Shown piece after piece: positions 1 to 64,000 of a DNA stretch of 64,000 bases; positions within the stretch are counted from its first letter, which is position 1, and the number at the start of each line of letters is the position of its first letter. A program made the position numbers and the translations under genes. Source of the DNA: Bacteroidales bacterium. Lineage in GTDB: Bacteria; Bacteroidota; Bacteroidia; Bacteroidales; BM520. The notes under the pieces are model-generated. The model was given only the letters and a program-made list of their open reading frames with translations, was not told the origin of the DNA and ran no database searches. Location: the NCBI GenBank assembly GCA_050953245.1, contig JBMNMG010000006.1:2821-66820 (forward strand), read 5' to 3'.

Positions 1-2301
1 ACTGATCGAAACGGTAATTACAGCGTAAATATTACAAAATTAGACAGTTATACTGTAGAATATTCGTATGTTGGATATGAAACTAAAGTTATTGTAGTAG
101 ATGCTACCGATGGTAAAATATCAGCATCAATTGTATCTTATTTAAAACCTTCGATAGTTCAATTAGATAAATTTAACATTAATGCCTCCAGAGTAGATGA
201 TAATTCACCTATTACTTATTCTAATTTAGATAAAAAAACCATAAATAAAATAGTATCCGGTAAAGATTTACCTATGTTATTACAATCAACACCATCACTA
301 ATATCTATGTCTGACAATGGTGCCGGTATTGGTGCAACTAATTTTACTATTAGAGGTACGGATATGAATAGAATTAATATTACTATTAACGGAATACCTT
401 TAAATGATGCGGAATCTCAAAATGTATTCTTTTCTAATATGCCGGATTTCATTTCTTCTGTTGACAATGTGCAAATTCAAAGAGGAGTTGGAACTTCTAC
501 AGATGGAACTGCAGCGTTTGGTGCAACAGTAAACTTTAAAACTAAAGAAATAGAAAGTGATCCATATGGATTAATTTCATTAGGGGGCGGTTCATTTAAT
601 ACCTTTAAAACAAATGTTCAAGTAGGAAGCGGTTTAATGGATAATAATTTTACTTTCAATGTTGGCGCATCTATTTTAAATACAGATGGCTACGTTGATA
701 GAGCATTTGCTGATATGAAATCGTTTTATTTTGATGGAGCATATATAGGGAAAAAATTCTATGCTAAAATTATGAATTATACAGGGAAACAAAGAACTTA
801 CCAAGCATGGAACGGTGTAGATCCTGAAATGATGCTAGAGAGTAGAACATATAATCCGGCAGGCGAAATTTATGGATATAATGCTGATGGAGAATATGTT
901 TTGTTAGGTTATTACGATAATGAAACAGATAATTATTTACAAAGTACTACCCACTTAACGACAGCTTACAAAATTAACGATTATTTAAAAGCTAACTTAG
1001 CATTTCATTATACTTACGGTAAAGGTTTTTATGAAAACTATAAAAACGATCAAAAATTATCTAAATATCAAGAAAATCCGGGAGAAATCTTAATACAATT
1101 AGGTGAGAATAAACGAACAAATTTAATTCGTCAAAAATGGTTAGATAATGACTTTTATGGTTTAGTTTATTCTTTAAGTTTTGATAAAGATAGATTTAAT
1201 ATGATATTAGGTGGCGGTTATAACAAATATCTTGGAGATCACTTTGGCAAAATTCCTTGGGCAAAAGACGCTTTAGTTGTTGATAAAGATAAAAACTATT
1301 ATTTTAGTGATGCTGTTAAAAACGATTTTAATATTTACTATAAAATAAATTTTGCAATAACAAAGCAATTAAATATTTTTGGAGATGTTCAATATCGTAA
1401 TATAGAATACAAAATTAGAGGTATAAGAGACGATTTACAAAACTTAGATCAAGATCATAACTTTAATTTTATTAACCCAAAAGCTGGTTTAGTATGGAAT
1501 AATAATAATCATAGAGCTTATGCTTCCTTTGGTATTGCAAACAGAGAACCAAATAGAGATAATTTTTGCGATGCATATCCGGATGCAACCCCAAGACCTG
1601 AACGTTTATATGACTATGAATTAGGATATAAATATAACTTCAAACGTGCATTTGCCGGAATTTCTCTATACTATATGGATTATAAAGACCAATTGGTATT
1701 AACGGGGGAAATTAATCATGTAGGAGATCCTATTATGGTTAATGTAGATAAAAGTTATAGAATGGGTATAGAATTGGAAGGTGCTGCAGAAATTATTCCA
1801 GGGTGGTTATGGTGGAATGCTAACTTAACTTTAAGTAGAAACAAAATTTTAGATTATGTTCAATATGTAGATAATTGGAATTACTGGGATGACCCAGATA
1901 ATAGCGAACTACAGATAAAAAAAGAATTTAAATCCACAGATATATCGTTTTCACCGTCAATAATCGGTTTTAATAATATTACAGGCCGTATTTATAAAGG
2001 ATTATCTGCAAGTTTAATTTCTAAATACGTTGGTAAACAATATATAGATAACTGTTCAGATGAAAATCAAAAATTAAATGCATATTTTGTTACAGACTTT
2101 AAGTTAGATTATACATTAAATAATATTAAGTTTGCTAAAGATATCAATTTATTTGTGTCTGTAAATAACATATTTAATACTAAATATGAAACAAGAGCTT
2201 GGTTGTATCGTTACTATTCTGATGGAGAAGAAGGTTTTTCGTCAGGATATTTTCCACAAGCAGGAATAAATATATTTGGAGGAATAACTGTTAAGTTTTA
2301 G
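1..2301 (+). CDS. TonB-dependent outer-membrane receptor, 5'-truncated by the window (resembles thiamine-type receptors)
   Basis: Frame 1 is open from base 1 (TDRNGNYSVN...YSYVGYETK, carboxypeptidase-regulatory-like domain). Plug motif IRGTDMNRINITINGIPLND...IQRGVGTS and terminal Phe (TVKF). Substrate is an inference. Confidence 0.9.
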   Translation, partial: TDRNGNYSVNITKLDSYTVEYSYVGYETKVIVVDATDGKISASIVSYLKPSIVQLDKFNINASRVDDNSPITYSNLDKKTINKIVSGKDLPMLLQSTPSLISMSDNGAGIGATNFTIRGTDMNRINITINGIPLNDAESQNVFFSNMPDFISSVDNVQIQRGVGTSTDGTAAFGATVNFKTKEIESDPYGLISLGGGSFNTFKTNVQVGSGLMDNNFTFNVGASILNTDGYVDRAFADMKSFYFDGAYIGKKFYAKIMNYTGKQRTYQAWNGVDPEMMLESRTYNPAGEIYGYNADGEYVLLGYYDNETDNYLQSTTHLTTAYKINDYLKANLAFHYTYGKGFYENYKNDQKLSKYQENPGEILIQLGENKRTNLIRQKWLDNDFYGLVYSLSFDKDRFNMILGGGYNKYLGDHFGKIPWAKDALVVDKDKNYYFSDAVKNDFNIYYKINFAITKQLNIFGDVQYRNIEYKIRGIRDDLQNLDQDHNFNFINPKAGLVWNNNNHRAYASFGIANREPNRDNFCDAYPDATPRPERLYDYELGYKYNFKRAFAGISLYYMDYKDQLVLTGEINHVGDPIMVNVDKSYRMGIELEGAAEIIPGWLWWNANLTLSRNKILDYVQYVDNWNYWDDPDNSELQIKKEFKSTDISFSPSIIGFNNITGRIYKGLSASLISKYVGKQYIDNCSDENQKLNAYFVTDFKLDYTLNNIKFAKDINLFVSVNNIFNTKYETRAWLYRYYSDGEEGFSSGYFPQAGINIFGGITVKF

Positions 2302-2351
2302 GAAATAAATAACAAAAAAATTTATTAATATTTTAATATTTAAGATAAAGG

Positions 2352-2381
2352 AGCTGTCTATTTTTTTAGACAGCTTTTTTT
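2352..2381 (+). terminator. Rho-independent terminator
   Basis: AGCTGTCTA/TAGACAGCT stem followed by a T-run, downstream of the receptor gene. Confidence 0.8.
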
Positions 2382-2595
2382 ATGTTATTTATAGTAATTC
2401 TTGATAAAGGGTATGAGTTTTTTGACAATTTACTCTAATATTGTAATATATTAGATAAAATGTATGAATAAAGTTGAAAAATTTAAATAAATTAACTTAA
2501 TTTGTAGAAAAAATAATATCATTAATATTTTTTTATTCTTTATATGTTAAGTCATAGTAAAGAAATTTATAGTGTTTTTGTTTTAGAGAAATATT

Positions 2596-4872
2596 ATGTA
2601 TGAAATCGATTTAGAAAAAGAAGCTAAAACTATTGAAGAAGGATTTCAACGAATACTTGATGCTTGGGATTCCGATAAAAAGGATGAGGAAAGCATTAAG
2701 TTAGTTAGGAAAGCCTTTGATATAGCCGTTGAGGCTCATAGCGATATGCGTAGAAAAAGTGGTGAGCCTTACATTTACCATCCTATTGAGGTTGCTATAA
2801 TTACTGCAAAAGAATTAGGATTAGGGAAAACTTCTATCATTTGTGCTTTGTTACATGATGTTGTTGAAGATACCGATTACACTTTAGATGAATTTGAAGC
2901 TTTGTTTGGTGATAAGGTAGCCAATATTATAGATGGGTTAACTAAAATTCAAAATATTACTGATAAAAGCAAAAACACAACTCCTCAAGTAGAAACATTT
3001 AAAAAAATTATACTATCCTTTGCTTATGACATTAGAGTTATTTTAATTAAGTTAGCGGATAGGCTGCATAATATGCGAACTTTAGAATTTATGTCGCGTG
3101 AAAAGCAGATAAAAATAGCATCTGAAACAGAATTTATATATTCCAAACTTGCTCATAGATTAGGATATTTTGCTGTAAAAGATGAGTTAGAGGATTTATC
3201 CTTAAAATATCTAGAACCTGAGCTTTACGAAATGCTTTATGATAAAATAGCGAGTAAAAAAGAGCTTTATCATGAAATGATTAATAGTTTTATAGAACCT
3301 ATTTCTAAAGAACTTACTGCATTAGGAATGGATTTCGAAATAACTACCAGGTTTAAAACAGTTCATTCTATCTGGAGAAAAATGATAGAGAAAAAAGTTT
3401 CTTTCGAAGATATTGATGATCTATTTGCAGTAAGAATTGTGATAAATTCTGACGAAAAAAATGAGAAGTTTGATTGTTGGAAGGTTTATGCAGTTGTAAC
3501 TAATTTTTACAATCCCAAACAAGATAGATTACGAGATTGGATATCTACACCTAAAGTTAACGGTTATGAGGCATTACATGCTACAGTAATGAGCAATACC
3601 GGTAATTGGGTAGAAGTTCAAATTAGAAGTAAACGAATGGATGAGATTGCCGAGAAGGGATTAGCTGCCCATTGGAAGTACAAAGATAAATCTGCAAATG
3701 CTCCTGATGGTAAGTTAGACCAATGGATAAATGTAATGCGTCAAATTATTGAGACACAAAAATTAGATGTTTTAGATAATGACTCTATAGGTTTTATTGA
3801 TGATTTTAAAAATAATTTATTTACTGATGAAATTTTTGTTTTTACACCTAAAGGAGAACTAAGAACTTTGCCGGCAAATTCAACAGTTTTAGATTTTGCT
3901 TATGCTGTTCACACTGAGTTAGGTAATACATGTATTGCAGCTAAAGTAAATAATAGTTTGGTTTCAAAATTTACAATTTTACATTCCGGAGATCAGATTG
4001 AGATCTTAACCTCTAAGAATCAAAAACCTTCTGAGGATTGGTTAGAGAAAGTTCAAACACAACGAGCTAAAACTAGAATTAGAGCTGCATTAAAAAATGA
4101 TAAAAAGGAAAATTACGATAAAGGTTTAAATATCTTAAAGGGTTGGTTGGATAAATTAAATAAAGAAATAAATGATAAAATATTAGATAAAATATTAACA
4201 GCCAGTGGAGAGGAAAATTTACTTGATTTATTCAACAATATTGCTATCAATAAGATAGGGTTTGAAAATATCAAGAGGTACTTAAAATTTCAAGAAAAAT
4301 CAAAATGGTACTCTACAATATTTCCATTTGGTCGTAATAAAGATAATGAAAAAACTATTAATGAAATTGTTAAGAAAAATGCCAAAAATCTATTGTTAGA
4401 TAAAGACATAAGTAATTTGTCATATACTCTTTGCGATTTTTGTAATCCGATTCCCGGAGATAAAGTTATTGGTGTTACAGATGAAAAAGAAAATATGATA
4501 ATTCATAGAACTAATTGCCCGAATGCTATTAATTTTGCATCTAAACACGGCAATAAAATTTTTAAAGCAAAATGGCGTAAAGAAGATTTACAAGTTGGAT
4601 TTTTAACTAGAATAGAAATTACAGGATTAGATAGAAAAGGTATCTTAGCCAATATTACTAATATTTTTATTACTGATTATAAGATAAATATTCGTGAAAT
4701 GAAAATGGAGGCTAAAGATGGAATTTTTAAAGGAACCTTTAGTATTTATATTAGTGACTCTCAAACATTAAATGATTTAATTGAAGCAGTAAAAAAAATA
4801 GATGGAGTGCAATCTGTTATTAGAGTCAATCGCCCCGAGGATAAAGTCAATCGCTCCGATACTAACTTATAA
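2596..4872 (+). CDS. relA: RelA/SpoT (p)ppGpp synthetase/hydrolase
   Basis: RKSGEPYIYHP, LHDVVED, KLADRLHNMRTL, EVQIRS, AAHWKYK, TGS domain (FTPKGE...DFAYAVH) and C-terminal ACT domain. Confidence 0.95.
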   Translation: MYEIDLEKEAKTIEEGFQRILDAWDSDKKDEESIKLVRKAFDIAVEAHSDMRRKSGEPYIYHPIEVAIITAKELGLGKTSIICALLHDVVEDTDYTLDEFEALFGDKVANIIDGLTKIQNITDKSKNTTPQVETFKKIILSFAYDIRVILIKLADRLHNMRTLEFMSREKQIKIASETEFIYSKLAHRLGYFAVKDELEDLSLKYLEPELYEMLYDKIASKKELYHEMINSFIEPISKELTALGMDFEITTRFKTVHSIWRKMIEKKVSFEDIDDLFAVRIVINSDEKNEKFDCWKVYAVVTNFYNPKQDRLRDWISTPKVNGYEALHATVMSNTGNWVEVQIRSKRMDEIAEKGLAAHWKYKDKSANAPDGKLDQWINVMRQIIETQKLDVLDNDSIGFIDDFKNNLFTDEIFVFTPKGELRTLPANSTVLDFAYAVHTELGNTCIAAKVNNSLVSKFTILHSGDQIEILTSKNQKPSEDWLEKVQTQRAKTRIRAALKNDKKENYDKGLNILKGWLDKLNKEINDKILDKILTASGEENLLDLFNNIAINKIGFENIKRYLKFQEKSKWYSTIFPFGRNKDNEKTINEIVKKNAKNLLLDKDISNLSYTLCDFCNPIPGDKVIGVTDEKENMIIHRTNCPNAINFASKHGNKIFKAKWRKEDLQVGFLTRIEITGLDRKGILANITNIFITDYKINIREMKMEAKDGIFKGTFSIYISDSQTLNDLIEAVKKIDGVQSVIRVNRPEDKVNRSDTNL

Positions 4873-6699
4873 TGCTTGCATATTGCATAAACGATGGTAA
4901 AGTCCATCTTTATTTTGATATAGTTGTTGATGTGTTCCTCGTTCCACAATTCTACCTTCGTCCATTACAATTATTTCATCTGCATTCATAATAGTAGATA
5001 ATCTATGTGCAATTACCAATGATGTTCTTGATTGCATTAATTTTTCTAAGGCTTCATGAACTATTTTTTCTGATTCTGTGTCTAATGCAGATGTAGCTTC
5101 ATCTAAAAGTAAGATTGGTGGGTTTTTAAGTAATGCTCTTGCTATACTTAAACGTTGTTTTTGACCTCCGGAAAGCTTAGTTCCTCTATCTCCTATTATT
5201 GTATTGTATCCATTAGGTAAATCCATAATAAAGTTGTGGGCATTAGCAATTTTAGCAACTCTTATTACATCTTCTAAACTATAGTCTTCCATTCCAAATG
5301 AAATATTATACAAAACAGTATTATTAAACAAGATAGAATCCTGTGTTACTATTCCTGATAATCCACGTAAATCATCGATCTTTAAATCTTTTATATTGAT
5401 GTTATCTATTAATACTTCGCCGGTTGTGCAATCATAAAACCTTGGAATTAAATTCATTAAAGTTGTTTTTCCGGTTCCTGATGGTCCTACAATTGCTATT
5501 TTTTTGCCTTTTTCTATTTTTAAATTGATATTATTTAATACAAATGTTTCTTCGTATTTGAAAGATACATCTTTAAATTCAATAGCGTATTTAAACTCTT
5601 TAATGGGTTGAGCATCTTCTTTTTCTTCAATAACTTCATCGGCATTGAATATTTCTTCAATTCTATCCATAGAAGCAGCACCTCGTTTAATGTCGTAATA
5701 TGCTTGTGTTAATGATTTAATGGGGGGTAAAAGCTGAGATAGTATTATTATAAAAACTATTAGAACAGATGCTGATAAACTATTTTCCGTTAAGACTAAT
5801 CTTCCCCCATATAATATAGCAAGTACAGTTACACCAACTCCTAAAACTTCTGTTAATGGTGATGCAATATCTCTAATTCTATATATTTTAGTCATTAATT
5901 TAGTGTAAACTCTATTGCTTTTTCTAAATTCCCTATCAGCAAAATTTATAGCATTAAATGCTTTAATAATACGCAATCCGTCTATACTTTCTTCTACTAA
6001 CGATATAATATTACCTAAATTAGATTGCCCTTTTTTAGCAGTTTGTTTTAGAGTCCTACTAATAATTCCTATTACATATCCACTTATCGGAATTAATATT
6101 AATGAGAATAACATTAGTTTCGGACTTAGAATTATTAATGTAATAACATAAAGAATGATTGTAATAGGCTCACTTACAAAAAACATTAATGTCCCCATTA
6201 CGGAATGTTCGATTTCTTGGACATCTGAAGTTATCCTAGTTAATAAATCTCCCTTTTTATGATTAGAATAGTAAGATAGCGGAAGTATTAATGTTTTGTG
6301 ATATAAATCATTTCTAATGCTCTCAATAACTCCATTACGTACTGGGGCAATAAAAAACAATTGTAAATATCTAAATAAGTTTTTTAAAAAAAACAAAGCA
6401 ATAATAATTAAAGAAACGTAAACTATAGCACTTTCCGGTTTAGATAAGTCTACAAGATTGTTTAGGTTATAGTAAAAATGATCTTTTAATATATTGCTAT
6501 TAAATAAATTTTCAAAAGTGATTGGGTCGGGTTTTACAATTAAAACTTCTTCTTCCAGAAATAATATATTTAATATTGGAATGAAAAATGCAAATGAGAA
6601 AAGTGAAAAAATTGTTGATAGAATTGAAAACAAAAATATCAAAACAATATTACCCTTGTAATGCTTTAAATATTTATTTAATGTTTTTATTAATCCCAT
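4867..6699 (-). CDS. ABC exporter, MsbA-like (fused TMD and NBD)
   Basis: TM helices, Walker A GPSGTGKT, LSGGQKQR signature, LLLDEATSALD. Confidence 0.92.
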   Translation of the reverse strand: MGLIKTLNKYLKHYKGNIVLIFLFSILSTIFSLFSFAFFIPILNILFLEEEVLIVKPDPITFENLFNSNILKDHFYYNLNNLVDLSKPESAIVYVSLIIIALFFLKNLFRYLQLFFIAPVRNGVIESIRNDLYHKTLILPLSYYSNHKKGDLLTRITSDVQEIEHSVMGTLMFFVSEPITIILYVITLIILSPKLMLFSLILIPISGYVIGIISRTLKQTAKKGQSNLGNIISLVEESIDGLRIIKAFNAINFADREFRKSNRVYTKLMTKIYRIRDIASPLTEVLGVGVTVLAILYGGRLVLTENSLSASVLIVFIIILSQLLPPIKSLTQAYYDIKRGAASMDRIEEIFNADEVIEEKEDAQPIKEFKYAIEFKDVSFKYEETFVLNNINLKIEKGKKIAIVGPSGTGKTTLMNLIPRFYDCTTGEVLIDNINIKDLKIDDLRGLSGIVTQDSILFNNTVLYNISFGMEDYSLEDVIRVAKIANAHNFIMDLPNGYNTIIGDRGTKLSGGQKQRLSIARALLKNPPILLLDEATSALDTESEKIVHEALEKLMQSRTSLVIAHRLSTIMNADEIIVMDEGRIVERGTHQQLYQNKDGLYHRLCNMQAL

Positions 6700-6711
6700 T
6701 TTTTACTTTTC

Positions 6712-7929
6712 TTATTTTCTATTAAAAGACAAATTTACTTTAATTTTTGAAACTGGAATATAAGTTGTAATAAAACCGATTAACAAAATAGTAAATAAAA
6801 CTATTACAAAGTCCATTCCTAATATTTTTACCGGGTAAGTATTTACTATAAAAGATGTACCATCGCCAAATTTAACTAACCCAAAGGTTGCTTGTAAAAA
6901 ACAAATAATATAGCCTAATATCATACCGGATACACAACCTATAAGCGCTAATACCATACCTTGAGTCAAAAATATTTTTTTTATTGTTTTTACATTTGCT
7001 CCTAAAGCATTAAGTATTGCAATATCTTGTTTTTTATTTAGAATTAGTATTGATAATGAGCTTATTATATTAAAAGCTGAAATAAAAATAATCAGTGATA
7101 AAAGTAAAAAAATAGCTAACTTTTCAGATTTCATAACCTTGTATAAAGATTCGTTTTGCTGATAAATATTTTTTACGTAGAACGATTCTCCGACAATTTT
7201 TTCTATATTTTTTTGAGTTTTTTTGTAATTTTCTCTATCCTTTAATGTAACTTCAATTGAACTAATTTTATCAGTTTCAAATAATTCCTGAGCCGTTACC
7301 ATAGGAATAAATAAATATTTATCGTCTATTTCTTGTTGAATAGAAAAAATAGTTGCAACATAAATGTTTTTTATTATTAATGATTTTGACGGATTAAGCA
7401 GTAATTTTGATGTCCTTTTAGGTGAAACAATAGTAAGCTTTTGAGGTAACATACTTAAATTAATACCTAAAAAATATGAAATTCCATATCCGATAGACGC
7501 AAAACCTGCTTGAGGATTAAAATCTGTTCCGGCTGCTATAAAATCTGTTAGTTTCCCATTATCAAAATAGTTGTTTTCTATACCCTTAGCTGTAGCAACT
7601 ATCTGATTTTCGTTATGTTTAAGTAATACATTATCTTCTAAAACAGATGATGTTAGGGCAACATTCTCTAAATTATTAATTAAAATTAAAGATGTAGAAT
7701 CAAGGTCAAAAGTTTTACCTTGTTTAGGGTAAATTTTTATATCCGGGCTAAACGATGTATATAAAGAGTCTATTAACTCATTAAAACCGTTAAATACAGA
7801 TAATACAACAATTAGCGCGGCCGTAGTAACACTAATACCTACAATTGCAATCCAAGATATTAAGTTGATAATATTATGCTTTTTCTTAGATTTAACATAC
7901 CTAAAACCTATATAAAGCGGTAGGTTCAT
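6712..7929 (-). CDS. LolC/E (FtsX/MacB family) permease
   Basis: ALIVVLSVFNGF, periplasmic loop, KKQDIAILNALGA and three C-terminal TM helices. Confidence 0.88.
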   Translation of the reverse strand: MNLPLYIGFRYVKSKKKHNIINLISWIAIVGISVTTAALIVVLSVFNGFNELIDSLYTSFSPDIKIYPKQGKTFDLDSTSLILINNLENVALTSSVLEDNVLLKHNENQIVATAKGIENNYFDNGKLTDFIAAGTDFNPQAGFASIGYGISYFLGINLSMLPQKLTIVSPKRTSKLLLNPSKSLIIKNIYVATIFSIQQEIDDKYLFIPMVTAQELFETDKISSIEVTLKDRENYKKTQKNIEKIVGESFYVKNIYQQNESLYKVMKSEKLAIFLLLSLIIFISAFNIISSLSILILNKKQDIAILNALGANVKTIKKIFLTQGMVLALIGCVSGMILGYIICFLQATFGLVKFGDGTSFIVNTYPVKILGMDFVIVLFTILLIGFITTYIPVSKIKVNLSFNRK

Positions 7930-8264
7930 TCTTTTATTAAGCTTTCTATTTTTTCTATATAATCTAATGAATCGTCTTCAAAAAATTTTAGTTCTGGTAT
8001 TATTCTAACTTGTTTTCCAATTCTTAGCCCTAATTTATACCTAATCTGATTATGATTATTTCTGATATTTTCTAAGATTTGGTCGTGATCGGTATTTCCA
8101 AACATACTTATATATACATAAGCTATTGAAAAATCTTTAGTAATACTTACTTTTGTTACTGTTAACATAGTATTTGGCGCAAGAGCTGCACCTTCTTCTC
8201 TAAAAACTTCACTTATTTCTTGTAATATAAGCGATTCTATTTTCTTTTGTCTAATTGTCTCCAT
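7926..8264 (-). CDS. rbfA: Ribosome-binding factor A
   Basis: METIRQKKI, TVTKVSITKDFSIAYVYIS, RIIPELKFFEDDSLDY. Confidence 0.95.
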   Translation of the reverse strand: METIRQKKIESLILQEISEVFREEGAALAPNTMLTVTKVSITKDFSIAYVYISMFGNTDHDQILENIRNNHNQIRYKLGLRIGKQVRIIPELKFFEDDSLDYIEKIESLIKE

Positions 8265-8389
8265 AATGCAAAGTTAGCATAAATATTAATTCTGTGCAAA
8301 CAAGTAATTTCTACTTACAAACGTAGCTTTATTTTACAAAGTATAAAAATTTCCAGGTTTTTTGTAATTCAATTTTTTCAGACTGCTAT

Positions 8390-10309
8390 TTATTTTAAAA
8401 TTAATCTATTTTGTTCTGCCACTAAAGTTCCAATATTAGTTACAGCCGGTGGAGTAGAAGCGTTATAAGTTTTTTTAGTAACCTTTTTAGATTTTTTATT
8501 AAATATTACAATTGAAGATTTAATGTTTGAAGAAATAATTAAAACTACTTCATTATTAGTATTATTACATTTAACATTAGAAATATCTGCAATATCAACC
8601 GTTTCAGAAAATATAGTTTTTTTAAATCTATCAAAACATTCAACTTTTCCGTTATTAATAAAAATAAAATCGTTTTTATTATCTTTATCTACATCTTCAT
8701 AAAAGAAATAGTTGTTTTGATCATACTTATTAAATTCTGTATAAACAGTACTTTTACCTTTATTTATATAAGAAACTCTACCTGTTTTATCATTAGTTAA
8801 AAACATCCCCTTTGAGTTAGTTTTATTTTCGTAAACAATAAAATTGTTGGAAGGTGTAAAAGCATTATCTGCAGTAAAATAAGCGTTCCCATTGCTATAT
8901 AAAAAAGTAATATTATTTTTGTTGTTTAAGTAAGCAATGTAAGTGTTTTTATTAATATCTATTATTTGTACAGGTTTCACTGTAGGCTTAACGTCTTGAA
9001 TCTTTTTATTGAGTTTTAAATCGTTATTAGAGTTGCTTAGCATATATAGAACATCATCAATCCCAATGTAAAAAAGGTCAAATTTATTAGAATTGCTAAT
9101 TAGCATACAGATTTGATTTTTAGCTTTCACAGGAATAATAATAGGGAATCCTTTAACGTGATTTCCATTTATATCCAATAAATACAAACGAGTAGTTGTA
9201 TTAAACATATATTGGATTTTATCATTGTTATAAAAGTCTACTTCTGTAATATCTCCAATAATCCTGCCATCAGCTTTAAAACTCCACTTTTTATTGCCAT
9301 CTGTAGTAATATAGCTAATTTCGTTATCAGCATCTTGTAAAATAATATTGCCTTGTGTATTAGTGTGATTCTGAACGTGTTGAGGTCCAAAAACAATATT
9401 GCTATTTGTAGAGAAAAAAGATATCTGATTAGCATTATTAATATTACTAATTTCTGTAACTCCTGTACTCTCATCAGTTACGTCATTTAACTCTTGCTGT
9501 GTTATTGCTTCAGTTGTTTCTTGAATATCTCCAATTTCTTCTACAGATATTTTATTTTCTATATTTGCTTTTCTTGTAAGTTTACTAATAGCTTTATCAT
9601 TTTTATATTTGTAATTATATGTAGATGCTTGTTGTGCAAATGTTTTAATTATAGACGATGTATTCTCAGATAATTTTTTTCTGTCTTTAGAAGCAGGAAT
9701 ATAAAACGAAATAATTTCTAAAGTAGTATTGGAAAAATAAAAATCATGACTTATCCATTGAGTTTTTCCATCTAATTCGGATTTTTCCAAGATCTTAAAA
9801 ATAGATGTATTGGACATAGAGAAAATAGCAGTTGAAATTTCATCGCTTTGCAAACCTAAGATTTTTTTATTAATTTTTTTAGGTGAAATATAAGTATAAC
9901 CTAATAATGATCCTGTGATAAAATCAGTATATTGTGATGCTTTAAAGTTTTGTTTAATTAACAATATCCAATCTCCATTAGAATAAGTGGCAATAACTGT
10001 TGGTGCTTGTTTAATCTTTTCAAAAACAACAGTATCAGCATACAATGCATATAAACTATTTTGTATTTGACTGTAATTTTTTAATCTTTCTTGATTGAAT
10101 TTTTTAAAATCATCAGCAAATAGATAATTAATCATATCACCTAAAGATGCTGACTCTATAACATATTCCGAGTCATTTTTAATGATATTTGAGATTATAT
10201 CGTAATTCTTCTTTGTGTTTATTTTATATAATGCAAATAAAACACTTGCAACTAATAATAAAATTAAAAGAATTGTTATCGTAAGTCTTAAGTTATTACT
10301 TTGTTTCAT
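8390..10309 (-). CDS. Membrane-anchored hypothetical protein with probable C-terminal beta-propeller (DUF3352-like)
   Basis: N-terminal TM; NHTNTQGNIILQD...KKWS...VDFYNNDKIQYMF...LLDINGNHVKGFP resembles a conserved Bacteroidota family. Confidence 0.6.
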   Translation of the reverse strand: MKQSNNLRLTITILLILLLVASVLFALYKINTKKNYDIISNIIKNDSEYVIESASLGDMINYLFADDFKKFNQERLKNYSQIQNSLYALYADTVVFEKIKQAPTVIATYSNGDWILLIKQNFKASQYTDFITGSLLGYTYISPKKINKKILGLQSDEISTAIFSMSNTSIFKILEKSELDGKTQWISHDFYFSNTTLEIISFYIPASKDRKKLSENTSSIIKTFAQQASTYNYKYKNDKAISKLTRKANIENKISVEEIGDIQETTEAITQQELNDVTDESTGVTEISNINNANQISFFSTNSNIVFGPQHVQNHTNTQGNIILQDADNEISYITTDGNKKWSFKADGRIIGDITEVDFYNNDKIQYMFNTTTRLYLLDINGNHVKGFPIIIPVKAKNQICMLISNSNKFDLFYIGIDDVLYMLSNSNNDLKLNKKIQDVKPTVKPVQIIDINKNTYIAYLNNKNNITFLYSNGNAYFTADNAFTPSNNFIVYENKTNSKGMFLTNDKTGRVSYINKGKSTVYTEFNKYDQNNYFFYEDVDKDNKNDFIFINNGKVECFDRFKKTIFSETVDIADISNVKCNNTNNEVVLIISSNIKSSIVIFNKKSKKVTKKTYNASTPPAVTNIGTLVAEQNRLILK

Positions 10310-10365
10310 AAAATTATGAGTTGTTTTGCAAATATAGTATAAAAATTTTAAAGTTTTATTTAGTA

Positions 10366-10956
10366 CTAAAATAGTTTCGTTTGTTTTTTAACACTAAAAG
10401 TTTGTCTGTGATATTTAGTTTTACCATGCATAAATATTGCATCTATATGTTGTTTAGTAGGATATCCTTTATTTTGTTTCCAATTATACATAGGAAATTC
10501 TTTATCAATCCTAAGCATAAAATCGTCTCTATAAGTTTTAGCTAAAATAGATGCAGCTGCAATATTTTCATAAATACTATCTCCTTTTACAACACATTTA
10601 TGTTTGATATTTTTATAATTTTTAAATTTATTTCCGTCAACTAAAATAAATTCCGGAGTTTTAATTAATTTATCTAAAGCCATATGCATAGCTAAAATAG
10701 ATGCATTTAATATGTTTATTTCATCTATTTGATTATTATCTACAAAAGCAACACCGGTTGCAATTGCTTTCTCTAAAATAATGTCTCGAATTTCATAACG
10801 TTTTTTTTCTGACAATTGTTTTGAATCGTTAATATCATTTATTTTACAATCAATTGGCAAAATTACAGCTGCAGCAAAAACAGGACCTGCCAAGCAACCT
10901 CTGCCAGCCTCGTCGCACCCGGCAATTAATTTATAATCTTCAAAGTAGTTAATCAT
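10366..10956 (-). CDS. rnhB: Ribonuclease HII
   Basis: AGCDEAGRGCLAGPV, DSKQL, KGD...IAAASILAK, NKGYPT. Confidence 0.96.
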   Translation of the reverse strand: MINYFEDYKLIAGCDEAGRGCLAGPVFAAAVILPIDCKINDINDSKQLSEKKRYEIRDIILEKAIATGVAFVDNNQIDEINILNASILAMHMALDKLIKTPEFILVDGNKFKNYKNIKHKCVVKGDSIYENIAAASILAKTYRDDFMLRIDKEFPMYNWKQNKGYPTKQHIDAIFMHGKTKYHRQTFSVKKQTKLF

Positions 10957-11014
10957 TTTATTAAAGTTAGAATAAATAAGAAATAACGTTATACTAACGA
11001 TTAATTGAACTTAT

Positions 11015-11974
11015 TTAAAATAAAAGTAATATTGGTAGTAACAATAATAAGCTAAAAAATATATCCGCATATAGTAATTTCAAATTGTTTAGAACAAACG
11101 ATATCAATATACTTAATGCCGGGAACGATAACATTATATAAAATAAAGGATTATTAGATATAAATACAAGTAATAAACATGAAAGTGTAACAAAAATAAG
11201 TAATGAATATTTAGTTTTTGTAGGGTTATTCATCGTATTAAATTTGAGAAATACAAAAATAGACGAAAATAAAATGATAATAACAAACGCAATTAAATAG
11301 ATTAGTTTAGATGTAGAATATTCAAAATGAAAAAATGCAAAGTTTATTTTTAATGTTTGTAAGAAAAATATTAATTCTTCTAATCTATTTTGAAAAAATA
11401 AAATTATTACCCAAATTAATATAGGTAAAATAAAACCTGTTAATATTATTAGTAAATATCTAAGATTAAACCTTTTAGTTATAAATAAAGAAATAATTAT
11501 GATTAATAATACGATATATGCATTTATATCCATTAAAAATGCTATACCGGCAAATACCCCGGAAGACATATAATAATTTTCAAAACTTCCTTCTTTAGTT
11601 GCTATTTCTAAAAGTCTGCAAATACAAGCAGATAGTAATAACCCTAAGATAATATTGGAATTATATAAACTTAATCCAAATAAAATTGAATAAACTGCCG
11701 GTGGCAATAAGGATGTTTTTGAAATCAAAATATTGTCTTTATTCGTTTTATCTATTATTAAGATAGTAACACCTAAAAAAACACTAAATAAGATTCCGGT
11801 AAGTAATGGGGAAAAGTTAAACAAAGAGCTAACTAATCTCATTATTGGTGCAGAAGAATTTATTTCAACGTTTATATTAGGAAAAATAAAGCACGGAATT
11901 TGAACTGCCAATGCTAAGAATATTAGTATTAGTATATTTTTTGGATATGAAAATTTAAATTGCTTAACAAGCAT
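11015..11974 (-). CDS. Polytopic membrane protein (DUF6427-like)
   Basis: About 9-10 hydrophobic segments; directly downstream of purD. Confidence 0.6.
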   Translation of the reverse strand: MLVKQFKFSYPKNILILIFLALAVQIPCFIFPNINVEINSSAPIMRLVSSLFNFSPLLTGILFSVFLGVTILIIDKTNKDNILISKTSLLPPAVYSILFGLSLYNSNIILGLLLSACICRLLEIATKEGSFENYYMSSGVFAGIAFLMDINAYIVLLIIIISLFITKRFNLRYLLIILTGFILPILIWVIILFFQNRLEELIFFLQTLKINFAFFHFEYSTSKLIYLIAFVIIILFSSIFVFLKFNTMNNPTKTKYSLLIFVTLSCLLLVFISNNPLFYIMLSFPALSILISFVLNNLKLLYADIFFSLLLLLPILLLF

Positions 11975-12005
11975 AGTTTTTTATTTTATTAATAAATATT
12001 ATAAT

Positions 12006-13283
12006 TTATAATAAATCTTTTCCTAAATCTTTACGTAAATATTTTTGATCAAATGTAATTTTTTCTGAGAGTTTATAAGCATTATCAAAAGCATCTTTAA
12101 CATTGTTCCCGTAAGCTGTAGCAGTTATCACTCTACCGCCATTAGTAACCAATTTGTTATCTGACAACTTAGTTCCGGCATGGAAAATAATATCATTATT
12201 TTCATCAATGTTCTCATTATCAATAAGAATTTCCATGCCCTTATTATAACTTTGAGGGTATCCTTTAGCAGTTAGCATTACTGTTGCAACATTTCTCTTA
12301 TCTATTTCTATAGTTTTGCCTCTTAAGTTATTATTTGCAGTATCTAAAAATAATTGTACAATATCGGATTTTATTCTGGGGAATACTGATTCTGTTTCAG
12401 GATCACCCATTCTACAATTATATTCAATTACATAAGGATTTCCGTTACAATTTATTAATCCAAAAAAGATAAAACCAACGTACTTGATTTCCTCTGCTTG
12501 TAAACCTTTAAGAGTAGGTTCAATAATTTTATCCTTTACTTTTGCTATAAATTCATCAGTAACAAACGGAACTGGTGAAATAGAACCCATACCTCCCGTA
12601 TTTAATCCTGTATCGTTTTCTCCAATTCGTTTATAATCTTTAGCTTCCGGTAATAAAACATAATCTTCTCCATCTGTAATTATGAAAACAGATAATTCTA
12701 TACCATCTAAAAATTCTTCTATTAACACTTGTTTACTTGCATTCCCAAACTTCTCATTTAAAAGCATGTTTTTTAGTTCTTTTACAGCATCGTCAAAATC
12801 GTCTAAGATTAAAACTCCTTTTCCTGCTGCTAATCCATCTGCTTTTAAGACGTATGGTGGGTTCATTTTTTTTAGAAAAGATATTGCCTCTTCTATTTCA
12901 TTTTTAGTAAATGATTTAAATTTAGCAGTAGGAATATCATATTTTACCATAAAGTTTTTAGAAAAATTTTTACTGCTTTCTAAGAGGGCTGCTTTAGCAT
13001 TAGGGCCGATGATTTTTAAATTTTCATGTTTTTTATTTAAGTAGTCTGTAATTCCATAAGATAATGGGACTTCAGGACCTACAACAACCATTTCTATATT
13101 TTTTTCAGATATAAAATTACTGATATTTGCGAAATCGTTTACATCTATATTAACATTTTCCCCTAAGCTTGCAGTACCGCCATTTCCGGGTGCAATGTAA
13201 ACCTTTGATGTTAAAATACTTTTGGAAACATTTAATGCTATTGCATGTTCTCTTCCACCGGAGCCAATAATAAGTATATTCAT
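12006..13283 (-). CDS. purD: Phosphoribosylamine-glycine ligase
   Basis: IGSGGREHA, KADGLAAGKGV, NTGGMG, EYNCRMGDPET, TNGGRV. Start set at ATG 13283 because the track's longer start runs into the -7 promoter box. Confidence 0.96.
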   Translation of the reverse strand: MNILIIGSGGREHAIALNVSKSILTSKVYIAPGNGGTASLGENVNIDVNDFANISNFISEKNIEMVVVGPEVPLSYGITDYLNKKHENLKIIGPNAKAALLESSKNFSKNFMVKYDIPTAKFKSFTKNEIEEAISFLKKMNPPYVLKADGLAAGKGVLILDDFDDAVKELKNMLLNEKFGNASKQVLIEEFLDGIELSVFIITDGEDYVLLPEAKDYKRIGENDTGLNTGGMGSISPVPFVTDEFIAKVKDKIIEPTLKGLQAEEIKYVGFIFFGLINCNGNPYVIEYNCRMGDPETESVFPRIKSDIVQLFLDTANNNLRGKTIEIDKRNVATVMLTAKGYPQSYNKGMEILIDNENIDENNDIIFHAGTKLSDNKLVTNGGRVITATAYGNNVKDAFDNAYKLSEKITFDQKYLRKDLGKDLL

Positions 13284-13293
13284 ATCTTTTTTC

Positions 13294-13325
13294 TGCAAAG
13301 ATAAATTTTTATAACTATCTTTGCA
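13294..13325. promoter_or_regulatory. Back-to-back Bacteroidota -7 promoter boxes (TATCTTTG on each strand)
   Basis: TGCAAAGATA-N12-TATCTTTGCA between divergent purD and wzx. Confidence 0.7.
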
Positions 13326-13341
13326 ACTAAATTTATATTCG

Positions 13342-14796
13342 ATGAAGAAAAAATTTATTTTAAATTTAATTCTTTTAATAATATTAAATATTTTAATTAA
13401 GCCCTACTATGTTTTCTTTATCGATAGAACGGCACAAAACTTAGTTGGTGCACAAGAGTATGGCTTTTACTTTGCTATATTAAATTTTACATTTGTCATA
13501 AATATAATTTTAGATATGGGTCTTGTAAACTATAATAATAGGTACATAGCCCAAAATCCTACATTGTTAAAACAAGTATTTCCTCCTTTAGTTACCCTTC
13601 GGCTTGTATTAGGTGTAATATATTGCTTAGTAGGGTTTTTTATTGCTGTTCTTATGGGGTATAGAACTCGTCAATTTCAAATGTTGGGAATACTATTATT
13701 TAATCAGTTCCTCTTATCGTTTATCCTATATTTAAGATCTAATATATCTGGATTGATGAAGTTTACTACAGATAGTATAATATCTGTTATAGACAAACTT
13801 ATTTTATGTGTTATTTGTACGGTAATGTTTTTAAATACTAGGCTAAAACTAAATTTTAAAATAGAATGGTTTGTCTATGCTCAAACTATATCATATTTAA
13901 TTACTGCCTTAATTGCTTTTATAATAGTTGCAAAAGATTCCAGCTTTAAAAAATTGGAATGGGATACAAAATTATTTAAAAAAGTCTTAATAAAAAGTTT
14001 ACCATATGCTATATTACCTATATTAATGTCGTTTTATTATAGAATAGATATGGTATTATTATCTAATTTAATACCTGGTGCAACAGGAGAAACTTATGTG
14101 GGTGTTTATGCACATTCATTTAGAATAATAGAAGCTTTAAATAACTTTGCATATTTATTTGCAGTCTTACTATTACCGTTATTTGCAAGGTTAATAAGTG
14201 AAAATGAAAGTGTACACGAATACGTACGACTAAGTACAAACTTTTTGGTAGTTTTTGTTTTTACGTTTGTAACGATTATTTTTTATTATGCATTACCAAT
14301 CATAGATGTATTATATAAAGAAGAAATAGAATTATCTGCTAAAGTATTTAATATTTTGATATTTAGCTTGCCGGGAATGGCTTTATCCTATGTTTATGGA
14401 ACTTTATTAACTGCAAACGGGAGCTTAAAAAAATTAAATACAATTGCTTTTATTGGGATGATTTTAAACGTATCTTTAAATTTATTATTAATTAGAAAAT
14501 ATAATGTAATAGGATCGGCAATTTCCAGTGTAGTTGCACATACAACAGTAATTACCATTCAAATAATAACTGTTGTCAAAATGTTTGATTTTAATATTAA
14601 TTTAAAAGTAATTAGCAATAAACTGTTGTTTATTATTTCTCTATATATTATAGGCTTCTTAATTCTAAAATATGTACCTTTTGAATGGTACTATAAACTG
14701 TTATTGCATATTTTTGTTGCAATTTTTCTATCTCTAATTTTCAAATTAGTTAATTTAAAAGGTTTAGTTAAATTAATAAAATCTGATGAAGAATAA
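13342..14796 (+). CDS. wzx: Polysaccharide flippase (Wzx family)
   Basis: About 13-14 TM helices; VGAQEYG, DMGL, YYRIDMVLL, GVYAHSFR. ATG 13342 preferred over TTG 13321. Confidence 0.82.
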   Translation: MKKKFILNLILLIILNILIKPYYVFFIDRTAQNLVGAQEYGFYFAILNFTFVINIILDMGLVNYNNRYIAQNPTLLKQVFPPLVTLRLVLGVIYCLVGFFIAVLMGYRTRQFQMLGILLFNQFLLSFILYLRSNISGLMKFTTDSIISVIDKLILCVICTVMFLNTRLKLNFKIEWFVYAQTISYLITALIAFIIVAKDSSFKKLEWDTKLFKKVLIKSLPYAILPILMSFYYRIDMVLLSNLIPGATGETYVGVYAHSFRIIEALNNFAYLFAVLLLPLFARLISENESVHEYVRLSTNFLVVFVFTFVTIIFYYALPIIDVLYKEEIELSAKVFNILIFSLPGMALSYVYGTLLTANGSLKKLNTIAFIGMILNVSLNLLLIRKYNVIGSAISSVVAHTTVITIQIITVVKMFDFNINLKVISNKLLFIISLYIIGFLILKYVPFEWYYKLLLHIFVAIFLSLIFKLVNLKGLVKLIKSDEE

Positions 14797-14889
14797 TTTT
14801 GATTATCTTTGCAAATTAATTGTATAAATTTTGTATTTTTACAAAATTTTTATCATAACTTTTTTTTAAAAAATTTTGATAGTTATTGA

Positions 14890-15912
14890 TTGATGGAAGA
14901 TAAAATAAAATTAAAATATAATTCATCTTTTATTTTATGTATTTTAAAAAAATACATAAAATTATTTTTATTTATTTTTGTTTTAACAGTACTGTGTGCA
15001 GTAGTATTTTCTTCTCCTCTATTTATTAAATCAAAATATAAATCTACATTAATTATGTTTCCATCTGCCAGCAGTTCAATTTCTAAGGCTTTGCTTACAG
15101 ATCAGGTAGATGTAAGTCAAGATGTGTTACAATACGGAGAAGATGAACAAATAGATAGAATGCTTCAGATATTAAATTCCAATTTAATCAGAGATAGAAT
15201 AATAGAAAAGTATGATTTATTAAATCATTACAATCTAATAAATCACAAATATAAATACACAAAACTCTATAAGAAGTATAAAAAGAATATCAAATTTAAA
15301 CGTACCGAATACATGGCAGTTTCGGTAGTCGTTTTAGATACTGATCCTGAGTATGCAGCAAATATTGCTAATGATATAGGAAGATTATATGATACAGCTT
15401 GCGTATTAATGCAAAAAGATAGAGCTAATCAAGCTTTATATATTGTAGAAGAAGCTTTAAGAGCTTCTACTCATAATATTAAGGTTATGGAAGATTCGTT
15501 AGCTCAATTAAGAAAATTAGGAGTAAACGATTATGAATCTCAATCGGAAGTGTTAAATCAGCAATTGGCTATAGAGTTAGCTAAGATGAACACTAAAGGA
15601 GTTAAGCTAATTCAAGAAAAACTGGACACCTTAGCAAAATATGGTACTCCGTACGTATCTATTTCCAATCAATTAGAGCACGATAAAATGCAATTGAGTT
15701 TGCTAAAATCTAAACTTGAAGAAGCTAAAATAGATGCAGAACAGCAATTAACTCAAAAATTTATTGTGTCTGATGCATTTATCGCAGAAAAAAAATCGTA
15801 TCCAATCAGATGGTTAATCGTTTTTACTTCTGTAATTGCAACGTTTTTATTTACTTTGATAGTAGTGATAATTTTTGAAAATTTAGATATTAATGCAAAT
15901 AATAGAGAATAA
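14890..15912 (+). CDS. Wzz/FepE chain-length determinant
   Basis: N- and C-terminal TMs flanking a coiled coil; DTDPEYAANIAN and AEKKSYPIRWLIV. Confidence 0.85.
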   Translation: MMEDKIKLKYNSSFILCILKKYIKLFLFIFVLTVLCAVVFSSPLFIKSKYKSTLIMFPSASSSISKALLTDQVDVSQDVLQYGEDEQIDRMLQILNSNLIRDRIIEKYDLLNHYNLINHKYKYTKLYKKYKKNIKFKRTEYMAVSVVVLDTDPEYAANIANDIGRLYDTACVLMQKDRANQALYIVEEALRASTHNIKVMEDSLAQLRKLGVNDYESQSEVLNQQLAIELAKMNTKGVKLIQEKLDTLAKYGTPYVSISNQLEHDKMQLSLLKSKLEEAKIDAEQQLTQKFIVSDAFIAEKKSYPIRWLIVFTSVIATFLFTLIVVIIFENLDINANNRE

Positions 15913-15976
15913 TATTTAAATGAAGTATAGTTTGAACAACAAAATAATAAAAAAAAGATATAAATAAAGTAAAGTT

Positions 15977-16861
15977 ATGGAAAACAATTTATCTGGGAAA
16001 AAACTTTTAGATGTATTACTTAAACGAAAAGTGCATATTGCTATAATTACATTTATTGGATTAATTATAGGTGTTATATTTTCGGGACCTAAATTTATTG
16101 TACCAAAATTTAAATCTACGGCTATAGTGTTTCCTTCCAATATTCAATCATATGCAGAAGAAAGCGAAACAGAGCAGTTAATGCAATGGTTTAACTCCGA
16201 TGACATCAAATTAGAAATTATAGAAAAATATAATTTATACGATCATTATAAAATTAAAAAGGGTAGTCCTAAATCTTTAGCATATGTGCTTAAAGAGTAT
16301 AATAGCAATATTAAAATTGAGCAAACGTCTAATCAGGCTATTAAAGTTATAGCTTTAGATAAAGATCCCCAATTAGCATGTGATATTGCTAACTCAATAG
16401 TAGAAATAACAAGTAGAATTATTGATTCAACTCATAATTTTTTATTTGCAGAGGTAATTAAAACTTATGAGAAAACTTTAAAAGAGCAAAATTATATTAT
16501 TGATAGTTTAGGAAAAGATTTAAAGGAATTTGATAAAAATGGTAGTATTTTAAAAAATATTTTTTCCGGCAAAGGTGGATCAAGTGAAGATACTATAACA
16601 TCGGATTATTTAACTAAACTATTTAAAGTGAAATCGTATACTGCAGGTTTAGAGGAATTTATTCTTGAATATACAAGAGCTTTATCTGAATACAATAGAG
16701 AGTTTACTCACTATTCATTAGTTCAAAAGCCTTATCCTGCAGACAAAAAATCATACCCGGTCAGATGGTTAATAGTATTAGCTGCTGGAGTTGTTATGTT
16801 TTTTGTATCATATGCAACATTTATTGTTTTAGATAGTAATTCAGAAAAAAAGAACGATTAA
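15977..16861 (+). CDS. Second Wzz-family protein
   Basis: Same architecture; DKDPQLACDIAN and PADKKSYPVRWLIV. Confidence 0.82.
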   Translation: MENNLSGKKLLDVLLKRKVHIAIITFIGLIIGVIFSGPKFIVPKFKSTAIVFPSNIQSYAEESETEQLMQWFNSDDIKLEIIEKYNLYDHYKIKKGSPKSLAYVLKEYNSNIKIEQTSNQAIKVIALDKDPQLACDIANSIVEITSRIIDSTHNFLFAEVIKTYEKTLKEQNYIIDSLGKDLKEFDKNGSILKNIFSGKGGSSEDTITSDYLTKLFKVKSYTAGLEEFILEYTRALSEYNREFTHYSLVQKPYPADKKSYPVRWLIVLAAGVVMFFVSYATFIVLDSNSEKKND

Positions 16862-16865
16862 TTAA

Positions 16866-18323
16866 TTGAAAGAAAAAAATAAATTATATTATATTTACGG
16901 TATAAGTACAATTTTTGTTTTAATTGTAGCATATTGTATAGCTAAGAACATTCCTTTTGTACCATTAGCAATACCATTAATTATTATTGGATTTGCATTA
17001 TACTTTTTTGCATACGATAAGGTTTTATTATTAATAGCTTTACTTACACCAATTTCCATTGAATTAGGAAGTAAGGAATTTGGGTTTACTATAAGTTTCC
17101 CTTCCGAAGTATTGCTGATTCAAATGGTAATTATGGTGTTTTTAAAATTCCTATCCGACAGAAAAATCGACAAGCAATTTCTTAAGCATCCAATTACTAT
17201 ATTAATAATTCTGAACCTGATTTGGATGTTTATTACAACATTAACCAGCGAAATGTTTTTAGTTTCATTTAAATACTTTTTAGCGAGGTTGTGGTTTGTA
17301 ATTCCATGTTATTTTGTTGGAGTAGAAATCTTTAAAGATCAAAAGAACATAGAAAAATATAATTGGGCATATATATTTTCTTTGTGTATTGTAATAGTTT
17401 ATACTTTAATAAGACACTCTGCAAGAGGATTTTCTCAATCTTCAAGCGTATTGATAATGAGGCCATTATTTCCGGAACACACTTCTTATGGTGCAATGCT
17501 AGTATTTGTAGTTCCATTTTTAGTGTTTTCGTTATTTAGAACTGGCAAAAAACCTATTTATAAAATAATAACTGCTTGTGTATTAGTGTTAGTACTAGCA
17601 GGATTAATTTTTTCTTTTACCAGAGCTGCATGGTTAGGAGGGATAATAGCTTTAATAATTATTATTTTATATCTTTTTAAGGTTAAATTACGATATATTT
17701 TAAGTGTAGGAATTTTATTTTTTGTTTTGTTTTTTGCTTTCCAAGAACAAATCATAGTTGCCTTAAAAAAGAACTCACAAGATTCCAGTCAAAATTTTAT
17801 AGAGCACGTGCAGTCTATGAGTAACATCTCCACGGATGCATCTAATTTAGAGCGTATCAATAGATGGCAATCGGCAATCAGGATGTTTAAAGAACGTCCG
17901 CTGGTTGGATGGGGACCGGGAACATATCAGTTTGTATATTCTCCGTTCCAACGTTCTCAAGAAAAGACCATTATTAGTACTAATGCCGGAGATGGCGGAA
18001 ATGCACATAGCGAATACTTAGGTACATTATCTGAACAAGGGATAATTGGATTGATAATAATAGTGATTTTATATATAACTATGATTTATACAGCGAATAA
18101 AGTGTTTTGGAAATCTAAAAATAAATTTGACAGGTACATGAGTTTAACATGTATGTTGGCTTTAGTCACATATTTTGTTCATGGATTTTTAAATAATTTT
18201 TTAGATATTGATAAAGCTGCTGTTTTATTTTGGTTATATGTAGCAATTATTGTATCTTTAGATTTAAAATACAGAAATGAACACAAAAAATTATCAGAAA
18301 ATAGTAAATCAGATTCCGAGTAA
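16866..18323 (+). CDS. O-antigen ligase/polymerase family protein
   Basis: Multi-TM; SFTRAAW, ERINRW, PLVGWGPGTY, AHSEYL. Confidence 0.85.
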   Translation: MKEKNKLYYIYGISTIFVLIVAYCIAKNIPFVPLAIPLIIIGFALYFFAYDKVLLLIALLTPISIELGSKEFGFTISFPSEVLLIQMVIMVFLKFLSDRKIDKQFLKHPITILIILNLIWMFITTLTSEMFLVSFKYFLARLWFVIPCYFVGVEIFKDQKNIEKYNWAYIFSLCIVIVYTLIRHSARGFSQSSSVLIMRPLFPEHTSYGAMLVFVVPFLVFSLFRTGKKPIYKIITACVLVLVLAGLIFSFTRAAWLGGIIALIIIILYLFKVKLRYILSVGILFFVLFFAFQEQIIVALKKNSQDSSQNFIEHVQSMSNISTDASNLERINRWQSAIRMFKERPLVGWGPGTYQFVYSPFQRSQEKTIISTNAGDGGNAHSEYLGTLSEQGIIGLIIIVILYITMIYTANKVFWKSKNKFDRYMSLTCMLALVTYFVHGFLNNFLDIDKAAVLFWLYVAIIVSLDLKYRNEHKKLSENSKSDSE

Positions 18324-18945
18324 TGTTAAATTAGTTGCAGTTTCAAAAACTCAACCCTTAGAGAACATTTTAGCAATATATAATTCGGGACAACGTATCT
18401 TTGGCGAAAACAGACCTTTAGATTTACGTGATAGATACGAAGCATTGCCAAAAGACATTGATTGGCATTTTATAGGTCATTTACAAACCAACAAAATAAA
18501 ATATATTATACCCTTTGTAAAGCTAATACATAGCATCGACTCTATTAAGCTTTTAAAAAATGTAAATAATTCTGCTCAAAAACATAATAGAGTAGTAGAT
18601 GTATTGTTACAATTCCATATAGCAGACGAAACTACCAAACAAGGATTTCAGTTGACCGAAATCCAAGAGTTTATTAAAAACGATGGGTTAAACGATCTAA
18701 AAAACGTCAATATTGTTGGAGTAATGGGTATGGCAACTAATACAGATGATATAAATCACGTTAGAACAGAATTTAAAAACTTAAAAAATATTTTTAATTC
18801 TTTAAAAGAAGAATTCTTTAGTACTAAAGAAGATTTTAAGGAAATTTCTATGGGTATGACTAACGATTATCACATTGCTATCGAAGAAGGTTCAACAATT
18901 GTTAGAGTAGGACGAGCAATATTTAACGATAATATAGAAATTTAA
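18277..18945 (+). CDS. yggS: PLP homeostasis protein YggS
   Basis: LVAVSKT, FGENR, WHFIGHLQTNK, SMGMTNDY, GSTIVRVG. Confidence 0.95.
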   Translation: MNTKNYQKIVNQIPSNVKLVAVSKTQPLENILAIYNSGQRIFGENRPLDLRDRYEALPKDIDWHFIGHLQTNKIKYIIPFVKLIHSIDSIKLLKNVNNSAQKHNRVVDVLLQFHIADETTKQGFQLTEIQEFIKNDGLNDLKNVNIVGVMGMATNTDDINHVRTEFKNLKNIFNSLKEEFFSTKEDFKEISMGMTNDYHIAIEEGSTIVRVGRAIFNDNIEI

Positions 18946-18972
18946 ATTATTATTGAACGTCATGTTTTAGGT

Positions 18973-19998
18973 ATGAAAAAAAGTACATTTACGATTGTAA
19001 CATTAATTATTTTGATAATATTATTTTATTTAAATATATTTATTGGAAAAGTAAATGTAAGTTTTTCTGACTTTCTCGCCTTTTTATTTAACCCTGAAAA
19101 AATAGATATAATTAAAAGCGTAATAGTATCTTCCAGACTAAATAGTACTATTACTGCATTCGTGACCGGAGCTGCGTTAGCGGTATCAGGGCTATTGCTT
19201 CAAACTTTATTTAAAAATCCGTTAGCAGATTCTTCCATATTAGGTATAGGATCAGGAGCAAGTTTGGGGGTGGCATTAGTTATACTATTCTTAGGATCTA
19301 ATCCAATAGCTTATATGTCGGTATCTTCAACTCTTACAAATAAAACAATAGTTACTATTGCATCTTTATTGGGAACTATTCCTATCTTATTAATACTTTT
19401 AGCAGTTTCTAAAAGAACTAACAATAATTTAGTAATATTGATTACAGGAATTATGATAGCATTTATTAATTCATCATTAATAGCTGTATTGCAGTTTTTT
19501 AGCAGACGCGAAAGTTTACAATCTTATATGTTGTGGGGTATGGGAAGTTTTTCGAACATCCCTACGAATTTAATAGGTTGGTATAGTATTCCATTAATAC
19601 TGGTAACGTTATCATCGTTATTTTTAATAAAGCCCTTAAATGCAATTTTATTAGGAACTGATTATGCTAAAAACTTAGGAATCAATATAACTAACTTAAA
19701 CTTTTTTTGTATTTTAATATCAGGAATAATAATAGGGTTAACTACTGCTTATTGTGGCCCAATTAGTTTTATCGGATTAGCAGCCCCTCACATAGTTAAA
19801 ATGTCTACAAAACAAGCAAATCATAAAATTCTTTTACCTTATACGATGGTTTTTGGAGGTTTATTTGCAATGTTTTCCTTGTTTATTACCAGACTGCCGG
19901 GTTTAGATGGAGCTTTGCCTATAAATGTAATAACATCATTAGTAGGAGCTCCTATTTTGATTAAGATTTTATTTACTCCTACAATTTCAAAAACATGA
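18973..19998 (+). CDS. FecCD/BtuC-family ABC permease
   Basis: GLLLQTLFKNPLAD, GPISFIGLAAPH, LPINVITSLVGAP. Confidence 0.9.
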   Translation: MKKSTFTIVTLIILIILFYLNIFIGKVNVSFSDFLAFLFNPEKIDIIKSVIVSSRLNSTITAFVTGAALAVSGLLLQTLFKNPLADSSILGIGSGASLGVALVILFLGSNPIAYMSVSSTLTNKTIVTIASLLGTIPILLILLAVSKRTNNNLVILITGIMIAFINSSLIAVLQFFSRRESLQSYMLWGMGSFSNIPTNLIGWYSIPLILVTLSSLFLIKPLNAILLGTDYAKNLGINITNLNFFCILISGIIIGLTTAYCGPISFIGLAAPHIVKMSTKQANHKILLPYTMVFGGLFAMFSLFITRLPGLDGALPINVITSLVGAPILIKILFTPTISKT

Positions 19999-20753
19999 TT
20001 AAGATAGAGAATATTACTACCGGATATAAAAGTCTTAGACGAAAAGGTAAAGATAAAGCAATTCATTCTAATTTAAATCTGGAAATTAAAAAAGGAGAAT
20101 TAATTTGTTTAATAGGAGCCAATGGCTCAGGTAAGTCCACATTAATTAAAACGTTAAATGGGAGTTTAAAACCTTTAAAAGGTAATATACAAATAGATGG
20201 AATAAATCTTAACAAAATCAATCCAAACGATTTAGCAAAAAAAATAGGTGTAGTATTAGCAACTTTCCCTACAATAGATAATATTAAAAGCAGTGAAGTA
20301 ATTGCTATGGGACGATATCCGTATTGTGGAATGTTCGGAAAACTAAACGAACACGATAATGCTATAATAGACCAGGCAGTGCAAGCTGTAGGAATTTCCA
20401 AACTCTATAATTTGTATTTTAATCAAATGAGCGACGGCGAAAAACAAAAAGTAATGATTGCTAAAACGTTAGCTCAAGAAACACCATATATAGTCTTAGA
20501 TGAGCCATTAGCATTTTTGGATTATCCGTCACGTTTAGATATAATGACACTCCTAAAAAATCTGGCTAAAAACCACAATAAAGGAGTCCTTTTTTCCACT
20601 CACAACCTGGAGATGGCATTAGACGTTTGCGATATTATTTGGTTAATGGATAAGAAAGGAAACTTTGCACAAACTTCTCGAGATGCAATCACACACAATC
20701 TATTAGAAAAATATTTTAACAAACAAACTGCGGATAGTTTAATTTTGGATTAA
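19995..20753 (+). CDS. BtuD/FepC-like ABC ATPase
   Basis: GANGSGKST, MSDGEKQK, LDEP; ATGA overlap with the permease. Confidence 0.9.
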   Translation: MIKIENITTGYKSLRRKGKDKAIHSNLNLEIKKGELICLIGANGSGKSTLIKTLNGSLKPLKGNIQIDGINLNKINPNDLAKKIGVVLATFPTIDNIKSSEVIAMGRYPYCGMFGKLNEHDNAIIDQAVQAVGISKLYNLYFNQMSDGEKQKVMIAKTLAQETPYIVLDEPLAFLDYPSRLDIMTLLKNLAKNHNKGVLFSTHNLEMALDVCDIIWLMDKKGNFAQTSRDAITHNLLEKYFNKQTADSLILD

Positions 20754-20758
20754 TTTTG

Positions 20759-21859
20759 TTAATCATGGGAAGCCATCCCAAACATCTCGATTAAATTATA
20801 GTATTTTCCTTCGCCGATATTTTTGTGCAACCTGGCATTAATTAAATCTTGGAGGATTATTTCCGGTTCAACAACATCTTCAATATAATATGGAGATTTA
20901 GAAGTATTACAATAAATAATTTTGTTGTTTTTTACTGCTTTAAAATATTGATAATAATCGTTTTGAGATGTAATATCAGATAATTTCACCTTATGCGGGG
21001 AAGATGTCATAACTCTCCAATATTCTGTTTCGGAACCTTTAGTAATTGCAGTTTCTAAATCAACGGAAAAGCTTCCACTATTTTCATTATCTTTATAGAT
21101 ATAGTTAAAACCTGCATCTTTGTATAAATTGGCAATGTAGCTCTGTCCACCGGAAGAATACCAATAGCCTTGATATTCCATAAAGTCGCAAATAGTAGCA
21201 TTTTCATCTACTTCAAGAGAATATTTTTCTATTAATGTTAAATAGTTATGTTCTATTTCATTAAATACATCACTTGCTTTTTTATATTCACCTAATAATA
21301 AACCAAAAATTTTTATCCATTCAGCTCTACCTAAGGCAGTTTGTTCTAAATACTCTACTATAGGGATTATTTTTAAACCTGCAGCAGCTAAACCGTTGTT
21401 GTTTTGATATTCAAAACCGGTAATAGTAATAAAATCCGGGCTTAAATTAATTATTATTTCGTTTTTAGCATTAACTCCTAATGTTATTTGCTCTACATTA
21501 TCTAAATTCATTCTATTTAATATGTCAGCATCTTTATAATAATTTATATCCGGAATTCCAATTATTTTATCTATAAACCCAACTTTTTCCATAAATGCTA
21601 TGTGGGTAGTTGAAAAACAAGCTATTTTGTTTTTGTTATTTAGCTCTTTTTTAGGTAAAGTAATCTTACTTAGTAGTTTGGCAGTGTCTGCAGGATCTCT
21701 AATTATTACATTATAAATAGAATCCGCATCATAAATTACAAATCCCTTAGCATATTTTGTTTCAAATTTTAAGTTATTTTCTTCTGATATATTATTTTTA
21801 CATCCCAATAAAAAAATTACTAAAATTACTGTTAGCATGGGAAATCGTAATAATTTCAT
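20759..21859 (-). CDS. BtuF-like substrate-binding lipoprotein
   Basis: Lipobox LLGC; YAKGF, EYLEQTALGRAEWIK, GGQSY, PEIILQDL. Confidence 0.85.
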   Translation of the reverse strand: MKLLRFPMLTVILVIFLLGCKNNISEENNLKFETKYAKGFVIYDADSIYNVIIRDPADTAKLLSKITLPKKELNNKNKIACFSTTHIAFMEKVGFIDKIIGIPDINYYKDADILNRMNLDNVEQITLGVNAKNEIIINLSPDFITITGFEYQNNNGLAAAGLKIIPIVEYLEQTALGRAEWIKIFGLLLGEYKKASDVFNEIEHNYLTLIEKYSLEVDENATICDFMEYQGYWYSSGGQSYIANLYKDAGFNYIYKDNENSGSFSVDLETAITKGSETEYWRVMTSSPHKVKLSDITSQNDYYQYFKAVKNNKIIYCNTSKSPYYIEDVVEPEIILQDLINARLHKNIGEGKYYNLIEMFGMASHD

Positions 21860-21957
21860 AACAATTAGTTTTTAAATTTTTAATAAAATTTTTACAAAGA
21901 TATAATTTAAATAGAAATTTTTATTGTATCTTTATAAAATTATAATAATAATCTAAA

Positions 21958-23928
21958 ATGGGATATATTACTTTTGATAAATCATCGATGGTAAACCTAT
22001 CATTTGGTTTAAACAGAGAGGTTTTACGTACTAATAGAGCAGGTGCTTACGGGTCGAGTACTATAATAGATTGTAATACTCGGAAATATCACGGTTATTT
22101 GGTTGCTCCTCAACCTAATGTTGATAACGATTTGCACGTTTTGCTATCATCGTTAGACGATACTATAATTCAGCATAAAAAGGAATTTAATTTATCTGTA
22201 CACAGATATTCCGACGATAAAGGAGGTTGTTATTTTCCTAAAGGACATAAATATATCAGTGAATTTAATTTAAATCCTGTTCCTTCTATTACTTATAGTG
22301 TTGGTGGTGTAGTGCTTAAAAAGGAGCGTATGAATACTGTTAACGATACTCAATGCATGATAAGATACACACTTTTGAAAGCTCATTCGAAAACAACTTT
22401 AAGGATTAGGCCTTTATTGGCTTTTAGAAGTCGTCATAGTTTATCTAAGGCTAATTTTTATGTAAATAAAAATTATTGGGAAGTAGAAGGTGGTGTTAAA
22501 TTTAAAATGTATGAGAATTATTCAGAATTGTTTTTTCAAATAAACAAGCCATTTGAATACGTTCATGTACCGGATTGGTACTATAATTTTGAGTACGAAA
22601 AAGATAAAGAAAGAGGATACGATTATTTAGAAGACTTATTTAATCCGGGTTTTTTTGATATCCCTTTAGAAGTTGGTAAAAGCGTAATAGTATCTGTAGC
22701 TACTTCGGAATGTAATATTAAAACTTTAAATAGTAAATTCAATAGAGAAAATTCCATTAGAGTCCCAAGGGATAGTTTTTTTAATTGTTTAATAAATTGT
22801 GCCCAACAATTTATAGTAAATAACAATGGAAACTTAAAAGTTATTGCCGGATATCAGTGGTTAGGAGAAATCCCAAGAGAAACTTTTATATCTTTACCCG
22901 GTTTAACATTTGCTCAAAAAAGAGAAGATAGTTTTAGAAAAGTATTAAATGATATGCTTAAAGATATGAAAGACAACAATTTTGAGCAATATTATATTAC
23001 TTCTCAACATACATCTTCCGCAGATGAATCACTATGGTTTATTTGGGCAATTCAAAGATATGCTATTCATTATAAAGCTAAAGCAAAAGATTATATTAGT
23101 AAATATTGGTGGAAGTATATTAAACAAATATTAAATATTTACAAAAAAGGGAATAATGATATATTTATAGATAAGAATAGCTTATTATATCAGTATAAAA
23201 AAGACTCACCTTTAACTTGGATGGATGCAATAGTAGATAATAAGTGTGTAACTCAACGTGGAGGATATGCTGTAGAAATAAATGCTTTGTGGTATAATGC
23301 CATTTGTTTTGCTTTAGATATTGCAAAAACAAGGAATGATCAAAAATTTATTGATGAGTGGGAAGATTATAAAAATAAATTAGGAAATGCAATTGTAAAT
23401 AATTTTTACAATGAAGAAGAAGTTTGTTTATGCGATTATTTTAATAAAGATATTAAGGATTGGACTATTCGACCTAATCAGTTAATTGCAGTTGCATTAC
23501 CTTATTCTCCTTTTAATGATGATATCATTTTAAAAGTAATTAAAAATGTAGAGGCGGAATTATTGACTCCAAGAGGTATAAGAACTTTATCTCCTCGATA
23601 CAGTTATTATAAACCGAAATACGAAGGGAGCCATAATAATAGGGGATTGGCACAACATAACGGAGTGGCATATCCATGGTTATTTATGTTTTATATAGAT
23701 GCATACTCTAAATTGTATGATGAAAAGAGTACTAAAGCTAAAGTGAAAAAAATTATCCAAGATTTTGAACCTGAAATGGCATATGGTGGTTTAGGTGCAA
23801 TATCGGAAGTGTATAATGGAGATCCTCCTTATGAAGGTGGCGGAACTATTTCTCAAGCAGTAAATGTTTCTGCATTACTGTGGTTAATGCATATTTATGG
23901 ATTTAAAAACTTAAAGGAAAAAATATGA
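21958..23928 (+). CDS. Glycogen debranching enzyme (amylo-alpha-1,6-glucosidase, GH133-like)
   Basis: CNTRKYHG, LTWMDA, RGGYAVEINALWYNA, IRPNQ, LLTPRGIRTLSP. Confidence 0.9.
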   Translation: MGYITFDKSSMVNLSFGLNREVLRTNRAGAYGSSTIIDCNTRKYHGYLVAPQPNVDNDLHVLLSSLDDTIIQHKKEFNLSVHRYSDDKGGCYFPKGHKYISEFNLNPVPSITYSVGGVVLKKERMNTVNDTQCMIRYTLLKAHSKTTLRIRPLLAFRSRHSLSKANFYVNKNYWEVEGGVKFKMYENYSELFFQINKPFEYVHVPDWYYNFEYEKDKERGYDYLEDLFNPGFFDIPLEVGKSVIVSVATSECNIKTLNSKFNRENSIRVPRDSFFNCLINCAQQFIVNNNGNLKVIAGYQWLGEIPRETFISLPGLTFAQKREDSFRKVLNDMLKDMKDNNFEQYYITSQHTSSADESLWFIWAIQRYAIHYKAKAKDYISKYWWKYIKQILNIYKKGNNDIFIDKNSLLYQYKKDSPLTWMDAIVDNKCVTQRGGYAVEINALWYNAICFALDIAKTRNDQKFIDEWEDYKNKLGNAIVNNFYNEEEVCLCDYFNKDIKDWTIRPNQLIAVALPYSPFNDDIILKVIKNVEAELLTPRGIRTLSPRYSYYKPKYEGSHNNRGLAQHNGVAYPWLFMFYIDAYSKLYDEKSTKAKVKKIIQDFEPEMAYGGLGAISEVYNGDPPYEGGGTISQAVNVSALLWLMHIYGFKNLKEKI

Positions 23929-25217
23929 GAGTTTTAATGTTTGGATGGGAATTTCCTCCGCATATTACCGGTGGTTTAGGTACTGCATGTTATGGAATGG
24001 TTAAAGGTTTGTATAAAAATGATGTAAAAGTTACTTTTGTAGTTCCTAAAGCTTATAACGATGAAGATACATCCTCAATTAAATTAGTTAATGCGAGTGA
24101 TGTGGAAATAGATGTACGCAATTCTATGTTTTTAGATCAAATTGATAAATTTACGTATATACAAGTTAAATCGTCGTTAATTCCTTATATAGGTCCTAGA
24201 GAGTACGAATCTTATTTAGAAAAACTATCTTCCGGTAATATTCAGAAAGAAAGTAGTATTTATAATCCTAAATATGAGTTTTCAGGGAAATATGGTGCAA
24301 ATTTATATGACGAAGTTGCTCGATATGCATTGGTTGCAACGGAAATAGCCCAAACTGAAGATTTTGATATTATTCATGCACATGATTGGCTTACTTATTC
24401 TGCAGGAATTGCTGCAAAAAAGGCATCAGGGAAACCGTTAGTAGTTCACACTCATGCTACAGAGTTTGATCGCTCAGGCGAAAACGTAAACAGCTTAGTG
24501 TACAATCTGGAAAAAAATGGAATGCAAGCTGCCGATAAAGTTATAGCAGTTAGCAATTTAACTCGAAATATTATTATCAACAAATACGGAATTAATCCGG
24601 ATAAAGTAGTAACTGTACATAATGCCGTGGAACCTGCAGATAATAAAAACATAGAAGATGTAAAAAAGAATGTTAAAGAAAAAGTTGTTACCTTTTTAGG
24701 TAGATTAACATTCCAAAAAGGTCCTGAATATTTTATAGATGCTGCAAAATTAATCTTGGAAAAAGATGAAAATGTCAGATTTGTAATGGCAGGATCCGGC
24801 GATTTAATGGAAAAGTTAGTAGATTATGTAGCAACTTTAGGAATATCTGATAAATTTCACTTCACGGGCTTTTTAAAAGGCGGCGATGTAGATAAAATGT
24901 TTGCTATGAGTGATGTTTTTGTGATGCCATCCGTATCGGAACCTTTTGGAATAGTTCCCTTAGAGGCTATGAATATTAATTTACCGGTAGTAATTTCGAA
25001 ACAATCGGGTGTAGCCGAAGTTTTAGAACATGCATTAAAAGTAGATTTTTGGGATGTAAATGCCATTGCCGATTCTATCTATGCATTACTTCATTATCAA
25101 CCTTTAATAAACATGTATAAAGAGCAAGGTAAAATAGAAGTTATCAACCTAAAGTGGGAAAACGCATCGGCAAAAATAAAAAAAGTTTACAGTGATGTAT
25201 TAACAGAAAAAAATTAA
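23925..25217 (+). CDS. GT4 glycosyltransferase (glycogen cluster)
   Basis: FGWEFPPHITGGLG, HAHDW, QKGP, SVSEPFGIVPLEA. Confidence 0.9.
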   Translation: MRVLMFGWEFPPHITGGLGTACYGMVKGLYKNDVKVTFVVPKAYNDEDTSSIKLVNASDVEIDVRNSMFLDQIDKFTYIQVKSSLIPYIGPREYESYLEKLSSGNIQKESSIYNPKYEFSGKYGANLYDEVARYALVATEIAQTEDFDIIHAHDWLTYSAGIAAKKASGKPLVVHTHATEFDRSGENVNSLVYNLEKNGMQAADKVIAVSNLTRNIIINKYGINPDKVVTVHNAVEPADNKNIEDVKKNVKEKVVTFLGRLTFQKGPEYFIDAAKLILEKDENVRFVMAGSGDLMEKLVDYVATLGISDKFHFTGFLKGGDVDKMFAMSDVFVMPSVSEPFGIVPLEAMNINLPVVISKQSGVAEVLEHALKVDFWDVNAIADSIYALLHYQPLINMYKEQGKIEVINLKWENASAKIKKVYSDVLTEKN

Positions 25218-25220
25218 ATT

Positions 25221-26441
25221 ATGAAACAAATTTGTTTGTATTTAAGTGCTCATCAACCATTAAGATTAAGAACATATCGTTTTTTTGATATGGGAGTAAA
25301 CCATAACTATTACGATGATTTTTTAAATAAATCTTTACTAAAAAAAACAATCAGTAATTGTTATTTACCTGTAAACAATATGCTATTAAACTTAATTGAG
25401 GAGTATGGCGATAAAGTAAAAATATCTTTATCTATTTCCGGTTTATTATTGGAGCAATTAAAGTGGTCTTCTCCGGAAACTATAGAAAGTTTTAAGAAAT
25501 TGGTAGATACAGGTAATGTAGAGATAATTAGCGAGCCTTATAATAATAGTTTAAATAGTTTATTGGAAAATAAAAATTTATTCAAACAATCTATTAAAAA
25601 GCAAAACAAATTATTGAAAGACCTATTTAACGTTAAACCAAAAGTGTTTAAAAACACGGAATTATTATTTTCTGATGATATTGCTGATGTAGTAGAAGAA
25701 TTAGGTTTCGAAGCTCAAATAATAGAAGGTGCTAAACACGTTTTAGGATGGAAATCTCCTGATTTCTTATACTGTAGCGGCAAAAATCCAAGATTAAAAT
25801 TATTGAATAGAAATTCCAATTTAAGTGACGATATTGCATTTAGATTTACGGATTCTAATTGGGATCAATATCCGTTAACAGCAGAAAAATATTTACATTG
25901 GTTAAATGTAAACTTCAATAACGATAAAGGCGAATTTGTTTTATTGGGGATGGAGTATGAAGTACTTGGAAATATTCATACAGTAAATTCTGGAATACAA
26001 GAATTTTTCAAATATTTTATTATAAATATAGCAAAAAGTCAGGATACTAAATTAGTTACACCATCAGAAATTTTGTCAACAAGCAATCCGACAGGTCAGT
26101 TATTTATTCCTGATCCTATTACATGGTCGGATGAAGAAAAAGACATTAACTCTTGGCTTGGTAATGATTTACAAAAAGATGCATTCGAAAAGTTATTTGT
26201 CTTGGCTGATAAAGTTAGCAAAAGTAATGATGATGAAATAATCAAAGATTTTAACTTTTTACAAGATGCTAATAATTGGCTATTTATGTGTACAAAACTA
26301 TTTTCAGCACAAAATAAAAGAATGATAGATAGCCCGTACGATACTCCTTACAACGCATATATTAATTTTATGAATGTAGTATCGGATTTAGCCATAAGAG
26401 TTAACGAATCAAAAAATACTAAGAAATCTTCTAAAAAATAG
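25221..26441 (+). CDS. Glycoside hydrolase family 57
   Basis: HQP motif, NTEL, LSDDIAFRF, WLGNDLQ. Confidence 0.88.
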   Translation: MKQICLYLSAHQPLRLRTYRFFDMGVNHNYYDDFLNKSLLKKTISNCYLPVNNMLLNLIEEYGDKVKISLSISGLLLEQLKWSSPETIESFKKLVDTGNVEIISEPYNNSLNSLLENKNLFKQSIKKQNKLLKDLFNVKPKVFKNTELLFSDDIADVVEELGFEAQIIEGAKHVLGWKSPDFLYCSGKNPRLKLLNRNSNLSDDIAFRFTDSNWDQYPLTAEKYLHWLNVNFNNDKGEFVLLGMEYEVLGNIHTVNSGIQEFFKYFIINIAKSQDTKLVTPSEILSTSNPTGQLFIPDPITWSDEEKDINSWLGNDLQKDAFEKLFVLADKVSKSNDDEIIKDFNFLQDANNWLFMCTKLFSAQNKRMIDSPYDTPYNAYINFMNVVSDLAIRVNESKNTKKSSKK

Positions 26442-26487
26442 ATTATTAGTTGGAAATCATATTTGGTGTTTTTCAACTAATAATCTA
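26439..26487. terminator. Hairpin between convergent genes, probable bidirectional terminator
   Basis: TAGATTATTAGTTG ... CAACTAATAATCTA (14-bp perfect stem). Confidence 0.7.
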
Positions 26488-26531
26488 AGAAAATCAGTAT
26501 ATATTATTTGTTAAAACGAATCAATATATCG

Positions 26532-26840
26532 CTACTCCAATGCTTTTATCGCAGTTTTTGCAACTTGTAGTGCTGTATTTCGATGATCGGCGTAGAGGTT
26601 ATATATTCCGTCTTCACTAAGGACACCGCATTTTAAATCTTGCGGAAAAACGTTTTCATTACTGTCTTTTACATCCTCATGCCATTCGGGACTGCTATAG
26701 TAATCCATCAATCGCTTAAAGTCCGAAATAGTTTCGTCCCATTCCTGACAAGCTTTATCTAAGGTTTGAATTATTGAATGCATTTTATCAAAAATTCGCT
26801 CCATTTCTTCTATGTTTTTTATTCTATCTGATAAATTCAT
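26532..26840 (-). CDS. DUF4298-like protein
   Basis: RIKNIEEME...LMDYYSSPEW...LKCGVLSEDGIYN. Confidence 0.75.
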   Translation of the reverse strand: MNLSDRIKNIEEMERIFDKMHSIIQTLDKACQEWDETISDFKRLMDYYSSPEWHEDVKDSNENVFPQDLKCGVLSEDGIYNLYADHRNTALQVAKTAIKALE

Positions 26841-26947
26841 ATTTGCATTAATTAAAAAACTAATTAATGCGAAGTTACTAATTTTTTAGATTGTTTTTGA
26901 TGATTTTTTAATTTTGCTTTAACATTGATATGTCTGAAGGAAAATTC

Positions 26948-28336
26948 TTATCTTTTTTTAATCCAATCCAACATAACCTTTAAAGCTTTTGGAGAAATAG
27001 TTTGTTCTATAATTGCATATTCTGCCGGTAATCCAGTTTCAGATTCTTGAAATAAATGGTTTAAACCTTTTATTTCTACAATTTTAAAGTTCTTATTTCT
27101 CCTTTTATTTAATGCAGATTTAATTGCGGAAAGATTTTCTTTGGCAGGAACTTGTAAGTCTTTTGAACCGTTAATTGCTAAAACAGGAATATCAACCTTT
27201 TCAAGTACTGTGCTTGGGTCGTGATTGATAAAATATCTCATCCATGGACTTGTTAATTGAGATATTATCATGTTTTTTTGAACTTCTTTTTGATCTGCAG
27301 TAAGAGATGTGTCTTCAGAAAACACTTTCTCAAAATAGTCATCTAGTATAGTTTCTAATGAATCTGCATTTTTATTGTGGATAATTAATTCAATTGCCTT
27401 TCGGTTAATTTCTTCTTTTTTTGCCAATTCTTCATCGCTGTACCCGGAAGCTTTATTTATTGCGTAAGACTGCATTAAAATCAATTCATAGCCCGGAACA
27501 CCTGTTCCTGCCATTAAAACTATATATGAAACATTTTTATTTCGCACTGCAACCATAGGAGCAATAATTCCTCCTTCGCTATGTCCAATTAAGCCTATCT
27601 TATTTTTGTTTATATCATTTCGAGTAAGTAGATAATTTACGGCAGCTTCTACATCATATGATAAATCTTCTGTTGTTGCTGAATTAAAATCTCCCGAAGA
27701 TTCTGCAGTTCCTCTGTCATCAAAACGTAAAACTCCGATTCCATTACGTGTAAGATAATCTGCAATAACTAAAAACGGTTTATGTCCTAATAATTCTTCA
27801 TCTCTGTTTTGTGGACCGCTTCCGCTTATCATTACTGCTACCGGATACTTACCGTTTTTTGAAGGTAAAGTTAACGTCCCTGCAAGAGTAACATTATCCC
27901 TATTATTTGTAAAAACTACATCTTCCGAATAGTATGGAAATGGAGGTGTTGGCTCTTGAGGTCGTTTGATTTCAGCTTTAATAACTTCATTTCGTGTAAG
28001 CTTAAGCGGAATTTCTACTCCCATTTGATTGAAAACACCTTTTATAGTATCATTTTTAAATACTCCTTTGTATTCTGCTCCTATTGAATTGATTTTAATC
28101 GTAAGTTCATTTTCTCTAAACAATGTTTCATCACATGGAATGCCTTCTACTCCTTGATCTGGGCTGTCAAGTTTTGCTGAATAGTCATCATCGTTTTGTT
28201 CTATATTGAATATTATTCTTAACTGCATACCGGGTATTTCAAGAATACCATTCCATTTTCCGGTAATATCTTGTGCAAATGAGGAAGCAAATATTAATAA
28301 ACTTGCTATCAAAATAAGGAAAATATTTTTTCTCAT
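26948..28336 (-). CDS. Secreted alpha/beta hydrolase
   Basis: Signal peptide; GSGPQNRD, GHSEGG nucleophile, KDLQV, LNHLFQ. Confidence 0.9.
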   Translation of the reverse strand: MRKNIFLILIASLLIFASSFAQDITGKWNGILEIPGMQLRIIFNIEQNDDDYSAKLDSPDQGVEGIPCDETLFRENELTIKINSIGAEYKGVFKNDTIKGVFNQMGVEIPLKLTRNEVIKAEIKRPQEPTPPFPYYSEDVVFTNNRDNVTLAGTLTLPSKNGKYPVAVMISGSGPQNRDEELLGHKPFLVIADYLTRNGIGVLRFDDRGTAESSGDFNSATTEDLSYDVEAAVNYLLTRNDINKNKIGLIGHSEGGIIAPMVAVRNKNVSYIVLMAGTGVPGYELILMQSYAINKASGYSDEELAKKEEINRKAIELIIHNKNADSLETILDDYFEKVFSEDTSLTADQKEVQKNMIISQLTSPWMRYFINHDPSTVLEKVDIPVLAINGSKDLQVPAKENLSAIKSALNKRRNKNFKIVEIKGLNHLFQESETGLPAEYAIIEQTISPKALKVMLDWIKKR

Positions 28337-28342
28337 AATTAT

Positions 28343-28909
28343 TTAATTTATTATATGCTTAATCAATATTTTAGAAAAAATTTCTGCAAGTATTAATGCA
28401 ATTGTAAACACAAAACCAACTTTGGAACCCTTACCACCGGTAGAAACCTTAAATCCGTTAAACATCAAGGCAATAAACCATATTGTAATAGGTATGGATA
28501 TTATAGCAAAGATAATTAGAGGAATAGATGAAAAAACGATCATGGGATTTGATAAAATTTCTTCAGTTGACGGATATTGAATAAATAATGAAAAAATTGC
28601 AAGTATTAAATATGGAGCTCGTGCTAATGTCATTGTTCCTAAGATATCTACAAAACGAGTTTTTCTTGCAATCAACAAACTGCCTAAATACATTATTATT
28701 ACTATTGATATCAAATCAATGGCAAGAATTATAAATGCTTGTGATATGGAATGTTCATAAAAGTGTGCGTCAAGAACGCCATCAAAAACCAACTCACCAA
28801 ACCAACCTAAAATACCGGATATAATTACTATAATAATCCCAATAAAAAACGAATGCCAACCTGCAATTTTTACAAATGGATTCCAAATAAGATTAAATTT
28901 ATTTTTCAT
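28343..28909 (-). CDS. Yip1-like membrane protein
   Basis: About 5 TM helices; FDGVLDAH; coupled to the DUF2089 gene. Confidence 0.55.
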   Translation of the reverse strand: MKNKFNLIWNPFVKIAGWHSFFIGIIIVIISGILGWFGELVFDGVLDAHFYEHSISQAFIILAIDLISIVIIMYLGSLLIARKTRFVDILGTMTLARAPYLILAIFSLFIQYPSTEEILSNPMIVFSSIPLIIFAIISIPITIWFIALMFNGFKVSTGGKGSKVGFVFTIALILAEIFSKILIKHIIN

Positions 28910-29162
28910 AATTCTTGATCCTTTCTATTATTTCATTCAACATGTTTCTTACTGTAGGGTAGCTTAATTTTAGTTCAGCAGCCATATCCTTTATACTGCC
29001 GCTATTTTTGACAAATTGTAAAATAAATTTCTGATCTTCATCAGATAGTTGTGCTAATACTGGAAGTTCATATAAACCGCTAACCTCGGTTTCACAATTT
29101 TCACATTGTAACAGTTTAACTTTTAATTGAGCTTTACAACTCGGACATGAAATAGGTAACAT
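28899..29162 (-). CDS. DUF2089 zinc-ribbon plus HTH protein
   Basis: CPSC...CENC, GSIKDMA, SYPTVR. Confidence 0.85.
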   Translation of the reverse strand: MLPISCPSCKAQLKVKLLQCENCETEVSGLYELPVLAQLSDEDQKFILQFVKNSGSIKDMAAELKLSYPTVRNMLNEIIERIKNYEK

Positions 29163-29550
29163 GATTTTTTAATTTATATTAATCAATAATTCTTTATTTT
29201 TTTGCAAATATAATAATATATTTTAATAAATTGAATGTTAAGTTTAATAATATTTATTTTATCTTTAATTATATAAACATCTTGTTTAATATTATTTGTA
29301 TTTGATTGGAATTATTTATTAGATGAAATGATACCAAAAAGTAAAATTTCTGTTATAAAATTAACAAAGAGATGGGGTAGTTGGATTATTCATATTTCAA
29401 TTAAAAATAATATGAATAAAATTGGGAGATATAGTTTTGTTTTTTTGCTATTCAGAAATTTTCAAGGAAAATTTTCTGATGGGGAAGTGTTTAATTTACA
29501 AGTGAAAGATTTTGAAAGTCGGTACTTGTTCCAAACACAATAAATGCTAA

Positions 29551-29584
29551 ATGTCCCCCAGACACCTATGGTTAAGGGGGACAT
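29551..29584. terminator. GC-rich hairpin downstream of the YD-like repeat gene
   Basis: ATGTCCCCC-N16-GGGGGACAT. Confidence 0.45.
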
Positions 29585-30015
29585 CGGATATCACCAATAG
29601 CTTAATATGAAAATATCATCATATTAGTCCTACACATTTTTTTGTTTATTAATTTCTAAGTGTTGATACTCTCTAATACTTGTACTTTCTTTTAGAGATT
29701 CGCTTAGGTGTGCCATCTTCATTGAAATCTGTAGATTGTATCAAATTTCCTTGGTTGTCATATTTATACTCAGATTGAATTTTATAATCAAGTGATTCGT
29801 CTGAATTATAACGGTTTTCTTCAATTAAATTTCCGATATTATCGTAAACATATTTTGTTTTATTTGCATAACCTGAATTAATGCTGCTGCTTTCTTCTAT
29901 TAAGTTTCCTTTATTATCATATACAAATTTTTCTTTATATTCATAATTATAATGGTCCCCTTTTTTAGGACAACAAAATTAAAAACTTAACGTATAAATA
30001 ATTAAAAGTTGTCTT

Positions 30016-30309
30016 ATGGAAAGAAGTTCAAGAAAAAAGTTTAGCTCCTCTTTTAAATCAAAAGTGGCATTAGAAGCTGTTAAGGGGTTAAAAACGATTA
30101 ACGAGATTGCTTCCGAGTACGGATTACAGCCGTCTCAAGTATCAGAATGGAAGCGAGTTCTTATAGAAAATATGCCGGAACTGTTTGAGAGGAAAAGTCA
30201 GTCTAGGGAGAAACATTTTGAAAAAGAGAAGGAGGAATTATTGAAAATCATTGGCAGTTTAAAGGTTGATAATGATTTCTATAAAAAAAAATTAAAACCC
30301 TATCTGTAA
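30016..30309 (+). CDS. IS3 OrfA (HTH)
   Basis: RKKFSSSFKSKVALEA...TINEIASEYGLQPSQVSEWK; A9 run at 30283-30291. Confidence 0.9.
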   Translation: MERSSRKKFSSSFKSKVALEAVKGLKTINEIASEYGLQPSQVSEWKRVLIENMPELFERKSQSREKHFEKEKEELLKIIGSLKVDNDFYKKKLKPYL

Positions 30310-30323
30310 AAGAGCGCAGAGCG

Positions 30324-31226
30324 ATGGTGGATCCCAAGGACCCAACATTAAGCATTGTTAAGCAATGTATTTTGTTATTTATTAGTCGATCAGGGGTTTA
30401 TTATCAGCCTGCTAGTGAGAGCGAGTTAGATTTACAGATCATGTTAGAGATAGATAAATATTTCACTTTATATCCATTTTATGGGACTAGGAGAATGTCA
30501 GACCATTTAAAGGAAAAGGGCTATCATGTGGGAAGAAAAGCGATAAGATCCTATTACATTAAGATGGGAATAGGGGCAATTTATCCCAAAAAGAAGCCCA
30601 ATACAAGTGAACCTAATAAAGAACATAAGGTTTATTCATATCTATTAAGAAACTTGAAAATAGAGCGTAAAAATCATGTTTGGGCAACAGATATTACATT
30701 CATTCCAATGCCCAAAGGACACATGTACCTTTGCGCGATTATAGACCTGTATTCTCGATATGTCCTTTCCTGGAATATTTCAAACACCATGGATACAGCA
30801 CTTTGTATAGGAGTCTTAAAGGATGCACTACAACATCACGGTAAACCAAAAATATTCAATTCTGATCAAGGGAGTCAATTTACTTCTCCTAACTTCACAA
30901 ATATTCTTGAAGATCAAGGTGTTATGATTAGCATGGACTCTGTAGGAAGAGCTTTGGATAATATATTTATTGAAAGATTGTGGAGAAGCGTTAAATACGA
31001 ATGTATTTACCTCAATGCATTTGAAAATGGAGTTCAACTATACCAGGGATTAGAGCAATATTTTAAGTTTTATAATTGCGAAAGGAAACACCAATCACTT
31101 GATTATCAAACACCTGAAAAATTATTTAAAAAAATGTGTAAAACACTTGAAAGTTTCAAAAAGATCTCTAACTTTTGCAAAGTTAAAGATTTAAGTTCTT
31201 TGAAAAATAAAGTATTAACAAATTAA
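30324..31226 (+). CDS. IS3 OrfB DDE transposase (probably OrfAB via -1 frameshift)
   Basis: WATDITF, NSDQGSQF, DNIFIERLWRSVKYE; the -1 frame is open from the A9 run. Confidence 0.92.
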   Translation: MVDPKDPTLSIVKQCILLFISRSGVYYQPASESELDLQIMLEIDKYFTLYPFYGTRRMSDHLKEKGYHVGRKAIRSYYIKMGIGAIYPKKKPNTSEPNKEHKVYSYLLRNLKIERKNHVWATDITFIPMPKGHMYLCAIIDLYSRYVLSWNISNTMDTALCIGVLKDALQHHGKPKIFNSDQGSQFTSPNFTNILEDQGVMISMDSVGRALDNIFIERLWRSVKYECIYLNAFENGVQLYQGLEQYFKFYNCERKHQSLDYQTPEKLFKKMCKTLESFKKISNFCKVKDLSSLKNKVLTN

Positions 31227-32376
31227 AAAAACTGTCCTAATAAAAGGGGACACTTAATATTATCTGAATCACTCCTGCTTACTTCTACTATATTACCTTG
31301 ATTGTCATACAATTTTTTTTCTTTATATTTAATTAATCCCTCTGAATCATACGTGTTTTTTTCTATTAAATTTCCTTTATCATCATATGAATATTTCACT
31401 ATATACTCAGGAGAACCATTTGAATCATATTTGCTATTTTCTATTAAATTTCCGTTATTATCGTATACATTTTTCTCTTTATACTTAATTAATCCTTCTG
31501 AATCATATGTGTTTTTTTCTATTAAATTTCCTTTATCATCATACGAAGATTTCTCTATATACTTAAGAGATCCCTCTGAATCATATGTTATATATTCTAT
31601 TACATTACCTTGATTGTCGTACTCATAAATCGCAATAGATTTATTAGAAAAATCAATGATTCCTTGTATTAAATTTCCCTTATTATCGTATGCATATCTT
31701 GTTCTTTCATTAGTTCCATCATGACAATGATATCTTTTTTCTAATAAATTTCCATTGTTATCGTAAACTAATTTCCATCTCTCTTCAGCAAATTCATAAT
31801 CATCATCTGCTGCACAAATTCTTTCTTCTATTAATTTTCCGTTATTATTGTACGTTAATTTATGTTTATAACCAAATGATCCATCTAGAGAACATTTGAC
31901 TTTTTCTATTAAATTTCCTTTTTCATCGTATACAAATTTCCATATCTCTCCATCTGATAAATCATCATCAGATGAAAACGACAACACGATCTTTTTTCTA
32001 TTAAATTTCCTTTATTATCATACGCATATTTATCTATAGACTCAAACGACCATCTGACTCATACGTGCTTTCTTCTATTAATCTTCCTTTATTTATAACC
32101 ATTTTTTTATATTTTTCTGAATTAATACTATAATGAATAGTATTTTTCATTTTACTATCTCTACAATTTAAGCTTTTGTATCATATTTATTTTGTGCGTA
32201 GGTTTTGCTATGCCTTTTAGGTTTTGTTTTGCCGGCCATTTTACTCCTTTTATTTCATCTAAAATAAAGTTTCTATCCCTAGCTTGTATTATATTTATAT
32301 ATAACAAATATTTCCAAAAATTTATAAAAAATTTCCGTTTCCTGCTTGTATTATTGAAGATTATTACTTTATTTTG

Positions 32377-33159
32377 TTATGAAGAAGTAATAATGTTATT
32401 GTCTAATAAAGCTTCAATAATAGGATTAAAGATGTCAGTTTCAAAAGTTTTTCTGCTGGAGAAATGCCAACAGTCTAAATATGGATAACTTTTGCCTGAA
32501 GGAGTATGTAGATATTGAAAACACACATCCTTTCCATTGTACATCTTTTGAGAACTAAAAGTACCTAAATATTTCATTCTTTCTCCATGATTCATTCCTA
32601 TAATGATGCCTGGTGATAGTAAGTCTATCTCTTTTGCAAAGAAATTTACTTGGGATTTGCTACTGGCTTCTAAAAATGTTTGTATAAGATCATTGTCAGC
32701 AGGCCATTCACCACTTTCATTTGAAAATTTTGATAAGTTCATAAAAGCATTGCTTATACCATTCGGTTGGGCAAATTCTGAAATAAAGTCACTGGCATAT
32801 GGAATATTATTCCACTTATATTCGCCATGCTCAATAGCATAAGTTATATAAAGCATAGTATAATGAAACTTATACCGGTTTAAAGTTATACCTCCTATAT
32901 TATCTTCTAAGTAAGCTTCATATAAAAGCTCCATGTAGTTAGCTCCACCAATCTCTAATGCTTCCCGTCCAATAAACAATATCTTTCTTTTTTGATAGGT
33001 ATAGTATGGATAAAATCCATCCTTTACAAATAATTGTTGAACATCGAACGGTTTATCTTTGAATTGTAATTTCAAAAATGATAACCATTCATCGTTTAAT
33101 TTTTCAATCTGATGTTTTAAATTTTGCTCAGACTCCGGATAAATTAATTGTTTTTTCAT
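32377..33159 (-). CDS. Uracil-DNA-glycosylase-superfamily-like protein
   Basis: KILFIGRE (motif A-like), AFMNLSK, EIDLLSPGIIIG, WHFSSR (HPS-like). Confidence 0.6.
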   Translation of the reverse strand: MKKQLIYPESEQNLKHQIEKLNDEWLSFLKLQFKDKPFDVQQLFVKDGFYPYYTYQKRKILFIGREALEIGGANYMELLYEAYLEDNIGGITLNRYKFHYTMLYITYAIEHGEYKWNNIPYASDFISEFAQPNGISNAFMNLSKFSNESGEWPADNDLIQTFLEASSKSQVNFFAKEIDLLSPGIIIGMNHGERMKYLGTFSSQKMYNGKDVCFQYLHTPSGKSYPYLDCWHFSSRKTFETDIFNPIIEALLDNNIITSS

Positions 33160-33255
33160 TGTTTTAGTATTTTAATGTTAATATTTAGTTTCTAATCTTT
33201 TAAAACGTTAATAAAAAGTTGTCTTTTACAACCAAATTTATTTTCAATGCTAAAT

Positions 33256-33813
33256 TTAGCTATATTCGTATTTTCTTTCAGTGATTAGACCAATGGTTCC
33301 ATCAGCATTGAAGTATGTATAACGTATCCAATTTCCTTGGTTGTCATACTTATACTCGCGTTTACATTCAAGTGTACCCTCTAACTTATAAAAATTTTTT
33401 TCTATTAAATTTTCTTTATTATCGTACACATTTTTCTTATAAAGTGTCCCATTCGAATTATATACTCTTTCTTCTACTAACTTCCCTTTATTATTGTAAG
33501 TATATTCGTGTTTATAAAGCAACGAAGGTGGGCCATATACACCATAATCCCATTCTTCTACTAACCTCCCTTCATTATTGTATATGTATTTTGTATGAAC
33601 CCAGGGTGATCCAAGTTCAAACGAAAAGAATTCATCTACTATATTACCTTTATTATCGTACAAATTTTTTTCAATAAGTGTTGTTCCCCACCAATACCTC
33701 ATATCTTTTACTAAAATTCCTTTGTTATTGTACGTATATATAGTTTTTTCCTCAAGTGATCCATCTGGGTAAAAATCGCTTTCTTCTATTAATTTTCCTT
33801 TATTTTTAACCAT
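33256..33813 (-). CDS. YD-like repeat protein unit B (no signal peptide)
   Basis: Repeats YNNKGxLVEE; C-terminal cap YKYDNQGNWIRY...TERKYEY. Confidence 0.7.
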   Translation of the reverse strand: MVKNKGKLIEESDFYPDGSLEEKTIYTYNNKGILVKDMRYWWGTTLIEKNLYDNKGNIVDEFFSFELGSPWVHTKYIYNNEGRLVEEWDYGVYGPPSLLYKHEYTYNNKGKLVEERVYNSNGTLYKKNVYDNKENLIEKNFYKLEGTLECKREYKYDNQGNWIRYTYFNADGTIGLITERKYEYS

Positions 33814-33901
33814 TGCCTTTTGTTTTTTAATATTTTGAATTTATACTATTATTAATTTTTATTTTTAAGATACCATCTTCACTGAATACAATATTCAATA
33901 A

Positions 33902-34927
33902 TCAATCACCTTGATTGTCATATTTATTTTTATATCTACGATAAATTGATCCATCTGAATAATAGTGGCTTTCTTCTACCATTTTCCCTTTATTACTATA
34001 CTCATATTTCACTCTTGTGCCTTCAGATTCTTTTAAATTATACTTGAATTTTTCCACTAACTTTCCATTATTATTGTATATTTTTAGAAGAATGATTGTT
34101 CCGTATAAATCATAACTTAATTCTCCGATTACATTTCCTTTATTATCGTACACACTTTTCTCAATAAGTGATCCGTCCTTATCATACACACTTTTTTCTA
34201 CTAACTTTCCTTTATTATTGTACACAAATTTCTCTTTATTCGCAAGTGATCCATCCGAATCAAACCTGCTTATTTTTAATAAATTTCTTTTATTATCATA
34301 CGTTTTACTAAAATTAAGTGTTCCATCAGAATCGAAGTGATTTTCTTTTATTAAATTCCCTTCATTATCATATACATATTTCTCTTCATAAAAAAGTACT
34401 CCCTCTGAATCGTAAACGCTTTTTCCCAGTAATTTTCCTTCATCATCGTAAGTATGTAGTTTTTGATTATTAAGTGTACCATCCGGACCGTACTCTCTTT
34501 CTTCCAGTAATTGCCCGTTATCGTCGTACGTATATTTCTCTTGATACCAAAGAGATCCATCTGAATAATAATAACCTGTTCCTAGTAATTTTCCGTTATC
34601 GTCGTACTCATATTTTTCTTTATAAGCAAATGATCTATCTAAATCATATTTGCATTCTTCTAATAAATTTCCTTTGTTGTAATTCATGGCTTTTGTTTTT
34701 AGAGTTTTTCTTAAATTATTTAATTCTTATATATTAATATTTTTTCTCATTTTACTATTTCTCCAATCCTTGTTTTTGCTACATATACATTTTGTGTGTA
34801 GGTTTTACTTTGCCTTTTAGGCTTTATTCTTGGGTGTCATTTTACTCCTTATTTGTGTAACAATTCATAGAAAGAGTAATAACTATTAAGATTGACAAGG
34901 TAACAAGCAAATAGTATCTTTTTTCAT
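33902..34927 (-). pseudogene. YD-like repeat protein unit A; decayed leader, repeat ORF 33902-34687 open
   Basis: ATG 34927 MKKIL, then broken frames LLVTLSILIVITLSMNC, NDTQE*SLKGKVK, YTQNVY...GEIVK*; about 10 repeats follow; TGA stands where unit B has TGG in the cap. Confidence 0.75.
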
Positions 34928-34968
34928 AGTTGTATTAAAATTATATTGTTAGTAATATCATTTCAATA

Positions 34969-35008
34969 CAAAGATATATCTAGCATATGCAGAACAGGGG
35001 CATATGTT
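34969..35008 (-). promoter_or_regulatory. -7 promoter (TATCTTTG) with CATATG-N11-CATATG box
   Basis: Box at 34984-35006, 7 bp from the -7 element at 34969-34976; matches the site upstream of the WYL gene. Confidence 0.7.
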
Positions 35009-35046
35009 AAATAATTTTTCTAAAATAATTTTCTGCTGGTGATTTT

Positions 35047-35559
35047 TTATACGATAGGATCTATGCAATAGTTTCTTCGCATACATTTTTTACAATGACG
35101 ACCTATCCACACTTCATCAAAATGATTCATTGCTCCATTTACAATTTCAGGTTCGTCGGTCAAAATGCCTGCTTCAAAATTACGTCTATTTTCACTTTTC
35201 ATTCCAATTCCGGCACCAGTAAGGTTTGCACTGCCGATGTATACTTCCTTACAGTCAAAAATAAGCATCTTAAAATGAACGCGTACACAAAGCAATCGTT
35301 CTAAACTGTCGAAGAGAACAGGGTATCGGTCAAAGTCTTTTCGAAAGGTAGGACCCGGCTCCTTTGCGTGAATTAGTCGAACTTCCACACCACGCTGAGC
35401 AAGCTGGGCAATGATGGCAAGAAAAGGCTTTTTCTCTTTGCCAAAATCTACATATAGGTCTTTTATGTCGGCTGTGCCTATCCAAAGTGTTCGTTTTACG
35501 GTCTTAACCCGTGACAGAACTTCCTTGTAATGATCTATGTCGGAGATATATTTCAGCAT
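35047..35559 (-). CDS. Single-domain phospholipase D family protein (Nuc-like nuclease)
   Basis: HxK(x4)D(x6)GSxN motif: HFKMLIFDCKEVYIGSANLT; NFEAGI; C-terminal CxxC...C. Confidence 0.85.
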   Translation of the reverse strand: MLKYISDIDHYKEVLSRVKTVKRTLWIGTADIKDLYVDFGKEKKPFLAIIAQLAQRGVEVRLIHAKEPGPTFRKDFDRYPVLFDSLERLLCVRVHFKMLIFDCKEVYIGSANLTGAGIGMKSENRRNFEAGILTDEPEIVNGAMNHFDEVWIGRHCKKCMRRNYCIDPIV

Positions 35560-35773
35560 ATTATTTTTTTATCAAAAATTAAGTTTGACTAATTGATGAA
35601 ACTAATATTTTTAAGGTCAACTCAATATTTGTTTTTAACGAGTTGATTGTGAGGGAGTACTGTATAGAAGTCTACAAAATTTTCTTCCCATTAATATTCC
35701 AAATTTTATCGAGTATTTTGTTATAACTTCTGACGTACTTATTGCATCTGCTGCTGACGTATGGATATGTCAG

Positions 35774-36265
35774 TTATAGTATTTTTCTTGCAATCCATGC
35801 ACATGCTTCTGCATCGGCAAGAGCATGATGATGATTTTTTAAATGATAGCCACAAGCTGCTGCCACTGTTTGAAGTTGATGATTTTCCAATTCAGGAAGA
35901 ACTTTGCGGGCAGCACGGAGGGTATCGTAAAATTCGTATTCGGGATAATACATCCGATAAACGCTGAAAACAGCCCTTAAGCAACTTTCGTCAAATGATT
36001 TGTTGTGAGCTACAAGTGGTAATTTCCATATCAATGGTTCTACTTTTTGCCATACTTCGGGAAAAATAGGACCATTGATGGTGTCGTAGTAATCCATGCC
36101 ATGTACCTGCGTACACCTATAATAATAGTAATTTGGCACGGGTCGAATTGGTGAGTAAAAATAATCTACAATTTTTCCTTCACGTACTATAACGATGCCT
36201 ACTGAGCATACGGATGAACGATTATAGTTAGCTGTTTCAAAATCTATTGCTGCAAAATTTTCCAT
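35774..36265 (-). CDS. DEDDh 3'-5' exonuclease (DnaQ-like)
   Basis: AIDFET, AHNKSFD, DTL, HHALADA. Confidence 0.92.
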   Translation of the reverse strand: MENFAAIDFETANYNRSSVCSVGIVIVREGKIVDYFYSPIRPVPNYYYYRCTQVHGMDYYDTINGPIFPEVWQKVEPLIWKLPLVAHNKSFDESCLRAVFSVYRMYYPEYEFYDTLRAARKVLPELENHQLQTVAAACGYHLKNHHHALADAEACAWIARKIL

Positions 36266-36266
36266 T

Positions 36267-37172
36267 TTATTCTTTATATTTATTCCACATACGTTTAACT
36301 ATTCCTGCAATTGTCTCTCTTAGCCAAGCAGGCTCTAACACTTCTATGTCTTCTCCGTTCGAGAGAATCTCTTGATAAAAATCGAATTGGGGACAGATAC
36401 GAAGCGAAAAAATGCTGTATTCATCATTCCGCTCTATTTCTTTTTGTGTGTCGTGGAGCGGAAGAGATCGAAGATAATTGGCCTGATCTGCCGACACTTT
36501 CAGTTTTACGGTTTCTAATTTACTATCTGAATTAACAATAATACCATAGTAGTTGTAGAAGAAACTTTCTGCGTCAAAATCCTCAGGTATATTAAATGTT
36601 TCACCGTCGAGCTTCTGAATATTACTGATGCGGTCGAGGGCGTAGATCATCATCTTATTGTAATATGGATTGAAAGTTGGCATATACCAGCGTTGTTTAA
36701 ACAACTTTATGCAGTATGGATGAACTGTAAATGTGTAGTTATCTTCCTTCCAGTAACTTTGATATGTAATGCTGATTTGAGTATTTGTTTTCATCGCATC
36801 AAGAGTAGTTACCAGATTGTTATGTCCGGATGGAATATCTTCAAGCAAGATCCTGTTTTTGAGTGACTGATTGTCCAAAAGTAAATTGCTTACGGATACT
36901 GAATTCAGGATCCAGTTACGAATACTGTTACGCTTTAACTCTTCGGGGTTCTCGATGTAGTAATGATACCCGCCTTTGCGTTCACATTCGATATTTAGAT
37001 TGAACATTTCCTCTGCTGCAATTCTCCATTTATGGAAAGTGCGCGGTGGTATAGGTTGATTATCCATACCTTGTTCAAGCCACTTTTCGTTGATTTCATC
37101 AAGCGTGATGCGACCTGCCTTATATATGGTTTCAACTAACCAAACGTATTTATTAATAAGATTTATAGCCAT
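36267..37172 (-). CDS. WYL-domain transcriptional regulator (wHTH-WYL-WCX)
   Basis: KYVWLVETI...PRTFHKWR HTH; HPYCIKLFKQRWYM, YALDRI; YLRSLPLHDTQ, EVLEPAWLRE. Confidence 0.92.
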   Translation of the reverse strand: MAINLINKYVWLVETIYKAGRITLDEINEKWLEQGMDNQPIPPRTFHKWRIAAEEMFNLNIECERKGGYHYYIENPEELKRNSIRNWILNSVSVSNLLLDNQSLKNRILLEDIPSGHNNLVTTLDAMKTNTQISITYQSYWKEDNYTFTVHPYCIKLFKQRWYMPTFNPYYNKMMIYALDRISNIQKLDGETFNIPEDFDAESFFYNYYGIIVNSDSKLETVKLKVSADQANYLRSLPLHDTQKEIERNDEYSIFSLRICPQFDFYQEILSNGEDIEVLEPAWLRETIAGIVKRMWNKYKE

Positions 37173-37189
37173 ATCTTTTAAGTTTTATG

Positions 37190-37229
37190 CAAATATAATA
37201 CTAACATATGTAATATTGGGGCGTATGTT
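37190..37229 (-). promoter_or_regulatory. -7 promoter (TATATTTG) with CATATG-N11-CGTATG box; putative WYL autoregulatory site
   Basis: Box at 37205-37227, 7 bp from the -7 element at 37190-37197. Confidence 0.7.
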
Positions 37230-37375
37230 TTGATTTTTTTATTTTTTATTGAATTTTAGAATTCATGTACTCAATAATGCTGCTTTATTTCAGCAAAAGG
37301 ATTGAAATAATCAGAAAGAAATCATTGCGAAGTTCCATTGCAGAATTCCATTAAACTTGCAAAATAGGTACAAAA

Positions 37376-38650
37376 TTATTTTTTGTATTTGGCAGACTTC
37401 TTAGTTATAATAGAACTAAATGTTGGCTTGTTAAAGTCTATTAAACTATTAAATATTAAAGGGATACAAATGAAAGTTACCATAAGCGAGCGATATGTAT
37501 ACCAAAAATGTATATATGAATGGTTAGCTAATACAAAATACCAAACCAAAGGTATAAGTCCTATTAATACATACATTAATGATGTTTTTAGTCCTTTTTT
37601 GTTAAAGTATAATGTTGCAATTATTATTACAAAAATAGTTACAATTAATATATAGTTAGAATCAAACAATTCTAAATTTATTTTAATAGCATCAATTCTA
37701 CTAAAATCATTATTAACACTTCCGCTTGATCTTATTAAGACACTATTAAATCCATTTTTAATAGCATTATATGATGTAAATATATTTGTTATTACCCATT
37801 TACTAAACCAAGTAAAAGCATATCCCATTGCCCATAGTATAGATGAGGAAAAAATTTTTTTTATTCCTAAAAAAATTGGTTCATCATTTTGTTTGTTTTG
37901 ATTTACCATAAAATAAACAATAAGTGGAATGCATAATGTAAGAATTGGTGTAGTAAGCAAATCAAAATAAGAAGTTAAAGAACCAAAAATGAAAAACAAA
38001 AGCAATATTTGTTTATGGTTTTCAGTAGGTTTACATAAAAATATTGAAAAAATTAATGTTAACATTAATACAGGGAAAAACTGTATGGAAAATTGACTTA
38101 TAAATATATTTGTCGAAAAAAATCCTAAGAAAAACAATAATGTTGAGAGTAGATTAGTCCTTTGATATAATTTTGCACCTAAGAAAATAATCATTAATGA
38201 TGATATTAAATAAAGAAGTACCCTAATCTTATCGTAATTACCAATTAACAATAGATATCTTACTAAAAACGTATTTCCGTGCCAATATCGAGGATAGTAC
38301 AATATGGGTTCAAAATCTTGTTCTGTAACTAAATATTGTAACGATAATGTTGAAGACATATTGTGTTTTGTAGAACGAGGAACTAATAGCACCGATTCTA
38401 TTAAGTTTTTCCTATCAGAATTATAAGCTTGATTTAAAATTAATGCATCGGTAAAATTATCTAATCGAAATTTGTGGTCGTTAATAATTACTCTAGGATA
38501 TTCTTTTGCCTCCACTAATGTTTCAACAGAATTAGCAATGTTTTTTCTGATAATTTTATTGGGAAGCATGCATGAAAAAATTGCAAACAATAAGTAAGAT
38601 CCTATTAATATAAAAAAAACATAAATATATTTTAAGAAAGTTTTTTTCAT
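37376..38650 (-). CDS. Multi-TM protein, probable GT-C/GtrC-like glycosyltransferase
   Basis: DNFTD, YPRYWHG, YFDLLTTP, NHSYIHFWYTYR; downstream of a GtrB-like gene. Confidence 0.6.
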   Translation of the reverse strand: MKKTFLKYIYVFFILIGSYLLFAIFSCMLPNKIIRKNIANSVETLVEAKEYPRVIINDHKFRLDNFTDALILNQAYNSDRKNLIESVLLVPRSTKHNMSSTLSLQYLVTEQDFEPILYYPRYWHGNTFLVRYLLLIGNYDKIRVLLYLISSLMIIFLGAKLYQRTNLLSTLLFFLGFFSTNIFISQFSIQFFPVLMLTLIFSIFLCKPTENHKQILLLFFIFGSLTSYFDLLTTPILTLCIPLIVYFMVNQNKQNDEPIFLGIKKIFSSSILWAMGYAFTWFSKWVITNIFTSYNAIKNGFNSVLIRSSGSVNNDFSRIDAIKINLELFDSNYILIVTIFVIIIATLYFNKKGLKTSLMYVLIGLIPLVWYFVLANHSYIHFWYTYRSLMVTFICIPLIFNSLIDFNKPTFSSIITKKSAKYKK

Positions 38651-38668
38651 GTTATATAGTAATTTTGT

Positions 38669-39592
38669 TTAATTGTTTTTAATATCGAAATCAATAACCT
38701 TTAGCTCGAAGTTTTTTCTATCAATAGATACTAAAACATCTAAAAATAAACCTGTAAAAAATGATATTAAGGCTGCTAATGCTAAAAATAATGACACAAA
38801 AAGTGTAGGGAAACGAGGCACTAAGCCTGTGTTAAAATAATCTATTAAAATAGGAATAAATAATATTATTGAGACGATAAATAAAAGTAAGGCAAAATAT
38901 CCAAAAAATATTAATGGACGATATGTTTTAAATAACTTAAAGATGGTGTTTAATACTTTAAAGCCATCTGAAAAGGTATTTAATTTAGATTCACTTCCAT
39001 CTGGTCTGTCTTGGTATTCTATAGGAACTTCTACGATAGTAAATCTTTTGTCTAAAGCATGAATCGTCATTTCAGTTTCTATTTCAAAATTTGGTGACAT
39101 AACAGGAAATAATTTAACAAAACGTTTACTAAATGCTCTATAACCTGTCATTATATCATGGATATCTGTTTCCCAAAAATTCCGAATTAATCCTCTAACC
39201 AATTTATTCCCGCTATTATGAAACGGTCTTTTGTTTTCATCAAAATATGTAGATGATAATCTATCTCCAATAACCATGTCTGCATCTTCTTGAATGAGTT
39301 TATTTACAAGTTCCGGAGCATGTTTTGCGGGGTAAGTGTCATCACCATCTATCATAAGATAACAATCAGCATTTATTTCCCTAAACATCCGTCTTATAAC
39401 ATTACCTTTTCCTTGTTTTCGTTCATAACGAACTATAGCACCGGCTTCTTTAGCAATCCGAGATGTTTCGTCAGTTGAATTATTATCATAAACATAAATA
39501 TCTGCTAAAGGTAAAACTTCTTTAAAATCTTTTACTACTTTTGATATGGTTTGAGCTTCATTATAACAAGGAATAAGTACTGCTATTTTCAT
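38669..39592 (-). CDS. GT2 bactoprenol glycosyltransferase (GtrB/DPM1-like)
   Basis: IPCYNEA, DNNSTD, QGKG, DGDDTY, DIMTGYRAF, two C-terminal TMs. Confidence 0.88.
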   Translation of the reverse strand: MKIAVLIPCYNEAQTISKVVKDFKEVLPLADIYVYDNNSTDETSRIAKEAGAIVRYERKQGKGNVIRRMFREINADCYLMIDGDDTYPAKHAPELVNKLIQEDADMVIGDRLSSTYFDENKRPFHNSGNKLVRGLIRNFWETDIHDIMTGYRAFSKRFVKLFPVMSPNFEIETEMTIHALDKRFTIVEVPIEYQDRPDGSESKLNTFSDGFKVLNTIFKLFKTYRPLIFFGYFALLLFIVSIILFIPILIDYFNTGLVPRFPTLFVSLFLALAALISFFTGLFLDVLVSIDRKNFELKVIDFDIKNN

Positions 39593-39683
39593 AAATATTA
39601 ATAATTAATGAGTTTTTTGCAAAGATAGTTTTTAATTTTGATTTGTCAAAAACATTAGGAAAAGATTTTCAGGTATATTATAT

Positions 39684-39711
39684 AAAACTCCTATATATTT
39701 ATAGGAGTTTT
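39684..39711 (-). terminator. Terminator after the GH110 gene
   Basis: AAAACTCCTATA/TATAGGAGTTTT stem. Confidence 0.7.
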
Positions 39712-41622
39712 TTATTTAAGAGTTATAGTTATCTTTTCAGAGTTTTCTATATAAATATCCTCATACATTTCATCATCAAAATGATTGTCTTCAATAGATA
39801 CATTTTTCACTCTTTCGAAATAAAATTTATTGTTATTCCAATGAAACGGTAAAAAATCATCATTATGAATAATAGTATTGCCTCTAAATATCAAATTGGA
39901 AACGGATTTAGCATAAAGAATAGGACAATCAAAGGTGTTGAATAAATTATCTTCAATAATGATATTAGAGTGAAAATATGTTTTTTGATTATCTAAATCG
40001 AGAATTTCGGGATATATGGAAATAATTGCATTTGTAAATTGATAGTTGGTTGTTAGTGCATTAATAAAAGTATTGTTTTTTATTATTACGTTTTTACAAG
40101 CTCCAGTTTCGTACCAACCGTTACAATCGCCGCATAATAATATTGCAGTTCCGTGTGTATGGTCAAAAGTATTATTCATGCAGATTACAGTTTTGGGAGT
40201 ACTAAATAATGCACCTCTGGCTCTATTGTTTTTAATAATATTGTTTGTAAAAATAACTTTAGGTGTCCATGTCAGATTTTCAATACCTATATTTTCCGTA
40301 TCCAAATTAAAAGGTAAGTTCTCATTAAATGAAATTTTAAAAATTTTTACTCCATTTAATGAAGAAGTGTCGTATGGAATAATGGATTTAATAGTAGTTG
40401 TAAAAGTTGTACTATCATTTTTTTGAATTAAATCCATCGTTTTAGAATAAATAAACTGTACAGTATCATTTACATCGCCCCATTTAAAATCGTAAGTTTG
40501 ATAATGCATATACCCTGCTAAAACAGTGTTTGAGTTAACTTGTTCAAGTATTTTTAAATAAGTTCCGTGTACGTTTATTGCATCGTCAGCCATATTTTCA
40601 TAAGAACCGTTCTCGGATAGAATTGTACCTTTGCAACCCGAAAAATGTGTGGCATCTGCTTGTGTCGTAAAATAACGCGGATCAGATTTATCCTTGAACC
40701 CAACTTTAAAGTTGTTTAAAGTAATATTCTCACTCATTTGGGCAATTAATCCCATACCTTCTGCATAATGAATGTTGATGTCCTTAAAAGTTGTATTTAA
40801 ACATTCACTTACAAAAATGGCAGGAGTTGGCCTGTAATATGTTCTTAGCACAAAACGTTCAAACTCTGATGTTTCATTTATTTGAGACCAATTGGATATT
40901 TTAAGAATATTATCTTTTATTTCTTCAATTGTTTGCGGATTGAATTCTATATCTCGTCGTTTGTAAGTTAGATGTTTGTTTTCAGAGAATGCCATGCAAA
41001 CATATGGAGTAATGTCAAAATTTTCACCGTGGAAAATTAATTTATTATTACTAACTGTATAGTTATTAGGTGGAAATATTTCAGCTATAATCTCCGAATT
41101 GTCCTTTTTCTCTATGATATTTATCTGTCTTAGTGCAGGAATTGCAGCATCAATGGAAAAGTTCTTCAACTCGATATTCCTGCAATTAACAAGAGAAATC
41201 GGAATCATTCTTCCGTGAAATACAAATTCAGCACCATTTGCATCAATTGTAAGATTATTTAAGTTTTCAAAAGCAAAACAGACATGTCTTTTATCCAAGT
41301 GATCGTGATTAGAGATAAAATATTGGCGAATAAAAGTCGAATCTAAATAATAGTCGTATTTCACACTATCAAAAACAATAGTAAGATTGGAAGTGTCAGC
41401 TCTTTGATGTAAGTAATCAATTAATCTTCGTGCAGCAATACTGAAATTTATTTGTGTTGAAGGTTTTCCGTTTTCAATAATTCTAATAGTATCGCTTTCG
41501 CAAACAAAATCAGAAAACTTAAGAGTGTTTTTGTTAGGATGGCAACCAAATATTAAAAGGCAAAATAACAAAGTAAACAATAAAAGTATTGTTTTTATAT
41601 GTGGAAATAGCCTTTTCATCAA
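39712..41622 (-). CDS. Alpha-1,3-galactosidase (GH110) lipoprotein
   Basis: Lipobox IFGC; YFISNHD, RPTPAIF, TTQADATHFSGCKG, DDAINVHG, NRARG, GWYETG. Confidence 0.85.
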   Translation of the reverse strand: MMKRLFPHIKTILLLFTLLFCLLIFGCHPNKNTLKFSDFVCESDTIRIIENGKPSTQINFSIAARRLIDYLHQRADTSNLTIVFDSVKYDYYLDSTFIRQYFISNHDHLDKRHVCFAFENLNNLTIDANGAEFVFHGRMIPISLVNCRNIELKNFSIDAAIPALRQINIIEKKDNSEIIAEIFPPNNYTVSNNKLIFHGENFDITPYVCMAFSENKHLTYKRRDIEFNPQTIEEIKDNILKISNWSQINETSEFERFVLRTYYRPTPAIFVSECLNTTFKDINIHYAEGMGLIAQMSENITLNNFKVGFKDKSDPRYFTTQADATHFSGCKGTILSENGSYENMADDAINVHGTYLKILEQVNSNTVLAGYMHYQTYDFKWGDVNDTVQFIYSKTMDLIQKNDSTTFTTTIKSIIPYDTSSLNGVKIFKISFNENLPFNLDTENIGIENLTWTPKVIFTNNIIKNNRARGALFSTPKTVICMNNTFDHTHGTAILLCGDCNGWYETGACKNVIIKNNTFINALTTNYQFTNAIISIYPEILDLDNQKTYFHSNIIIEDNLFNTFDCPILYAKSVSNLIFRGNTIIHNDDFLPFHWNNNKFYFERVKNVSIEDNHFDDEMYEDIYIENSEKITITLK

Positions 41623-41644
41623 AAATTATTTAATACTATGATAA

Positions 41645-41680
41645 AAAAAACTGTTTAACTTTGTTGTTAGACAGTTTTTT
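41645..41680 (-). terminator. Terminator after the DUF805 gene
   Basis: AAAAAACTGTTTAAC/GTTAGACAGTTTTTT. Confidence 0.7.
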
Positions 41681-41711
41681 ATTTAATCAATATTTGAAAA
41701 TAAGTCTGAAA

Positions 41712-42107
41712 TTAGTTACTTTCGGTATTCTCAGTATTTTCAGTATTCTCAAATCTTTCATCAGCTTTTGGGTCTTCTCCAAATCTGTTTTCTCCAACTT
41801 CACCCGGTGTTGCCATTAATACCAAGAACCAAATAGCTCCAACAATAGGAATAAGGCAAATAAATACCCAACCTCCCCCCTTACCTATATCGTGTAATCT
41901 TCTAACAGCAATTGCAAAAGACGGAACAATCAATGCTAATGTTATAATTGTTGAAATTATAGCCTTTTTTATTATGAAATCATCGATTAATCCTGCAATT
42001 AAACTAATAATAAATACTACTAAAGTATAAGTCCAATATTCTTTTCTCCTGGCTCTTCCGGAAAATTGTGCATATTTTTTTGTTACTGCTTCTTTAATAT
42101 AATTCAT
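41712..42107 (-). CDS. DUF805 (YhaH-like) membrane protein
   Basis: FSGRARRKEYW, VRRLHDIGKGG, GENRFGEDP. Confidence 0.92.
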   Translation of the reverse strand: MNYIKEAVTKKYAQFSGRARRKEYWTYTLVVFIISLIAGLIDDFIIKKAIISTIITLALIVPSFAIAVRRLHDIGKGGGWVFICLIPIVGAIWFLVLMATPGEVGENRFGEDPKADERFENTENTENTESN

Positions 42108-42312
42108 TTTACCTCCTTTTTATTAAAAATACTTTACAAATATAAAAAAAATTCCGTATTCTTGAGTGTAAAACTTACTTTTATAATATTATTTAATGAG
42201 AAATTGATTAATATGATAAATCTAAACGATTTTGTAACTTTGCAAGATTGAATTATTTAATGTAAGCTATATTGAAAGCACATTCTATCACATCCAAATA
42301 AGAATTATTTTT

Positions 42313-43157
42313 ATGTTAAAATATAAGAAAAGTAAAAATTTTAAGCTATTTACTCTTGCATGTATCTTTATCATATTTACATTTTCTATTTCCAGTTTTA
42401 CTACTAACTGTAGTTTTGCTGTTAATAATGTAGAAGTATCTCCCAATATTATAGATAGTTTAGTTATTCCGGATAAGATTTATGGGAGACCGAAAAGATA
42501 ATAAACCATACGGGATATATAGTAAGTTACAATAAGATGTGGAAAATCCCAAATTGGGTTGCTTACGAGTTAACTAAAGAGAAAATGCAAGGAACTGTAA
42601 AACGAAGAGATAGTTTTAGCAAAGATCCTAATATTCCTGCGAGATATTCTGCAAAACAAAGCGATTACACTCATTCCGGATGGGATAGGGGGCATATGGT
42701 TCCGGCTGGTGATATGAAGTGGTCTGAGCAAGCAATGTACGAAACCTTTTACTTTAGTAACATTTGTCCGCAAAACAGAAATTTAAATAATGGAGTATGG
42801 CATAATTTAGAAAAGCAAGTAAGAGATTTAGCTATACAGAAAAAGCAAATTTTTATTATATGTGGTCCTATTATTAATAACGAAGATAAAGTTAGAACTA
42901 TAGGAGATAGTTTTGTTTTTGTACCGGATGCCTTTTTTAAAGTTTTATTGTGTAAACATAAAGGAAATTGGCATTCCATTGCTTTTGTTTTTCCTAATGA
43001 GGCAGGCAATGAACCATTATCTTCTTACGTAATGAGTGTTAGTGATTTACAAGAGATTACAGGAATTAGATTTTTCCCCAATATGCCAGATAGTATTATA
43101 TATGATTTAAAAAACAATGTAGATTTGAGTATCTGGAATATTAAAGCAAATTATTAG
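42313..43157 (+). pseudogene. DNA/RNA non-specific endonuclease with one frameshift near 42490
   Basis: The signal-peptide ORF ends GRPKR*; the -1 frame continues EKIINHTGYIVSYNKMWKIPNWVAY to DRGH, NICPQ, LNNGVW. Confidence 0.8.
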
Positions 43158-43229
43158 TTTTTTTATTTAAGTTTAACATTCTTGTTAAAAATAGTATCTT
43201 TGCAAGATTTGCTATAAGCAAAAAATGAT

Positions 43230-44684
43230 TTGTTAAGAAATATTAAAGTGGTAGTAGACTTATTGGAAATACATAAAATTTTTGGTACGCTTAATCAAGC
43301 TGCAGAGGAGTTAGGGGTTAGAGCATATGTTATTGGAGGTTATGTTCGTGATATTTTCTTAGAACGTGAGTCAAACGATATTGATGTTGTTTGTTTAGGG
43401 AGCGGAATTGAATTTGCTAAAAAATTTGCACATTTAGTTAATAGTAATGAGATTAGTGTTTATAAAAATTTCGGGACCGCAATGGTTAAGGTTCGAAATA
43501 CAAAGCCTAATTTAACTATTGAGTTTGTTGGTGCTCGCAAAGAATCGTATCGGAAAGATTCAAGAAAACCTATAGTTGAACAAGGAACTTTAGAAGACGA
43601 TCAAAATAGAAGAGATTTTACTATTAACGCATTAGCTTTATCATTGAATACAGATACTTTCGGTGAATTGTCGGATCCGTTTTATGGCATTGTAGATTTA
43701 CATAAAGGAATTATTAGAACTCCATTAGATCCTATGATAACTTATTCCGATGATCCATTACGTATGATGCGTGCAATAAGATTTGCCTCTCAATTGAATT
43801 TTGCTATAGAAAAAAAATCCTTTGATGCTATTAAGGAAAATGCTTATCGATTGGATATTATATCACAAGAACGAATTACTGATGAGTTTAATAAAATATT
43901 ATTAAGTGATAAGCCTTCAATAGGAATAAAATTATTAGACGAAAGCGGTTTATTAGAAAGATTTTTCCCTGAGTTAATTAAACTCAAAGGGGTAGAAAGA
44001 ATTAACGGATGTGGTCATAAAGATGTATTTATTCACACTTTAAAAGTTTTAGATAACGTTGCTGAAAAGTCTGAAAATTTATGGTTAAGATGGGCAGCAC
44101 TGCTTCATGATATTGCCAAACCGGAAACAAAAAGGTTTTGTGAACAAAATGGATGGTCGTTTCATAATCACGAGGCAATTGGCTCTAAAATGGCTCGTAA
44201 TATATTTTTTAGGTTTAAATTACCTTTAAATGAAAAATTAAAATATGTACAAAAACTAATATTTTTACATTTAAGACCGCAAGTATTGTCGGAAGATTGT
44301 GTTACAGACTCTGCAATTAGAAGATTATTATTTGAAGCCGGTGAAGATTTAGACGATTTAATGTTACTTTGTGAAGCAGATATTACTTCAGGGAACGAAG
44401 CCAAAGTGAAAAAATACTTAGACAACTTTAAATTAGTTCGTCAAAAGTTAGTAGAGATAGAGGAAAAAGATTTTTTACGTACGTGGCAGCCACCTATAAC
44501 GGGCGAGCATATTATGGAAGTATTTGACATCAAACCTTCGCGCGAAGTAGGAGAAATAAAAAATGCAGTAAAAGATGCTATTTTAGATGGTGAATGTAAA
44601 AATACTTTTGAAGATGCTTATGAATATATGATTCAAAAAGGATTATCGTTAGGACTTAAATTGCATAAAAACATAAAAAAATGA
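43230..44684 (+). CDS. cca: CCA tRNA nucleotidyltransferase with HD domain
   Basis: GGYVRD...DID, RRDFTINA, DDPLRMMRAIRF, LLHDIAKP; exact start uncertain. Confidence 0.9.
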   Translation: MLRNIKVVVDLLEIHKIFGTLNQAAEELGVRAYVIGGYVRDIFLERESNDIDVVCLGSGIEFAKKFAHLVNSNEISVYKNFGTAMVKVRNTKPNLTIEFVGARKESYRKDSRKPIVEQGTLEDDQNRRDFTINALALSLNTDTFGELSDPFYGIVDLHKGIIRTPLDPMITYSDDPLRMMRAIRFASQLNFAIEKKSFDAIKENAYRLDIISQERITDEFNKILLSDKPSIGIKLLDESGLLERFFPELIKLKGVERINGCGHKDVFIHTLKVLDNVAEKSENLWLRWAALLHDIAKPETKRFCEQNGWSFHNHEAIGSKMARNIFFRFKLPLNEKLKYVQKLIFLHLRPQVLSEDCVTDSAIRRLLFEAGEDLDDLMLLCEADITSGNEAKVKKYLDNFKLVRQKLVEIEEKDFLRTWQPPITGEHIMEVFDIKPSREVGEIKNAVKDAILDGECKNTFEDAYEYMIQKGLSLGLKLHKNIKK

Positions 44685-44802
44685 TTTCTATTAGATAGAT
44701 TATTTATTTTTTAAGTTTTATTTTATATTAAAAATAAAAGTGTACATTTGTATGTTTTAATATTAACAACTAAATCTATTATTTAATATTAATTAAATTC
44801 TA

Positions 44803-45594
44803 ATGAAAGCACTTACATTTCGTATTACATCTGTAGAAGATAAAGATTTTTTACGTGAAATTCAAATTTTAGGAGATCAGTTTTTTATAGATTTCCATGA
44901 TTTTTTAGTAGAAATATGCGGTTTTTCGGGCGATGAATTAGCATCCTTTTACACCTGTGACAATGATTGGGTTGTACAATCGGAAATATCATTAATAGAT
45001 ATGTCAATAGATGACGAAGATGATGATAATGAAGTAGGTCATGATTACAAAAAAGCAAGCAAATTTTATTCAGATTATTCGGAAGACGATTTAGAAGATG
45101 AATTTGATTTTGAAGACGATTTAGAAGATGAATTTGATGATATTAATGATTTAGAATTAGATGAAGTTAATATTAAAGGAACAAAACACAAAAAGGAATC
45201 AATAAAGCAGGATGATGAATTCGAAGATACTGATTTTAACGTTAACTTACCTATGAAGTTAATGGAAAATACGTATATTGGTGGCATAGTAAAAAAAGTA
45301 GGTCAAAAACTATTATATCAATATGATTTTTTTGCTCCTGTAGTTTTAAATATCGAATGTACTAAAATAGAAGAAACAGAAAGCGATGAATATCCTATAT
45401 TGTTAGATGAAGTTGGGATTTTAGAATATGTAAGTAATCCTGAATATCGAAACAATAAAAAATTTGATTATATGGATTCATTATATTCGGAAAGTGAAGG
45501 TGTGAAATTTGAAAGTTTAGACGATATAGATGACTTATTCAAAGAGTTTTCTGACGATTTTGACGATTTAATAGATGATGACGATGCCCTTTAG
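44803..45594 (+). CDS. pRiA4b ORF-3/TnpR-passenger-like protein with acidic insert
   Basis: DFLREIQI...FHDF...ASFY and KLLYQYDFF; long D/E-rich segment. Confidence 0.6.
   Translation: MKALTFRITSVEDKDFLREIQILGDQFFIDFHDFLVEICGFSGDELASFYTCDNDWVVQSEISLIDMSIDDEDDDNEVGHDYKKASKFYSDYSEDDLEDEFDFEDDLEDEFDDINDLELDEVNIKGTKHKKESIKQDDEFEDTDFNVNLPMKLMENTYIGGIVKKVGQKLLYQYDFFAPVVLNIECTKIEETESDEYPILLDEVGILEYVSNPEYRNNKKFDYMDSLYSESEGVKFESLDDIDDLFKEFSDDFDDLIDDDDAL
45082..45138 (+). repeat. 27-bp exact duplication, period 30 (EDDLEDEFD twice)
   Basis: GAAGACGATTTAGAAGATGAATTTGAT at 45082 and 45112. Confidence 0.9.
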
Positions 45595-46501
45595 TCATCA
45601 GAAAAATAAAAACTTAATAGTAGTATCAGGTCCAACTGCATCAGGGAAAACTACGCTTGCTATAGAATTAGCTAAAAAACTAAATACTCAGATTATTTCA
45701 GCAGATTCTCGTCAGTTTTATTCGGAAATGAAAATAGGGACTGCAGCTCCCACTTTAAAAGAATTATCTGAAGTAAAACATCATTTCGTAGGTAATAAAT
45801 CAATTACCGATAAATACGATATATATAAATATGAACTGGATGTAATAGAACTATTGGATAAATTGTTTTTAGAATTTGATAATGTAGTTTTATGTGGTGG
45901 CTCGGGTTTATATATAGATGCCGTAGTAAATGGTATAGATGAGCTTCCTGATCCTGATTTAACTTACAGAAAATTCCTAAAGAATAAAATTAAAGAAGGA
46001 AAATTATCCGAATTATTAGATGAACTAAAAGAAATAGATCTGGAATATTACAATATAGTAGATAAGAAAAACCCTACAAGAGTAATGAGAGGGTTAGAAG
46101 TCTATCAATCAACAGGTGAAAAATTTTCGGATTTAAGAAAAGGTGAAAATAAGAAACGTAATTTTAATACTTATAAGTTTTTTATTGATATGCCCCGAGA
46201 GTTAATCTATGATAGAATAAATAGAAGAGTCGATTTAATGATCTCAGACGGATTAGTCTCGGAAGCTACTAAATTATATGAGTATAAAAATTACAATTCA
46301 TTAAAAACAGTAGGGTATTCGGAAATATTTAAATATTTAGAAAATGAATATACCTTGGAACAAGCGATAGAAAAGATCAAAACTAATTCGCGCAGATACG
46401 CAAAACGTCAGCTAACATGGATTAAACGCGATAAAAATTATATCCCCATTCAAACTTCAGATGATATAATAGAATATTTAAAAGCCAATAAAATAATTTA
46501 G
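45575..46501 (+). CDS. miaA: tRNA dimethylallyltransferase
   Basis: GPTASGKT, SADSRQ, IGTA, GGSGLY, RRYAKRQLTW. Confidence 0.96.
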   Translation: MMTMPFSHQKNKNLIVVSGPTASGKTTLAIELAKKLNTQIISADSRQFYSEMKIGTAAPTLKELSEVKHHFVGNKSITDKYDIYKYELDVIELLDKLFLEFDNVVLCGGSGLYIDAVVNGIDELPDPDLTYRKFLKNKIKEGKLSELLDELKEIDLEYYNIVDKKNPTRVMRGLEVYQSTGEKFSDLRKGENKKRNFNTYKFFIDMPRELIYDRINRRVDLMISDGLVSEATKLYEYKNYNSLKTVGYSEIFKYLENEYTLEQAIEKIKTNSRRYAKRQLTWIKRDKNYIPIQTSDDIIEYLKANKII

Positions 46502-46631
46502 TGAAAAATTCTTAGGATTTTTATCGATTTAGTATAAAATATCAAAATAAATAAATATTTTCTTGACCTTACATTTTTATAAATTCTTTGTTTTTCTGTA
46601 GTTTAATTTAAATCTTTTTTATATTTTCGCA

Positions 46632-46791
46632 GTAGATATTGGTTCAAAAGATTAAAAGGGAATTTGGTGAAAATCCAAGACTATCCCCGTAGCTGTAAGT
46701 TCTATAACGAACATTATAAAAAAGTCACTGTTTTTTAATAAATGGGAAGACATAATGTTTAGAACAAGTCAGAAGACCTGCCGACATCTAT
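46632..46791 (+). ncRNA. Cobalamin riboswitch
   Basis: AAAAGGGAA-TTTGGTGAAAATCCAAG, CCCCGTAGCTGTAA, GTCACTG...GGGAAG, B12 box AGTCAGAAGACCTGCC; lies upstream of btuB/btuG-like genes. Confidence 0.93.
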
Positions 46792-46935
46792 TTTCAATGG
46801 CTTTCGGGTGAAAAAGCTAAGATTTTCTACTTTTTTCCCCGCTACCATATTAATGCAATTAATTATTAATAGGTTACTCTTAATATGTAACTTGTTTTAT
46901 TTAATTGCGATTGTTTAATTTAAATTTATAAAATT

Positions 46936-48906
46936 ATGAAGAAAATTTTTACACTATTGGTAGCATTTACTTTAATGTTTAGTAATTTATTTGCTCAAAA
47001 CCCTAAAGGACCTTTCCCTCCTGCAGCAGGTCAAGAAGGTTCTACAGCAATCCATATGGATTCGCCCGATATTGTTAGTTGGGTTACAGGTATCACCTTA
47101 TATAGAGGGTTTATGGATATTTCTACTCAAGACTCCTTAGCTTATTTTGGAGTTCCTTCAAATGCATTGCATAAAGCAGAAGGTAATTCTATGGAGGTGG
47201 TAAGTTTTGGAGATGCGGGATATGCCATATTAACTTTTGATAGACCAATAGTAAATGGTGAAGGTTTCGATTTTGCAGTTTTCGAAAATAGTTTTTCTGA
47301 TAATTTTTTGGAATTAGCTTTTGTGGAAGTAAGTACAGATGGTGAAAGATTTGTTAGATTTCCATCCGTATCATTAACACCTACCGATGAACAAGTAGAC
47401 GGATTTGGCTCATTAGATCCAACCAATATCCATAATTTAGCTGGAAAATATCGTCAAGGATACGGAACTCCGTTTGATTTGGAAGATTTAGCAGATAGTA
47501 CAGGTATTGACATTAATAATATTCGATTTGTAAAAATAATAGATGTAGTTGGTTGTATTCAACCGGAATATGCTTCATATGATTCCGAAGGGAATATAGT
47601 TAATGACCCATGGCCAACACCATTTTATTCAGGCGGTTTTGATTTAGATGCAGTTTGTGTAATAAATGGAGGAACACCATATAATAACTGTAATTTTGAA
47701 GATTTAACTTTAGATGATAATAGCTATTGGAATGGAAGTGATGAAAGTGGATCTTTTACATCAGGTGGAGTTACTTATTATAACAATTATGATCCTCAAT
47801 ATCATTCATGGAGCGGTTTTGCTTATTCTAATACAACTGATACTGAAACACCGGGTTTTTTAAATCAATACAGTGCCATTACAGGTGGAGGAATGGACGC
47901 AGGTCCGGAAGGAGGAACTAATTATGGTATTGGTTTTGTTCCATTAGATTATATTAGTGGTACCTATACACCCATACAAATAGAATTGGAAATAGAAGGA
48001 GATAAAGAATACATAGTCTCAGGTTTTTATGTAACTAATACAACTTTTGCATATTTATCCATGTTATATGGAGATGATTTTAGTAAAAAATTTGGTGGAG
48101 TAACAGGAGATGATCCTGATTGGTTTAAACTCATTATTACAGGTATAGACTATCACAATAACGAAACGGGAACAGTAGAATTTTACTTGGCAGATTATAG
48201 ATTCGATGACAATTCTTTAGATTATATTATAGACAGATGGGTTTGGGTAGATTTGGTGGAATTAGGGAGAGTTAAAAAATTACAATTTACATTAGAATCT
48301 TCAGATGTATCTGAGTTTGGAATGAATACTCCTGCTTATTTCGCTATAGATAACTTAGCATATTTAGACGGAGATGAAGTTATAGATAATCCTCCGGTAG
48401 TTGTTAATCCCATAGAAGATATTATTTTAACTGAAAATGAATACACTATAGATTTAAATAATGTATTTGAAGATCCTAATGGAGATATGTTAAGTTTTTC
48501 CGTAATTCAAAACACTTTTCCTGAAGTAATAGAAACATCTATAGATGGTTCTATCCTTACATTAAAAGTTATTAAAAACTTAAATTTAGATATATTTATT
48601 GAACTTAAAGCGGAAGCTCACGGATTATTTGCCACAGATAGCTTTACGGTTACCGTTTCATTAGATATAGGCGATTATGCTAATCAATTCAAAATATATC
48701 CTAATCCTACAAATGGTAATTTTGCCGTAGAAGTTAGCGAACCGTCAGTTGTATATATTTACGATATTGTAGGTAAATTAGTTTATAAGAATAATTTAGC
48801 AATAGGTACTAACAATTTTACATTAAACAATTTAGAAAAAGGTACTTATATAGTAAATGTAAAAAGTGGCATTAAAACTATCAATAAAAAATTGATAATT
48901 AAATAA
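46936..48906 (+). CDS. DUF4465 (BtuJ-like) multidomain protein with T9SS C-terminal domain
   Basis: Signal peptide; N-domain SFGDAG...DFAVFEN...GFDLDAV; DUF4465 WSGFAYSN...YLADYR...WVDL...NTPAYFAIDN; Ig-like segment; IYPNP...KKLIIK. Confidence 0.8.
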   Translation: MKKIFTLLVAFTLMFSNLFAQNPKGPFPPAAGQEGSTAIHMDSPDIVSWVTGITLYRGFMDISTQDSLAYFGVPSNALHKAEGNSMEVVSFGDAGYAILTFDRPIVNGEGFDFAVFENSFSDNFLELAFVEVSTDGERFVRFPSVSLTPTDEQVDGFGSLDPTNIHNLAGKYRQGYGTPFDLEDLADSTGIDINNIRFVKIIDVVGCIQPEYASYDSEGNIVNDPWPTPFYSGGFDLDAVCVINGGTPYNNCNFEDLTLDDNSYWNGSDESGSFTSGGVTYYNNYDPQYHSWSGFAYSNTTDTETPGFLNQYSAITGGGMDAGPEGGTNYGIGFVPLDYISGTYTPIQIELEIEGDKEYIVSGFYVTNTTFAYLSMLYGDDFSKKFGGVTGDDPDWFKLIITGIDYHNNETGTVEFYLADYRFDDNSLDYIIDRWVWVDLVELGRVKKLQFTLESSDVSEFGMNTPAYFAIDNLAYLDGDEVIDNPPVVVNPIEDIILTENEYTIDLNNVFEDPNGDMLSFSVIQNTFPEVIETSIDGSILTLKVIKNLNLDIFIELKAEAHGLFATDSFTVTVSLDIGDYANQFKIYPNPTNGNFAVEVSEPSVVYIYDIVGKLVYKNNLAIGTNNFTLNNLEKGTYIVNVKSGIKTINKKLIIK

Positions 48907-48927
48907 TAATTTATAAAAATCGTAAAT

Positions 48928-50421
48928 ATGAAAAAGTTATTCTTAGTGCTAAATATATTAATTTTCAGTTTTATTAATTTAAATGCACAGTATATAAATA
49001 AAATATATGAGTATGTACCTGCCCCCGGCCAGTTTACTAATAATCCAACAATGGGTACCATGGAATCCGCAGAAAGTTTAATAGGAACTTTAAAAGGTGC
49101 AGTTTCTTTAGGAGCATTTGGAGGCTATATTGTTTTTGGGTTTGAAAATTCTGTAATTAATCATCCTGACAATCCTTACGGAATAGATTTTATTATTTAT
49201 GGAAATCCTTTATCCACATGGTCAGAGCCGGGTATAGTTTACGTTATGAAAGACGAAAACAACAACGGTTTACCCGATGATACATGGTATGAAATTGCAG
49301 GTAGCGATTATTATTTTAGTAATACTATTAAAGATTATTCCGTTACTTATGCTAATCCATATGGCTATGAAGCACATGATGTTCCTTGGGCAGATATTTT
49401 TTGGAACGAAGGTTATATTTATGCTAATGAATATCATAATCAACCATATTATCCATTACCAAAATACTTCCTTAATATCAATCAAGAAAGATATACGTTA
49501 ACAGGAACTAAAATACAAGGTTGTTTAGATAAAACCGACCCTATTGGTATTACATCCAGCAGAAGAACTTTCGGATATGCAGATAATACTCCTAAAGCAC
49601 CCTCCGTACTCGAAGATAACGTTCCGGATAATCCATATACAATTGATACATTGGAAAATTCAGGTGCTGATGGAATAGATATAAGTTGGGCAATTGATAA
49701 AGATGGAAATTATGTAAATTTAGATAAAATAGACTTTATTAAAGTTCAATGTGGAATGCTGGCAGATGCCGGATGGTTAGGAGAAGTTTCTACCGAATTA
49801 AGAGGTGCAGTAGTAGTAGAACCTAATAGTTCTATATCAGGAGTAATGGATATGGCTTATATTCAAGATGTACCATATATTAATTATTCTCCTTATCAAT
49901 TAGAAGCAGTAGCCTTTAGAAATGGAAGAATAATTGATGAACCTTTAGTTTGGAAATTGGAATCAGATGATTCTTCCGTGAGTTTATCAAATGATGGAGT
50001 AATAACTTACGATTCTAATGTAGATAATGAAACAATAAAAATAACTGTTTATTGGGAAAACAATCCCGAAATAAAACATACTATTACTACTAAAATTTTA
50101 GATATTGCATCAATTAATGATTATTATACAAGCAAGACAAATAAAGATATTTTATCTATTTATCCAAATCCTTCAAGCGATTATATTACAATAGATTGTG
50201 GCGATGTATCAGATAAAGAAATAGAAGTATTTATTTATTCCATAATTGGGCATAAAGTCTTACAAACACGTTGTAATAATGGAGATAACTTAGATATTAC
50301 TACTTTAGAAAAAGGAGTATATATTGTAAATTGTAAGATTATGGATAATAGTAGTGGAAAATATAATTCTGACGATAAACGAAACTATAAAATCTTAAAA
50401 CAAAAATTAGTTAAAAGATAA
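48928..50421 (+). CDS. BtuH-like B12-binding surface protein with T9SS C-terminal domain
   Basis: YVPAPGQF, SLGAFGGYIVFGF, EPGIVYV.KDENNNGLPDDTWYE, GYADN, WLGEVSTE; IYPNPS...KLVKR. Confidence 0.78.
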   Translation: MKKLFLVLNILIFSFINLNAQYINKIYEYVPAPGQFTNNPTMGTMESAESLIGTLKGAVSLGAFGGYIVFGFENSVINHPDNPYGIDFIIYGNPLSTWSEPGIVYVMKDENNNGLPDDTWYEIAGSDYYFSNTIKDYSVTYANPYGYEAHDVPWADIFWNEGYIYANEYHNQPYYPLPKYFLNINQERYTLTGTKIQGCLDKTDPIGITSSRRTFGYADNTPKAPSVLEDNVPDNPYTIDTLENSGADGIDISWAIDKDGNYVNLDKIDFIKVQCGMLADAGWLGEVSTELRGAVVVEPNSSISGVMDMAYIQDVPYINYSPYQLEAVAFRNGRIIDEPLVWKLESDDSSVSLSNDGVITYDSNVDNETIKITVYWENNPEIKHTITTKILDIASINDYYTSKTNKDILSIYPNPSSDYITIDCGDVSDKEIEVFIYSIIGHKVLQTRCNNGDNLDITTLEKGVYIVNCKIMDNSSGKYNSDDKRNYKILKQKLVKR

Positions 50422-50550
50422 GAAATGCATAAAACTAATAATACATTAATTCATAATATGTAAACTTTTTCCTTAACTAATTATGATTAATAAATAGTTT
50501 ATCCTAATAATATTGATAAATATTTGTACCCTTAATTATTTTAATATTAT

Positions 50551-52611
50551 ATGAAAAAAAATAATATTAATTTTTTTATTTTAATTGTTTTTTCATTTCT
50601 TGTTTTTAGTAATAAAATTGCTAATTGTCAGAATAAAACACCTGTGTATATTTCTGCAGATAAGGATGTTTCCGATAGTATTAAAAATATTTCAGGGATA
50701 GAAGTTGTAGCAAGTCGCATTTTCAAGAAAGAAGAAGCAGGAATGCGTGAAACATTGGTAGATTCATTAGTAATGATAAATAAAGTTAACTTATCTTTAT
50801 CGGATTTGTTATCTGAAAACACAGCAGTTTTTATTAAAAGTCACGGACGCGGTGCACTTGCTACAGCTTCTTTTAGAGGTACTGCATCATCTCATACGCA
50901 AGTTAAATGGAATGGAATGGATATAAACTCTCAAATGACAGGAATGGTAGATTTTTCGCTAATTCCGGTTTTTATTATAGATGATATTTCGTTAAAACAC
51001 GGTACTTCTTCCATTGCAGATAAAAGCGGAGGATTGGGAGGTTCTATCAACATTGATAATAAAATGGTAGTAGATAGCGGTTTTAGTTTTAAGTATATTC
51101 AGGGGGTAGGGAGTTATAAAACATTTGATGAGTATTTGCAATTAAGTTACGGACAACCAAAGTTAAAACTAAAAACAAGGTTATATCATAACTATTCAAA
51201 AAACGATTATAAATATATAAATAGATCCATAGTCGATATAGATCCGGTTACAGGAGAATTTATTAACCCAATAGATACTAATAAAAATGCAGATTTTAAA
51301 AGATATGGCATCTTACAAGAGATTTATTATGTGCCAAATAATAGCAATGTTTTTTCTGTGAGATATTGGGGACAAAACTCTAAAAGAACTATTCCAAGAC
51401 CAACAAGTTACGAAGGGGAAGAAAATGCCAATTTAAATAATCAAAATGATGAGGATCATAAAATATTAACAGAATATTCTCATTATTTTAAAAAATCTAC
51501 ATTAACTGCTCGAAGTGGTTTAAATATAAATTTTATAGATTATATCTTAAAAAATCAAGTGCCTGGTGCCGGATTATTACCGGCAGTATACTCCGTAAGC
51601 AGTCAAATATCTAATATTAATACCTTAAAGTATAATTACGATATTACAAACACATTATCTTTAACTGCGAGTTTGGATTTTAATTATCATAAAGTTAATA
51701 CGTACGATTCAATAAAACTTACAGGATACAATGTTAATAGAACGGAAATGTCCGCGTTTTTTTCAATCTCAAAAAGATTTTTTGATAGAATAAATACAAC
51801 TGTAATGTTGCGTCAAGATTTTACAGATTGGAAAATAAATCCGTTTATTCCTTACTTTGGATTTGATGTGAAACTGCTTAAAAAAGAAAATCTATTGTTC
51901 AAAGGGAATATAGCAAAAAACTATCATCAACCGTCTTTAAATGATTTATATTGGCAACCGGGAGGTAATCCTGATTTATTGCCAGAAAGCGGTTATAGTT
52001 TTGAGCTTGGGTTAGAATACGAAAAAAAGTTTGAAGTAAACAATAGTAAACATAAAATTAATAGTGAACTTACATTTTATAGATCTGATATTGATAATTG
52101 GATTATTTGGATTCCTACATATAAAGGATATTGGCAACCTATGAATATTAAAAGAGTACTATCGACAGGTCTTGAGTATTCTGTAGGCATAAGCGGAAAT
52201 ATTAATAAAGTAGGTTACAAGTTTAAAGGAAATTATTCTTTAACAAAATCGTTAAATTATGGTGATACCTTAGTGTGGGGAGACGAATCTTATGGAAAAC
52301 AATTAGTTTATGTACCGTTGCATTCCGGTAATATTATAGCAAGTTTAGATTATAAAGGTTATTTTATTACTTATCAGTTTAACTCTTATAGTGAACGATA
52401 TACAACAAGTAGTAACGACGTAAGTAAACGAGATTGGCTTTATCCTTATTTTATGAGTGATTTGTTCTTAGGAAAATCTTTTAATCTAAAAAAAATAGAA
52501 TTGACTTTAGAATTTAAAATTTATAATTTATTAAATGAATCTTATCATTCTATCTTATATAGACCGATGCCTAAACAAAACTATTTATTACAATTAGAAA
52601 TTAAATTTTAA
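50551..52611 (+). CDS. btuB: TonB-dependent cobalamin receptor
   Basis: Plug SFRGTASSHTQVKWNG, PSLNDLYW, GNPDLLPE, terminal F; under the B12 riboswitch. Confidence 0.85.
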   Translation: MKKNNINFFILIVFSFLVFSNKIANCQNKTPVYISADKDVSDSIKNISGIEVVASRIFKKEEAGMRETLVDSLVMINKVNLSLSDLLSENTAVFIKSHGRGALATASFRGTASSHTQVKWNGMDINSQMTGMVDFSLIPVFIIDDISLKHGTSSIADKSGGLGGSINIDNKMVVDSGFSFKYIQGVGSYKTFDEYLQLSYGQPKLKLKTRLYHNYSKNDYKYINRSIVDIDPVTGEFINPIDTNKNADFKRYGILQEIYYVPNNSNVFSVRYWGQNSKRTIPRPTSYEGEENANLNNQNDEDHKILTEYSHYFKKSTLTARSGLNINFIDYILKNQVPGAGLLPAVYSVSSQISNINTLKYNYDITNTLSLTASLDFNYHKVNTYDSIKLTGYNVNRTEMSAFFSISKRFFDRINTTVMLRQDFTDWKINPFIPYFGFDVKLLKKENLLFKGNIAKNYHQPSLNDLYWQPGGNPDLLPESGYSFELGLEYEKKFEVNNSKHKINSELTFYRSDIDNWIIWIPTYKGYWQPMNIKRVLSTGLEYSVGISGNINKVGYKFKGNYSLTKSLNYGDTLVWGDESYGKQLVYVPLHSGNIIASLDYKGYFITYQFNSYSERYTTSSNDVSKRDWLYPYFMSDLFLGKSFNLKKIELTLEFKIYNLLNESYHSILYRPMPKQNYLLQLEIKF

Positions 52612-52623
52612 AAATAAACAGAA

Positions 52624-53745
52624 ATGAAAATAAAATTCAAAATTAACAACTTATTTAAATTTCAATTACTAACCATCCTTAGCATAATTACTCTATTGGT
52701 TGGTAGTTGTATGCGGGATGATGATATATGGGATAATAATTTAGAAATATATAAACCTACAAAAGGTGTTTTTATTACTAACGAAGGTAATTTTATGTAT
52801 GACAATGCTGCTTTATCTTATTATGATATAGAAAAAAAAGAAGTTATAAATGATGTGTTTTTTAATGTAAATAATGTTCCTTTGGGTGATGTGGCTCAAT
52901 CTATAAATGTTAGAGATAGTTTAGCATATATAGTTGTAAATAATAGCGGAAAAATTTATGTTATTGATATTAATACTTTTAAGTTAAAAGCAAAAATTAC
53001 AGGTTTTACTTCTCCAAGATATATCCACTTTGTAAATGATAAAAAGGCTTATGTCTCCGACTTATATGCCAAAGCAATCTCAATAGTAGATGTTCCTAAC
53101 AATAAAATTATAGGTCATATAGATGTAAATAATCACACCTCGGATTTTTATCAACACCCAACAGAACAAATGGTGCAGTTAGATAACTTTGTTTATGTTA
53201 ATTGTTGGAGTTACGATAATAAAATCTTAGTTATAGATACCAATACTGATATGGTAGTTGATTCCGTTGAAGTTCCTATTCAACCAACATCTTTAGTCTT
53301 AGATAAAAACAAAAAGTTATGGACTGTAACAGATGGCGGTTTCTCAGGATCTCCTTATGGATACGAAGAACCGTCATTAGTTAAAATAGATGCACCATCC
53401 TTAAAAATAGAAAAGGTATATAAATTCACAAAAGGGTTGACAGCTTCAGAAATTACTATTAATAGAACGTTGGATACAATTTATTTTTTATGTAAAGACG
53501 TTTATAGAATGCCTGTAAATTCCACAGGAGAACCTGAAGTGTTTATCAAAAGCCCTTACGAAGATGAGGTGGGGTTTTTTGGAGGGTTTTACGGCTTAGG
53601 AGTAGATCCTTACTCATCTGAAGTTTATGTTGCTGATGCTATAGATTACGTACAACCCGGAATTGTTTACAGATATTCACCTAAGGGAGATTTAAAAGAT
53701 CAATTTAAAGTTGGGGTAATTCCCGGAGCCTTTGGATTTAAATAA
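52624..53745 (+). CDS. btuG: BtuG-like beta-propeller B12-binding lipoprotein
   Basis: Lipobox VGSC; [42 protein letters not shown]. Confidence 0.85.
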
Positions 53746-53849
53746 TTTTTGAAAATAAATTTTTATTATATTTGCATAGAATTATTTGTTTTATTATTTT
53801 TTCTATAATTTTGAAATAATAATAAAGTACAAAATAAAAGAACTATATA

Positions 53850-55007
53850 ATGAAATTTAAAACAGGAGATAAAGTAAAATTTTTAAATAAAAAGGGTGGC
53901 GGTTATGTTACGGAAGTTTTAGCAGATAATATAGTTAAAGTATTAACGGAAACCGGTTTTGAATTCCGCTATCAGGCTAAAGAACTTATTTTGATAGAAC
54001 CAAAATCTTCCTTAGAAAAATATTTTGATGAAGATTTTAATATTCCTAAAGATAAAATTAGTGAATTAAACCAAAGGAGGAATATAGCCCAAAGTAGTAG
54101 TTTTTCAAATGAGATTGAGAGTAATCTCAAAGAAAAAGAAAAAATGGATTCTACTACTTTTTTTGGTGAATTAAAATTAATTATAAACGAAAATAATAAT
54201 AAATTAAATAAAGGTCTTTTTTTAGCTTATATCCCTCAAAATCAAGAAAATCTAAAACAAGACGATATTACTATAAGTATTATTAATTATACTGAAAACA
54301 TTGTTTATTACCATTTGTTTTTCAAAAAATCCAGTAGATATTTTGAAAATGCCGGTGTAGGTAAAATTTCACCATATTCCAGATTAAACTTATGTTCTAT
54401 AGAACGAAAAGAATTATTAGGTTGGTTAATCGGAAATTTTCAAGCATTTTTTGTAGTAGATAAAGCTAAAATAATTCCTCCTTCAATTAATTCTGATATT
54501 AATTTAAAGTTATCATATTTTGATATAAAAGAAAATTATAAATCCTCAAATATTCTAAGCGAGAAAGCTATACTTGTGTATTTAAATGACGTTTTTAAAA
54601 ATGATGAATTAATAGCACCTGAAGAAGAAGCTAAAAAAGACTATAAAATTGCATTAGAAAAAAAATTGGAAAGTGCTCCTAAAAAACCTAAGCAGTTAAT
54701 AGATAATCATAAAATTGCTATGCATAAAGCTGAGGTTGATTTGCATATATCTGCTTTACGTAAAGATTTTTCAGAGCTTAAAGCAGGTGAAATAATATCT
54801 ATTCAAAGAAAATATTTTATAGATACCTTAGAAAGTGCAATAGTAAATAATTATAAAGAAGTTATCTTTATTCATGGTATAGGTAATGGTACCTTAAAAG
54901 ACATTATTACAGATATTTTAAAAACGGATTATCCTGAATTGGATTTTTACGATGCTCCGTTTAACAAGTATGGTTATGGTGCCATCGTAGTTGTTATAAA
55001 AGAGTAA
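53850..55007 (+). CDS. DUF2027 plus Smr domain protein
   Basis: GDKVKFLN, VDLHI, IFIHGIGNGTLK, YGYGA. Confidence 0.85.
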   Translation: MKFKTGDKVKFLNKKGGGYVTEVLADNIVKVLTETGFEFRYQAKELILIEPKSSLEKYFDEDFNIPKDKISELNQRRNIAQSSSFSNEIESNLKEKEKMDSTTFFGELKLIINENNNKLNKGLFLAYIPQNQENLKQDDITISIINYTENIVYYHLFFKKSSRYFENAGVGKISPYSRLNLCSIERKELLGWLIGNFQAFFVVDKAKIIPPSINSDINLKLSYFDIKENYKSSNILSEKAILVYLNDVFKNDELIAPEEEAKKDYKIALEKKLESAPKKPKQLIDNHKIAMHKAEVDLHISALRKDFSELKAGEIISIQRKYFIDTLESAIVNNYKEVIFIHGIGNGTLKDIITDILKTDYPELDFYDAPFNKYGYGAIVVVIKE

Positions 55008-55067
55008 TACAAAAAGATTTTTTTTTATAAAAATAATCATTAAATTTGCAATTATAAATTTTAGATT

Positions 55068-55517
55068 ATGAGTTTAGAACAAAAGATTAATGATGAAATT
55101 AAAAAAGCAATGTTAGCTAAAAATCAAGAGAGATTAAGCGCTTTGCGAGCTATTAAATCAGAAATTTTATTACAAAAAACAAGTAAAGGATCAGGAGAGA
55201 TAAGTCCTGAAATTGAGATTTCTATTCTTCAAAAACTTGTAAAACAACGAAAAGATTCCGCACAACTTTATTTAGAGCAAAAGAGAGAAGATTTATACAA
55301 TGACGAAGTTTTCCAAGCAAATGTAATTGAAGAATTTTTACCTGAACAGCTTTCAGAAGAAAAAGTTAAGGAGATAATAAGTGATATTGTAGAAAAATTA
55401 GGAGCTACAAGTATGAAAGATATGGGTAAAGTAATGGGTGCTAGTACTAAAGAATTGGCTGGTAGGGCTGATAATAAATTAATAGCAAGAATAGTAAAAG
55501 AAATTTTAAATAAATAA
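55068..55517 (+). CDS. GatB/YqeY domain protein
   Basis: IKKAMLAK, KQRKDS, FLPEQLS, KDMGKVMG. Confidence 0.92.
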   Translation: MSLEQKINDEIKKAMLAKNQERLSALRAIKSEILLQKTSKGSGEISPEIEISILQKLVKQRKDSAQLYLEQKREDLYNDEVFQANVIEEFLPEQLSEEKVKEIISDIVEKLGATSMKDMGKVMGASTKELAGRADNKLIARIVKEILNK

Positions 55518-55533
55518 TTAAAAATATTTTAAT

Positions 55534-56739
55534 ATGAAAAAAAATTTTTTATTCTTAATCTTAGTATTAATATTTTCGTTTAATGTTAATGCTCAGTCAG
55601 ATAAATTATCTACAAGTAAAGATCAGGAAGGTTATATTTTCGAAAAAATAGTTGACGTTCCTGTGACTTCAGTAAAAAATCAATATCGTTCCAGTACTTG
55701 TTGGGGCTTTTCAGCTTTAGCTCTAATGGAAGCCGAATTATTACGTGAAACAGGTAAAGAATATGATTTATCTGAAGGTCATTTAGTATATTATACATAC
55801 TTAGCTAAAGCAAAAAGATATTTACGTTTTCATGGAGATGTAAATTATGGTCCCGGTGGAGCAGCTCACGACTTATTATGGTATATGGAAAATTACGGAT
55901 TAATGCCTGAAGAAGCTTATTCAGGATTAGTACCTCCAGATACACTATTTATCCATGGAGAGCTATATGCAGTTACTAAAGGATATTTAGATGCATTATT
56001 GAAAACCCCCGATTCGAAATTATCCGATAATTGGTTAGTTGCTTACACTGCAATTTTAAACTCTTATATGCAAGAACCTCCAACAACATTTACATACGAA
56101 GGTGTAAACTATAATCCAAAATCTTTTTTAGAAAGTACAAAATTGAACGTTGATGATTATGTATGCATTTCATCATTTACTCATCATCCTTATTATACAG
56201 AGTTTGTGTTAGAACTTCCTGATAACTGGTTACATAGAACAGTTTATAACGTCACTGTTGACGAACTTGCAGAAATAGCAGATTATGCATTAGAAAACGG
56301 TTATACGGTTAACTGGGGTACAGATGTTAGTTCTAAAGGATTTTCATGGAAAAACGGAGTGGCAATTTTACCTGATAGAGTAGTAGAATCTACTTCCGGT
56401 TCAGATGCCGAACGCTGGACAAAAGATGAGAAAAAAAATACACCAAAAGATTTATATTCATTTGATGGAAACGTAATAGAAAAAGAAGTTGATGCAAAAA
56501 TGCGTCAAAAAGATTTTGATAACTGGACAACAACTGATGACCATGGAATGTTACTTTGTGGAATCTATAAAGATCAAAGAGGTAATAAATTTTATAAAGT
56601 TAAAAACTCATGGGGTTCTGTGGGAAAATATGATGGATATTTATTTACATCAGTTCCATTTTATAAAATGAATACTACTTCTATTATGGTGAATAAAAAT
56701 GGAATTCCAAAACATATCCGTAAAAAATTAGGTTTATAA
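55534..56739 (+). CDS. Aminopeptidase C (peptidase C1B)
   Basis: Signal peptide; QYRSSTCWGF, DDHGM, VKNSWG. Confidence 0.9.
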   Translation: MKKNFLFLILVLIFSFNVNAQSDKLSTSKDQEGYIFEKIVDVPVTSVKNQYRSSTCWGFSALALMEAELLRETGKEYDLSEGHLVYYTYLAKAKRYLRFHGDVNYGPGGAAHDLLWYMENYGLMPEEAYSGLVPPDTLFIHGELYAVTKGYLDALLKTPDSKLSDNWLVAYTAILNSYMQEPPTTFTYEGVNYNPKSFLESTKLNVDDYVCISSFTHHPYYTEFVLELPDNWLHRTVYNVTVDELAEIADYALENGYTVNWGTDVSSKGFSWKNGVAILPDRVVESTSGSDAERWTKDEKKNTPKDLYSFDGNVIEKEVDAKMRQKDFDNWTTTDDHGMLLCGIYKDQRGNKFYKVKNSWGSVGKYDGYLFTSVPFYKMNTTSIMVNKNGIPKHIRKKLGL

Positions 56740-56764
56740 GTTTTTTCTATATTTATAACTAATG

Positions 56765-56801
56765 ATAGAGCTTTATTGTTTTAATAGCAATAAAGCTCTA
56801 T
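56765..56801 (+). terminator. Hairpin, probable terminator
   Basis: ATAGAGCTTTATTG/CAATAAAGCTCTAT (14-bp stem). Confidence 0.7.
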
Positions 56802-56820
56802 ATTTAAGAAAACAACCGTA

Positions 56821-57597
56821 ATGCGAATATCAGCCGTAATAATAACATTTAATGAAGAGAAAAACATCGAAAGATGTATTAAGTCCTTATTATTATTTGC
56901 TGATGAAATAATCGTTGTAGATAGTTTTTCTACTGATAAAACTGAAGAAATCTGTAGAAGTTTTCCTCAGGTTAAGTTTTATCAAAATAAATGGCTTGGT
57001 TATTCTGAACAGAAAAACTATGCAAATTCCTTAGCCTCCTTTGATAATGTGTTTTCAATTGATGCAGATGAAGAAGTATCTGAGAAATTAAAAGATAGTA
57101 TTTGTTACCTAAAAAAACAATATGAGAGTTTAGAAATTCTCAATACGGTTTTTTCTGTAAATAGACTGACAAATTATTGCGGAAAATGGATACACCATAG
57201 TGGATGGTACCCAGATAAAAAAATTAGATTTTTTCCTAAAAATATCAAGTGGAAAGGCGACATTCACGAAATACTTGAATTACCTCCCGATATAAAAGTT
57301 ATTAAACTAAAAGGCGATTTAAATCATTACACAGTTTATAATACCGTGGATCATTTAAAACAATTAGATAAATTTACTACAATAGCTTCTAAAGAATTAT
57401 TTAATAAAGGTAAAAAGGTTAATTATTTTGACATATCAATACGTCCCCAATGGAGGTTTTTTAGAGATTACTTATTAAAATTAGGATTCTTAGATGGATA
57501 TGCAGGGTATCAAATTTGTAAAATTTCTTCATTTGCAACTTTTCTTAAATATGCAAAATTAAAAGAATTAAGGAAAAATCTTAGAAATGAAAAATAA
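56821..57597 (+). CDS. GT2 LPS beta-glucosyltransferase (WaaE/KdtX-like)
   Basis: ITFNEE, VDSFSTD, IDADE, GWYPD, IHE, GFLDG. Confidence 0.88.
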   Translation: MRISAVIITFNEEKNIERCIKSLLLFADEIIVVDSFSTDKTEEICRSFPQVKFYQNKWLGYSEQKNYANSLASFDNVFSIDADEEVSEKLKDSICYLKKQYESLEILNTVFSVNRLTNYCGKWIHHSGWYPDKKIRFFPKNIKWKGDIHEILELPPDIKVIKLKGDLNHYTVYNTVDHLKQLDKFTTIASKELFNKGKKVNYFDISIRPQWRFFRDYLLKLGFLDGYAGYQICKISSFATFLKYAKLKELRKNLRNEK

Positions 57598-58693
57598 AAA
57601 CATTTTACAAATTTTTGCTTCAAGTGAGTGGGGTGGAGGCGAACAATACGTTTACAATATTACTAAAAAACTATTGTCAGAAAATAATAATGTAATTTGT
57701 GTTTCAAGGGAAAGTGCAATAATTAGTAACAAATTGTCCAGTTTAAATGTAACCCATTACATTTTAAATTTAAATGGAATTTACGATATTAAATCAGCAT
57801 ATCAATTAAAAGATATTATAGTTAGACATAATATTGAAATAATTCACATCCATAATTTTAAAACTTCTTTTACAGCAATTTATGCTAAAAAAATATCAGG
57901 TCGAGATGTAAAAATAATTCTTACCAGACACTTAGTGAAAAAAGCAAGGAATAACCATATATACAACAATCTCTACAAATCTTTGGACACTATAATTTTC
58001 GTTTCCAATTTAGCAAAAAACGAGTTCTTATCAACCAATTCCAAAATAGATAAATCTAAGTGTAAAGTTTTATTTAACAGTGTACTAGATGAAAAATTAA
58101 ATAATGATAACACATTTGATACCGTAAATCTTAAAGAACGGTTTAATATTCCAAGTAATAATAAAATAATACTTTATAGTGGAAGATTACATCAGGAAAA
58201 TGGCTTGGAAATCTTATTAGAAGCAATAAATAAAGTTGAGAATAAGAATTTTATGTTAATATTAGCAGGAACAGGGAATACTGATTACGTTAATAAACTT
58301 CAAAATATTGTAAAAGATAATAAATTACAAGATAAAGTTGTATTTCTTGGTTTTCAAGAAAACATTGAACCTATAATAAAGCAATGTAGTTTTGGTGTAA
58401 CACCAACAATAGTTAAAGAGGCATTTGGTTTATCTAATATAGAATTTATGAAGTGTGGCAAAGCTGTAATTACTACAAATAATGGTGCCCAACCGGAATA
58501 TATAACCAATATGGTTAATGGAATTTTAATAAATCCTAATAATTCTGAAGAATTGAGTAAAAAGATATCTTTATTATTAACAAACGAGGAATTGTCTAAT
58601 GAAATTGGGTTAAAAGCACAATTATTTTTTAATAAAAATTTAAAATTTGATTTATTCTACTCTAAATTAATAAAAATCTATCAAGAATCTTAA
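57587..58693 (+). CDS. GT4 glycosyltransferase
   Basis: WGGGE, TRH, GRL, EAFGLSNIEFM. Confidence 0.88.
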   Translation: MKNKNILQIFASSEWGGGEQYVYNITKKLLSENNNVICVSRESAIISNKLSSLNVTHYILNLNGIYDIKSAYQLKDIIVRHNIEIIHIHNFKTSFTAIYAKKISGRDVKIILTRHLVKKARNNHIYNNLYKSLDTIIFVSNLAKNEFLSTNSKIDKSKCKVLFNSVLDEKLNNDNTFDTVNLKERFNIPSNNKIILYSGRLHQENGLEILLEAINKVENKNFMLILAGTGNTDYVNKLQNIVKDNKLQDKVVFLGFQENIEPIIKQCSFGVTPTIVKEAFGLSNIEFMKCGKAVITTNNGAQPEYITNMVNGILINPNNSEELSKKISLLLTNEELSNEIGLKAQLFFNKNLKFDLFYSKLIKIYQES

Positions 58694-58843
58694 AAATTTA
58701 AATATCATGAATATATAATGTATATTATTAATATACAAACAATTGCTATATTATTTGTTTAAATGTAAGTGAATAAATTACAATTTATATAAAAAAAACA
58801 CAAAAAAGTTTTAAAAAAGTAGGTGGTATATTAAAAATATTAT

Positions 58844-58851
58844 TATCTTTG
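58844..58851 (+). promoter_or_regulatory. -7 promoter of the tRNA pair
   Basis: TATCTTTG 45 bp upstream of tRNA-Gly. Confidence 0.65.
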
Positions 58852-58896
58852 CATCGCATTTTTGAAACGGATATGATATTTCCTTTTCAATATTAA

Positions 58897-58969
58897 GCGG
58901 AAGTAGCTCAGTTGGTAGAGCACAACCTTGCCAAGGTTGGGGTCGCGAGTTCGAGTCTCGTCTTCCGCT
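58897..58969 (+). tRNA. tRNA-Gly (GCC), CCA not encoded
   Basis: GCGGAAG/CTTCCGC acceptor stem, anticodon loop TTGCCAA, GTTCGAG T-loop. Confidence 0.97.
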
Positions 58970-59014
58970 CAAGTAATAATAGTGTTTTTTTAAAAGTTTT
59001 TTTGTATCAAGGTT

Positions 59015-59099
59015 GCCCAGGTGGTGGAATTGGTAGACACGAGGGACTTAAAATCCCTTGGCCATTGCGGCCGTGCGGGTTCAATTCCCGCCCCGGGTA
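59015..59099 (+). tRNA. tRNA-Leu (TAA), CCA not encoded
   Basis: GGAATTGGTAGAC D-arm, anticodon loop CTTAAAA, long variable arm, GGTTCAATTCC. Confidence 0.95.
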
Positions 59100-59110
59100 C
59101 TTTAAGATTA

Positions 59111-59148
59111 AGAGTTATCTGTTTTTAATAGGTAACTCTTTTTTTTTT
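59111..59148 (+). terminator. tRNA operon terminator (part of the left copy of a long direct repeat)
   Basis: AGAGTTATCT...AGGTAACTCT followed by a T-run. Confidence 0.8.
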
Positions 59149-59170
59149 GCATCATTTGTAAAATTTTATT

Positions 59171-60226
59171 TTTTTATAGCTTTCTAAGCTGATTATTTAA
59201 AAACGAAATTTTCTAATTTCATTGAAATTTTTTCGCATTTTTTTGACTTTTTTCATCAAAAAAATCATTTTTTTAGACATTTTTTTCGAATAAATTGGAA
59301 ATTTTAGAAAAATAATTGTGGAAAATATTTTTTGAGGATTTTTTTGGTTGTTTTGGGCATACGGAGGGCTGTATGTTAAAAAATACATACTGAGTATACA
59401 CGGATAATAAGTTCTCTTTTCCCGGAGATAGGGCCGATTTCAACTACTCTATCGAGTAATTGGCATCGTATAAATCTTTGCGTTCATGCAAATAGATAAA
59501 ATTCTTTTTGCTGCCAAAGATTCTTTCAAAATCAAAAAAAGTACCTTTTAAACTTTCGATGTAATCATCGTCTAAAAATCTGCTGTAATAGCACCATTCA
59601 TAGGTCTTATAGCTAAGTCGAGGATTATGATGCGTGACGTTCCGATTTACATAAACTATGCAATCACGTAAATACTGTAAGTCATGTAACCAGATCCTCT
59701 TAAAGCTTTTTCTAAATAAACTTCCTGTGCGTTTATATTTAAGATTAAAGAAAATTGCAAAGCTCATAAAAAACCTGCGGAATAATTCACTCACAACTCT
59801 ACTTGCAATGTACTCTTCATCTTCACTATCAAGACGTTCTACAAAATCTTGAAGTAATTCATCTTCATCTACTTTTGCTAAAATTTCCTCTACAGATTTT
59901 ATCTGAATTACAAGATGGAAGTGGTTCTTTTGCAATGAGATTGTGTAAAAGTTGACTACATCTTGCATATAGCCATATAAATACACCTCAAATCTGATTC
60001 GATCATCTCTTCTTTTGAAGATATTTTCGCCGTTATTTCCCTGATTATAAACATGATAATCATAACCCGGCTTCATTAATTGACAACATTTATTATTATT
60101 TGCCATAATAAAAAATTTAAGATTAATACTTTATTGAATTCTCAATCTTTAATCTTTAAATGGCTAAATTGTCAATTCTTTTTAACAAATATTAACATAA
60201 AATTGTAGCTTGGAAAGCTATAAAAA
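59171..60226 (-). mobile_element. Putative 1056-bp RAYT/Y1 element bounded by 20-bp inverted repeats
   Basis: TTTTTATAGCTTTCTAAGCT (59171-59190) against AGCTTGGAAAGCTATAAAAA (60207-60226), 19/20 complementary; flanked by direct repeats. Confidence 0.65.
59444..60106 (-). CDS. REP-associated/Y1 HUH tyrosine transposase (RAYT-like)
   Basis: YHVYNQGNNGENIF, NHFHLV (HUH), FNLKYKRTGSLF, YVNRN (catalytic Tyr region), YEWCYY. Confidence 0.82.
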   Translation of the reverse strand: MANNNKCCQLMKPGYDYHVYNQGNNGENIFKRRDDRIRFEVYLYGYMQDVVNFYTISLQKNHFHLVIQIKSVEEILAKVDEDELLQDFVERLDSEDEEYIASRVVSELFRRFFMSFAIFFNLKYKRTGSLFRKSFKRIWLHDLQYLRDCIVYVNRNVTHHNPRLSYKTYEWCYYSRFLDDDYIESLKGTFFDFERIFGSKKNFIYLHERKDLYDANYSIE

Positions 60227-60227
60227 G

Positions 60228-60281
60228 GAGTTATCTGTTTTTAATAGATAACTTTTTTTGTTTCATATGTAAAAAATTATT
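60228..60281 (+). repeat. Right copy of the direct repeat of 59112-59170
   Basis: Core GAGTTATCTGTTTTTAATAG(G/A)TAACT 25/26 identical, then a T-run, then 17/22 identical. Confidence 0.85.
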
Positions 60282-60357
60282 TTTATCAATTAAATCTTAT
60301 TTTATTTTATTACCTTTGAATATATTTTAATATTGAATAAAATAAAAATTTAAGGTT

Positions 60358-60945
60358 ATGAATATAATGGATTTATTAAATGGTGCTGGAGGTGACAAAT
60401 TAATATCCAGCGTGTCATCCCAATTGAATATAGACAAAAAAACTGCAAATAATGCAGTGTTAACTGCGTTACCATTAATTTTAGCAGGTATGAAAAAAAA
60501 CGCTGAATCTTCGAAAGGTGCAGAAAGTTTAAATAATGCCTTGGAAACTAAACACGATGGCAGTATTTTAGATAATTTAGTTAACTTAAATTCTAATACA
60601 CAAGAATTAGAAAAAGATGGAAATGGTATTTTAGGACATATTTTTGGTGAGAAATTAAATGTTATTAATAAAGAAGTTTCTACAAAAACAGGTTTAGATT
60701 CTGCTAATACCAAAAAACTCATGGCAATTTTAGCTCCTATTGCTATGGGAATGCTTGGAAAACAAAAACGTAAATCTAATACAGGAGCCGGTGGTATTGA
60801 AGATTTATTAGGTGGATTACTAACAGGTGTTAGCGCTCCTAAAGGAAAGGCTAAAAAAGGCGGTTTAGGCGGGATGCTATCATCTTTTATAGATAAAGAT
60901 CATGATGGGAATATTTTGGATGATTTAGCAGATATGTTAAAATAA
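60358..60945 (+). CDS. DUF937 family protein
   Basis: ALPLILAGMKKNA, HDGSILD, DGNGILGHIFG, DKDHDGNILDD. Confidence 0.85.
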   Translation: MNIMDLLNGAGGDKLISSVSSQLNIDKKTANNAVLTALPLILAGMKKNAESSKGAESLNNALETKHDGSILDNLVNLNSNTQELEKDGNGILGHIFGEKLNVINKEVSTKTGLDSANTKKLMAILAPIAMGMLGKQKRKSNTGAGGIEDLLGGLLTGVSAPKGKAKKGGLGGMLSSFIDKDHDGNILDDLADMLK

Positions 60946-61002
60946 GTTGGAATCTAAAGGGTTAGATTTATTTTTTTCGAATCGAAAAATAATAATAGTG
61001 CT

Positions 61003-61923
61003 TTGAAATTCTACGTATATTTAAAAAACTATAATTACTATCTTCGTATAGAGCGAGGTATGTCTGAAAATACAGTTAATTCTTATTGTAGAGACATTAA
61101 GTTTTTTTTGTTGTTTATAGATGAACATTACGAAGATATCACTACAATAGATAAAATAACTAAGGAGCATATTATAGATTATATTAAATATCTACATCAA
61201 AAAAATATTTCTGCCAGGTCTCAAGCAAGATTCTTATCATCATTAAAATCTTTCTATAAATATTTGCAAATAGAAGATTTAGTAACCGAACTTCCTTGTA
61301 ATGATATTGATCTTCCTAAGATTAGTATGGAATTGCCTGATGTTTTAAGTGTAGAAGAAATAGAGCAAATATTAAAATCTATAGACTTAAGTGAGCCTAA
61401 TGGTGCAAGAAACAGAGCTATAATAGAAGTTTTATACGGTTGCGGATTAAGAGTTTCCGAATTAGTAAATTTAAAAATATCTAACATTGATTTTAAAGAA
61501 TCTTATATCAGAGTTATTGGCAAAGGCAATAAAGAAAGATTAGTTCCCATAGGCTCCATAGCACAAAATCAACTTTCTATCTACATAAATCAAATAAGAT
61601 CTGTAGGAAAAATTAAAAGTGAATATTCTGATATTGTTTTTTTAAATAGGAGAGGGGGAAAACTTTCCAGAGAAATGATATTTCTAATAGTAAAAGAATG
61701 TGTTTATAATGCAGGTATAAATAAAAACGTTAGTCCACATACTTTTCGTCATTCATTTGCAACGCATTTAATTCAAAATGGTGCAGATATTAGAATAGTT
61801 CAGGATATGTTAGGTCATGAATCTATTATTACTACAGAAATTTATACTCATATAGATAAAACTTATCTTAAGAAGGTGATAGATAAATGTCATCCATTAT
61901 ATAAGAAAAATTTATCAATATGA
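61003..61923 (+). CDS. xerD: Tyrosine recombinase XerD
   Basis: ERGMSENTVNSY, GLRVSEL, GKGNKER, HTFRHSFATH, LGHESI, TEIY. Confidence 0.9.
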   Translation: MKFYVYLKNYNYYLRIERGMSENTVNSYCRDIKFFLLFIDEHYEDITTIDKITKEHIIDYIKYLHQKNISARSQARFLSSLKSFYKYLQIEDLVTELPCNDIDLPKISMELPDVLSVEEIEQILKSIDLSEPNGARNRAIIEVLYGCGLRVSELVNLKISNIDFKESYIRVIGKGNKERLVPIGSIAQNQLSIYINQIRSVGKIKSEYSDIVFLNRRGGKLSREMIFLIVKECVYNAGINKNVSPHTFRHSFATHLIQNGADIRIVQDMLGHESIITTEIYTHIDKTYLKKVIDKCHPLYKKNLSI

Positions 61924-61935
61924 TTGATATCATTC

Positions 61936-61973
61936 AAAAAAAAAGAGGATTTATTCATATAAATCCTCTTTTT
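61936..61973. terminator. Bidirectional terminator
   Basis: A-run, GAGGATTTA/TAAATCCTC stem, T-run, between convergent genes. Confidence 0.8.
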
Positions 61974-62066
61974 ATAAAATAAAAATTAAAAAAATGAAAA
62001 ACAAACTTAAAAAGATTTTTTAAGCATAAACACTAAAAGTACAATTTATCTAAAGTTGAAAGAATA

Positions 62067-62531
62067 TTAAATATCTAAAATTTTACCATCATCAGAAACT
62101 AATACTCCAAAATTTAACGAAATAAGTTCGTTATCTTTATTAAAATAAAAATCTAAATAAGCGTCTTCAAAAGATAAACATTTTTCGCAGAACTCTTCAT
62201 CTATAGTAGTATCAGATAAATTGAAGCCGTTTTCTTTCATTAATTCGATAATTTCTTTTTCTGAAAGTTCAAAAATCTTTTTACCGTAAAGAGATGCTTC
62301 TTTATTATCTACACTTATAGCAGAAAAAACAAAGTTGTTATTTCCTTCAAAAAATAAGTCAACTTCATCATCTAAATAAGATAAGAGTTTAGTGTTAAAG
62401 CAATCTTCATCGTTAAAGTCTTCTAACTCATCGGCTTCACCAACTTTTTTGATAACTTCTTCTATAGTAGTTCCAAACTTTAAATCCCCAATGCCTTCCT
62501 TAGGTTTAATAATTAAATTAAATTTTTTCAT
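62067..62531 (-). CDS. Hypothetical acidic protein
   Basis: 154-aa ORF; IKPKEGIGDLKFG N-terminus; downstream of ilvE. Confidence 0.65.
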   Translation of the reverse strand: MKKFNLIIKPKEGIGDLKFGTTIEEVIKKVGEADELEDFNDEDCFNTKLLSYLDDEVDLFFEGNNNFVFSAISVDNKEASLYGKKIFELSEKEIIELMKENGFNLSDTTIDEEFCEKCLSFEDAYLDFYFNKDNELISLNFGVLVSDDGKILDI

Positions 62532-62567
62532 TTTATTAATTTATTTGTGAAATTGTGAGAACAAATT

Positions 62568-63593
62568 TTATTCTTCGATTATTGTAATCCAATTGTGTTC
62601 ATCTTTATAATCACCATATTGGATTGAAGTAAGTCTTTCGTACATTTTTTGTACAAATAGGACCTGCTTTACCATCTTTACTAAATACATAGGTTTTATC
62701 TTCATCTCTATCATATAACTCACCGATAGGAGAAATTACAGCAGCTGTACCGCAAGCACCTGCTTCTTCAAAAGTACCAACTTCTTCGAATGGAACACGA
62801 CGTTCTTCTACTTCTAATCCTAAATCCTTAGCGATTTGTTTTAAACTTAAGTTAGTAATTGAAGGTAAAATTGAGTGAGATTTTGGAGTAACGTAGGTAT
62901 TATTTTTAATACCAAAGAAGTTTGCCGGACCTGCTTCGTCTATGTATTTCTTTTCCTTAGCATCTAAGAATAATACGGTTGAATAACCTTCTTTAGAAGC
63001 TCTAACTGCAGATGCTAAACTTGCAGCGTAGTTAGACCACCAACTTTAATGTGACCGGTTCCAAGTGGAGCAGCTCTATCATAATCACGAACTACTTGAA
63101 CTTTTACAGGTTTAAAACCTTCTTTAAAGTAAGGACCTACCGGAGTCACAAAGATAATTAGGCAATATTCTTTTGCAGGGCTTACACCAACTTGTGCACT
63201 TGTACCAATTAATAAAGGTCTAACATAAAGTGATGCACCTGTTCCATGAGGAGGTATAAATTTTTTATTTAATAAAATTACTTTACGTAAAGCTTCAAAG
63301 AAAAGCTCTTCAGGAATTTCTGCCATCATAATTCCACGAGCGGAACTATTGATACGTTTCCAGTTTTCTTCCCATCTAAATAATCTAATTTTACCGTCTT
63401 TTCCCATATAAGCTTTCATACCTTCAAAAGCTTCTTGACCATAATGAAGGCAAGTTGCAGCCATGTGCATAGGTATATATTCAGAAGAACAAACTTCTAA
63501 TTCACCCCATTTGCCATCTCTGTAAAAACATCTTACATTGTAATCGGTTTTGTAATAACCGAATGGTAAATTACGCCAATCTATATTATTCAT
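62568..63593 (-). pseudogene. ilvE: Branched-chain amino-acid aminotransferase with a 2-bp insertion
   Basis: LHYGQEAFEGMKAY...KVGG, two extra bases at 63034-63035, then NYAASL...IDEAGPANFF...ILPSIT...CGTAAVISPI to a stop at 62568. Confidence 0.9.
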
Positions 63594-63835
63594 AATTTAA
63601 AAATTTAAAAATTTATAATCATTATTTTATAATTAAAATAATCTATATTATCTTTTTGCGAAGATAATGATTTTTAACTTAAATGTTGCAATATTTATTA
63701 AAAGATTTTTATAAAAAAATTAATTATTAATACAAAAAGATAAAAAATATTTTTCATTATTATAATCTATTAATTCACTTTTGATTATAATATTATTATT
63801 TATTTTATTCTCAAAAATAAACATATTGTTATTAT

Positions 63836-64000
63836 CTAAATAAAAATTCTTAGTTTTTTTAGTTAAATTTTCACCTTCCATCTTAATAAAAGCCTCTTTG
63901 TATGACCAAATTTGAGTAAATTCTAAATCTTTATTGTAATTATCATTTACTAACTTATTATTAATCTGATTTATAGAGGTATTATTATTTATTCTATTAA
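63836..64000 (-). pseudogene. Possible 4'-phosphopantetheinyl transferase fragment, cut by the window edge
   Basis: FTQIWSYKEAFIKMEG fits the WxxKEA motif, but an in-frame stop lies near 63990. Confidence 0.4.

Follow-up and report, generated by a model that had tools for sequence, protein, structure and literature searches.

Two copies of a 28-nt repeat in the window (the whole 64,000-nucleotide stretch of DNA analyzed here) are very probably operators of the wHTH-WYL-WCX protein that is encoded between them. This assignment, which is predicted from sequence, is made very probable by the recurrence of the same layout in related loci, by half-sites that change symmetrically with the recognition helix of the regulator, and by the defense-like cargo of the relatives. 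The copies are direct repeats on either side of a minus-strand cassette for a wHTH-WYL-WCX regulator, a DnaQ-like DEDDh exonuclease, and a PLD nuclease, and the putative regulon would consist of two adjacent promoters. The explanation that best accounts for the arrangement combines these operators with activation of the DriD type and induction of both transcription units, and we regard its prospects as falling a little short of even.

Repeat copies and the WYL cassette

The positions of the features are collected in Table 1. Both copies were read directly in the window sequence, and each is accompanied on the minus strand by a box of the form TAnnTTTG, the consensus of the Bacteroidota -7 element (PMC7366714). 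The box is separated from the 28-mer by 4 nt and from the CATATG hexamer by 7 nt in both copies, and from this identical spacing the position lock is judged to be real. The sequence-only reading of this DNA had described two copies locked in this manner to a minus-strand TAnnTTTG, and the sequence agrees; the direct-repeat arrangement around the cassette was absent from it. The promoter-proximal half-site of O1 is imperfect, and O2 is the more symmetric of the two. No stable hairpin was predicted for O1 (-1.4 kcal/mol, z -0.15) and a modest one was predicted for O2 (-10.2 kcal/mol, z -3.75). Neither window copy passed a terminator scan. A scan for sigma-70 promoters gave counts equal to those of shuffles, with a model that is not applicable to this phylum.

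Table 1. Features of the repeat-flanked region, in window coordinates
Feature	Position	Strand	Remarks
Repeat copy 2	37202..37229	+	28 nt, TAACATATGTAATATTGGGGCGTATGTT
Operator O1 (predicted)	37203..37229	-	27-bp dyad in WYL promoter; AACATACGCCCCAATATTACATATGTT on gene strand
Bacteroidota -7 box, WYL promoter	37190..37197	-	TATATTTG (CAAATATA on plus strand); 5 nt downstream of O1, 17 nt upstream of ATG
wHTH-WYL-WCX transcription factor	36267..37172	-	301 aa; Pfam WYL 1.3e-12, WCX 1.1e-13
DnaQ-like DEDDh 3'-5' exonuclease	35774..36265	-	163 aa; Pfam RNase_T 2.2e-16; starts 2 nt past WYL stop
Exonuclease-PLD gap	35560..35773	-	214 bp; empty here, 1-5 kb variable cargo in relatives
PLD-family nuclease (DrmC/NucT-like)	35047..35559	-	170 aa; Pfam PLDc_2 2.3e-13
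Repeat copy 1	34981..35008	+	28 nt, TAGCATATGCAGAACAGGGGCATATGTT
Operator O2 (predicted)	34982..35008	-	27-bp dyad, AACATATGCCCCTGTTCTGCATATGCT; 39 nt past PLD stop
-7 box, second promoter	34969..34976	-	TATCTTTG (CAAAGATA on plus strand); 5 nt downstream of O2
AT-rich stretch	34688..34968	-	281 nt; between second promoter and first YD-repeat ORF; ORFs of at most 22 aa only
YD/RHS-repeat protein A	33902..34687	-	261 aa; Pfam RHS_repeat 4.7e-8; NCBIfam YD_repeat_2x
YD-repeat protein B	33256..33813	-	185 aa; same strand as protein A
ORF without known family	32377..33159	-	260 aa; downstream of YD units, same strand

The repeats are rare in both the window and the genome. The core CATATG-N11-CRTATG gave 3 strand-matches at 2 places in the window, where 0.02 (sd 0.20) were expected, and a count of 3 was reached in 0 of 100 shuffles. 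With up to 3 mismatches, the full 28-mer pattern was found in the window only as the two copies (expected 0.02; a count of 2 reached in 0 of 100 shuffles). The whole genome (2,135,709 bp in 9 contigs, 97% complete) was then scanned. The core occurs at one place elsewhere, C2:725098, without the GGGG and without the box, and core plus box with up to 2 core mismatches returned the two window sites only. The family consensus described below lies within 2 mismatches of 13 places in the genome, with a box at just the two window sites. Equal frequency at random positions, the outcome that the sequence-only reading had named as fatal to its proposal, is not what the genome holds: dyad plus box is confined to the window pair.

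The WYL protein matches PF13280 (WYL, residues 121-186) and PF25583 (WCX, residues 220-295), each above cut-off, and its N-terminus has no Pfam match. An AF2 model (pLDDT 74.9) places a winged helix at the N-terminus, formed by helices 5-19, 24-33, and 43-57 and a two-strand wing at residues 61-73 (block pLDDT 73-90). The linker at residues 80-112 is poorly modeled (pLDDT 38-43); in DriD this part is a three-helix bundle. The features of the broad wHTH-WYL-WCX family are therefore present, with WYL preceding WCX and a winged helix at the N-terminus. A homodimer model scored 0.71, the best of 3 controls scoring 0.00; this result may reflect likeness to relatives whose dimers have already been solved. 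The runs agreed in at least 88% of contacts, with partner pLDDT of at least 81. Among solved same-chain pairs 20 of 30 attained this mark, and among solved single chains 1 of 23 did. Close GTDB relatives are at most 47% identical, and their upstream regions were only partly informative. A second WYL paralogue is encoded in this genome at C8:79141-79839.

The exonuclease was matched by the PADLOC models PDC-S48 (1e-24) and DEDDh (2.4e-22) and by the epsilon-like NCBIfam model PRK06195 at 3.6e-39, which is under the cut-off of that model. For the PLD nuclease the corresponding matches were DrmC in PADLOC (7.4e-8) and DrmC in NCBIfam (1.5e-9, under cut-off).

The gene for YD/RHS-repeat protein A presumably opens the second transcription unit. 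It had been proposed in the sequence-only reading that the WYL protein governs this gene and that the product is a surface repeat protein. The surface location is unsupported; the YD-like ORFs begin MNYNKGNLLEE... and MVKNKGKLIEE..., and these N-termini, judged by eye, do not resemble signal peptides. As an anchor for a regulon the gene is weak, the ORF starting 281 nt past the box and the site past the PLD gene preceding many different genes in relatives. The relatives of protein A are distant (at most 35% identical). Among 7 same-genus genomes the YD gene has no syntenic counterpart (matches in 2 of 7, at 28-29%), and the same holds for a flanking 424-aa gene (a match in 1 of 7, at 37%, in another contig context).

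The 281-nt leader of the second promoter is atypical. Rfam gave no match on it, and positions 32000-38000 gave two sub-threshold matches to miRNA models only. In a search for a relic gene in the leader, 50 post-site proteins of relatives were compared by tblastn with positions 30000-36000, and no match had an E value better than 0.04. Joints in short, low-depth metagenome contigs from four DNA runs that skip parts of the region were considered as deletions and rejected, their sides being just 20-34 nt at 85% likeness.

A family of sites in the Bacteroidales

The region was compared with 160 related Bacteroidales loci, 80 from metagenomes and 80 from species representatives, and at least 560 genome matches were listed. 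Orthologues from cultivable hosts are among them, as in the Prevotella sp. 885 locus L184 and the Bacteroides locus L197. A recurrent layout was found in which the 27-bp dyad AACnTnTGC-N9-GCAnAnGTT is followed after exactly 5 nt by a TAnnTTTG box. It lies upstream of the WYL gene, again past the PLD gene, and ahead of other island genes. The metagenome set (80 loci, 691,526 bp) contains 118 sites with dyad and box, 67 of them directly upstream of a WYL gene. In the species-representative set a site lies no more than 130 nt upstream of 46 of the 79 testable WYL genes, and 33 of 79 have none within that distance under the family pattern, all of these counts resting on a pattern that was derived from the first (metagenome) set. 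At locus L052 the WYL gene follows another, site-bearing gene, an arrangement that may account for some of the WYL genes without a site. A scan with up to 4 mismatches to the site of each locus missed most downstream sites, which were recovered with the family pattern and by reading the sequence past the PLD gene; among relatives, 6 of 11 and 10 of 17 have a post-PLD site. Dyad and box are separated by exactly 5 nt in 114 of the 118 metagenome sites and in 130 of the 150 species-representative sites, and the sequence of this gap is not conserved. At three loci (L051, L052, and L056) a single palindrome separates divergent genes, and 5 nt from either end of it there is a box. In 5 other genomes the sites fall into one or a few clusters, with 5-9 matches per genome and 0 for a reversed control pattern.

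The two halves of the site change together. When 91 distinct sites were compared, complementarity was found in 74.4% of cells with the halves in register and in 25.6-43.6% with the register slid, and the half-site covariation score of 0.218 was reached in 0 of 500 shuffles. Position pairs 4/24 and 6/22, which are wildcards in the search pattern, are occupied by CG, TA, AT, and GC pairs. The recognition helix RTFHKWRIAAEEMF is paired with AAC(A/T)T(A/G)TGCC sites, and the recognition helix RTFDNWRYVIWDMF is paired with AACCTCTGCCAC sites. The half-sites thus change and yet remain dyad-symmetric, in step with the recognition helix. The proposal of the sequence-only reading that the neighboring WYL protein has its operator at this site is strengthened by the conservation upstream of orthologues (67 of 80 and 46 of 79 loci), by this covariation, and by the uniqueness of the sites in the genome. 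That one protein serves all of the sites is an assumption, since the outer arms may differ among the sites of a single locus.

A DNA-binding protein encoded elsewhere might instead recognize the dyad, with the WYL protein acting at other places. Extra HTH genes do occur at some loci, such as the 96-aa Xre-like ORF beside the WYL gene of L091, and the second WYL paralogue of this genome is another conceivable source. However, the WYL gene is the only DNA-binding gene that is constantly beside the sites. The sites are confined to the cassette in this genome and clustered in the 5 others, and the recognition helix follows the site type. We consider it highly improbable that an unlinked protein is the one that binds.

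The genes around the sites suggest, in outline, a recurrent frame of WYL, DnaQ-like exonuclease, variable defense cargo, PLD, and the next promoter. The exonuclease is beside the WYL gene in 75 of 80 metagenome and 62 of 80 species-representative loci. Between exonuclease and PLD the relatives carry GmrSD_N pairs, PDDEXK_4, and a UDG-like protein, and the cargo families are defense-like (GmrSD, PD-(D/E)XK); bpMoxR and HAD_SAK_2 genes come after sites. A Pol III alpha gene comes after a site or belongs to the WYL operon in several relatives. A search of PHROGs with 10 unknown island proteins gave just two matches, both of unknown function. Co-location with defense genes is found in the window itself, in the DrmC-like PLD nuclease and the PDC-S48-like DEDDh exonuclease, as well as in the cargo of the relatives.

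The gene content between and after the sites is highly variable, and this is also compatible with a mobile or modular island of which the repeats would be structural or recombinational elements and not primarily operators. They could close each unit as hairpin terminators or insulators, or be junctions for cassette exchange, in which case the copy upstream of the WYL gene would be a degenerate relic. The direct repeats around the cassette fit such a role, as do the post-PLD sites of relatives, which form strong hairpins of -21 to -25 kcal/mol followed by a T-rich tail and which, on these grounds, may have termination as an additional or main function; the modest hairpin of O2 is of the same tendency. 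Loose ends of metagenome contigs at 35007, 35010, and 37223, the edges of the copies, are a weak hint from single low-depth contigs at a threshold of 85%. Hairpins are absent, however, from O1 and from the sites that precede WYL genes in the 52% clade, both window copies failed the terminator scan, and divergent genes flank some of the sites. In the loci of the relatives no integrase or recombinase gene is found constantly nearby. The site type tracks the recognition helix, and an exact 5-nt lock to the box, with an A-rich leader and then an ATG behind it, is a property of promoters. A structural role would be compatible with an operator role, and sites past genes could serve both, but it is improbable that structure is the primary function.

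Activation or repression at the two promoters

If the repeats are operators, a dimer of the WYL protein would occupy the 27-bp dyad at approximately -18 to -44 of each promoter. Promoter 1 would transcribe the WYL-exonuclease(-PLD) operon and promoter 2 the one past the PLD gene. Both would be coupled to the ligand of the WYL domain, and by analogy with CapW, BrxR, and DriD we infer that this ligand may be ssDNA or another nucleic acid, with ssDNA arising when phages attack or DNA is damaged. Overall, both units would be induced. The DnaQ-like exonuclease, transcribed together with the WYL gene, could clear the ssDNA and reset the switch. The PLD nuclease would be an effector, joined in relatives by the cargo that lies between it and the exonuclease.

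Activation of the DriD type, from a fixed position beside the -7 box, is slightly favored over repression of the BrxR/CapW type. The nearest solved relatives, DriD and PafBC, and the strict spacing of the box favor an activator; the defense context and the BrxR-like 11-5-11 geometry favor a repressor. DriD was the best match in Foldseek (6.8e-13), with CapW at 1.4e-7 and BrxR at 2.3e-7 and with full-length alignments, and DriD and PafBC rank above CapW and BrxR. Profile comparison with the PDB gave 7.2e-12 for PafBC, 2e-10 for DriD, 0.25 for CapW, and 0.41 for BrxR. A phmmer search of the PDB with the single WYL protein returned nothing at E of 0.01 or below, BrxR and CapW included, and significant sequence similarity to the BrxR/CapW group is absent by both methods. 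DriD sites overlap the -35 position and keep a constant distance to the -10 element in all DriD promoters (PMC13004042), and a fixed-distance rule of this kind holds here relative to the Bacteroidota -7 box, both window copies included. The palindrome of SiwR covers the region from -10 to -35 (PMC10693628). The sequence-only reading had argued that the position of the dyad suits an activator. This is plausible in view of the proximity to DriD and PafBC and the fixed spacing, and it is weakened by the fact that the defense-linked WYL factors BrxR, CapW, and WYL-DE are repressors (PMC11662680, PMC9122601, preprint PMC13622015).

The same protein bound to the same operators could therefore be a repressor, the ligand-free dimer over -18 to -44 blocking RNA polymerase. 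Once ssDNA was bound by the WYL domain, the wHTH domains would part and the DNA would be released; negative autoregulation at the weaker O1 would be leaky, and control of the downstream unit through the more symmetric O2 would be tighter. BrxR and CapW are ssDNA-sensing repressors that also regulate their own genes (PMC11662680, PMC9122601, preprint PMC13622015), and the 27-bp 11-5-11 geometry with two boxes per island resembles R-BOX1/R-BOX2 of BrxR (PMC9122601). The cargo of the relatives is defense-like, and the exonuclease and PLD nuclease match PADLOC models. WYL promoters carry a consensus TAnnTTTG box, which should fire unaided. Autoregulation with identical geometry is typical of repressors, and one palindrome could serve two divergent promoters. 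These points are opposed by a sequence and fold markedly nearer to DriD/PafBC than to CapW/BrxR, and by a 5-nt spacing that is invariant despite turnover of the gap sequence and that simple occlusion would not need. The BrxR box of pEFER sits downstream of the -10 element (PMC9122601). Many non-WYL target sites have a perfect palindrome and a sub-consensus TTnnTTTG box, and the WYL promoters have a degenerate proximal half-site and a consensus box, a pattern that favors activation. Under repression a strong palindrome with a weak box would leave these targets doubly silent. The Pol III alpha gene after a site or in the WYL operon of several relatives also speaks against repression. We regard a repressor as a serious possibility, albeit one that we would not expect to prevail.

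Should activation be correct, the window may hold a minimal, cargo-free form of a module found throughout the Bacteroidales, in which a DriD/PafBC-like WYL activator drives arrays of promoters from a site fixed 5 nt upstream of the -7 box; this is a speculative reading. It is equally speculative that such a module includes the DnaQ-like exonuclease as partner, Pol III alpha directly downstream or in the same operon in several families, and variable defense cargo with PLD between. If true, this would be the first activator-type WYL control of defense islands, would widen the view of how WYL sensors control immunity, and would supply a candidate ssDNA- or DNA-damage-responsive regulator of a kind not known from the Bacteroidales. 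Other Bacteroidetes have LexA-like SOS regulators, and these are reportedly missing from the Bacteroidales (PMC8565304). Few transcription factor/operator pairs are defined in the Bacteroidales; our literature search found none for WYL proteins and no description of a WYL-exonuclease-PLD module. The predicted pair offers an operator model (27-bp dyad, 5-nt gap, -7 box) and, in each half-site, two specificity positions (4 and 6) that change along with the recognition helix. A change of the spacing between dyad and box would be a simple genetic discriminator between activator and repressor, and the island frame could be used to mine new defense genes in rumen, gut, and digester Bacteroidales.

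Comparison with known WYL systems

The site/regulator pair is well supported and appears, from its sequence features, to be of a known kind, the WYL switches of phage defense and DNA damage. BrxR of the pEFER and Acinetobacter BREX systems has the same wHTH-WYL-WCX architecture and is a dimer, as is predicted here by modeling (PMC9122601). Its operator is an inverted repeat of 11 bp (or 10 bp) with a 5-bp spacer, 27 bp in total, and two such sites are found in one island, at its own gene and further on, within variable defense islands (PMC9122601). The similarity of the proteins is marginal and below that to DriD. In addition, R-BOX1 lies downstream of the -10 element, whereas the site here is fixed 5 nt upstream of the -7 box, and the host phylum and promoter type differ, the box here being of the Bacteroidota type.

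CapW shares the domain architecture and a palindrome in the promoter of its own locus (PMC11662680), as the predicted operator is here. CapW senses ssDNA, and one CapW operon carries the 3'-5' exonuclease Cap18 (PMC11662680). Unlike the present protein, which it does not resemble significantly by profile, CapW works at a bidirectional CBASS promoter, and the available part of its report mentions no fixed-distance rule (PMC11662680).

PafBC is the best profile match. It binds at -26, and this position, together with the SiwR palindrome over -10 to -35, indicates that both act just upstream of the -10 element. Unlike the protein described here, PafBC is fused and heterodimer-like and needs RNA polymerase for DNA binding, and neither of these actinobacterial activators is tied to defense islands. 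The mentions of Bacteroidetes in the SiwR paper refer to DinB proteins and not to WYL factors (PMC10693628).

DriD, the SOS-independent damage activator of Caulobacter, has the closest solved fold and a strong profile match, although the identity is only 17-20%. It is a homodimer, its target promoters lack good -35 elements, and its regulon includes the replication and repair genes dnaG and recJ (PMC13004042). DriD promoters are dispersed, whereas the sites described here cluster in islands. The DriD site in the bidirectional driD-CCNA_03891/CCNA_01149 promoter has the orientation for driving that operon and not driD (PMC13004042), whereas the promoter of the WYL gene itself shares the geometry of the target promoters here.

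The dyad pair and its cassette

Two 28-nt strings and their position lock to a -7 promoter element had been described in a sequence-only reading; both strings were found exactly as given, with the element at the same offset in each copy (see the table). The CAAAnnTA on the lower-coordinate side of each string is TAnnTTTG, hereafter the box, on the minus strand. On the gene strand each element consists of a dyad of 27 bp, a 5-nt gap and the box. All relevant cassette genes are on the minus strand, and O1, the copy upstream of the WYL gene, and O2, the copy after the PLD gene, are direct repeats on either side of the three genes.

The core CATATG-N11-CRTATG gave 3 strand-matches in the window versus 0.02 expected, a number reached by 0 of 100 shuffles, and a search with the 28-mer that allowed 3 mismatches returned only these two copies (0.02 expected). 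Elsewhere in the 2,135,709-bp genome the core occurs at one further place, lacking both the GGGG and the box. When other positions of the genome were checked, core plus box was confined to the two window sites. The half-sites and CCCC are kept between O1 and O2, whereas the 7-nt center is unlike at 5 of 7 positions, which fits constraint better than recent duplication.

Features of the cassette and its flanking dyads (window positions)
Feature	Position	Strand	Remarks
O1 (copy 2)	28-nt string 37202-37229; box 37190-37197	minus	AACATACGCCCCAATATTACATATGTT + AGTAT + TATATTTG; WYL ATG 17 nt further on
WYL+WCX protein, 301 aa	36267-37172	minus	
DnaQ-like DEDDh exonuclease, 163 aa	35774-36265	minus	start 2 nt after WYL protein gene
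Gap, 214 bp	between exonuclease and PLD gene		empty cargo slot
PLD nuclease, 170 aa	35047-35559	minus	DrmC/NucT-like matches
O2 (copy 1)	28-nt string 34981-35008; box 34969-34976	minus	AACATATGCCCCTGTTCTGCATATGCT + AGATA + TATCTTTG; begins 39 nt past PLD stop
YD/RHS-repeat ORF run	33902-34687, 33256-33813, others	minus	begins 281 nt beyond copy 1

A hairpin with a 9-bp stem (35753-35774, GCTGACGTATGG ATATGTCAGT region) overlaps the exonuclease stop region and was flagged by the terminator scan on the plus strand only, opposite to the genes. What lies upstream of the cassette resembles a variable region of the polysaccharide type: the minus strand of 37376-41622 carries a 424-aa ORF without a family, a family-2 glycosyltransferase and a beta-helix/GLAA-B-like protein. 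Of 7 genomes from the same genus, one alone has a match to the 424-aa ORF. Outside the window, the same genome encodes one more WYL-family protein, a distant paralogue (G000:C8:79141-79839) with 25-31% identity over residues 1-285; genome scans found no family-type dyad with a box near it.

Conservation and extent of the proposed regulon

A protein-guided scan of metagenome contigs (set 1) identified 251 relatives, and 80 loci with 50-74% identity were kept. The regions upstream of their WYL genes have the layout of the window, with half-site letters that vary by clade, for example AACTTATGCC...CACAAGTT, AAGATATGCC...CATATCTT, AACCTATGC...GCATAGGTT and AACCTCTGCCAC...TGGCG. The family pattern derived from this set, AACnTnTGC-N9-GCAnAnGTT with up to 4 mismatches and a T[AT]nnTTTG box 3-6 nt downstream, was found at 118 sites in 691,526 bp. 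Dyad and box are separated by exactly 5 nt in 114 of these, including all 45 with at most 2 mismatches, and 67 of the 118 are directly upstream of a WYL gene. In a scan of one genome per species (set 2; at least 560 relatives, 80 loci kept, from Prevotellaceae, Paludibacteraceae, Muribaculaceae, Bacteroidaceae, Coprobacter, Mediterranea and Paraprevotella MAGs and one isolate), a site was present within 130 nt upstream of 46 of 79 testable WYL genes, and the gap was 5 nt in 130/150 sites. Conservation upstream of WYL orthologues, a check set by the sequence-only reading, was seen in both sets.

The exonuclease accompanies the regulator in 75/80 set 1 loci (about 61-84% identity, even where the WYL protein is at about 52%) and in 62/80 set 2 loci. 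The PLD gene is present in 21/80 set 1 loci, where 0-5 kb of variable genes separate WYL, exonuclease and PLD. A dyad with box directly follows the PLD stop in 6 of the 11 set 1 loci with at least 200 nt past PLD, and a site follows the PLD gene in 10/17 set 2 cases. Cargo between exonuclease and PLD in the relatives includes GmrSD_N pairs, PDDEXK_4 nucleases and a UDG-like protein; genes after sites encode Pol III alpha (4 loci), a ZapA-like protein, bpMoxR, an AAA ATPase, HAD_SAK_2 and proteins without a known family. Whole-genome pattern scans of five set 2 genomes gave 5-9 matches each, most of them grouped into one or two clusters, and the reversed pattern, run as a control, gave 0. The regulon is therefore local to islands rather than genome-wide.

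The proposed regulon is real but small, comprising two adjacent promoters. The promoter at O2 faces the YD-repeat genes, which had been put forward as members; counterparts were found in none of the 80 set 1 loci, and the YD gene is incidental to this genome, outside any conserved regulon. The YD-repeat N-termini were judged, without a predictor, to be unlike signal peptides, and the proteins have distant relatives, one of them named YwqK-like by one source. At least four YD/RHS-repeat ORFs are found on the minus strand of 29712-34687, among them 31223-31987 and a fragment near 29712-29939, with mutual identity of 43-47% in parts; a 260-aa ORF without a known family (32377-33159) is in their midst.

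A very long Pol III alpha gene is located about 0.1-3 kb after the WYL-exonuclease pair in 10/80 species-representative loci (L182:308-6474, L148:8001-15456, L145, L151, L155, L158, L160, L161, L166 and L179). In L182 the ORF is 1559 aa long, and the RNase_T exonuclease domain at its N-terminus is fused to PHP, pol3 alpha, finger, HHH and OB domains. A further pol III alpha gene, shorter at 927-986 aa of open frame, is present in each of the 5 genomes checked. The genome of the window has a single dnaE; it is on contig C5 and unlinked to the cassette. In some loci the module is duplicated in tandem or partly: one reads exonuclease-...-WYL-exonuclease (L072:2373-5554), and another has a WYL gene together with a C-terminal WYL fragment (L106:6001-8124). 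Several set 2 loci have a PLD gene and site upstream of WYL, which together with these duplications suggests arrays of consecutive islands.

Operator, terminator or recombination junction

Among 91 distinct 40-mers, arm positions are complementary in register at 74.4% versus 25.6-43.6% with the register slid, and the covariation score of 0.218 is above all 500 shuffles, the related sites being non-independent. Positions 4/24 and 6/22, wildcards in the search pattern, appear as CG, TA, AT and GC pairs; the remaining arm positions belonged to that pattern, and the tool counts G-T as paired. The left, promoter-distal half-site is near-invariant (T5, T7, G8, C9), and the right is degenerate at WYL promoters.

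That the dyads are only terminators or recombination repeats is improbable. O2 has a modest fold (-10.2 kcal/mol, z -3.75) and the relatives' post-PLD sites fold strongly (-21 to -25 kcal/mol) ahead of a T-rich tail, so sites lying after genes may additionally terminate transcription. O1 is unfolded (-1.4 kcal/mol, z -0.15), and neither O1 nor O2 passes a simple terminator scan. Downstream of the sites come the box, an A-rich leader and then ATG. At L051:1406-1458, L052:4604-4643 and L056:4606-4658, a single palindrome between divergent genes is flanked on both strands by a -7-type box at exactly 5 nt and appears to be one operator shared by two promoters. From this arrangement of sequence elements, we conclude that the dyads would serve as promoter-bound operators.

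Metagenome DNA contigs of three runs match the window up to a copy edge and continue into unrelated sequence, the match ending at copy 1 (X19/X20 at 35007, X17 at 35010) or at copy 2 (X15 at 37223, its depth spiking to 78 in bin 37073-37339). These single low-depth contigs, at 85% likeness, may represent variants recombining there or short pieces shared with other organisms.

The WYL regulator and its known relatives

Judged by sequence, the dyads are very probably operators of the adjacent WYL factor; recognition by another protein is highly improbable. In the window and the 64-74% clade the recognition helix is predicted to be RTFHKWRIAAEEMF; in the 52% clade, whose sites use AACCTCTGCCAC, it is predicted to be RTFDNWRYVIWDMF. 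The AF2 model (pLDDT 74.9) has a winged helix joined by a poorly modeled linker (residues 80-112) to the WYL and WCX domains. Homodimer prediction scored 0.71 (best of 3 controls, 0.00), with at least 88% of contacts agreeing between runs and partner pLDDT of at least 81; this mark is reached by 20/30 proteins solved as one-chain pairs and 1/23 solved as single chains, and the pass may reflect likeness to the relatives' solved dimers.

The factor is slightly more likely an activator than a repressor, neither sign reaching even odds. The DriD site overlaps the -35 position at an identical -10 distance in all DriD promoters, which are without good -35 elements (PMC13004042), and the SiwR palindrome covers the -10 to -35 region (PMC10693628). 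Bacteroidota promoters follow a TAnnTTTG consensus at -7 and have a weak TTTG around -33 (PMC7366714). On the side of a repressor, CapW and BrxR repress and are released by ssDNA (PMC11662680; preprint PMC13622015). We infer by analogy with the WYL family that an ssDNA-type signal would be the inducer.

A literature search found no paper on this Bacteroidales module. LexA-like regulators of other Bacteroidetes are reported to be lacking in Bacteroidales (PMC8565304). A bolder, less likely reading would be activator-type control of defense islands next to dnaQ-like and dnaE genes, within an order said to have no such regulators.

A profile search against the PDB ranked PafBC (7.2e-12) and DriD (2e-10) ahead of CapW (0.25) and BrxR (0.41), and the Foldseek order was DriD (6.8e-13), PafBC, CapW (1.4e-7) and BrxR (2.3e-7). 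BrxR of pEFER binds 11-bp inverted repeats with a 5-bp spacer at two boxes in its own island, the first being downstream of the -10 element (PMC9122601), and the window element shares this overall geometry and island logic, while it follows the position rule of DriD; DriD and PafBC are the closer kin of the WYL protein.

Follow-up and report, generated by a model that had tools for sequence, protein, structure and literature searches.

A RAYT-like HUH gene beside tRNA-Leu in a Bacteroidales genome as a probable copy of an IS-like unit with inverted end hairpins

Layout of the locus and the encoded protein

Within the window, meaning the whole 64,000-nucleotide stretch of Bacteroidales DNA analyzed here, a gene for a predicted HUH Y1 enzyme lies between tRNA-Leu(taa) and a DUF937 gene, framed by short terminal inverted repeats (IRs) and, outside these, by a long imperfect direct repeat (DR) (Table 1). 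The first-pass annotation had described IRs that match at 19 of 20 positions and each hold an AGCTT-NNN-AAGCT mini-hairpin, and both their positions and these features were confirmed (20-nt arms, 95% complementary, the motif present in each). The non-coding DNA downstream of the ORF is T-rich with spaced T-runs and carries the motif GCATACGGAGGGCT at 59357-59370, followed by a hairpin at 59371-59390; the same motif is common to four families of related elements (A, B1, B2, and C) and recurs in a metagenome contig, L023. A sigma-70-type promoter scan returned 7 sites versus 8.5 expected. No Rfam family was accepted within the element, where TYMV_upPK was rejected at 20 bits, and BTnc231 over the tRNA region was likewise rejected (26 bits versus a gathering score of 80).

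Table 1. Features of the locus, with positions in the window
Feature	Position	Strand	Remarks
tRNA-Gly	58897-58970		ARAGORN; upstream of tRNA-Leu(taa)
tRNA-Leu(taa), left neighbour	59015-59100	+	ARAGORN; Rfam tRNA, 55 bits
Left DR copy	59112-59173	+	Locus-specific; tRNA-Leu terminator hairpin 59110-59140
Left terminal IR	59171-59190		Hairpin core TAGCTTTCTAAGCT at 59177-59190; 5-bp stem, 3-nt loop
Non-coding part 3' of ORF	59191-59443	-	Conserved among copies (alignment)
Gene for 220-aa predicted HUH Y1 (RAYT/TnpAREP-like) protein	59444-60106	-	
Non-coding part 5' of ORF	60107-60206	-	Conserved among copies
Right terminal IR	60207-60226		Hairpin core AGCTTGGAAAGCTA at 60207-60220; GTAG at 60205-60208
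Right DR copy	60228-60284	+	Second terminator-like hairpin, pairing kept
DUF937 gene, right neighbour	60358-60945	+	Pfam PF06078, E 2.9e-37
xerD	61003-61923	+	TIGR02225, 351 bits versus cut-off 329.6

The 220-aa protein of the window gave no match in a Pfam and NCBIfam search at E<=0.01. Homology searches found 431 relatives, some of which are labelled RayT or IS200-like by their sources, and 29 of the 40 homologues that were aligned matched PF01797 (Y1_Tnp), with a best E of 6e-7. Across these 40 sequences N61-H62-F63-H64 is invariant, as is the presumptive catalytic tyrosine, Y152, which sits in helix 143-160 of the AlphaFold model (pLDDT 93). Foldseek placed E. coli TnpAREP first (4er8_A, E 3.7e-5, TM 0.63 on the target), followed by the TnpA proteins of ISDra2, IS608, and IS200, and a profile search matched 4er8 at the tyrosine motif with an E of 0.034. 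The homologues, the residues H62, H64, and Y152, and the modelled fold together confirm the annotation of the gene as encoding a RAYT-like HUH transposase, that is, a predicted Y1 enzyme. Its tyrosine motif, YVNRNV (YVNRNVTHH), corresponds neither to the Y---NP of class 2 nor to the Y----Q of IS200/IS605, while distant homologues have YIHRNP or YIHQNP. Identity was at most 36% for all of the best 80 of 501 confirmed loci in a scan of GTDB genomes. A scan of JGI metagenome proteins found a single contig of 1371 bp (L023) with 85% amino acid identity, the flanks of which are unreadable because the contig ends inside its terminal repeats.

Copies of the unit, their ends, and their age

The genome (G000, 2.1 Mb) contains 15 full-length copies of a unit of ~1.05 kb, each with an intact ORF of 220 aa. 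Fourteen paired units are 93.6-96% identical across the internal 830 nt, the 15th copy lies at G000:C1:45808-46850, and the 15 proteins are 95-100% identical to one another. Similarity stops at the IRs, and the flanks beyond are unrelated, with matches confined to the flank itself, its DR partner at the locus, and further families of small repeats. Thirteen further intact paralogues constitute four other families, each with its own inverted end hairpins, which brings the genome to 28 matches in five families, none with an internal stop. Among 30 relatives, matches were found in 11 genomes, with 0-4 per genome, counts that may be too low for repeated copies where the assemblies are short-read or fragmented; of a further 300 from the same order, 124 had a match. 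Among the matches listed, there were 1-6 per genome across those genomes versus at least 10 in G000. The first-pass annotation had suggested a mobile RAYT subfamily, and the 15 full-length copies with unrelated flanks support mobility, at least in the past.

Both ends of all 15 copies carry the IR hairpins. Searched against the genome with up to 3 mismatches, the 20-nt IR gave 32 matches, nearly all of them plus/minus pairs about 1036 nt apart; the 14-nt hairpin core with up to 1 mismatch also gave 32, nearly all at element ends. The same kind of search with hairpins from the ends of families A, B, and C (up to 1 mismatch) returned 18, 9-12, and 13 matches, respectively, and a population of solo hairpins (REP or REPIN) was absent from the genome searches made with the end hairpins. 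A reading of the end hairpin as a dispersed REP was therefore rejected, since nearly all of its genomic matches are element ends. The search for the IR that had been recommended at the outset thus ties the end hairpin to the element rather than to a dispersed high-copy REP, and because these matches lie at element ends, with no dispersed REP, the unit appears to have multiplied as a whole. As single-stranded DNA, the left end folds to -2.9 kcal/mol, with 17 of 200 shuffles folding equally well, and the right end to -4.2 kcal/mol, with 1 of 200 equally good. The right IR had been said to overlap a GTAG, which is true of the tRNA-Leu copy but of only a minority of the others; most have ATAG, and the tetranucleotide belongs to the stem. 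The ends are inverted, so that cognate palindromes flank the gene, and the same arrangement is seen in families B1, B2, and C.

Divergence among the copies differs by codon position (2.6%, 0.6%, and 10.8% at positions 1, 2, and 3). The ORFs are 4.7% apart and hence not near-identical, and mean pairwise divergence of the non-coding parts is 8.6% downstream and 6.9% upstream of the ORF. There are 27 singleton changes on 117.7 synonymous sites and 14 on 545.3 non-synonymous sites (omega ~0.11). Judged from these substitutions, the copies are old yet under purifying selection. Contigs of 4 metagenome runs from 4 studies bridge the right junction of the tRNA-Leu copy, and together with the divergence between its DR copies this upholds the earlier view that the event is not recent. 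A selfish IS would not normally show purifying selection on the terminal branches of all its copies, a pattern that retention of dispersed paralogues by the host would explain as well.

Such retention raises an alternative that we regard as rather unlikely, namely, that the copies are immobile, dispersed paralogues of a domesticated nuclease, kept by the host, with the hairpins acting in cis in some host function, for example transcription termination between convergent genes. The low omega on singletons, the absence of a broken copy among the 28, third-position divergence too high for a recent burst, and the bridging of one right junction in 4 runs from 4 studies are all consistent with it, as is the location of 9 of the 15 copies between convergent ORFs. 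However, dispersal of the copies as units would still have been needed, the hairpins at the ends are weak and lack a T-run, and a single host function can hardly account for five families whose ends differ.

All 15 copies are intergenic, and several adjoin hairpin repeats. Together with the 9 copies between convergent ORFs, these placements are suggestive of the proposed targeting of terminators but go no further, since selection against harmful insertions would produce an identical picture. The G-rich strand carries 8 copies and the C-rich strand 7; thus, no replication-strand bias was detected, with the sign of the local GC skew serving as a proxy only.

The long direct repeat and its possible origins

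At the tRNA-Leu locus, the DR comprises ungapped blocks of 36 nt at 92% and 32 nt at 84% identity; in a gapped alignment of 59112-59173 with 60228-60284, 52 of 62 columns are identical (score 34 versus a maximum of 14 in 50 shuffles). As first described, the repeat holds the tRNA terminator, in the form of the terminator-like site of its left copy, and abuts the IRs, with gaps of 3 and 7 nt to the hairpin cores. The two copies fold to -6.4 and -6.8 kcal/mol, far better than shuffled sequences, none of 200 of which did as well.

Long terminator-bearing repeats flank only 3 of the 15 copies, 2 of them cleanly (in the shuffle test, 3 of 14 copies scored above shuffles, and the 15th was judged by eye only). 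The ~74-bp DR at G000:C8:80365 resembles the 62/57-bp DR at tRNA-Leu in being locus-unique and abutting both element ends, and these two copies share the right-end variant TTGTAGC, most others having ATATAGC. The third case has an inverted loop as well as a native spacer of 21 bp, and it does not amount to a simple duplication of the target. Of the 11 copies in families B1, B2, and C, none had a long DR clearly above shuffles, the best score being 19 versus a shuffle maximum of 15.5 in AT-rich DNA. Hence, when the flanks of homologues were compared, as the first-pass annotation had advised, the IRs recurred in these three families while the long DR did not, and the idea that long duplications characterize the subfamily was not borne out. 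From these comparisons, the long DR appears not to be an obligatory target duplication of the element, although in some events it may have a mechanistic origin, since two DRs border directly on both ends, just as expected of a target duplication.

A true target-site duplication, in which the HUH enzyme would nick the strands tens of bases apart at a hairpin-bearing terminator and fill-in would duplicate the segment, is in our judgment unlikely. The two locus-unique repeats abutting both ends and their shared right-end variant speak for it, as does the terminator-like hairpin present in all three DRs. It must be set against the 11 of 14 tested copies that have no such repeat, the sister families that have none, and the spacer and inverted loop of the third case; moreover, DR length (about 42, 60, and 74 bp) and hairpin position are inconstant, and inspection of the sequence at the DR borders revealed no common motif. 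We know of no HUH Y1 element that makes such duplications.

Alternatively, and as a possibility to be entertained tentatively, the DR may be a secondary rearrangement, arising either when insertions on both sides of a terminator in sister chromosomes were followed by recombination within the element or by palindrome-stimulated slippage or gap repair. The element ends are prone to local duplication: the right end is repeated in tandem over 43 bp at G000:C2:463103 and over 21 bp at C5:296899, and partial end units occur beyond several copies. Rarity and variable length of the DR would also be expected of a rearrangement, and the DR copies differ at ~16% of columns versus the 8.6% inter-copy non-coding mean. 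Two hits at one small region would be needed, however, and no intermediate, such as a copy across a terminator or a reciprocal deletion, was found.

The first-pass annotation had also raised the possibility that the terminator hairpin is itself the substrate, so that the enzyme would have copied a nearby foreign hairpin across the element, with the DR as a REP family in the making. The right DR copy starts 3-8 nt from the right core, and the left copy lies 3-21 nt from the left core, in each of the three cases. Among distant homologues, the gene is flanked by DRs in 41 of 75 loci and by IRs in 33 of 75, with cognate-hairpin modules of 50-240 bp, and REPs are described as multiplying locally near tnpAREP in Marinomonas (PMC8266576, in the part available to us). 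Nevertheless, 2 of the 3 DRs occur nowhere else in the genome, and the duplicated segments run 19-35 nt past the hairpin into non-palindromic DNA, leaving this origin highly doubtful.

The search for an empty site that had been proposed found none in relatives, Logan contigs, or JGI contigs. The DUF937 gene was not found in 12 relatives, and in six same-genus genomes xerD directly follows tRNA-Leu and its terminator; because these terminators are unrelated in sequence to that of the window and DUF937 is missing, they offer no true empty site. Among Logan contigs from 4 runs, none joins 59173 to 60228, and left-junction contigs reach just 27 nt into the element (threshold, 31 letters). A joint skipping from 58646 to 60611 was set aside as unreliable, being found in one contig with a 21-nt side. 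An exact search of JGI metagenome contigs with the DR hairpin gave 0 matches.

A proposed model and its relation to known systems

We consider it likely, with a probability of roughly three in four, that the locus is one of 15 intact copies of an IS-like unit of ~1.05 kb that multiplied whole, with the DR as an occasional by-product. The unit would consist of the HUH Y1 nuclease gene, ~250 nt of conserved downstream non-coding DNA, and terminal IRs of ~20 nt, each predicted to fold into a small hairpin with a 5-8-bp stem and a 3-nt loop. The encoded enzyme may cut and rejoin single-stranded DNA at the base of these hairpins and thereby move the unit; because the ends are inverted, each strand would present one "REP-like" hairpin, which fits the lack of orientation bias. 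Such a unit would be a REPtron or TIRtron multiplied as a whole and not a single domesticated gene serving solo REPs. The 62/57-bp DR would represent a local duplication of the tRNA-Leu terminator region, made with or after this one insertion, as a by-product that arises now and then where terminators are rich in hairpins; both terminator copies have stayed foldable. The data searched showed neither a transposition intermediate nor an empty site or a polymorphic insertion, and we therefore infer activity from copy number alone.

The unit shares with IS200/IS605 elements (IS608 and ISDra2 TnpA) the HUH Y1 fold, small size, multiple copies, a hairpin at each end, and the usual lack of a target duplication. 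IS200/IS605 enzymes have the Y----Q motif, and the elements have hairpin ends in the same orientation without terminal inverted repeats (TIRs) and a strong bias for the lagging-strand template. The ends of the unit, in contrast, are inverted, and its copies are oriented 8:7. The starting premise that HUH elements lack TIRs holds for IS200/IS605 but not for TIRtrons (TIRYTs), the TIR-flanked RAYT-like genes in print since 2013 (Di Nocera et al., PMC3733652). As far as the accessible part of that paper goes, TIRtrons resemble the unit in having a RAYT-like HUH Y1 gene between TIRs that are in some cases partly self-complementary and are rare or absent elsewhere. They are described there as distinct genes with their own TIRs, not as many near-identical units, whereas here 15 copies of one unit are accompanied by four sister families. 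The motif GGGGWSAS, given in the same source for the TIRs of many but not all TIRtrons, was absent from the element ends examined.

REPtrons likewise place the gene between inverted hairpins with extra hairpin units adjoining it, and the TnpAREP of E. coli is the best fold match of the protein; in the accessible portions of PMC8266576, PMC3333891, and PMC5581495, they are single-copy and housekeeping-like, mobility of tnpAREP is not in evidence, and the units seem not to transpose whole. The hairpins are similar in size to the REPs of S. maltophilia as partially documented in our sources (8-bp stem, 3-nt loop). In that same partial record, REPtrons serve solo REPs that number in the hundreds and whose 5' GTAG is conserved, whereas the unit is multi-copy, with no solo population and with GTAG unconserved.

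Likeness extends to class 2 TnpAY1 subclasses 2.1, 2.4, and 2.6 of Quentin et al. 2018 (PMC6006769). In the sections of that study available to us, these have an NH[FY]H-type HUH motif, the Y[IV]HxNP found in homologues of the unit, with FQ or FR replacing WQ, and a beta3-alphaC insertion (the H64-Y152 spacing is 88 residues), as well as relatives from Bacteroidota. Assignment to a single subclass was rejected, since the motif combination of the unit fits none described there. Class 2 genes are reported in this source as low-copy with low inter-copy identity, in contrast to the 15 copies at 95-100% protein identity seen here. No REPtron or TIRtron mobile as a unit was found in the literature searched; multi-copy cases of a similar kind may appear in the supplementary copy-number tables of PMC6006769 and PMC5581495.

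A bolder extension, to which we give little credence, is that a class-2 (RAYT/TIRYT-like) Y1 lineage kept or regained autonomous unit transposition and is a living intermediate between IS200/IS605 and domesticated REPtrons. It would insert at hairpin-bearing terminators, where a target hairpin mimicking the ends would lead to strands being cut tens of bases apart and to target duplications of 40-75 bp, with every copy under purifying selection. If true, these duplications would be without precedent among HUH Y1 elements. In the system as a whole, the long terminator duplications are a side feature of minor weight.

Multiplication of the whole unit would run against the single-copy, immobile view of tnpAREP in the published work available to us, in which the origin of REPtrons from IS200-like ancestors is left open (PMC8266576, PMC3333891, and PMC5581495, each as far as accessible). 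With 28 intact RAYT-like genes in five families that have their own inverted hairpins and no solo REPs, this genome offers a natural system in which the unit has evidently multiplied. The five families, with two ends each, would provide defined substrates for studying how a class-2 Y1 enzyme handles inverted ends, and they pose the population-genetic question of why purifying selection holds on every copy of a multi-copy element.

Layout of the element and nature of its protein

The first-pass annotation had described a tRNA-Leu gene, a long direct repeat (DR), terminal inverted repeats (IRs), and a RAYT-like gene in close succession, and this layout was confirmed by tRNA calls, by IR arms matching at 95%, and by a DR alignment score of 34, where 50 shuffles reached at most 14. 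Both IR arms contain AGCTT-NNN-AAGCT, and the end hairpins are weak as single-stranded DNA (left, -2.9 kcal/mol, equalled by 17/200 shuffles; right, -4.2 kcal/mol, equalled by 1/200). Each DR copy holds a strong hairpin, equalled by 0/200 shuffles, and on reading the sequence the stem is kept in each copy via a different G-T position. Runs of 6-7 T, spaced every ~9-21 nt in the left noncoding part of the unit (59225-59300; A-tracts on the gene strand), may represent bent DNA. A sub-threshold Rfam match to the Bacteroides sRNA BTnc231 over the tRNA-Leu region (58982-59141; 26 bits versus a gathering threshold of 80) is probably not meaningful.

Features of the element locus, copies with a flanking repeat, and sister-family genes (bare coordinates, window positions; C, contigs of the window's own genome, G000)
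Feature	Position	Detail
tRNA-Gly	58897-58970	
tRNA-Leu	59015-59100	
Terminator-like hairpin	59110-59140	3' of tRNA-Leu
IR arms	59171-59190 and 60207-60226	95% complementary over 20 nt
Direct repeat	59112-59173 vs 60228-60284	52/62 columns identical
220-aa ORF	between IRs	minus strand
Copies with flanking repeat	window locus; C8:80365; C5:176266	C8:80365, ~74 bp; C5:176266, ~42 bp
Family B1 genes	C5:463365, C3:75372, C2:589872, C7:5765, C8:264198	
Family B2 genes	C3:151683, C2:738100, C8:138038	
Family C genes	C5:64939, C2:247296, C8:209628	
Family D gene	C5:211458	
Family E gene	C5:360726	

The 220-aa ORF had no Pfam or NCBIfam match at E<=0.01. A search of 5.8 billion proteins returned 431 homologues, some named at source "REP element-mobilizing transposase RayT" or "IS200-like"; a 40-sequence alignment showed invariant N61, H62, F63, H64, and Y152, with PF01797 matched by 29 of its members; and the sole match of the profile to PDB was E. 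coli TnpAREP, at the tyrosine motif (E 0.034). The best Foldseek match of the AlphaFold model (pLDDT 93) was likewise TnpAREP (4er8_A; E 3.7e-5), followed by the ISDra2, IS608, and IS200 transposases. The ORF therefore encodes a divergent HUH Y1 protein, closest to the RAYT/TnpAREP enzymes, and the earlier naming of it as a RAYT is upheld by its homologues, the invariant H62/H64/Y152, and the 4er8_A fold match. Its own tyrosine motif is YVNRNV; the class-2 signature Y---NP, as listed in Table 1 of PMC6006769, is missing, though kept by more distant homologues.

Multiplication of the unit and its sister families

The window's genome (2.14 Mb, 9 contigs, 30% G+C) contains 32 matches to the 20-nt IR at <=3 mismatches, nearly all of them +/- pairs ~1036 nt apart. 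Fourteen paired units share 93.6-96% identity with the window's unit over the internal 830 nt, and the right hairpin of a 15th copy carries two changes. Likeness between copies ends at the IRs, and for 14 copies the flanks have no matches except themselves, the DR partner at the same locus, or further small repeat families. The ORF is intact in each of the 15 copies and encodes a 220-aa protein 95-100% identical to that of the window copy. The proposal of a mobile RAYT subfamily is supported by 15 whole-unit copies with unrelated flanks and similarity ending at the IRs. Elsewhere, matches numbered 0-4 in each of 30 relatives (11 having any); of 300 further genomes of the order, 124 had a match (1-6 per genome among the matches listed), compared with at least 10 for the window's genome in the same survey, in which fragmented assemblies may undercount copies. 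A JGI metagenome contig (L023; 85% amino acid identity) has the same unit layout with more tandem end units, and none of the best 80 of 501 confirmed GTDB loci exceeded 36% identity. Within the window's genome, the hairpin end is tandemly duplicated over 43 bp and 21 bp (C2:463054-463116 and C5:296872-296912), several copies have partial units GGAAAGCTATAGAA beyond their right end, and in ~11/15 a half-unit TATAGCTTT is located 6-9 nt outward of the left hairpin.

Pairs of copies diverged by a mean of 8.6% (left noncoding part), 6.9% (right noncoding part), and 4.7% (ORF); within the ORF, codon positions 1, 2, and 3 differed by 2.6%, 0.6%, and 10.8%, respectively. Changes confined to one copy comprised 27 synonymous on 117.7 sites and 14 nonsynonymous on 545.3 sites (omega ~0.11). 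Judged by this divergence and omega, the copies are old, yet each has been kept functional. Contigs from four metagenome runs, each of a different study, span the right junction from the element end across the right DR to the DUF937 gene, three without substitutions (X1, X2, and X5; X2 with 1 gap) and one (X4) with gaps only; left-junction contigs extend only 27 nt into the element.

The same genome encodes 13 more intact RAYT-like paralogues (43-51% amino acid identity) in four families (B, 5+3; C, 3; D, 1; E, 1). In families B1, B2, and C the unit measures 1.3-1.75 kb and in each family lies between its own inverted hairpin motifs (e.g., GATAGAATCCCTTTAGGG and GCGATGGAATCGC), often with extra tandem hairpin units outside the ends. 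No dispersed hairpin population was found genome-wide, matches at <=1 mismatch numbering 18, 9-12, and 13 for families A (the window's own), B, and C. A motif, GCATACGGA[GT]GGCT, with an adjacent hairpin 3' of the ORF (59357-59390), is common to families A, B1, B2, and C (~50% protein identity) and contig L023; it had no Rfam match and could serve as a binding site within the unit or as an RNA element.

Flanking repeats, targets, and locus history

The claim that the element makes long duplications did not hold as a rule: a flanking repeat scored above shuffles in 3 of the 14 family A copies tested and 11 had none (the flanks of the 15th were judged by eye only, outside the shuffle test), and in families B1, B2, and C none of 11 copies had a clear long repeat beside it. 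The long repeat thus arises occasionally, at terminator regions, and is not a signature of the element. Each of the three repeats holds the terminator-like hairpin of the left-hand gene. Those at the window locus and C8:80365 are unique to their loci and abut both element ends, as would be expected of a target duplication; at C8:80365, the right copy lost an inner pair and gained an outer C-G pair, so that both copies still fold. The C5:176266 repeat is not a simple case: its hairpin is one member of a small dispersed family, its right copy has exactly the sequence of a paralogous terminator (C8:306225-306262), and its left copy, in which the loop is inverted, stands apart from the element by 21 nt of native sequence. 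Loop inversion, in which identical stems carry reverse-complemented loops, is seen between two flanking copies at one element (C5:176199-176244 versus C5:177304-177357) and also between the tRNA-Leu terminators of two same-genus genomes (L006 and L007). Of three possible origins of the repeat, we rank secondary rearrangement first, local duplications of element ends being common, followed by staggered cutting at a hairpin target and, third, the capture of a hairpin of foreign origin.

All 15 copies are intergenic on a crude ORF map, 9 of them between convergent ORFs, and repeat families X and Y adjoin two copies and one copy, respectively. These positions and neighbors suggest that the element likes hairpin-rich 3' regions; alternatively, much the same pattern would result, without target preference, if harmless insertions were the ones that survived. 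Family X (15 loci) consists of a hairpin plus TAAAATTTG, and family Y (~11 loci) of a terminator AAAGCCAACTAAATCA...TAGTTGGCTTTTTT plus a conserved tail; loci are often paired 120-200 bp apart (e.g., C3:119078/119272, C3:112793/112993, C2:479528/479411, and C2:481699/481581). A ~35-bp left-end remnant at C2:636240-636290 is joined to a Y-type terminator tail through the motif TTTTTRTAGC, which the two share; it could be a footprint or the outcome of an aborted strand transfer, or could point to the target motif. IS608 and ISDra2 show orientation bias, whereas orientation of the element relative to local GC skew was 8:7, which fits symmetric ends.

No empty site, which the first pass had proposed seeking, was present among the relatives' genomes compared; in six same-genus genomes, tRNA-Leu is followed by its own unrelated terminator and then directly by xerD. 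The DUF937 gene (60358-60945), a lineage-specific gain beside the element at the very point where relatives run from tRNA-Leu through the terminator straight into xerD, was not found in 12 relatives searched with the window gene as the query. From this gene order and distribution, both element and DUF937 gene are additions in the window's lineage.

Relation to known RAYT systems

The literature already describes RAYT-like genes bounded by terminal inverted repeats, under the names TIRtrons/TIRYTs (PMC3733652; PMC6006769), and in this the window's unit resembles them. In contrast to its 15 whole copies, REPtrons are described as single-copy, with "no evidence" of tnpAREP mobility (PMC8266576) and unit transposition not apparent (PMC3333891); RAYT copy number resembles that of housekeeping genes (PMC5581495). 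Class 2 enzymes are characterized in PMC6006769 by few copies of low identity, whereas here 15 copies encode proteins 95-100% identical to the window copy's. Among distant homologues, direct repeats flank the gene at 41/75 loci and inverted repeats at 33/75, as cognate-hairpin modules; thus, repeat-flanked genes are the family norm. No case of whole-unit multiplication like this one was found in the article texts searched. What is new is that the unit has multiplied as a whole, reaching 15 copies or, counting the sister families, 28, that a solo-hairpin population is missing, and that strong purifying selection acts on every copy.
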